In this document: positions 1-32,000 of the stretch, in pieces | Numbering within the stretch: the stretch's first letter is position 1 | Layout: each line of letters begins with the position of its first letter | NCBI GenBank assembly: GCA_024275415.1 | Contig: JAJRZD010000024.1 | Coordinates: forward strand, 64,427 to 96,426 | Origin: an archaeon | GTDB lineage: Archaea; Asgardarchaeota; Thorarchaeia; Thorarchaeales; Thorarchaeaceae | Direction: 5' to 3' | Length of the DNA: 32,000 nt | Position numbers and translations under genes: made by a program | The notes under the pieces: model-generated | The model's input: the letters and a program-made list of their open reading frames with translations, nothing else | What the model was told of the DNA's origin: nothing | Database searches by the model: none

Positions 1-686
1 CCACAAGCCTGACACTCGAATGATACCTCATCGGTCGAGGGGTCATAATTTGTCACCCTGTTTGGAACTATCGAGCCCTTTACCCCTGATTGTAATCGGC
101 CACATTCTGGACAGACCACTGAAACGGGTGACCATGACTTCATCATCTCGATGTACTCTTGCCTTTGTTCATCATTGAAGTCCTTGGCGACGAACTCTAT
201 CATTATTTCCTTGATGATTTCCGTCTTTTGAAGGCAGATTCGAACTGCATCCCGCATCTTGTCTGTTTCGTAAAGCTTGCTGTTGTATACAATCTCTGGG
301 TCTACTCCAAAGTCCTCGAACGTTGTAGCAAGTTCGTTCGCCCAGTGTGCACCATAGCTCTCGCAACATCCGAACGGATCGGGAACATCAGAATAGGGGA
401 TTCCTGCCCATTCCTCAATATCCAGTGAAATTGATTTCGGAAAAGATCTGACTGGGTCGTAATCGTCGATTATCAGCATGGAGTGCGCCTTTTTTCCGCG
501 CTTCAGAAGCTCCCGTTTGATAACATCGCAGATGATTAGTTCTCGCATTATGCCTATGTGAATACTTGCACTTGGACTCTTCCCAGCGTTAAGCAAATAG
601 TTCTCTTCGTTCCTATTCAGCACTTCTTGAACGATATCCTCAATCCAGTGGATTGAAAATTCGTCAGTTGGAGCTTCTTCTGTCAT
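1..686 (-). CDS. lysS: Class I lysyl-tRNA synthetase, N-terminal part (runs off the window start; missing from the ORF track)
   Basis: Manual translation from ATG at 686: MTEEAPTDEFSIHWIEDIVQEVL...AGKSPSASIHIGIMRE...DDYDPVRSFP...PYSDVPDPFGCCESYGAHW...VVCPECGR...FECQAC. Shows the HW start motif, HIGH-like motif, DDxD, PDP and Zn-binding CxxC pairs of class I LysRS. No stop down to position 3. Confidence 0.95.
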   Translation of the reverse strand, partial: MTEEAPTDEFSIHWIEDIVQEVLNRNEENYLLNAGKSPSASIHIGIMRELIICDVIKRELLKRGKKAHSMLIIDDYDPVRSFPKSISLDIEEWAGIPYSDVPDPFGCCESYGAHWANELATTFEDFGVDPEIVYNSKLYETDKMRDAVRICLQKTEIIKEIMIEFVAKDFNDEQRQEYIEMMKSWSPVSVVCPECGRLQSGVKGSIVPNRVTNYDPSTDEVSFECQAC

Positions 687-737
687 CTGTCATTCCTCAG
701 TGCGGCCACCTAAAGATAGTCTAATGAATATTTCCAA

Positions 738-2588
738 CTAAACGGAGAACTCAGATACTCTCAGGTCAGTCCTACTCTGGAACAACAGGTATACAGGTAT
801 CGCTGCCAATGTGACAACAATCAAGATGACAGTTATGAGCGCAATGAACGTCAACGGTAAATATGCAGCCGAAGGAAGGGTGGCTTCAGGCACTAAGAGG
901 TAGATACTGAAAATCATTGCTGTAAGGATTGCAGGAGCACCTGCTTTCAGACCCATATCAATCCCTTCGGCAATCATGGTTTTTGCGATGAAAGAGGGGT
1001 TTGCTCCTATCGAACGCATAATGATGAAATCACGAAACCGACTGAAAATAGATATCAGAAGATAATACATGAGACTGAGAAAAGCGCTGAGCAGTGCCAT
1101 GATCGTGATAGGTTGCATTACCCCCCAATAGGCAGCTACTATCTGCAAGTTGTTCTCGACTGTTTCTTGGTGACGGTAGATGGAGAAACCATATTCATTA
1201 GCAACTGTTTCAAGATTGGAGATAATCGAGTCAGAATACCTTGAGAGTTGCACCAGTAGGAGATTGCCTCCTGATACGCCCCAGACAGACGCCATTCGGT
1301 TCAGAGAAATCATCGCCACCATTCCGCCATTGGCGATATCGAAGGCGATGCCACTCACATCAAATGAAACACCTTTGATACCCAGTGACTGAACCAGAGG
1401 GTCTTCAAATTTCGTCGTGGCCAGTTGACCACCAATCCAAGCGTCCTGTTCATCCTCGATGTAATCGCCTTCATAATACCAATCAGAGAAAGTGTTTTCC
1501 CAATCGATTCCAACGACCATGACAGAGCCGGTTCGTCCACCCCCGATGAGTTCGTACTGCTCAAGAGTTGGATTCCAAATGACTGCAGACCCCTCTGAGA
1601 AAGTGGTATAATCTACGAGCCGTGTTTCCACTTGTGCGACTCCGGACAGATTTTGAACCTTGTCAACCAGTTCATTAGAAATGATGGCACCCGAGTCTAG
1701 GAAACTGAACGATTCATTCAGAAGATGTCCATCCAACGAGTAGGCGCTGTAATACTGTTCTAGAAGATCGGGATTTCCGATGGCCACGATATTTTCGCCC
1801 ATGGAACGCATGATGTACTCGTCCATCGTTGCCTCGACAACACCACCACCTACCCAAAGTGATGACGCCAATGTGAAGCTTAGATAAAGTATGAGGAGCA
1901 TCCGCTTGGTGCCCTTGGCCCTACGACCAGCTCCTTTTGTCGCAATTCTAAATGAAAGGCCAAATGTGTCAAGGTAACCGGCCCTTCGGACTTTGATGCC
2001 GAGTTCGGGATTGAGCGAGGAGATTGGAGACTCGTTTACTGCATCAAAGATGGGCTTTTGGGCAGCAAAATAACCTGCGAGCAAGAGTGTGCCCGCGATG
2101 AAGGCCACTTGTATCCAAGGAAATACAAACGTGAATTCAGCACTGCCTATTGTGGATGCAAGCCACAACAGTCCAACAAAATATAGTAATGTGCCCACGG
2201 CAATACCCAGGATGACCCCACTAAGCAATAGAATAACTGCTTGCGCCATAAAATGGTCAAATATCGTATCTATTAGGGTGCCTATTGATTTCATTAGACC
2301 AATGTCTTTCCTGCGGCTCTCCAACTCAAGTGAGATGCTTCCGGCAATGACTGCCACACCCAGAAGGATGACAACTAAGACCACTCCAGTGATGAAGGTG
2401 TCATAGAAGACAGACAAGGTCCTTGCGATGCCGTTTGATGTCAACGTGTTAGCCACATCCAGCATCGCGCTCGAGAAGAGGAATAGGAAGGTCGTACTCG
2501 CTACAACAGTGATCAAGGAGAGTAGAACCAGTGTGGTTCTATAAGGACGCCGTTTCAAATCTTGTGCGGCATAGTCTTGCTCAGCCAA
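738..2588 (-). CDS. ABC transporter permease, FtsX/MacB/LolE-like, two TM blocks with an extracellular domain
   Basis: Starts DLKRRPYRTTLVLLSL. Two FtsX-like C-terminal motifs (RRKDIGLMKSIG; RFRDFIIMRSIGA). The probable start is TTG at 2588, overlapping the ATPase stop; the ORF track start at 2606 is also possible. Confidence 0.85.
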   Translation of the reverse strand: MAEQDYAAQDLKRRPYRTTLVLLSLITVVASTTFLFLFSSAMLDVANTLTSNGIARTLSVFYDTFITGVVLVVILLGVAVIAGSISLELESRRKDIGLMKSIGTLIDTIFDHFMAQAVILLLSGVILGIAVGTLLYFVGLLWLASTIGSAEFTFVFPWIQVAFIAGTLLLAGYFAAQKPIFDAVNESPISSLNPELGIKVRRAGYLDTFGLSFRIATKGAGRRAKGTKRMLLILYLSFTLASSLWVGGGVVEATMDEYIMRSMGENIVAIGNPDLLEQYYSAYSLDGHLLNESFSFLDSGAIISNELVDKVQNLSGVAQVETRLVDYTTFSEGSAVIWNPTLEQYELIGGGRTGSVMVVGIDWENTFSDWYYEGDYIEDEQDAWIGGQLATTKFEDPLVQSLGIKGVSFDVSGIAFDIANGGMVAMISLNRMASVWGVSGGNLLLVQLSRYSDSIISNLETVANEYGFSIYRHQETVENNLQIVAAYWGVMQPITIMALLSAFLSLMYYLLISIFSRFRDFIIMRSIGANPSFIAKTMIAEGIDMGLKAGAPAILTAMIFSIYLLVPEATLPSAAYLPLTFIALITVILIVVTLAAIPVYLLFQSRTDLRVSEFSV

Positions 2589-3345
2589 TCTCGAACAACT
2601 CCCCATTCTTCATGACCAAAGAGCGAATGCCATTCAGGTTCATAATCTCTGAATCATGTGTCATGACGATGATTGTTTTCCCTGATGTATGCAACTCAGT
2701 CAGAATATTGCGAATCATCTGTCCCGATTCGACATCCAGATTTGCAGTGGGTTCATCAGCCAGAATGATTGGAGGGTCGTTGGACAATGCTCGTGCAATT
2801 GCCACACGCTGCTGTTCGCCGGAACTGAGCTGCCAAGGAAGATGATCCACTCGCTCTTCCATATCGACCTTTCTAAGAAGCCGGATTGCTTCTTTTTCCA
2901 ACTCTGGGATCCCCTTATCGGTAAGTTGCATCGGGAACATCACATTCTCAAGAGTGGTCAGGGTCGAAATCAGATTATAGCTCTGAAAGATGAATCCAGT
3001 GTTGTTCAACCTGAAGGATGCTCGGAAAGATTCATCGTAGTCACCAATCGGCACATCCATCACAACGACACGTCCATTCGTGGGGTAATCTATGCCTCCA
3101 ATCAGATTGAGGAGCGTTGTCTTTCCAGACCCTGAGTGTCCTCGGATAACAACGAATTCACCAGGTCGGATTTCAAGATTGATGCCTTGAAGTGCCAATA
3201 TCTTCCTTGTGCCCAGATCATACTCTCGGGTAACATCTTGGAGTCTGACTGCGAATTGTACATCATCTCGCAATTCAGCGTCGGCAGTATCGTCATCAAA
3301 ATCATATACGCCTTCGTCAGGGCCAAGTAATGAATCGTCATCCAA
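2581..3345 (-). CDS. ABC transporter ATP-binding protein (LolD/MacB-like) with acidic N-terminal extension
   Basis: Walker A GHSGSGKT, signature LSSGEQQRVAIARAL, Walker B ILADEPTANLD, H-loop VMTHD. TTG start. Confidence 0.93.
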   Translation of the reverse strand: MDDDSLLGPDEGVYDFDDDTADAELRDDVQFAVRLQDVTREYDLGTRKILALQGINLEIRPGEFVVIRGHSGSGKTTLLNLIGGIDYPTNGRVVVMDVPIGDYDESFRASFRLNNTGFIFQSYNLISTLTTLENVMFPMQLTDKGIPELEKEAIRLLRKVDMEERVDHLPWQLSSGEQQRVAIARALSNDPPIILADEPTANLDVESGQMIRNILTELHTSGKTIIVMTHDSEIMNLNGIRSLVMKNGELFEIG

Positions 3346-3453
3346 ATCTATTCACTCTTCTGATACAATGTCTTGCTGCGTGCCAACAATACGGGTCACT
3401 TTCAGGTCATTGCTCATTACGAATGTAATCAGGATGAAGATAGAAGTTTCTAT

Positions 3454-4194
3454 CTATACCAGCGATAATCCTGCAATGGTGTTGTGTGCCCATTCGGTAA
3501 GGACAAGAGGACGTTCTCGACCAAACACACGTACTGTTGTTAGAATCCCAGCATCGATCAGGTTCCCTGTGTAATATGAAATCAGGCTTTTGTCGACAGA
3601 TATCGTTCGGCTTAGTTCAGCTTGGGTAACTCTACCTTTAGTGAACACCTCAGCAAGAATAGCCTTGATGGTTGGATTCCTAGAGAGAGCACTCAGTTTC
3701 AAATCCCGATCATCTGACGAATACCCTGATACAAAGAAGTGTTTCGAGTTGCCCACCTTGACGGACACAATCTCACTACCTTCAAGATTCTTGAGGTGAT
3801 ATTGGAGAGCACCCATCGCACAACCAACAGACCTCTGGAGTTCGCGTAGATGAATGCCAGGGTTCAGAAGAATCTCGTTGATAATTATATCCTTGAGTTT
3901 GAGTGGCTTATCCCCAGATCTTCGGTCGATGACCACGTTTGCAAGGAACAGCGTTAGAATACTAGTAGTTGTGAACGGATCTAGTATTGTTTCAGGAAGG
4001 ATAATGGAGGTGCCGCTGCTCAGGGGTGCACTTAGGATATGCAAATCCATTATCGCCACAGTGCTATGGCTTTGAGGTGACTCGTCTGGAATCGCAAAAT
4101 CAACGAACTGATTCATGGAGTTAAAGTAGAAGCTAAGAAGGCCATAAGTGAACAATGCAATGACGATGACCACATACAGTTTCTTTGCTCTCAT
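3454..4194 (-). CDS. Membrane-anchored winged-helix transcriptional regulator (two HTH units, COG3398-like)
   Basis: N-terminal hydrophobic segment(s), then NPGIHLRELQRSVGCAMGALQYHLKNLE and a second HTH VTQAELSRTISVDKSLISYYTGNL. Confidence 0.75.
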   Translation of the reverse strand: MRAKKLYVVIVIALFTYGLLSFYFNSMNQFVDFAIPDESPQSHSTVAIMDLHILSAPLSSGTSIILPETILDPFTTTSILTLFLANVVIDRRSGDKPLKLKDIIINEILLNPGIHLRELQRSVGCAMGALQYHLKNLEGSEIVSVKVGNSKHFFVSGYSSDDRDLKLSALSRNPTIKAILAEVFTKGRVTQAELSRTISVDKSLISYYTGNLIDAGILTTVRVFGRERPLVLTEWAHNTIAGLSLV

Positions 4195-4227
4195 GGATTC
4201 TTCACTCCAAATCTAGTTTAGATGCCC

Positions 4228-4236
4228 TGCCTTTAT
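4228..4236 (-). promoter_or_regulatory. Putative archaeal TATA box for the wHTH regulator / ABC genes
   Basis: Minus-strand TATAAAG about 35-40 nt upstream of the ATG at 4194, in a short intergenic gap. Confidence 0.4.
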
Positions 4237-4275
4237 AGACACTTTGAATGTAGCAAAGGCGTACTAGGTGAAAGC

Positions 4276-4824
4276 CTAGCCCTTAGGCGGGTAGCTGAGC
4301 TTGATGTGGAACGAACAGAGGTCTGCTCCTGCTGAAGCACACGAGTCTTCTGTGACAGTGAGTGTCTGGAACTCGATTCGATTGTAGTCTGTGAGATACT
4401 CCAATACAGACTCGATAAATCCCTTCAGGAAATAACAAGAGGGTTCATCGCTCTCATAGCCCTCAGCATAGGGATTGTCCTTGATCTCGATTATCGCTTC
4501 CTCGTCCAGCCATAGCTTGTATAACTTAGCAATTTTGATATCACCAAAGGGAACAATCAATGTTTCGAGTGCCGTCTGGATGAACTCAATGATGCCCTTG
4601 AAGTCACCCGGAGGCTTTTGCTTTCCGATCTTGAAATACTCTCTTTGTGCCTCAAGTCCAGCCAGCCTGCCTGCACTATAATACAAATCACGAACCCTAT
4701 CCGGAAACATAACTGCAATTCTGCTTCCAATCTTATTCCAAGTCTTAGAAAAGAATGCCCGCATTAGCTCGCGCTCTTTTAACTTACCTTGCCACCATGG
4801 AATGACTTCACCTGACTTTGACAC
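4276..4824 (-). CDS. V4R (4-vinyl reductase)-domain protein
   Basis: IEIKDNPYAEG...SCYFLKGFIESVLEYL...EDSCASAGADLCSFHI is the V4R pattern (CxxxxGxxxG/S...ExxCxxxGxxxCxF). GTG start with AAGGTGA SD. Confidence 0.85.
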   Translation of the reverse strand: MSKSGEVIPWWQGKLKERELMRAFFSKTWNKIGSRIAVMFPDRVRDLYYSAGRLAGLEAQREYFKIGKQKPPGDFKGIIEFIQTALETLIVPFGDIKIAKLYKLWLDEEAIIEIKDNPYAEGYESDEPSCYFLKGFIESVLEYLTDYNRIEFQTLTVTEDSCASAGADLCSFHIKLSYPPKG

Positions 4825-4898
4825 GAAATCACCTTCTCATCAGTGCTACTATCAGCAGTACGGAATAAGTGCTTTGTGGGCGCGAATAGATTTCGGCA

Positions 4899-5372
4899 TC
4901 ACACCAAACGTACATTCCATACGCATTCTGCTGAACCAGTGGCACGGCACATCTCTTGAAACACCTTCGCCTGAACGCCTTTGAATTCGAGGATTGTTTC
5001 CATGATGCCACTGAAAATCTCGCAATAACCAAAGCCTCTCATGCCTTCCAGTGAGATGTCCTGACACCAGATGCACGATTTGTCTGAAACACGAACAGAA
5101 CCTCTGGCAGAGTCCATATCAACCTCGTTGGGTTTCTTATCAAAGAGAATCTTGTACACAACATCAATCAGCTTGGCAACATCTTCCCGTGTTGTGATAT
5201 TGTCCTTTGTCTTATCCGCTATTTCCGTATTGAGATATAATTGCGAACCGATTCCCCTGCCAATGTCACGGAGACCCTCGTTCGCATCTTCAATGGTAGA
5301 TGTGCTGCTGAGCACATTATCAACCATATGAGCATATAATGTATAGAGTAAGGGATTCACAATCTTTGCCAT
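4899..5372 (-). CDS. Bet3/TRAPPC3-like (V4R-superfamily) protein, copy A
   Basis: EDANEGLRDIGRGIGSQLY and YCEIFSGIMETILEFKGVQAKV resemble Bet3 EDVNKQLDKMGFNIGVRLI and YSNLLCGVLRGALEMVQMAVEA (recalled from memory). C-terminal CRATGSAECVWNVRL. Confidence 0.75.
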   Translation of the reverse strand: MAKIVNPLLYTLYAHMVDNVLSSTSTIEDANEGLRDIGRGIGSQLYLNTEIADKTKDNITTREDVAKLIDVVYKILFDKKPNEVDMDSARGSVRVSDKSCIWCQDISLEGMRGFGYCEIFSGIMETILEFKGVQAKVFQEMCRATGSAECVWNVRLV

Positions 5373-5400
5373 GATGTACAGTCCTCACGTTGTTGTTTGT

Positions 5401-6381
5401 TTACAGGGTCTTGCCAATCATCTTGACATCTTTTCTGTACCTTGCAATGATCCTGATTACCTCTGCATTTGAGATACCAGCAGACTCGGCAATCTCCTCG
5501 GTTGTTCTTGAGCCATCACACAAGGTCAAAATGTTGAGATCCCCGGCAGGAACCTTTTTGCCGTCACCAGTGAATTTCGGACACTTGATGAACTTGCCTA
5601 TCGTTTTTGCAGGCCCACGTACTGATGTTGCGGGTGACTCAGACACTGGCACATCGACAATGCCTCTTGATGCAGCCCATTTGAGACACTCTATTACTCG
5701 TTCATTGGGCTGAAACATCGAATCGGCGATTTGCGTGATGTCCATCGACCCATCGACAAGCATAAGAACATCGAAACCAAAGTTCCTGTATTTCGTTTTC
5801 ATCTCGCCGTATAAATCAGAGTCAAGAGAGAGAGCTTTTGAGTAGGTAGACCCACGTTTCGGAATCGTGGTTGGGACGATGAGGAAATCGTCAGGCGATC
5901 GTTCTACTTCAGGAGTGGGTTCCGGTTTGACAGGAGCTGGAGGCGGTGAAATTCCTGATGTGGTTTCTACTGCAGTCGTTGATGCAGCCTTTATAGCGAT
6001 GCTCTCAAGTACCTGAAGATTATCTTCAGCTGCGTCCTCAAAGTCTTCTGGTGGAGGAGGCAATTCAATGCCCTCAAGCAGGCGCAAGACATTCTTTGTC
6101 TTTGCAATAGCAAGACCCAACTGAAGCTCTGGAACATACAAGACAGTTAGAATCCAGTTCTCGTCCACAGGGGATAGAACGACCAGACCTTGCTCAGTGT
6201 CAATAGTCATAAGTCGCAAATCGGTTCTGTAGAGGTTAATCGAGTCTTTAACTCGGGGAAATAGCTCATCAGGAAATGCAAAACTGACAAACGGACGACC
6301 GCCCTTTGTCATTAGTGAATAACCTAATACTTGATCATCGAATCTTAATTTTGAGAGGGCTCGTTCCAGCTCGCTTGACAT
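5401..6381 (-). CDS. Roadblock/LC7-like domain + Pro/acidic linker + two winged-helix-like domains, copy A
   Basis: The N-terminal ~105 aa follow the alpha-beta-beta-alpha-beta-beta-beta-alpha pattern (LGYSLMTKGGRPFVS...MTIDTEQGLVVLSPVDENWILTVLY...LGLAIAKTKNV). Then ELPPPP, then DVLMLVDGSMDITQIA and ILTLCDGSRTTEEIA HTH-like repeats. Confidence 0.65.
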   Translation of the reverse strand: MSSELERALSKLRFDDQVLGYSLMTKGGRPFVSFAFPDELFPRVKDSINLYRTDLRLMTIDTEQGLVVLSPVDENWILTVLYVPELQLGLAIAKTKNVLRLLEGIELPPPPEDFEDAAEDNLQVLESIAIKAASTTAVETTSGISPPPAPVKPEPTPEVERSPDDFLIVPTTIPKRGSTYSKALSLDSDLYGEMKTKYRNFGFDVLMLVDGSMDITQIADSMFQPNERVIECLKWAASRGIVDVPVSESPATSVRGPAKTIGKFIKCPKFTGDGKKVPAGDLNILTLCDGSRTTEEIAESAGISNAEVIRIIARYRKDVKMIGKTL

Positions 6382-6572
6382 TTAATCCTACCTCACGGTC
6401 TTGTGCAGCAATTAGGACTTGCGCTGTACATTTCATTCGAGAGCGCTCTGAAAAGCATTGTGGTGGCGTAGCCACCTATTGCTCTCAAAGTAATCTCTAG
6501 TATATACTATGTAGGAAACTGTTAAGAGCTCTTGTAGTACGAACCGACTACTGAAACCGAAGGTAGCAACTC

Positions 6573-7157
6573 ATGAGAAATCTACTTGGTGGTATTATTG
6601 GCGGCATTGTTGGATCCGTCTATATCTGGTACGCGATGCAGGGGCCGAAGCTAGATTGGCCAGCTCCCTATGACACCATAGGATTTCTTTTTGAAGGCTC
6701 GTCCATCCTTGTCTTGTACAGCGAAACGGGCGCTATTGATCTGGGGATATGGTTCAGCGGATGGGCCATAGCCGGAATCGCGATTGCGTTGTTCTCTACA
6801 TCAAAAGCAGATTCGATAAGAACTATGCTCTGGTCAGGGGGTTGTGTATTCATACTACTAATAGTTGGAGTCTTCATTTTAGACCCAGCATACTGGAATA
6901 GTACAGACAGGAACCTTTTCCTTCTAATATGGCTTGTACGAAGTGTCTTAACAGCACCTGTTGCCCTTGTTTCTGCGATTCCACTTATAGTGCTGAGAAA
7001 GAAACTTGTCCATGAGGAAGAAACTGCACCTCCCGAAAAAATCGAAACGAGTTGTGTCTGCGGTGCGATATTCAAGTCAAAGCCTTTGATGTGCGCCGAA
7101 TGCGGCCGACAGATGAAACAGTTATCCACGCTCTCTACTGATGCCTCCACCCAATAG
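6573..7157 (+). CDS. Multi-pass membrane protein with C-terminal Zn-ribbon
   Basis: About four hydrophobic segments, then CVCGAIFKSKPLMCAECGR. Confidence 0.7.
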   Translation: MRNLLGGIIGGIVGSVYIWYAMQGPKLDWPAPYDTIGFLFEGSSILVLYSETGAIDLGIWFSGWAIAGIAIALFSTSKADSIRTMLWSGGCVFILLIVGVFILDPAYWNSTDRNLFLLIWLVRSVLTAPVALVSAIPLIVLRKKLVHEEETAPPEKIETSCVCGAIFKSKPLMCAECGRQMKQLSTLSTDASTQ

Positions 7158-7640
7158 ACCACCAATCACTGCGGTGATAATAGGATAGAGTGAACTGCCG
7201 AGAACCAGCTCCAGCAGTAGTAAGGATTGTGAACCTATCAGTGCCATTGGATCTGTCGTGGCAATGAAGAATATCAATAACCAAGTGAGAAAGGCTGCCA
7301 TCAGGACTGATAATAATGCTGCAATGATTGCCTGAACAATATCGCGGGTAAGTAATCCAGCTACTAACCCTGCACAACCCCAGGCTAAATAGGTCAATAC
7401 CGTTCCACCCTGTGCTCCATATCCAACATACGTGCCGAGATTCACAGTGGTAAGGCTTGTTGGAAATAGGACTGTTGATACAATTGCCAGTTTCAGCTCA
7501 AGATCAGAGTACGATAGAAAATCGTTCACGATGCTTTGAGGGACTAGCTCTGAAGGCACGTACTGTCCGAACAAAAGGATTAGGAATGTGATGATGAAAG
7601 CCGTAAGGAAACCCGCTACTATGCCGACACCTTGTCCCAT
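7122..7640 (-). CDS. Gly-rich multi-pass membrane protein, unknown function
   Basis: About 4-5 hydrophobic helices with GxxxG motifs (AGLVAGLL, IGGLLGGG). Overlaps the convergent gene by 36 nt. Confidence 0.75.
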   Translation of the reverse strand: MGQGVGIVAGFLTAFIITFLILLFGQYVPSELVPQSIVNDFLSYSDLELKLAIVSTVLFPTSLTTVNLGTYVGYGAQGGTVLTYLAWGCAGLVAGLLTRDIVQAIIAALLSVLMAAFLTWLLIFFIATTDPMALIGSQSLLLLELVLGSSLYPIITAVIGGLLGGGISRERG

Positions 7641-7706
7641 TTAGACCATCCTCTAGATGCTATTGGGAAATGGTGCCTTTTATGATTATGGAATATGGAG
7701 AGGTTT

Positions 7707-8213
7707 TCAATCCTTAAGACGTAGAGTCCATGTGCATACACTGTCCCCGAGTGCCTTGCAGGATTCCTGATATGATTCCGCGTTGAACCCTCTTAGCTCC
7801 ATGACAGCATCAAAGACCCCACTGATCAGATTGCAGTATTGTAACCCAGGCATATCGGTTATGACCACGCCCTCACATATCAAACAATTTGCATCTGTGA
7901 ATCTGATGACTCGCTTATCATCACTGATTACCGTTTCAGTAAAGTCCTGTCCAGAGTTCACTTTGTATGCCAGTTGGAGGGTACTGGCGAACTCGGAGAA
8001 TGAAACTGCATGTTGACGAATGCGATCAGCATAGTCCATCAATAGGGTTTCGCCAACCTTGAAACCAATCTCTTTCGTCTTCTTGTTAATCTCATCAACA
8101 TTGCTGCTCTCAGCCATCAACAGATTCATCGTTTCCCGGTATATCGCCTGAAAAAGGGTCTTCGATACCTTGTCAATCTTTAGAGCCCAAGCCAATTTGC
8201 CTTTAACGCCCAT
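7707..8213 (-). CDS. Bet3/TRAPPC3-like (V4R-superfamily) protein, copy B
   Basis: VDEINKKTKEIGFKVGETLLMDY and YCNLISGVFDAVMELRGF are Bet3-like; CLIC, CKALGDSVCTWTLRL. Probable start is ATG at 8213, after a GGTGA SD that overlaps the upstream stop. Confidence 0.8.
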   Translation of the reverse strand: MGVKGKLAWALKIDKVSKTLFQAIYRETMNLLMAESSNVDEINKKTKEIGFKVGETLLMDYADRIRQHAVSFSEFASTLQLAYKVNSGQDFTETVISDDKRVIRFTDANCLICEGVVITDMPGLQYCNLISGVFDAVMELRGFNAESYQESCKALGDSVCTWTLRLKD

Positions 8214-8222
8214 AATGTTCAC

Positions 8223-9125
8223 CTATTTTGCTTTTTGAATGAAACGCACTGTCTTGCCTCGGTAGGGGATTAGACATTGCAGTGCTTGGAAGTATAGCAT
8301 CCCTAACATATCCGCAATCTCATGAAGTGTTCGGTTCCCATCACAAAGTTCAATCACCGCTCGATGTTCCTTTTTGACCTTGCTCAAATCTCCTTCAAAG
8401 ACAGGAAGTTCAATGATCTCTTTTTGGCCGGATGTTTGCTCTTCGGGGCATTCGATCCTGACAATGTGTCGAGAAACGCACCATCTCACAATCTCGCTTG
8501 TTCGGTCAATCGACCTGTCAAGGGTTTGAGCTATCTTTGCGACAGTTCGCTTCTCATCGACCATCATTAGAATATCCATGCCAATATTGGCAAAGTGCTT
8601 CTTTAGTTCCAGATAGAGAGGCGAATCAATTCTCATTGCATCGGAATACCGATCATCTTTGTGGACAATACAACCATGTCGCACATTGATCGTTTCCAGA
8701 GGAACCGTATCAGAGTCGTCTGGGGGGGAAACCTGAGTTTCAGGCGGATGTACCTCCGTACTAGCTTCGTCCTCCGAGTCTGGGATAATAACGGAAGTGG
8801 GTGGAGGAGGCAGCTCCGTGTTCCCGAGAAGTTGAATGACATCAGAGGTCTTCTGCAATGCACCACCCAATGACTCCTCAGCGATGAAAAGAACACCGAG
8901 TACCCAATTCGAGTCGACTCGTGCTAAAACGACGGTGCCTTCGCCCGTCATCACATTCATCAATTTAAGTGATTTCGAGTGAATCTTCATGGTTCCTCGA
9001 ATGACCGGAAGCGTTTCTTCTGGCAGGGAGAATGAAAGGAACGGCTCACCATCATTCGTGAAAAGAGCATAACCTCTTACGGATTCGTCATATCGTAGTT
9101 TGGTCAACACTCTTTCCAGTTCCAT
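8223..9125 (-). CDS. Roadblock/LC7-like domain + Pro/acidic linker + two winged-helix-like domains, copy B
   Basis: Ungapped paralogy with 5401-6381 (ELERVLTKLRYDESVRGYALFT vs ELERALSKLRFDDQVLGYSLMT; ELPPPP; IELCDGNRTLHEIA). Confidence 0.7.
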   Translation of the reverse strand: MELERVLTKLRYDESVRGYALFTNDGEPFLSFSLPEETLPVIRGTMKIHSKSLKLMNVMTGEGTVVLARVDSNWVLGVLFIAEESLGGALQKTSDVIQLLGNTELPPPPTSVIIPDSEDEASTEVHPPETQVSPPDDSDTVPLETINVRHGCIVHKDDRYSDAMRIDSPLYLELKKHFANIGMDILMMVDEKRTVAKIAQTLDRSIDRTSEIVRWCVSRHIVRIECPEEQTSGQKEIIELPVFEGDLSKVKKEHRAVIELCDGNRTLHEIADMLGMLYFQALQCLIPYRGKTVRFIQKAK

Positions 9126-9162
9126 ATCACATAACTTCCCACATTTGCGAATATGTCATGTT

Positions 9163-10296
9163 CTATCCTGTATTTGGCTTAAGTAATTTTGTGCCATGCT
9201 CAGACAGGGCTGGACTTTCCTCTAGGAAGGTTATAACTTGACCTGTTGTGGGATGCTCAGTGGTGCCAAAAGAAACATACAGGGCAGCAACCGCATTTGC
9301 AAGGGTTAGACGCTCCATGTCTGGCAACCTAGCAAGAAACCCATAGATGGATCCTGCATTCCATGCATCACCAGCACCGCAGAGGATTTTCGATTGCACG
9401 TCAAATGATGGCTGTCCAAGAACCACATCATCTTTCAGGGTAGCAGAGAAGAACGGTGTGTGGAGATCCACCTGTACACCTGTTTCAGCGGCAACATATT
9501 CAGCCGCAGAAATCCATCGCCAAGGTTCTTTGAGAGATTCTCGCCATTTATCAGACCCCCCACTAAGAGCCCATGCATACCAGCACGCCTCGTTCTCATT
9601 CATCCCGATGATGTCAACAAGTCCGTCCAAGACCACCTGTTTCAGCAAGGGTTTGAGGAACTCAGGACGTCCTGAAGGATCACCAGTGTCCATGAAAGTG
9701 ATAGCGTTCCCGCTCTGTCGAATGAATTGAAACAACCCATGTGACAATTCTACAGCATTCTTGTTGTGATTCAGGTTCAGCAGGCAGACCAGTCCACTAT
9801 CTACTATGACGTCCAGATCCGATTCGGTGAGGTCATCGAACCCAAAGGACGAGGCTGAGCCGCTATCACTCACCATCAGATTCACTCTACGACCAGAATA
9901 TTCCAACTCTATCGAAACAGTTGAGGAAAGTCTGCCATCAGTATGAACGTGATCAAGATTGATTGTAGGGGGCATCAACGATTCTAATAGTTTCTTGCCT
10001 TGCAAATCCGTGGTCGCAATCAATACTGGATCCACACCTAGTGAGGATAATGCTGCCGCGGTATTTGCGGAGTTACCCCCTCTGCGGACCATATGCCTTG
10101 ACCCAAGAAGATTCCCCCCACCCTGTCTAGCCAAGGATTCGAGTCCATCAATGAATGAGTTGAAATCATCAGCTATAACAAAGAAGTCCAAAAAGAAATC
10201 TGGTAGAATGACGGGGTGTTTGGTAAAGCAGGGCGTCTTCAGAGATTCAATGAGGGAATCGCAACTCTTCATGATTCCCTCAGAGAAGGACTTCAT
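9163..10296 (-). CDS. PfkB family carbohydrate/nucleoside kinase
   Basis: N-terminal GGNSANTAAALSSLG and C-terminal anion-hole motif CGAGDAWNAG. Confidence 0.88.
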   Translation of the reverse strand: MKSFSEGIMKSCDSLIESLKTPCFTKHPVILPDFFLDFFVIADDFNSFIDGLESLARQGGGNLLGSRHMVRRGGNSANTAAALSSLGVDPVLIATTDLQGKKLLESLMPPTINLDHVHTDGRLSSTVSIELEYSGRRVNLMVSDSGSASSFGFDDLTESDLDVIVDSGLVCLLNLNHNKNAVELSHGLFQFIRQSGNAITFMDTGDPSGRPEFLKPLLKQVVLDGLVDIIGMNENEACWYAWALSGGSDKWRESLKEPWRWISAAEYVAAETGVQVDLHTPFFSATLKDDVVLGQPSFDVQSKILCGAGDAWNAGSIYGFLARLPDMERLTLANAVAALYVSFGTTEHPTTGQVITFLEESPALSEHGTKLLKPNTG

Positions 10297-10300
10297 CCTC

Positions 10301-10498
10301 TTAGACTTTGTTCAGGGCGGCCTTGACCATTGCTGTGAGCCTGTCAGCATCAATTCCTGACTTGTTCGATATCTTATCGATATCACAGTATGCCAAATCT
10401 TCAAGTGTGGTAATCCCAGCAGCAACTAGTGCTTCGGCATCGGCCTTCTTCACTGCCTTAAGTGACGAGAGCTCTGTGACAGCATCTGGAGCAACTGG
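10301..10498 (-). other. Helix-hairpin-helix domain reading frame continuing in-frame after the rpl13e TAA
   Basis: Manual translation: PVAPDAVTELSSLKAVKKADAEALVAAGITTLEDLAYCDIDKISNKSGIDADRLTAMVKAALNKV* (65 aa). HhH_5/Rad51-N-like pattern, with no start codon ahead of the domain. Confidence 0.8.
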
Positions 10499-10747
10499 TT
10501 ACGCCTCTTCTTCTGCAAGAAGTGCTTCGACAACTTCTTCCATTTCCTTCACATAGTTCTTCAGAATCTCAACATTCTGAGGGTGCATGGTCTTTCTGCG
10601 AAGATCGACAATAAGACCCATGTCTCGTGCCTCTTTGATTGTCAGACCAGCATCTGCAAGCTCACCCTTGGTAAATCCTCTTCCCCTACGGAACTTGGCA
10701 TCATCGGGGGATTTCACAACTGGTTCTACAGCAATGTCGAAGCTCAT
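10499..10747 (-). CDS. rpl13e: 50S ribosomal protein L13e
   Basis: PVVKSP...RRGRGFTKGELADAGLTIKEARDMGLIVDLRRKTMHPQNVEILK matches the L13e RxGRGFSxxEL...VDxRRxxxxxxN pattern. Confidence 0.93.
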   Translation of the reverse strand: MSFDIAVEPVVKSPDDAKFRRGRGFTKGELADAGLTIKEARDMGLIVDLRRKTMHPQNVEILKNYVKEMEEVVEALLAEEEA

Positions 10748-11212
10748 TTAACTGACCACCTGACTTTGCTCACCCCTCGCGGTTTGCTTATTAGCCTTTC
10801 GAGATGGCAACGAGGATGTCAGCCTAAAGTTTCTGAACTGTTTGATGGGATACAGAAGACAAAAATTTCAATCTGCCACTGATTTTAATCGATTGTCGCA
10901 TTGTGCGAGAACCTCCCGTAAGATTTCGCTTTCCGAAAATCACTTGTTCCAAAAGTATGCTTAGACTTCCCAGGATCCACCATGTACCATGCCCCCTATC
11001 CACCACCATTATGTTTCCCATTATTGCTAACAAAAACCATAGGGCCAGTGGCTCTTTTCGTCCCACCTGCCACCCTTATGGTAACAGTTTCAACATCTTA
11101 TTCGTATCAGTTTTAACCAATAGATAATTACGAATCTTATTTAGAGAACATCACAGAGGTTCAATAAAATCAAGAATATCATTCATCCGTTATTGCAAGT
11201 GTACAATGCTGG

Positions 11213-11635
11213 TTATTGTATACAGACATCACAGAAAGGGGGTGCTTTAGGAATTTGAGCCCCCCATAATTTTCTAATTAATGATTGAGCGATATTTTTC
11301 CATAATTTCACATTCCATTCATCCAGCTTTATCCTATCACAATAGCAATAATCAGCAGATACTCTGGCAATCCGCAATTCCTTGAGTTTGTCTTTTATCC
11401 CCGGCCCGTCATCTGTTCGTTTATCTCTAATGTCTTTTTCAATTTGTTTGTAATCCTCAGCAGATTGATTATATTCATATCCTTCCTCCTGTAACCACCA
11501 TTTCGTACACACGTATGCCGCCAAATAGCTGCGATTGACTGCCGCTCTAAGATATCCCTCATCTCTACTATTTCGGTACAGTTTCAAAAGAACATCGCAC
11601 ATATCCAGAAAAGAAACAGGATTGAAAGAATTCAT
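11213..11635 (-). CDS. HEPN-domain protein (COG1895-like)
   Basis: FNPVSFLD...EGYLRAAVNRSYLAAY...LKELRIARVSADY matches the RxAxxRxYYAA / LxxLRxxRxxADY HEPN pattern. ATGA overlap with the upstream gene. Confidence 0.7.
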   Translation of the reverse strand: MNSFNPVSFLDMCDVLLKLYRNSRDEGYLRAAVNRSYLAAYVCTKWWLQEEGYEYNQSAEDYKQIEKDIRDKRTDDGPGIKDKLKELRIARVSADYCYCDRIKLDEWNVKLWKNIAQSLIRKLWGAQIPKAPPFCDVCIQ

Positions 11636-12372
11636 ATAGTCCCTCCGGGTGGAGCAATTGTTACACTAATATTGGGAAGAATTGATTCTGCAATATATTG
11701 ATAGGAATCTTTCTGCTTCGCCCAGTTTTGAAGGGTTATATCTACTATGCTGCTAATCTTATCCCATATATCCATCAATGAATCAAAGTCAATTAGATCA
11801 TATTCCACCCTAAGTCTTACATCGAAATCGACACATTCTGGATCCTTTGTGATAATAACCTTAATTTGTCTTCCAAACCTATCGTCAAGTTCGCTTTCAA
11901 CTGTTTCTATCCCAACGGAAATTGCTTCGGCAAGAAGTGCGTTCTTTTTTAGAATTACACCAGTACTTTCATCGATGTATTGCTTTTTTACTAACCATGA
12001 AACCACATCTCGGTCACTCGTGCGACCGTTGGAAAAATTCCCTAAGCGGTTTTCAATAAATGACAACCATTCAGGATACAATGGTTCAAGAATGTGCCAA
12101 TTTCCTTCTTGGGGTTCCATGCCTCTCAGGACGCTGCTTCTATGAACATGTCTGTAAGATTCTTCATCTACTTCAAGTGAGATATGTACAATCTCGACCA
12201 TATCAAAATAATCGTTATCATAATCATTTTTCAAATCGAATAATCTGGAAATAATCCTGTTGGGAAAAATGTCGAGTTCATTAAAGGAATACATCCATAT
12301 CAGTTCATCAAATATTGAGAGCTCTCGCCAATCTAATGAATCGTCCGAGTTATCATGTAGAATGACTGGCAA
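11632..12372 (-). CDS. Hypothetical acidic protein, middle gene of an AT-rich cassette
   Basis: 246-aa ORF, TTG start with GGTGA SD, translationally coupled on both sides. Confidence 0.7.
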   Translation of the reverse strand: MPVILHDNSDDSLDWRELSIFDELIWMYSFNELDIFPNRIISRLFDLKNDYDNDYFDMVEIVHISLEVDEESYRHVHRSSVLRGMEPQEGNWHILEPLYPEWLSFIENRLGNFSNGRTSDRDVVSWLVKKQYIDESTGVILKKNALLAEAISVGIETVESELDDRFGRQIKVIITKDPECVDFDVRLRVEYDLIDFDSLMDIWDKISSIVDITLQNWAKQKDSYQYIAESILPNISVTIAPPGGTI

Positions 12373-12375
12373 GTT

Positions 12376-13026
12376 CTACTTCACCGCCCCTACTAGCTCC
12401 TGAATTATTTGTGGAATCCTTTTATATAAAGATTTGATTCCCTCGAAACTATTTCGCCTGATTTTGATACTCACCTTAAGATATTGTGGGTTGTGCTGAA
12501 GGGGAATAACTCTAGCATCAAACCATTGGTGTACATCGTAGAGAGGCTTTGTAGGTACTTCTTCTTCATAGGCACACACGCCATAGCTGAAAGGGCGAAC
12601 TTGCATACCAGTAATTGAGTTGAGTCTATCTAAAAGGGTTTGATTTAGGGGTGTACTAAATGTCAAGGGGTGATTGTCAGGACGTACTCTTGAAACATAG
12701 TTTATTTCATAGAAATCTGGTTTTGCTTCGACTAGAGCAGATACTACCGATTGGACATCGGACAGACCATTGATTGTCTTCTCATAGTCAGTACAAAACA
12801 CCCCTGTCACCCCCAAGTCTTCAGCGTATACAGCTTCAATCCCGTTATTCACAAATCGACACGCTACACCTTCTCTACGATCAGGAGTGACAATCCATAT
12901 TCTCGACTGTGTTTCTAGTTCGCGGTAATGGATTTCAGTTATTTTCTTTTTGAAGTCATCCAACATGAATGGATAAGGATTGGGATACACAAGTAATGCT
13001 CTAATTCTTTCAATACTTTCTCGCAT
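12376..13026 (-). CDS. Hypothetical protein, first gene of the cassette; weak TIGR04255-like resemblance
   Basis: 216-aa ORF. FYEINYVSRV recalls the xxGLRYINRI motif of TIGR04255-type proteins; this resemblance is inference only. Confidence 0.6.
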   Translation of the reverse strand: MRESIERIRALLVYPNPYPFMLDDFKKKITEIHYRELETQSRIWIVTPDRREGVACRFVNNGIEAVYAEDLGVTGVFCTDYEKTINGLSDVQSVVSALVEAKPDFYEINYVSRVRPDNHPLTFSTPLNQTLLDRLNSITGMQVRPFSYGVCAYEEEVPTKPLYDVHQWFDARVIPLQHNPQYLKVSIKIRRNSFEGIKSLYKRIPQIIQELVGAVK

Positions 13027-13477
13027 TTATTTTCACATCTTGATGATTCCAATTAAATACTATGGGCTTGGCTTCATACAAAACAATGCTATTTCTAGGA
13101 CATAAGGTTTGTTCGGGTACTGAAGTTCGTTCTCTGGCTATATATATTCATTGACGCAATACTAAGCGAAGCAGAACCTGTTTTATGGAGTGATATTAGA
13201 CATCTCCTGAACCAAGTTGACAGTGCCTGATGTAAATGACTGGCAGGTGGAATATTATGTCAGCTGGATGAGGCAAGTATAGTGTTAGACTTTGTTTATG
13301 CACATCCATACATATCAGACCTACAACATTCGTTGTTGGTGGTTGCTGTATTCCTCTTATGGGACTATATATGGTATTGAGGAAATATAAATCAACAGAG
13401 GTTCAATGTTTCCAATACTGTATCAAACACGAGCTTCAAAAGGGAAAAATAGAACTCTGTCAATCACGGTGTACAAA

Positions 13478-13789
13478 ATGAAAGCTGAAAAGGCCAAAGT
13501 GGAGTTTGCGAACCTTGAAGTTCACATGGGATCACTCAATGAACGGAAGTTCAAGATGAAGTGCAATGCCAACTATGAGGATCTCATGCTTGTCTTGGAT
13601 GGTGGAAAAAGGGTAGCAAGGCTCCACGCACTGAACATAAGGAATGTGCACCTCGAAAGAAAAGGCATCAGGATTTCTGCGATGAACTTCGAGATAAAAG
13701 AAAAGGATGATGTGAGTGTTGTTTCAGGTTCCATCAGATTGGAGCTGGGTGATGCGGCAGAGTCATGGTACAAAGAGCTCTGGGGATGA
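13478..13789 (+). CDS. Small hypothetical protein with PH-fold-like pattern
   Basis: Probable ATG at 13478 after CGGTG. About seven predicted beta strands, ending in the helix DAAESWYKELWG. Confidence 0.65.
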   Translation: MKAEKAKVEFANLEVHMGSLNERKFKMKCNANYEDLMLVLDGGKRVARLHALNIRNVHLERKGIRISAMNFEIKEKDDVSVVSGSIRLELGDAAESWYKELWG

Positions 13790-13866
13790 AGAAAGAGCTC
13801 GAAAAGCAGGATTTTAATACTTCACCGTTTGCGAGAGAACGCCCTTGCGGCAGGGGTTCCAACGAC

Positions 13867-15168
13867 ATGTCTAAGGAAATCAAGTACGTCGAATTTCGGT
13901 TGGTCGATATCCTAGGAAGACTCAAGGCGATGATTGTGCCATGTACGCCTGCTGAAACAATCGATGACCTGCTCAAAGACCCTATTCTTGCAGAAGGTAC
14001 TAGTGTTGATGGGAGCTCCATATTAGGACTCTCAAGAGTCGAGTCTTCAGATCTTAGACTGGAGCCGGATGTATCCACATTGATAGAGATTCCCTACACT
14101 CTGACAAGGACAGCTGCTGCAATGTGTTTTGTAAGGGAGAAGGGTGGCAGGGAAAACGAGTTTTACCCCACAGACACCCGAGGCGTCCTTCACAAGGCCT
14201 GTGAGAATCTGTTGCCAGAGGGCATGACACTCAGGACTAAAACTGAGCCAGAGTTCCATTTTGTGACCGAAGATATGGAAAAGTTCGACGAAGGTGAATA
14301 TGCAGACACATTCCCTGCAAATCCGGGTGCAGAAGTTCTCCTTGAAATCGCTAATCAAATCAGAGAAATCGGCATCAATGTCCGTGTCATACACCATGAG
14401 GTTGGTGAGTCTCAGCAAGAGATAGAGATAGCCTTTGAGGACATCAAGAGAATGGCAGACTATCTTGTGATGTTCAAGAATCTGGCCAGAGCTGTCGCCC
14501 AGGATTCTGGCATCGAAGTGAACTTCATGCCCAAGCCGTTTGGAGGATCTGCGGGGAGTGGTCTGCACTGTCATTTGCAACTTTGGAAAGGAGGGAAGAA
14601 CATCTTTGGTGTTGAGGGAACCGCCAACCTGTCAGATACCGCGAAGAGGTTCATTGCAGGTCTGCTACAACATGCTCCTGCCATCACGGCCATTGCGAAT
14701 CCAACAGTGAATTCCTACAAACGGTTGGTACCACATCACGAGGCGCCAGTGTATATCTCATGGGGAATGATGAATAGAACCACCTTGATTCGTGTCCCAC
14801 TCTTCACTTCAAGCGACAAGGCCGCAATCGAGTTCAGGTCACCTGACCCGATGGCCAATCCCTACCTGCTGTTCGCTGCAATTCTTGCGGGAGGGATGGA
14901 TGGGGTCAACAAAGGGCTTGAGCCTCCAGAGCCTCGAAGTGAGGATGTCTTTGCCCTTTCGGAACAGGAACGGGAAAAACTGGGAATCAGATCATTGCCT
15001 AGGAACCTTGGCGATGCATTGCATGCCCTTAGCAAAGATGAGGTGATAAGGGACGCTCTAGGGAGCGAGATCATAAACAGGTTCATACAAATCAAGAGCA
15101 AAGAGTGGAATGACTACCTGAACGAGGCAGTCACCGATTGGGAGTGGGAAACCTACTCGACCTTATAG
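13867..15168 (+). CDS. glnA: Glutamine synthetase, type I
   Basis: VEFRLVDILGRLK, VDGSSI, TEPEF, HHEVGESQQEI, FMPKP..GSAGSGLHCH, NSYKRLVP, NRTTLIRVP, IEFRSPDPMANPYL. Start placed at ATG 13867. Confidence 0.96.
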   Translation: MSKEIKYVEFRLVDILGRLKAMIVPCTPAETIDDLLKDPILAEGTSVDGSSILGLSRVESSDLRLEPDVSTLIEIPYTLTRTAAAMCFVREKGGRENEFYPTDTRGVLHKACENLLPEGMTLRTKTEPEFHFVTEDMEKFDEGEYADTFPANPGAEVLLEIANQIREIGINVRVIHHEVGESQQEIEIAFEDIKRMADYLVMFKNLARAVAQDSGIEVNFMPKPFGGSAGSGLHCHLQLWKGGKNIFGVEGTANLSDTAKRFIAGLLQHAPAITAIANPTVNSYKRLVPHHEAPVYISWGMMNRTTLIRVPLFTSSDKAAIEFRSPDPMANPYLLFAAILAGGMDGVNKGLEPPEPRSEDVFALSEQEREKLGIRSLPRNLGDALHALSKDEVIRDALGSEIINRFIQIKSKEWNDYLNEAVTDWEWETYSTL

Positions 15169-16319
15169 AAAGAGAAGAACGATGCCATCCTGTCGAATGC
15201 ATCATCGATAGCATCTGCTGTCAGGGGTCCTATGGAAATCCGAACATGACCCTCTCCGGCAGAGCCAAAGATATTCCCAGGCAGCACGAGTACTTTCGTC
15301 GCTTGGAGAAGATCCAACACTAACTTGCCCGAGTCCGTACAGTTGGTGATTTTCGGAAAAAGGTAGAAGGTTCCTTTTGTTCGGGTCACTTCGAAGACAT
15401 CTATCTCACGCGCCCTTAGATAGGCGAAATCACGCAGCATTGCCAGTCGTTGGAGCTCTTCCTCTACCCAGTTCATATCAGACTTCAGTGCCCCCAAGAC
15501 TAGCAATTGGCTTGCAGTCGGGGCACAGATAGAGATGGTATCCTGAACTTTCATGAACTCGTCCATGAATACCGATGGCCCGACTATGAAACCGATACGC
15601 CATCCGCTGAGTCCCATATCCTTGGAAAAACTGCCAAGGACAATGATATTCTCATGACCATCTCGTCGTCGGAGAGGACTGTAATGTTCTGCATCTCCAA
15701 ACACAAGCCGCGAGTATGCTTCATCCGATATCAGTACGAGGTCGTGTTCCAAACAGACATCAACAATTCGGTCAACGACCTTTTGCTCATAGACAGCGCC
15801 AGTGGGGTTATTGGGGCTAACGAGGAGGATTGCCTTGGTCTTATCCGTGATTGCGGCCTCGATTGTTTCAGGGTCTGGAGAGAACCCTGTACCCACTGGA
15901 ACTTCTGTCACAGTCCCTCCTGCCAGCTTTATCGCCATCACCGAGTTGAAGTAGAAAGGAGAGGGGACGATCACATTATCCCCTGCCTCAATGAGTGTGA
16001 AAATTGCTCCTGTGAACGCCTGATTGCCCCCGGCAGTGATGGTTATTTCCTTTTGTGGATCCGCATCTATCCGAGAATGTCTTCGCAAATAGATGGCAAG
16101 TTCTTCCCTGAGTTCTAGATGACCTTGATCTGTGGTATATCGATGGGTGAGAGGATGAGCAATCCTGTCAGTTAGGGAAGACAATACAGTATTCGGGGGA
16201 ACATGACCGGGAAGGCCTTGCCCCATATCGATGAAGTTCGCAGAGCCAACATATCTTCTTGCAGCTTCCGAGAGCTTGACAATTGGGGGTTGTCTGATAT
16301 TATCGGTTCGATATTTCAT
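15153..16319 (-). CDS. PLP-dependent aminotransferase class I/II
   Basis: SPNNPTGAVY, ISDEAY, SFSKDMGLSGWRIG (PLP lysine), GEGHVRIS. Confidence 0.93.
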   Translation of the reverse strand: MKYRTDNIRQPPIVKLSEAARRYVGSANFIDMGQGLPGHVPPNTVLSSLTDRIAHPLTHRYTTDQGHLELREELAIYLRRHSRIDADPQKEITITAGGNQAFTGAIFTLIEAGDNVIVPSPFYFNSVMAIKLAGGTVTEVPVGTGFSPDPETIEAAITDKTKAILLVSPNNPTGAVYEQKVVDRIVDVCLEHDLVLISDEAYSRLVFGDAEHYSPLRRRDGHENIIVLGSFSKDMGLSGWRIGFIVGPSVFMDEFMKVQDTISICAPTASQLLVLGALKSDMNWVEEELQRLAMLRDFAYLRAREIDVFEVTRTKGTFYLFPKITNCTDSGKLVLDLLQATKVLVLPGNIFGSAGEGHVRISIGPLTADAIDDAFDRMASFFSFYKVE

Positions 16320-16461
16320 GGCTTCAACACATCAATGACTGATTTATCTGATAACCATTGCCTTCAGCCTGTAAGGAAACAGATTCATTGGTGACCGATA
16401 GATTGTTCTTGCTCAAGCTTAATAATGCTCTGCACTATCATATACATTAGAAGAGGGTGAT

Positions 16462-17238
16462 ATGGTGAAAGAAGATTGTGAAGTCAGAGTTCTAGGAGCA
16501 CCTGAGGCACAGGTTGTACAAACCAAAGATATCTCCATGGAGAAACCACTCCTAATCTGTGGATTCCCGTCCGCAGGGGTTGTTAGAACAATAGCAGCGA
16601 ACAGTATCATCGAGCAGTTCAAAATGCACGAAGTCGCTCATGTGAGGTCACGATACATGCCGTCAGCTGCCGTGTTCATTGATGGCAGGTTACGACATCC
16701 ATTCAGGATATACGCCAGTAACGAACACAACATCCTTGTTGTGACTACAGAGTTAATGGTAGCGGAGGAAGGGATGTACCATGTCAGTTCAGCCCTTCTG
16801 GACTGGGCTGCAAGTGTAGGTGTCAAGGAAACCGTGGTTCTCGATGGAATCCCTGTCCAGGGAGTTCCTAAAGAACGAAAGGTGTTATTTGCAGCGGAAG
16901 AGGAGAAGATTGCAGAGTTGGAGAAACACAAGGAGATGGAGATATTCCAGAAGGGTATCATCACAGGCATCTCAGGTTCTATCCTTTCGGAAACTCTATG
17001 CAGAGACATGATCGGTATTGCACTTCTGACTCCGGCAATCACAATGATACCAGATCCTGAAGGTGCAGTAAGTCTTCTCCAAGCATTGAACAGGCTATAC
17101 AGCATTGGCGCAGAGGTTGAAGAACTAGAGAAAAGCGGCGAGGTAATCAAGCAGAAGATGCATGAAATTGCTGAACACAACGAGGGACAACGGCGCGGAG
17201 AGATTGCAAGACGAGGATACGAGCGGATGTATGCCTAG
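16462..17238 (+). CDS. PAC2 family proteasome assembly chaperone
   Basis: LICGFPSAGVVRTIAANSII...HPFRIY...VVLDGI...GIITGISGSIL...PDPEGA, C-terminal MYA (HbYX-like). Confidence 0.88.
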   Translation: MVKEDCEVRVLGAPEAQVVQTKDISMEKPLLICGFPSAGVVRTIAANSIIEQFKMHEVAHVRSRYMPSAAVFIDGRLRHPFRIYASNEHNILVVTTELMVAEEGMYHVSSALLDWAASVGVKETVVLDGIPVQGVPKERKVLFAAEEEKIAELEKHKEMEIFQKGIITGISGSILSETLCRDMIGIALLTPAITMIPDPEGAVSLLQALNRLYSIGAEVEELEKSGEVIKQKMHEIAEHNEGQRRGEIARRGYERMYA

Positions 17239-17293
17239 TTTAGAAAGTGTAGCAGTGGTGGCCATATAACGGCTACCTCACTCACATGGAACT

Positions 17294-17854
17294 CTACTTA
17301 TCGCTACAAGAATCGTAGGCCTCTTTCGCACCTGCTGCATTCCGTTCGCCAACCTTTCCGGGCCATTTCTGCTTGATGACCTCCTGAACGGTTTCTAGTT
17401 TGACAAGTCCTGTCGCCTTTGCAAATGCACCAAGCATTGTGGTGTTAACAACGGGAAGTCCAGCAACGAGAAGATTGTGCCTCAGCGCGATTCCAGTGCC
17501 ATCATATGTGAATATTCTCGCTGAATCATAATCGAACTCGGAGGGTGCCTTCTGAGTGTTGATGATGATAATCCCGTTCTCTTTGAGACCCTCTGTTGGG
17601 TCTATCAGATCAACGATGCCAGGATCCAGAATGGCGACAATATCGGGTTCGTATATCTGACTTCGCACATTGATGGGTTCGTCAGATATCCGCGTAAAGG
17701 CTTTCACAGGGGCTCCTCTTCGCTCTGCGCCAAAGTATGGGAACGCCTGTACTCCCTTGTACCCATCAAGGAATGCTGCTTTTGCCAGTAGCTCGGCACT
17801 TGTCACGCCTCCCTGTCCGCCGCGGCCGTGCCATCGGATCTCAATCATGGGCAT
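17294..17854 (-). CDS. porG: 2-oxoacid (pyruvate/ketoisovalerate):ferredoxin oxidoreductase gamma subunit
   Basis: IEIRWHGRGGQGGVTSAELLA, FPYFGAERRGAPV, YEPDIV, VNTTMLGA. Start is ATG at 17854 or 17848, after GAGGAG. Confidence 0.92.
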   Translation of the reverse strand: MPMIEIRWHGRGGQGGVTSAELLAKAAFLDGYKGVQAFPYFGAERRGAPVKAFTRISDEPINVRSQIYEPDIVAILDPGIVDLIDPTEGLKENGIIIINTQKAPSEFDYDSARIFTYDGTGIALRHNLLVAGLPVVNTTMLGAFAKATGLVKLETVQEVIKQKWPGKVGERNAAGAKEAYDSCSDK

Positions 17855-18071
17855 TAATAATATCTCCTCGACAAAGTGAATCTTTGTCCAACCTGTGACC
17901 AACAGGAGTCAAACAAAACTGTTTCGCTATCAACATCAAACAATAGACAAAGATTGATTGGTCGTTGTTTGAAGATACTAAGGAAAGCATACCCGACAAG
18001 GGGAGTCAGGCATTGTGTCAGCACACCGATAATTCTTAAGAGCCAGACTGTCGAGCGGAAAATCGACCACA

Positions 18072-18899
18072 ATGAACGACTACTTTGAGGCAAACAAGAA
18101 CCTTTGGGATGCAAAGGCTGAGATTCATAAAGACTCGAAATTCTATGATGTCGATGGATTCTTGAAAGGGAACGAGCCATTGGATACTATTGTGATTGAT
18201 GAAATAGGGGATGTCACTCAAAAATCAATCCTCCACCTTCAGTGCCATATAGGCCTTGACACGATGTCTTGGGAAAGGAAAGGTGCAAATGCTGTCGGGG
18301 TCGACTTCTCTGGTGAAGCGGTCAAGATTGCACATTCAATCGCGCAGCAAGCCAATTTAAGAACACGGTTTATCGAGTCCAACATCTATGACCTTCCAGA
18401 GGTGCTTGATGAAAAATTCGATATTGTATTCGTATCCGAAGGCTCAATCATGTGGTTGAATGACTTGAAACGATGGGCAGATGTCATCTATCGTTTTCTC
18501 AAACCAGGGGGATTCTTCTACATATGGGAGTTTCACCCTTTCGGGTATGTCTTCGAGGACGAGTGTGAAGAGCCGGTTCTCAAGGTGAGATATCCATATT
18601 TCCAAGGAAGTGACCCGATAATCTACATTTCTGATGTCACATACACTGACAGCGAAACGAAATTGGAACCGAAACAGGCGTATGAATGGAATCATGGCAT
18701 TGCAGAGGTCATTAATTCCCTGACCAATGCAGGATTGTATATCGAGTTCTTCAACGAATTCCCATTTGCGACCTACAAGGCACTTCCCTTTATGGTGAAA
18801 AACAAAGAAGGAAGGTATGTACTGCCAGAAGGAATGCAACCCTTGCCGTTCATGTATTCACTCAAAGCTTCCAAACCAGCTACTCCAAATTCAGAGTGA
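18072..18899 (+). CDS. Class I SAM-dependent methyltransferase
   Basis: ILHLQCHIGLDT motif I variant, VGVDFS, FDIVFVS, LKPGGFFYIWEFHP. Confidence 0.9.
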   Translation: MNDYFEANKNLWDAKAEIHKDSKFYDVDGFLKGNEPLDTIVIDEIGDVTQKSILHLQCHIGLDTMSWERKGANAVGVDFSGEAVKIAHSIAQQANLRTRFIESNIYDLPEVLDEKFDIVFVSEGSIMWLNDLKRWADVIYRFLKPGGFFYIWEFHPFGYVFEDECEEPVLKVRYPYFQGSDPIIYISDVTYTDSETKLEPKQAYEWNHGIAEVINSLTNAGLYIEFFNEFPFATYKALPFMVKNKEGRYVLPEGMQPLPFMYSLKASKPATPNSE

Positions 18900-18904
18900 C
18901 TGTG

Positions 18905-20278
18905 TCAAATGAAGGAGTCCTGCCGCAGAGCAGATATCACTCCTTCAGCAGAATTGGCAGCCTGTTGCAACCCGACTCCCGACCCTGCAGTGTCGGTTCC
19001 CACGATATACAATCCTTGGATTGGAGTTCGAGGTCCCGGACGATCCAAGTCGGTCTGACCAGGAATCAGTGCGGCCCTAGTCGCGTATGATGACTGGACA
19101 TGCTCCATTTCGATGTGCTGGAGAATCTCGGGGTAATACTCCTCGAACCCGTTCCCCTTCATGATATCTACATGCTCTTCGATTGTCTTTCCGGGAATTG
19201 CCATCATTGCAACGCCGACCAGTTCTTTCCCATTAGGTGCACACGAAGGGTCAAAGCTGGAAAGAGACACAATCCATCGGTTAGGATTGGGGTGCACAAG
19301 CACGCGATTCTTTCGATCCCCGATGACCACTTCGTCAAGTCCTAGCCAGAGCGTGACGCCCTGTGTGGGTTGCATGGAGTTCCATCGAGCAAAAAACTCA
19401 TTGACTCGCCCTAATGTCGAATCTACTATCTTATCCATGTCCCAGAGCGGAATGTTGCTGATAATCAGACTATGTTCGATGTGCAGACCTGAAATAGTAA
19501 GGCCAGTCACCTTGCCCCCAGACTCGTGAATCTGTTCAACTGGGGCATTAAGGACATAATCACCGTTGATTGCTTCAATAACATTCTTGATGAGACTTTC
19601 CATCCCGCCGATTACATAGCCCTCGTCATAATCCCCTGTGCCAAAGAGAAGTCGCTTAATCTGTTCCAGCTTTCCTGATTCCTTATCTGTGTCCTTTAGG
19701 GTTCTCAATGACTCGTATGCAGAAGCTTCGTTAATACCAACACCTGCTGCCATGTAAATTGCAGATTGCATGACATCAAGAACGACCTGATTCATCGCAT
19801 TCTTTGACTGCATGAACTCGAGGAACGAGATGTCTTTGTACTTCTTCATCTCATCCAGTTTCATGGTCTTAATCTTCGCCCCGATCTTTGCTAGCCCGAG
19901 CCTTCCACGAAAGTCGGTCAATGGCCACCGTAATGTTTCGCCCACACTAGTCGGAATCGTCCCTACCTTGTCATATACCCTGAAATACCATCCATCATGC
20001 AGGACGAACTCAGGAGGCGATGGAAGATAGTTCCGCATGAAACGCGTAAAGGCTCCACGTTTGACTCGCGTTATCACATGAAGACCGTTATCAACGCGAT
20101 AACCATTCACCCAATAACTATGCCATACACCTCCTAGCCGAGAAGATTTCTCGAGCACCAAGACTTTCTTCCCTTCTGCTGTCAGCACCAGCGCAGTCAA
20201 GAGACCTCCAGCCCCCGAACCCGCGATGATCGCATCATATGAACTCGGGTTGACCTGCTCGATAGATATCGCTCTCAT
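18905..20278 (-). CDS. FAD-dependent oxidoreductase, phytoene desaturase/amine oxidase-like (COG1233)
   Basis: DAIIAGSGAGGL...VLEK...LGG dinucleotide-binding motif; RPGPRTPIQGLYIVG C-terminal motif. Confidence 0.85.
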   Translation of the reverse strand: MRAISIEQVNPSSYDAIIAGSGAGGLLTALVLTAEGKKVLVLEKSSRLGGVWHSYWVNGYRVDNGLHVITRVKRGAFTRFMRNYLPSPPEFVLHDGWYFRVYDKVGTIPTSVGETLRWPLTDFRGRLGLAKIGAKIKTMKLDEMKKYKDISFLEFMQSKNAMNQVVLDVMQSAIYMAAGVGINEASAYESLRTLKDTDKESGKLEQIKRLLFGTGDYDEGYVIGGMESLIKNVIEAINGDYVLNAPVEQIHESGGKVTGLTISGLHIEHSLIISNIPLWDMDKIVDSTLGRVNEFFARWNSMQPTQGVTLWLGLDEVVIGDRKNRVLVHPNPNRWIVSLSSFDPSCAPNGKELVGVAMMAIPGKTIEEHVDIMKGNGFEEYYPEILQHIEMEHVQSSYATRAALIPGQTDLDRPGPRTPIQGLYIVGTDTAGSGVGLQQAANSAEGVISALRQDSFI

Positions 20279-20325
20279 GATATTTGCAATGTCCTTTTGA
20301 TGGCTACTTAAGCATGATGTCAGAA

Positions 20326-21435
20326 TTATAGTAAACCTACTGGACGCCTCTTTGCTGCTGATTCGTAGGCAGCATCCACAATTCGGTGTGCTGCAACCGC
20401 ATCTTTGAAACTCGGAGTCGGCTCATCACCATTGGTAACTGCATTAAGAAATGCATAGCTCAACGCTGCGTATCGCTCTCCACCAATGGATGTGAGGGTT
20501 TCGACTGCATCAGGAGAAATGCTATTTTTGGAATGTAGTCCCAAGCGTTCTAGGAGCACATCATCCGCCTTCTCCTGCCAGATTCGGATTGGGGGTTCGT
20601 CAGCTAGTTGATACTCAAGATACCGCTTTCCAGACTCAAGATTGATAGCCAGATATCCTTTCTCAAAGAAGAACTCGATGCTTCTCTCATTGGGTCTATC
20701 AACCCAGTGCCAGACAGAATCCAATGTGCTTACAGCACCGTTCTTGTGGCTCAATATCAATGAAGCATGGTCTTCAACATCCTTTCCTGAGAAATAATTG
20801 ACTTTTGCAAAGACATCTACTACATCGCCAAAAAACCACCTGATGATGTCGATGTCATGGATGCTGTGCTCAAGAAGGGTTCCCCCGCCAGCTTTTGATT
20901 TGACGCCTCGCCATTTGCTGCGATAGAGATAGCCAATCGGGAATCTCTGGTCATCACGGATATGCGCCAACATTGGCCGTCCAAAACTATGAGTTTCAAT
21001 CAACTTCTTGGCGTATAGCAGGAACTGGTCATATCTGAGCACGAGGCCGACTACAGACTTCACCTTTGAGTCAATCACAACGCCTAGCATCTCTGATGCT
21101 TGAGGACAACTGTGGGCAAGAGGCTTCTCACAGAAAACCTGTTTCTTTGCTTTTGCAGCAGCCTTGACCATGTCCATGTGCTTATTGGTAGGAGTACAGA
21201 CATAGACAACATCTACGTTCTCGTCATTCACAAGTGCCATATAATCCTCGTAGACTATAGGGACTTCAAAAAGATTTGATGCTAAAGATAGACTCTCCTT
21301 GTCAGTGTCACATAGAGCAGTGACTTGAACATCAAGGAGACCAGATTCCTTTAATGATGATAATCCTGTAAGGTGAATCTTACCAATATTCCCAGTACCG
21401 ATCAACCCTACACGGACGGTTTGACCATTGCTCAA
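20326..21435 (-). CDS. Gfo/Idh/MocA family oxidoreductase
   Basis: VGLIGTGNIG, VYVCTPTNKH, CEKPLA, GGGTLLEHSIHDID. Confidence 0.93.
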   Translation of the reverse strand: MSNGQTVRVGLIGTGNIGKIHLTGLSSLKESGLLDVQVTALCDTDKESLSLASNLFEVPIVYEDYMALVNDENVDVVYVCTPTNKHMDMVKAAAKAKKQVFCEKPLAHSCPQASEMLGVVIDSKVKSVVGLVLRYDQFLLYAKKLIETHSFGRPMLAHIRDDQRFPIGYLYRSKWRGVKSKAGGGTLLEHSIHDIDIIRWFFGDVVDVFAKVNYFSGKDVEDHASLILSHKNGAVSTLDSVWHWVDRPNERSIEFFFEKGYLAINLESGKRYLEYQLADEPPIRIWQEKADDVLLERLGLHSKNSISPDAVETLTSIGGERYAALSYAFLNAVTNGDEPTPSFKDAVAAHRIVDAAYESAAKRRPVGLL

Positions 21436-21578
21436 TAGACTTCCCTTACCATGAAGGTTTTCTCACAAATGGTATATGAGTCTTCTGCGACTCAAGGGAT
21501 ATCGAGTCCTCAAGAGCAACCAATATCAGGGAAGCCTGCTCTGAGAAAAATCGTACTTGGGCCAATCGGTGAAACATC

Positions 21579-22886
21579 ATGATGACTGACAAGGAGAAGC
21601 TGCAGAAAGCAATGCAATCAATAAAAGAAGGGAAAAAAGAGATAGCTTGCAAGCTTCTTGCACAGGTCGCCGAGAACTTCTCAGCCAAACGAGAGTACAA
21701 ACGCGCAGCACGTGTCTTTGAGAAAGCTGGTATCCTTGCCAGAATCATGAATCGTCCTGAGGAAGCGTTGGCATATCTAGAAAAAGCAGTAGTCGAATAT
21801 ATGAGAATGCACTCTGATGATGTGCATCCAGAGATTGTAAGAGTGAACTCCCTTGCTGCGGAGGTTGCGGCAGATACCCAGGACTTTGGAGCAGCAGCCG
21901 AGTTTTATTTCAGAGCTCTAGATTTCGAACAAGAGGAGCAGAAGCCGGCACTCGTCTTGAAGGCAGTTGATGCATTAGAAACTCTAGCGGATAGGCAAGA
22001 GGTCGAGGGAAACCTAGAGGAGTCAATCAGACTAATCAAGAAAATCAGCAGGATATACTATTCGTTGGATGATGAAGAACTTGGACACCGAATGAACGAG
22101 CGAGCAATCAGGACTGCCCTTAGATGGGCTGAGAATGCAAAACAAGCAAAAGATTACTTACAAGTGGGCAACGCTCTAGCTGAAGCCGCACAACTCCATC
22201 AGTCAAACGACGAATTCGTAGATGCTGCAAAACTGATGGTTGACGCAGGAGAGCATTACGAGGCTGCTGAGGCATACGAGAAGGCAGGGAACATCTATGA
22301 CGCGGCTCAAGAGATATACAAGCTCGAGAGATTGACTGCAAAGCGGAATCAGGCAATGTTCAAAGCAGCCGAGGCATATGTGAAGATGGAGGGAAAGCCA
22401 GAGGTCGTAGCACCTTTGCTTGTTAAGGCAGGAGATATGTTCTCCGAACTGCAAAGCACAATGAAGGCAAGATGGGCCTACAAAAAAGTCAATGAGATCT
22501 TTGAGAGATTGGCAAAGTCTGCTGCTGAGATCCAAGATATAGAATCCGAGAAGACCTATCTGAGATATCAAGCAATGTGCTTGGAGAAGTGGGGCAGCGA
22601 AGAAGAGGCTGAGCAAATTTACAACGAGGTGATAGACTACTTCCTCACGCAAGCAAAGCAGGAGGAAGAACGGGATAACAAGGAGCTTCAGGCACTCTCG
22701 TTAGAATCGGCAGCAGGGGTTCTCATCGAGGCAGGTAGGATTGAAGAAGCCAAGATCCATCAAGAAAGAGCCATAGAACTCTATGTCGAGCTTGCGGATT
22801 CAAGTGCAGTAAGGGAAAGCTTTGATGAGAGCTCCAGATTTTACTCGAAGGCTGCCGAATGTGCAGGAAAGATGGGAGAGCATTAA
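21579..22886 (+). CDS. TPR/alpha-solenoid protein with SNAP (NSF attachment protein)-like repeats, N-terminal 435 aa
   Basis: Ala/Glu-rich helical repeats of the form AAxxYEKAG; the segment GNALAEAAQLH...DAA...VDAG resembles alpha-SNAP. Confidence 0.75.
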   Translation: MMTDKEKLQKAMQSIKEGKKEIACKLLAQVAENFSAKREYKRAARVFEKAGILARIMNRPEEALAYLEKAVVEYMRMHSDDVHPEIVRVNSLAAEVAADTQDFGAAAEFYFRALDFEQEEQKPALVLKAVDALETLADRQEVEGNLEESIRLIKKISRIYYSLDDEELGHRMNERAIRTALRWAENAKQAKDYLQVGNALAEAAQLHQSNDEFVDAAKLMVDAGEHYEAAEAYEKAGNIYDAAQEIYKLERLTAKRNQAMFKAAEAYVKMEGKPEVVAPLLVKAGDMFSELQSTMKARWAYKKVNEIFERLAKSAAEIQDIESEKTYLRYQAMCLEKWGSEEEAEQIYNEVIDYFLTQAKQEEERDNKELQALSLESAAGVLIEAGRIEEAKIHQERAIELYVELADSSAVRESFDESSRFYSKAAECAGKMGEH

Positions 22887-23381
22887 CGTGAGGAGTCATT
22901 TCATTGGATTGCAAGCGAGAAGGCCGAGCAGGCTGCAAAGCTCTATGAAAAGATGGAAATTCATGAGTTGGCAACAGTATGGACTAGAACAGCAGGACTG
23001 GAAGCTCTACAGATTAATAATCAAGATACCCTTGAGCGAGCGACTCGGCTGCTTGAAAAGTCAGCAAGGGAGTTCTTGAGCATAGGCGAGGAGAAAGAGG
23101 CATTCAATGACCTATTCATGGTCTACTCGACCATTTACTCATGGAAACAACCCGAGTCGTCGGATCACCTCGATGAAATAATGAGCCAATTAGAAGAGAT
23201 TGCAAGGATAACAAAAGACGAGGAGGTTCAAGCAACGATGGCGGTGGTTCGAGAGCTCCAAAGAGGAAAATACATAGCTGCGCTCCTAGCACTGCAAGAG
23301 AGGGAGGATGACCTCCTGAGTCGGCGCGATAAGCTTAGGGAACTCATCAAACTTGGTGATTCAAAAGAGAGAGCAAAATAA
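22887..23381 (+). other. In-frame continuation of the solenoid protein beyond TAA 22884-22886 (includes track ORF 22953-23381)
   Basis: CAT TAA CGT GAG GAG TCA TTT CAT TGG...: REESFHWIASEKAEQAAKLYEKMEIHELA continues the same repeat pattern in the same frame. Confidence 0.75.
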
Positions 23382-23428
23382 ATCAACATCTCCTCATTTC
23401 CCCATCTATAGTTATGTGAGGCGATAAA

Positions 23429-23848
23429 ATGGGAACATATCACGAAACAATCGAAGTCGGGACAAAGGGCAACTGCGATATGATTGACATCACAGATCAA
23501 GTATCTGATGCAATCCGGAAAAGCAATTTGCAAAACGGGATTTGCACAGTCTTTTGTCCTGGGTCGACGGGAGCCATCACGACCATAGAATACGAGGGAG
23601 GGTTGTTAGAAGATTTCCCGGTCGCAATGGAACGGCTAGCGCCTCAGGATGCAGTGTACCAGCACCATTTACGATGGAGAGATGGCAATGGGCATTCACA
23701 TGTCAGAGCATCCATACTGGGACCAAGCATCACGATCCCCTTTGTGAACACGCAACTCACACTGGGGACTTGGCAGCAAATCACGTTCATCGACTTTGAC
23801 AATAAAGCACGTAACAGAAGACTAGAAGTCATGCTGATTGGTGAGTGA
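23429..23848 (+). CDS. yjbQ: YjbQ/UPF0047 family protein
   Basis: IDITDQV, FCPGSTGAI, YQHH...GNGHSHVRAS, LGTWQQITFIDFD. Confidence 0.92.
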   Translation: MGTYHETIEVGTKGNCDMIDITDQVSDAIRKSNLQNGICTVFCPGSTGAITTIEYEGGLLEDFPVAMERLAPQDAVYQHHLRWRDGNGHSHVRASILGPSITIPFVNTQLTLGTWQQITFIDFDNKARNRRLEVMLIGE

Positions 23849-24115
23849 TTACCAGATTGCCTCACTCGCTCTCAAGTCCCATATCAGCTCGCGGGTGCTT
23901 AGGGAGGGAGCTGACTCACGAATCTTCAGAGCGAGATAATGAATCCGAAGGGCTCTCCTTAGCCTATGGAGCTGGTATGGTCGATCCCATCCTTGTGGTG
24001 AGTTCCTGTAGTCAAAAGAATCCATCAAGCTTCGAATCGTATCAATTTCTTTTTGCACTTGTTCTTTAATATCATCAATCGCACGATCAATGACGAGTCC
24101 TCTTCGGTGATCCAT
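23849..24115 (-). CDS. Small hypothetical helical protein (88 aa)
   Basis: ATG preceded by GAGGT SD; fills the gap between nob1 and yjbQ; amphipathic helical composition. Confidence 0.5.
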   Translation of the reverse strand: MDHRRGLVIDRAIDDIKEQVQKEIDTIRSLMDSFDYRNSPQGWDRPYQLHRLRRALRIHYLALKIRESAPSLSTRELIWDLRASEAIW

Positions 24116-24187
24116 CTCTGTGACCTCATAAGAGGTGTTTCATCATGTCAAGATAATGACGAGTATGACACAGGTAATACTGAGGTC

Positions 24188-24700
24188 TCATTGAAGCCTG
24201 CGTTGTGAACGCCTCGTTCTCCGCATTCTAGTCCCGCATACGACACAGTCGCTTTCTTTGCTGGTCGAACTTGTATGTCCGCATGCCGGACACTTCAAGG
24301 CCCATCTGACAACACGCTTCATCCTACCTGTGGGATCCAGAATGTCTATGTCCAAATGTCTGGCAGTGTTGAGAAGTGCTAAATCTGTAGAAACCATGAC
24401 AGCTTCTTGACCGGATTCTTTCTTTTGAAGTGCAAGTCCTACTAATTCAATATCAACTTCTGAAAGCTCCCTGATATCACCAGAGGCTTCAGCTGCGGAC
24501 CTCACCTTTTCGATATACGGAGAATCCACATCTTCTATCACAAGATATCCTGTAGAGATTAGGGATTCTGCCCTTCTCAAGCTGGGTCTATTCTTCAGTT
24601 CGGAGATGACATTGTGTGTTGTCACGAATCTAGAAGATGGATTTCGAAGTGTCCAATCAGAGAACAGAATCCCAGCGTCCACAACATGTATCTGTGCCAC
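24188..24700 (-). CDS. nob1: NOB1-like endonuclease (PIN domain + Zn ribbon)
   Basis: VVDAGIL, VISELK, GDIRELSEVDIELVGLAL, STDLALLN, then W..KCPACG...CVVCG. Confidence 0.9.
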   Translation of the reverse strand: MAQIHVVDAGILFSDWTLRNPSSRFVTTHNVISELKNRPSLRRAESLISTGYLVIEDVDSPYIEKVRSAAEASGDIRELSEVDIELVGLALQKKESGQEAVMVSTDLALLNTARHLDIDILDPTGRMKRVVRWALKCPACGHTSSTSKESDCVVCGTRMRRTRRSQRRLQ

Positions 24701-24701
24701 C

Positions 24702-25592
24702 CTAGGCCACCTGTTTGGTACGCGGCACGAGTCGTGTGTTCAATCGGTGATAATAGTTATCGCTGAGACGAATGAACCGACTCACACCATCGGACTTCTT
24801 GACCCACACAATCCCACCATGTTCGACCTCATAGTTTGTCTGCCCGTCAATCACCGCCAGTCCTTGTGCTCCCTTCTTGACAAGTTCGAGCTCTATGACA
24901 CCGTCATCAGGAAAGACCATGGACTTCAATTCAAAACGTGGCGGGCAGACAGGAACGAAGATGATGCCGTGAACTCTGGGTGTAAGTATCGAGCCACCGG
25001 CAGCAAGCGCATATGCACTAGACCCTGTGGGAGTCGCAACCATTGCTCCGTCAGCTCTACCAAAGTCCACCTGAATGCCATCAACCCTAACATCGAAAGT
25101 GAGAAGACGACCCGGAATCCTAGATACGACATAGACCTCATTCAATGCGTCCTCGAACCGGACATCCTCAGTACCTGAAGCAAGATTGATGTTATTCTCA
25201 ATAATGCAATCATTGTCAAGAACCTTGTTTAGGGCATTCTGGGCATAACGGGTGCTAGTTTCTGTCATGAATCCAACAGTGCCTTTGTTCACGCAGAACA
25301 GAGGAATCTGTCTGCTGGGAAGGCGGTAGAGGGTATAGAGTATCGTACCATCGCCACCAACCGTAATAACGAAATCAACATCCATGTCTTCGATATCGAC
25401 CACATCGACATGCTTGTGTGTTGAAGGACAGGAACCCCGATCGACCAGAACCTTGATGTTACGACGAGTCAGTACATCAACGAGAAGACTAGCAGTCTTC
25501 TCAATCTCCTTTCTTCCAGGCTTACATACAAGACCCACCGTACGCTTCTCACTCAGGATTTGAGGATTAGTTTCTATCGACAAAGGAAGCAC
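24702..25592 (-). CDS. nadK: NAD kinase
   Basis: VGGDGTIL, NKGTVGF, LNEV, ADGAMVATPTGSSAYALAAGG. The start may be TTG at 25583. Confidence 0.94.
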   Translation of the reverse strand: MLPLSIETNPQILSEKRTVGLVCKPGRKEIEKTASLLVDVLTRRNIKVLVDRGSCPSTHKHVDVVDIEDMDVDFVITVGGDGTILYTLYRLPSRQIPLFCVNKGTVGFMTETSTRYAQNALNKVLDNDCIIENNINLASGTEDVRFEDALNEVYVVSRIPGRLLTFDVRVDGIQVDFGRADGAMVATPTGSSAYALAAGGSILTPRVHGIIFVPVCPPRFELKSMVFPDDGVIELELVKKGAQGLAVIDGQTNYEVEHGGIVWVKKSDGVSRFIRLSDNYYHRLNTRLVPRTKQVA

Positions 25593-25739
25593 CCATATCG
25601 ACCATCCAGAGGTTCCCTTTTACTGTTGTCGTTACAATAGATTTCGGATGGACTGGGCAGTGAAAGAAAAAGTATAATTGGAACCCTCGGGTTGAAAATA
25701 ACTGGATTGGTCTGCGTTGACTGATTTGAGTGTGATATT

Positions 25740-26135
25740 ATGAGTATCAAAAAAGCTGTTGTAAAAAGCCTCAAACCAGGAAGCTACTTTATGCTTGAAG
25801 ATGAGCCCTGTAGAATTGTGAGTATTGAAAAATCCAAACCTGGAAAGCATGGGGCTGCGAAGGCAAACATCACCGCGGTCGGCTTCTTCACGGGAAGAAA
25901 ACGAAACGCCATCATGCCAGCAGACCGCATGGTGGATGTTCCCGTCATCGATAAACGGAGCGCTACCATAATTGCAGATCTGGGCGACAACCTAAGCATC
26001 ATGGACTCTGAAAGCTACGAGACCTTTGAAGTGGAACGGCCTACTGACCAAGAACTGGCGAGTAAAACTGTAGTCAATGCTGAAATCGAGTATTGGGATG
26101 TAATGGGCAAGAAAGTCATTACCCGAGTCAAATAA
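25740..26135 (+). CDS. eif5a: Translation factor aIF5A
   Basis: PCRIVSIEKSKPGKHGAAKA containing the hypusine-site lysine; VDVPVIDKR. Confidence 0.96.
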   Translation: MSIKKAVVKSLKPGSYFMLEDEPCRIVSIEKSKPGKHGAAKANITAVGFFTGRKRNAIMPADRMVDVPVIDKRSATIIADLGDNLSIMDSESYETFEVERPTDQELASKTVVNAEIEYWDVMGKKVITRVK

Positions 26136-26219
26136 GGTCGGTCTTGAATCAAGGTGAGGTGCAAGGACAGTATCGGTTCTTTATGTTCGATTTCTCCTCT
26201 GAGATGAGGTGTCTGGGAC

Positions 26220-26675
26220 ATGGCATCGAAAGAGATGATTGATGAGGAGGATCGTAAAATCATTGCCATGCTCAGAGAGAATGCGCGTAGGTCTCTGAGG
26301 AGCATGGCAAAGGAAGTCAAGATAAGCCCATCCTCAGTCAGGAATCGAATCGAGCGGCTCGTCCAGAAGGGGATAATCAAGAGATTCACAGTGGATGTGG
26401 ATCCTAGAAAGATAGGATACGAACTACAGGTAATTGTATTGGTCACATCCCGCCCAGGTGCATCGGACTCGTTATTCAAGGCATTACAGTCCTTTCCTCA
26501 GATTTCCAGTGTCCATTGGACATCAGGCCCGGCGAATTTCGTATGCATGATCCGCGTTCACGATATGAACGACCTATCACATTTCCTCACCTCAGAGTTG
26601 GAGAAGCTCAAAGGAGTAGAACGAGTTGAAAGTATGTTCGTTATGGCCCAAAGCGAGAAGGACAGCCTTCTGTAA
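26220..26675 (+). CDS. Lrp/AsnC family transcriptional regulator
   Basis: DEEDRKIIAMLRENARRSLRSMAKEVKISPSSVRNRIERLVQKGIIKRFTV plus a RAM-like C-terminal domain. Confidence 0.92.
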   Translation: MASKEMIDEEDRKIIAMLRENARRSLRSMAKEVKISPSSVRNRIERLVQKGIIKRFTVDVDPRKIGYELQVIVLVTSRPGASDSLFKALQSFPQISSVHWTSGPANFVCMIRVHDMNDLSHFLTSELEKLKGVERVESMFVMAQSEKDSLL

Positions 26676-26690
26676 GAACAAACAAGGAGT

Positions 26691-26806
26691 TGGTGCGGAG
26701 GGCGAGATTCGAACTCGCGATTCGGCCGGGGCTGAGAACCAGCCCTGTACACCTACGTGATAAGGACCTGAACCTTACGCCTTTGACCTGGCTTGGCAAC
26801 CTCCGC
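26691..26806 (-). tRNA. tRNA-Leu(CAG), type II, with encoded CCA and a 28-nt non-canonical intron (26721-26748)
   Basis: Reverse complement: acceptor GCGGAGG/CCTCCGC, D arm GCC..GGC, anticodon arm TAAGG-TTCAGGT-CCTTA, variable arm CAC-GTAG-GTG, T arm GCGAG-TTCGAAT-CTCGC, then A-CCA. The extra 28 nt lie between the variable arm and T stem. Confidence 0.93.
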
Positions 26807-26880
26807 AAGCACGAAGGGCGAATCATTTTCGAGAGATAAGCATTTCTATGCCTCAATGCGGGGTGTGTCGGGCTGGTTTG

Positions 26881-27642
26881 CTATTGTGTGTCATCATATA
26901 CTCGTTTCTGAGCCATCTCTCTTTTTAGCGAGTCCCAATCACCAATCTGTTCGAGTACTTCGGCATCATTGAGGGCCTTGTGAGTTGGGCCGTCGAAAAG
27001 AACTCGACCTTCCTTCAAAGCAATGAGCGAATCTGCCCAATTCTCGATGAAAAACCGGTTGTGGGTTGTGAACAGGACACTGATACCATCGTCCCTGAGC
27101 CTTTGGATGATGTCGAATATGCTGCGAACCATCGGGAAGTCCAACCCAGTGAACGGTTCGTCAAGAAACAGTATCTTTGGTTTCATAGCTAGGATTCCTG
27201 CAAGAGCAACACGTTTTGCCTGTCCGTGGGACATCTGGTTCACTGGTCTATGTGCAAGGTCAGTCATCCGAACAAAATCCAATGCTTCAGTTACCCGCTG
27301 GCCCACCTCGGATTCTGGCAGCCCAAGATTTCTAGGTCCAAACGCAACATCCTCCCAAACGGTAGGAGCAAACAGTTGATCATCCGGATTTTGAAATAGG
27401 AAACCAATATCCTTCCGAACGTCCCAAAGATTCTCTCGACCTAATTTCTGATCAAAAATGTATATCTCTCCCTCATCGGGTTCAAGGAGACCCAACATCA
27501 GTTTGAATAGGGTAGTTTTTCCGGATCCATTCAGGCCCACCAAGGCTTTGTGTTCGCACAGATGCAATTGCATATTGATGTCTTCCATGGCAAACTCATC
27601 ATATCTGAAGAACACGTGATTCACTTCAATCGCACATGTCAT
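26881..27642 (-). CDS. cbiO: ECF transporter ATPase (CbiO/NikO)
   Basis: GLNGSGKTT, FQNPDDQLFAPTVWEDVAFGP, MSHGQAKRVALAG, LDEP. Confidence 0.92.
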   Translation of the reverse strand: MTCAIEVNHVFFRYDEFAMEDINMQLHLCEHKALVGLNGSGKTTLFKLMLGLLEPDEGEIYIFDQKLGRENLWDVRKDIGFLFQNPDDQLFAPTVWEDVAFGPRNLGLPESEVGQRVTEALDFVRMTDLAHRPVNQMSHGQAKRVALAGILAMKPKILFLDEPFTGLDFPMVRSIFDIIQRLRDDGISVLFTTHNRFFIENWADSLIALKEGRVLFDGPTHKALNDAEVLEQIGDWDSLKREMAQKRVYDDTQ

Positions 27643-28433
27643 TGGAAAACCACCATCAATAAACTCTGAAGGAAGAACGTAGTGAAGAGTAACAAGAGAA
27701 ATAGAAGCACGAACAGCAAAAAGTCCCCACGCTTGAGTCGTGATGCTTGGATGACCATTCCCTTTCCGAATCCTCTCAGGGTCATTGCCTCATAAACAGT
27801 GATGCTTCGGTCAAATGCTCTGTCAATTGTAGAGCCAATCAGATATCCGAGGGATTTTATTCTCTCAAATCGAGTTCCATAATCATATCCTCGGAGAGAT
27901 TGAGCCTCCTGCATCCGCTTTCGTTCGCCGATGAACAATGGGATGTATCTTAGCATTATGAGCAATGATCCAAGAATTGTCACTGGAACCCTAATAGTGC
28001 GTAACGCACCAATAAACTCGGACAAGGTCATGTGAGAGAGAGCAGCGATGAATAGAATGACCATTGTCATCATCCGGAACCCTATAAGAACGCCGAATTG
28101 GAGCCCTTCCAAATAGAAGGGTAGCGATCTCCACGGGAGCTGAACCGATAGCAATATGGTTTCGCCATACATGAAGGGCATAAGAAATATCCAGAAAAGA
28201 ATCAAGACCTCAAACTTACCTGCGAGAGAGAGAACTACACGCCAGCGAGTACGAGCAATCGACGCACCAATGACAACGAGAACAAGAATTGTGAGGATTG
28301 ATTGAATTTCTGTCTGAATCGCTGCAATCACACCAACCCCTATTGCCGATATGAGAATTCCAGCTGATGAGAATCGCCTGAGTGCGCCAGCACCCTCTCT
28401 GAACGGCAATAGGAAGTATTCCATATATTGCAC
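27639..28433 (-). CDS. cbiQ: ECF transmembrane T component (CbiQ/NikQ)
   Basis: Hydrophobic N-terminal half; LRYIPLF..E..RMQEAQSLRG and AMTLRGF XRX motifs. Confidence 0.9.
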   Translation of the reverse strand: MQYMEYFLLPFREGAGALRRFSSAGILISAIGVGVIAAIQTEIQSILTILVLVVIGASIARTRWRVVLSLAGKFEVLILFWIFLMPFMYGETILLSVQLPWRSLPFYLEGLQFGVLIGFRMMTMVILFIAALSHMTLSEFIGALRTIRVPVTILGSLLIMLRYIPLFIGERKRMQEAQSLRGYDYGTRFERIKSLGYLIGSTIDRAFDRSITVYEAMTLRGFGKGMVIQASRLKRGDFLLFVLLFLLLLFTTFFLQSLLMVVFQ

Positions 28434-28467
28434 TCCGGTTTACATTTTCATATACTCTACAAAGAGA

Positions 28468-28492
28468 TGTTGGTTCCAAGAGGGAACCAACA
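28468..28492. repeat. Perfect 10-bp inverted repeat (hairpin) inside the ECF operon
   Basis: TGTTGGTTCC-AAGAG-GGAACCAACA between the PDGLE gene and cbiQ. Confidence 0.8.
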
Positions 28493-28503
28493 GTTGCCTT
28501 GGA

Positions 28504-28794
28504 TTACTCAGGTTTCCTTGAAGAGTACCTAAAGAATATGTAGGCTAGCAATAAAACGATAATAATACCTATGCCGCCGGCAATTGCATCTGAAACAGGT
28601 CCACTTCCGAGGAAGGTGAATAAACCTTCGAAGGTTCCAGAGGGCTCCTCAACTCCAGCCCATTCAAAAAGAGACCATTCGAAACCATCAGGATTCTCTG
28701 AGGCAAGCCCAGTAATAATTAGAACAGAGGTGATTGCTATGAGCAATACGACTGCGGGAAGGATCACTTTCAAGAAAGTATCGCGTTCCATCAT
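28504..28794 (-). CDS. PDGLE-domain protein (NikN/CbiN-like ECF accessory)
   Basis: Two TM helices flanking ASENPDGFEW (PDGLE motif variant). Confidence 0.85.
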   Translation of the reverse strand: MMERDTFLKVILPAVVLLIAITSVLIITGLASENPDGFEWSLFEWAGVEEPSGTFEGLFTFLGSGPVSDAIAGGIGIIIVLLLAYIFFRYSSRKPE

Positions 28795-29495
28795 TTCACC
28801 TCCTCAACGGGTATCTCATTCTTCAACGAATGTTCTCGAGTAGTTTTACCAGCGATACTCTCTGACAAGAACGATATCAATTTCGGCTTCGCACGTACAA
28901 AGTAGAGCAATATCACGAAGGTAAGGATTCCTTCCCCTATTGCAATAATGACATGAATGGCAGTGATAACGACTACGAATTCGAAACCAAGTCCAGGAAT
29001 TGTAAGTAACTCCAGACCAAGAACAAAAGCCATCATGACAATCACAATGAACGATGCGATAGGAGTCGATATCAAAACTGCAGACTCGTCATCCCTGAAT
29101 CGTCGCAGTCCCTTGAAAAGGACAAGAGAAATCGACCATCCAAGAACAGCACCCACGATACCCATATTGAAGAAGTTAAGCCCGAAAGCAAGGATCCCGC
29201 CATCACCATAGAGAGCTTGAACAAAGAGAACAAGTGCAATAATCACCATTGCTGCCCAAGGGCCTAACATGACTGCTAATAGCGTTGTGCCCACCAGATG
29301 ACCACTTGCTGGGGGAACCGGAAAATTGACCAACTGAGCTGCAAAGATGACTGCTGCAAGAACCCCCATGTAGGGGGTAAGACGTTCATCAAATCGACGA
29401 TTGACCTTGCGGATAGCATATCCAATGGTAGGGATGCTAATCGCAAGAAATAGAATGTACACCCAAAGGGGTAGTACTCCATCAGGTACATGCAT
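28791..29495 (-). CDS. cbiM: ECF substrate-binding component CbiM/NikM
   Basis: The true start is ATG 29495, giving the metal-binding N-terminus MHVPDG; also FAAQLVNFP, SGHLVGTTL, ALFVQALYGDGG. Confidence 0.93.
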   Translation of the reverse strand: MHVPDGVLPLWVYILFLAISIPTIGYAIRKVNRRFDERLTPYMGVLAAVIFAAQLVNFPVPPASGHLVGTTLLAVMLGPWAAMVIIALVLFVQALYGDGGILAFGLNFFNMGIVGAVLGWSISLVLFKGLRRFRDDESAVLISTPIASFIVIVMMAFVLGLELLTIPGLGFEFVVVITAIHVIIAIGEGILTFVILLYFVRAKPKLISFLSESIAGKTTREHSLKNEIPVEEVK

Positions 29496-29543
29496 GTTAA
29501 TCACTCCAATTATGGCTGATGTGAAACGTGTCCTGCTTAAGTG

Positions 29544-29568
29544 TGTTACTTTTTCTGAAATCGTGTTA
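29544..29568. promoter_or_regulatory. Putative NikR operator in the cbiM/nikR divergent promoter
   Basis: TGTTA-N15-TGTTA (in GTGTTAC-N13-GTGTTAT) matches the TRWYA-N15-TRWYA consensus described for Helicobacter NikR. Confidence 0.65.
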
Positions 29569-29607
29569 TTTATCAGGAGGGTTTGTGCTACTCGTGTAGT
29601 GATTGAC

Positions 29608-30039
29608 ATGCAACTGAAGCGGTTTGGAGTATCAATCCCCGAAGAGTTATTGGATAGATTCGATGAGATGGTTTTTCAGAAGGGTTACATAGGTAGATCA
29701 GAGGCGATCCGGGATGCGATGAGGCTCTTCATCTCAAAATACCGATGGGAGCTTGATGAGGTAATTGGGTTCGCGAGCTTGAATATCGTATTCAGGCATA
29801 ACCCAAGACTAATGGCGGAACTGCTGAAACAGCAGCATGACGCCGAAGCCCAAGTAATCTCAACCCTTCACACGCACATCACGAAGACACATTGTTTTGA
29901 GATTTTGACCATGAAAGGTACTTCGAAGGGAATAAAGAGGTTGTCTGACAGAATAAGCGGTCTTTCAGGAATCGAGTTTGCAGAGTTGTTCGCGTTCCCA
30001 TTACCCAACATTGAGATGAAACATGACCATTCACACTAG
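29608..30039 (+). CDS. nikR: Nickel-responsive regulator NikR
   Basis: RHH start KRFGVSIPEELLDRFDE...GRSEAIRDAMR; Ni site QH...HTH...HCFE; His-rich tail HDHSH. Start at ATG 29608. Confidence 0.93.
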   Translation: MQLKRFGVSIPEELLDRFDEMVFQKGYIGRSEAIRDAMRLFISKYRWELDEVIGFASLNIVFRHNPRLMAELLKQQHDAEAQVISTLHTHITKTHCFEILTMKGTSKGIKRLSDRISGLSGIEFAELFAFPLPNIEMKHDHSH

Positions 30040-30046
30040 TGTATGG

Positions 30047-30748
30047 TCATCTGTGTTTCTTTCGCCAGAGTAAGCCAGCTAGAACCATTATTATAATAGA
30101 AGAGGATAGTCCGATTATTACCAGTCCGGTATAGTTAATACATGTCTGGCAAGGAATATCCTCGAATTGGAAATCTTGGAGGACTCCATTGGTATCAATG
30201 AGAAGAGTCCATCTTTCTGACTCTCCAACAAGGTAGAACCTGAAGAGCCATGCGGCTTTCGAATCCAAGCCATGGTTAGTCCCTGGTACGATGACTATCT
30301 CTTCACTAAGTCCCCAATAATGACCGTCATTGGCAAAGAAGTCAGTTGCAGTCTGCACAGCCCGAGAGTAATTCTGCGTGAAGGATGGGCTTAGCGGTTT
30401 GATCCACTCAAGTTCATGTGTTGCATCATCCAACGCGACGATTGTCTGAAAAAAGCCAGATTCATTGATTCGTACTATCGCATAGGTAGACAATGAGGTG
30501 TTCTGCTCCAGCGATTCGTCAAAGTCCCCTAACTCCTCCCAGAACATCGAGTCATTGTCTTGAATAAGCTGTTGGAGTGCAGGCTCTACCCTGAATGCGT
30601 CAATGCTATTACTCAGTGCTGCCATGTCCTCAGGAGCAAGTTGAAGCTCTCTGAACCCTACCGTAATGACACGATAGTCCTGTGCATGAATGGGTGATAT
30701 CAGCATGCCAATGACAATCACACTGAATACGATTGTGAAAAGTCTCAT
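30047..30748 (-). CDS. Secreted/surface protein with signal peptide and C-terminal TM anchor
   Basis: N-terminal hydrophobic signal, CQTC just before the TM helix, basic tail RKKHR. Confidence 0.7.
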   Translation of the reverse strand: MRLFTIVFSVIVIGMLISPIHAQDYRVITVGFRELQLAPEDMAALSNSIDAFRVEPALQQLIQDNDSMFWEELGDFDESLEQNTSLSTYAIVRINESGFFQTIVALDDATHELEWIKPLSPSFTQNYSRAVQTATDFFANDGHYWGLSEEIVIVPGTNHGLDSKAAWLFRFYLVGESERWTLLIDTNGVLQDFQFEDIPCQTCINYTGLVIIGLSSSIIIMVLAGLLWRKKHR

Positions 30749-30823
30749 CCATCTTCAATGTCCTGTTACAGCACACGGATAAAACAATAACGCATTAGTC
30801 CATCGCAAATCAGTGGGAGGGAT

Positions 30824-31930
30824 TTATCCAACATGATTCCCCTTAATGAAACTCTCCTCAGTTATCCATTTCTTTGATTCCTCATTGAACGCCTCAGGCC
30901 AAAGTATGTAGACCTCGGTCTGGGTATAATCCACATTTGACATTCTGAGGGAATGCACATTAGGGTGTAGAAAATGCACAAGCTCTGACAGATGACTGGA
31001 TGGCATTCGAAGATACCAGAAGAAGAAATCATCGGAAATCTTCAAGGTGGATCTGAATGGTAAGGGATTAGTGGTGAGTCTATCTTTAAGATCTTGCGAG
31101 AATGCAGGACTGCATGATGCGGTTATGATGACATTGGTGTACAGGTCAAACGCAGCAATATCAACATAGACATGATACCGCGATATGAAATGGTCATTGA
31201 GCATCTTAAGCCTGCGTGAGAAATCTTGAGATGTGAAACTCACTCCTTGCTCCTTCAGTTCTGAGATCATTTCTTTCTGCTTTCTTCGGACTCCTCGTGG
31301 CAAGATACTCAAGATGTATACATCATCTCTTGACAAAAATCCGAGCTTTGAGTCAACCGTTGGGGATGGCCTTATGGAGGAGCTAGGGTTGATAGGTGAT
31401 TCAAGCCATTCTGACCAATCAAAGTTCCACGAAAGGAGGTCTATATCCCAATACTCCAATCGCGGTACCGTGAATATGCTTTCGACAGACATCGTTGAAA
31501 GGATTTGGAAATCCTGAAAGACCTCTTCGCATTTCAGTTCTTGAAAGTATTCTTCCAAAAGCGGTTCGGTTCTTTTGGGTACCCGAAACTGTGCGAATAC
31601 TTGGCTAAAACCACCATAGCACCGTGCACGATATTTTGTATAGGGATGGCTATCGCAGATTCTCTCAACTCGACAGAGAGAATCATAATCTGGCGTATCA
31701 AAGAAGACATCAACAGTTCTCATGTTGAGTGCATCTTCGTTGAAATCAGGGACTACTCTGAAGTATCTCTTATTCAGAGGGTTCTCGCCAGATAACCATT
31801 TCAAGTAGCTCGCGACAGTGGTTCGAGAGAGGTCTACTCTCTTCGCAAGAACATCAAGACGTGCCATCGGATCTTCTTGCAGGGCAATCAGTAGTTGAAG
31901 ATGTCTTGCTGTTAGTTGGTTCGTTCTCAA
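30824..31930 (-). CDS. Double Lrp/AsnC-like wHTH transcriptional regulator
   Basis: LLIALQEDPMARLDVLAKRVDLSRTTVASYLKWL and a second unit ILSILPRGVRRKQKEMI...FSRRLKML, each followed by a RAM-like region. TTG start. Confidence 0.75.
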   Translation of the reverse strand: MRTNQLTARHLQLLIALQEDPMARLDVLAKRVDLSRTTVASYLKWLSGENPLNKRYFRVVPDFNEDALNMRTVDVFFDTPDYDSLCRVERICDSHPYTKYRARCYGGFSQVFAQFRVPKRTEPLLEEYFQELKCEEVFQDFQILSTMSVESIFTVPRLEYWDIDLLSWNFDWSEWLESPINPSSSIRPSPTVDSKLGFLSRDDVYILSILPRGVRRKQKEMISELKEQGVSFTSQDFSRRLKMLNDHFISRYHVYVDIAAFDLYTNVIITASCSPAFSQDLKDRLTTNPLPFRSTLKISDDFFFWYLRMPSSHLSELVHFLHPNVHSLRMSNVDYTQTEVYILWPEAFNEESKKWITEESFIKGNHVG

Positions 31931-32000
31931 TCAACACCCTCGGTAGTTCTTTGGCATCTCTCCACATTGTGTCATTACCAGAAGCTCACCTTGATGGTCG

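Follow-up and report, generated by a model that had tools for sequence, protein, structure and literature searches.

According to a 2023 review, in which no HhH domain on the protein is mentioned, Thor-, Loki- and Odinarchaeota have ribosomal protein eL13 (L13e). Our full-text search of the literature found no paper describing a HhH domain on eL13. Known forms of the protein differ at the C-terminus. The crenarchaeal type ends after ∼83 residues, and the proteins of Pyrobaculum calidifontis (157 aa) and of eukaryotes (∼200 aa) carry C-terminal extensions of other kinds. A HhH-type domain does occur on another archaeal large-subunit protein, haloarchaeal L32e (NCBIfam NF009401, 238 positions), and this provides a precedent, although the ribosomal protein and the lineage are different and the domain is N-terminal there.

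The window studied here, a 32,000-nt stretch of DNA from a Thorarchaeon (contig JAJRZD010000024.1), contains an eL13 gene on its minus strand that continues in frame, past a TAA codon, into a HhH domain. The eL13 core (10502–10747) begins with ATG 10747–10745 and comprises 82 sense codons, the last four being GAA GAA GAG GCG. After the internal TAA (10499–10501) come another 65 sense codons (10304–10498), reading PVAPDAVTELSSLKAV...AALNKV, which encode a linker and a five-helix (HhH)2 domain and make up the gene's C-terminal half. They end at the TAA of 10303–10301, which is the natural stop of the full-length gene, as the relatives stop at the same aligned position (...AALKKV/ALNKV). The earliest ATG, GTG or TTG beyond the internal TAA is GTG 10453, 16 codons downstream, and hence the HhH domain lacks a start of its own. 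Directly past the final TAA lies GAGG, followed by the ATG (10296) of a pfkB-like kinase gene. The original prediction described the TAA-split layout, the open 65-codon frame, the missing start ahead of the domain and the adjacency of pfkB, and it is confirmed in every detail. The chance of an open 65-codon frame is ∼4% (61/64 per codon); the downstream frame can nevertheless be taken as non-random, because >100 uninterrupted relatives match it over its whole length with their C-terminal halves. The eL13 gene is single-copy in the genome, and no record with the exact product of the 82-aa ORF was found in public assemblies.

Upstream of the gene is a conserved region (10748–10807, minus strand). 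The block CCATCTCGAAAG-N-CTAATAAG plus GGTG(G/A) is kept before the eL13-HhH gene in same-genus and same-family loci (L002–L009), with the TATA-like CTAATAAG at ∼40–47 nt and GGTG(G/A) at ∼6–11 nt from the eL13 ATG. These elements resemble a BRE/TATA promoter and a Shine-Dalgarno site, respectively, and may serve as such. At the other end of the locus, the pfkB-like gene (10270–10296, minus strand) has two in-frame ATGs, 10296 and 10272. The corresponding gene of the nearest relative starts MKTYKALID and aligns with the second of these (MKSCDSLIE), so that the true start may be 10272.

Profile searches identify both halves of the product. The core matches Pfam Ribosomal_L13e (PF01294) with 43.6 bits (cut-off 24.9), residues 7–68 corresponding to profile positions 47–115. 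Against the archaeal L13e model of NCBIfam (NF008914; model positions 24–80 of 83), it scores 78.1 bits (E = 2.9e-22), short of the 96 bits that the curators require of an equivalog; by NCBI's rule, the core would thus be classed as a relative of this crenarchaeal-type model and not as an equivalog. The downstream part matches Pfam HHH_5 (PF14520) with 32.5 bits (cut-off 27) and gives weak NCBIfam matches to nusA_Cterm_rpt, RadA and HhH-bearing haloarchaeal L32e models. When the family profile was compared with solved ribosomes, matches were confined to the core, with E values of 4.3e-13 for P. calidifontis eL13, 2e-10 for yeast and ∼1e-10 for others. The tail of the same profile matched E. 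coli NusA residues 404–487, the C-terminal HhH repeats (E = 3e-8).

A structural model is consistent with these assignments. The AlphaFold model is that of a 79%-identical uninterrupted relative, built from 71 aligned sequences, with a mean pLDDT of 77.6. In it, a small eL13 core ends in a long helix (56–80), which is followed by a short low-confidence linker and by tail helices 86–93, 101–109, 115–119, 123–130 and 134–147 (pLDDT ∼75–82). Five helices are what one would expect of a (HhH)2 domain. Foldseek placed 63–75 columns of this model on eL13 chains (rmsd 2–4 Å, probability 1.00, E ∼1e-3); a search of the PDB with the whole model returned no match at E ≤ 0.001, with eL13 and NusA chains just over the threshold. 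In the tail of the window protein, every column that is invariant in the family is retained: L93, L107, G111, I112, DLAYC (117–121), K125, K129, I132, A144, L145 and K147. Leu96, like Leu93, is invariant, and both belong to the first HhH helix. The linker between the core and the HhH domain, by contrast with these columns, is variable; its 15–20 residues, of acidic/Pro type, are the least conserved part of the protein.

The fusion is found well beyond the window. In a six-frame search of 40 related genomes, the 148-residue product was uninterrupted in 19 of the 19 best loci, which come from six same-genus genomes and 13 genomes of other genera in the family; an in-frame TAA appeared only in the window's own genome. 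The lengths of these relatives (147–156 aa) agree with the 148 residues proposed for the fused protein, and all 19 carry the HhH extension. When 301 genomes of the phylum were searched with a profile, ∼58 genomes of the family matched positions 1–148 without a stop, and the fused eL13-HhH was also detected in many other Asgard families. A search of the protein database gave 264 relatives, the best 120 of which are nearly all 145–157 aa long (mostly 148–149 aa); these 120 come from Thorarchaeota, Sifarchaeia and Promethearchaeota, and those that are named are mostly called ribosomal protein L13e. The eL13-HhH frame of other Asgard families is often extended further at its C-terminus, in frames of 155–457 aa, and in G035, G051, G061, G271, G274, G278, G297 and others it runs for 230–490 aa.

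Not all relatives have the tail. A sister family and three genera of the family studied here have a core-only eL13 of 69–99 aa (loci L021 in G017, L022 in G010, L023 in G019 and L024 in G025), and in G017 the tail-less gene still precedes a pfkB-like gene. This pattern indicates that the HhH tail is lost naturally, either more than once or in one clade. From its distribution in the phylum-wide profile search, the fusion is old and widespread in Asgard archaea, has disappeared a few times, and is broken only in this assembly. The eL13-(HhH)2 fusion is thus real and conserved, and databases label it just 'L13e'. The original prediction had singled out the HhH extension as notable; this holds, with the qualification that the extension is conserved Asgard-wide and is not peculiar to the window gene.

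The tail-less proteins also bear on how the stop should be read. The TAA could be a genuine and very recent nonsense mutation, in which case the eL13 made here would be an 82-aa protein without the tail and the HhH part an untranslated, undecayed relic. A genuine truncation would probably be tolerated, because the 82-aa core matches in size the tail-less eL13 of three genera in the same family. The crenarchaeal-type NCBIfam model is similarly short, at 83 positions, and the stop sits within the linker, where conservation is lowest. These points favor a truncation and speak against an error in the sequence. Nonetheless, we consider a truncation unlikely, based on the state of the tail and on other stops in the assembly, which are discussed below.

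At the codon aligned to the TAA (10499–10501), the six same-genus loci have AAA (four), AAG (one) and GCA (one). A comparison with related Thorarchaeia at this position had been suggested as a check; it gives a sense codon in every case and Lys in five of six, which places the TAA one base away from a Lys codon. Public sequencing runs were also looked up for reads holding this stretch, and none was listed. No stop was found at this codon in any other full-length relative, whether among the 19 loci, the ∼58 genomes of the family or the further matches across the phylum. By parsimony, the TAA would derive from AAA by an A>T change, although it is possible that the organism's own ancestor had GAA, which would make the change G>T.

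How long could the stop have been in place? Divergence from the nearest relative, expressed as pN rather than dN/dS (synonymous sites are saturated), is 0.128 for the HhH part and 0.131 for the core. Given that pN in the tail equals that in the core and that the invariant columns are kept, the stop must be very recent or not real. By these values, the tail has been under purifying selection along practically the entire branch, and the stop is hence without evolutionary depth. A HhH part free of any decay is not what a truncation would leave behind, unless the truncation happened very recently indeed.

Programmed readthrough of the TAA, yielding two eL13 isoforms (the core alone and the core plus HhH), was the other option put forward in the original prediction. 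The frame is open, the downstream domain is intact, and the stop is followed by a C, which in bacteria and eukaryotes makes for the leakiest context, although this is not known to hold for archaea. Yet programmed readthrough sites are conserved, and this stop is absent from every relative examined. For a 111-nt segment that takes in the stop and the sequence beyond it, predicted RNA structure was no better than that of shuffled sequences (z = +0.86). ARAGORN was run over the whole genome with and without introns, and none of the 16–23 tRNAs recovered has TTA or CTA as its anticodon; this set is incomplete in a fragmented genome of 127 contigs and makes the absence of a suppressor weak evidence. 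Moreover, this assembly has similar stops in the catalytic domains of genes unrelated to eL13. We therefore regard programmed readthrough as very improbable, and this part of the original prediction is not supported. Separately, ARAGORN predicted a tRNA-SeC with anticodon TCA (G000, complement 8832–8922), a hint that this Thorarchaeon may decode selenocysteine.

Another way to express the tail would be termination at the TAA followed by re-initiation at GTG 10453, producing a separate HhH peptide of 50 aa. The only thing in its favor is that this GTG is the first possible start past the stop. However, it is the codon of a nearly invariant Val in the AVKK motif, a start there would delete the first helix with the invariant Leu93 and Leu96, no Shine-Dalgarno-like motif lies at a proper distance from it, and the gene is split in no relative. 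These data make re-initiation extremely improbable.

The assembly contains many comparable interruptions. We scanned the genome in six frames for single stops flanked on either side by an open stretch of 40 codons or more. Both flanks had to show a dicodon coding signal, and the eight codons that follow the stop had to be free of start codons. This yielded 52 junctions (21 TAG, 20 TAA and 11 TGA), eL13-HhH among them. Twenty were compared with Pfam, reading the stop as X. In seven of these, a single Pfam domain spans the stop: Rpb2 domain 6 (rpoB), PAS_4 (in a histidine kinase), SMC_N, Pyr_redox_2, KaiC, Peptidase_M29 and CN_hydrolase. In several other junctions of the 20, no Pfam domain extends across the stop. 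Four proved to be ordinary gene borders (AFOR/luciferase-like, SBDS/Rrp4, HisRS/Memo and IMPase/Mrp) and were rejected; they include both of the TGA cases tested, and the interruptions verified so far are TAA or TAG only.

A second private TAA lies in the window itself, 12 kb from the first, at 22884–22886. It splits a SNAP/TPR-like gene of 602 codons (21573–23378, plus strand) into 437 and 164 codons. In five same-genus relatives this gene is uninterrupted, with 601–603 aa (656 aa in G004), and the codon at the position of the stop is GAA in four loci and AAA in one.

For six genes, i.e. five of the seven with a domain across the stop plus the SNAP/TPR-like gene, every orthologue in five same-genus genomes is uninterrupted. 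The relatives have Ser codons (TCA, TCT or TCG) at the TAA sites of rpoB, Pyr_redox and CN_hydrolase, GAA or GAG at two TAA sites, and GAT or GAC at the TAG site of KaiC. All changes that could be typed are transversions, mostly G:C>T:A (TCA>TAA three times, GAA>TAA twice). The rpoB case is particularly informative. This genome has one copy of the gene, in which a TAA (contig C117, 12139–12141, minus strand; locus L033) replaces an invariant Ser in Rpb2 domain 6, within the catalytic domain. A fixed stop in a single-copy rpoB would be lethal, and it follows that at least some of these stops cannot be real. Further stops lie at C71 24502, C8 2449, C110 38739, C100 44002 and C127 87310; in the same numbering, the eL13 codon is C127 74925–74927.

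Substitutions of the type G:C>T:A are the pattern left by oxidised guanine in a library or in environmental DNA. The stops seen here resemble such errors in metagenome-assembled genomes in being private, scattered, caused by single bases and located in essential genes, and five of the seven typed stops are G>T or C>A. One caveat is that the eL13 change is A>T by parsimony, whereas the other typed stops are G:C>T:A. This difference counts against a shared cause and lends some weight to a recent truncation of eL13. The cause of the eL13 stop may or may not be the same as that of the others. On the other hand, with so many private stops in the assembly, including a non-viable one in rpoB, a shared non-biological cause is the simpler account of the eL13 stop as well.

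It is also conceivable that the TAA and the genome's other private TAA and TAG codons are genuine and are decoded at some frequency, so that eL13 is made in forms of 82 and 148 aa. If true, this would give ribosomes with and without the HhH tail. We give this scenario very little credence; that the Asgard-wide eL13-(HhH)2 is a real feature is much more likely.

Collectively, these data argue that the window holds one ordinary eL13-(HhH)2 gene, whose TAA most probably reflects DNA damage or an error in the consensus and calls for no special decoding. The suggestion that an L13e-HhH fusion had been broken by a nonsense change or a sequencing error is supported by the intact relatives, by Lys in five of six same-genus loci and by the other private stops. 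Under this interpretation, 10301–10747 (minus strand) would be a single gene for eL13 with a C-terminal (HhH)2, the normal form in Thorarchaeia and many other Asgard archaea, and the TAA at 10499–10501 would be a one-base substitution among the scattered private nonsense changes of a metagenome-assembled genome. The product of the living organism is then most likely the 148-aa fusion. Such a protein could be anchored in the large subunit by its eL13 core, with the variable acidic/Pro linker tethering a HhH module that would touch either a partner protein or the backbone of an rRNA helix close by. Beside the second hairpin, two invariant residues, Lys125 and Lys129, seem suited to backbone contacts, and by analogy the tail might bind nucleic acid.

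Our verdict is that the stop is not a biological feature. For annotation, this means a single eL13-HhH gene of 148 codons in which one base is suspect, instead of a short L13e and an orphan. For the assembly as a whole, in-frame TAA and TAG codons are noise, which makes it unfit for mining recoding events. A by-product of modest interest is the conserved (HhH)2 on eL13 in Thorarchaeia and many other Asgard families, of which we found no description in the literature.

Compared with known eL13 proteins (PF01294/NF008914; e.g. chain AH of the P. calidifontis 50S structure 9e6q and the eukaryotic 60S protein), residues 7–70 of the window protein share the core, including GRGF and DxRR. It is longer than the crenarchaeal-type protein by the (HhH)2 extension, which takes the place of the other extensions of P. 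calidifontis and eukaryotes. With the haloarchaeal L32e model, the similarity is weak, positions 7–63 of NF009401 matching the window HhH with E = 2.4e-4, far under the model cut-off. The extension itself is most like the N-terminal domain of RadA/Rad51 and the C-terminal acidic repeats of NusA, with which it has in common a length of ∼57 residues, five helices and two hairpins. Unlike these, it is carried on a ribosomal protein, its first hairpin lacks the usual Gly (KAVKK), and it has an invariant DLAYC motif of the family's own. The NusA repeats of the same fold bind proteins, not nucleic acid, and a NusA/RadA-like module on eL13 may tether the large subunit to either kind of partner, nucleic acid or protein.
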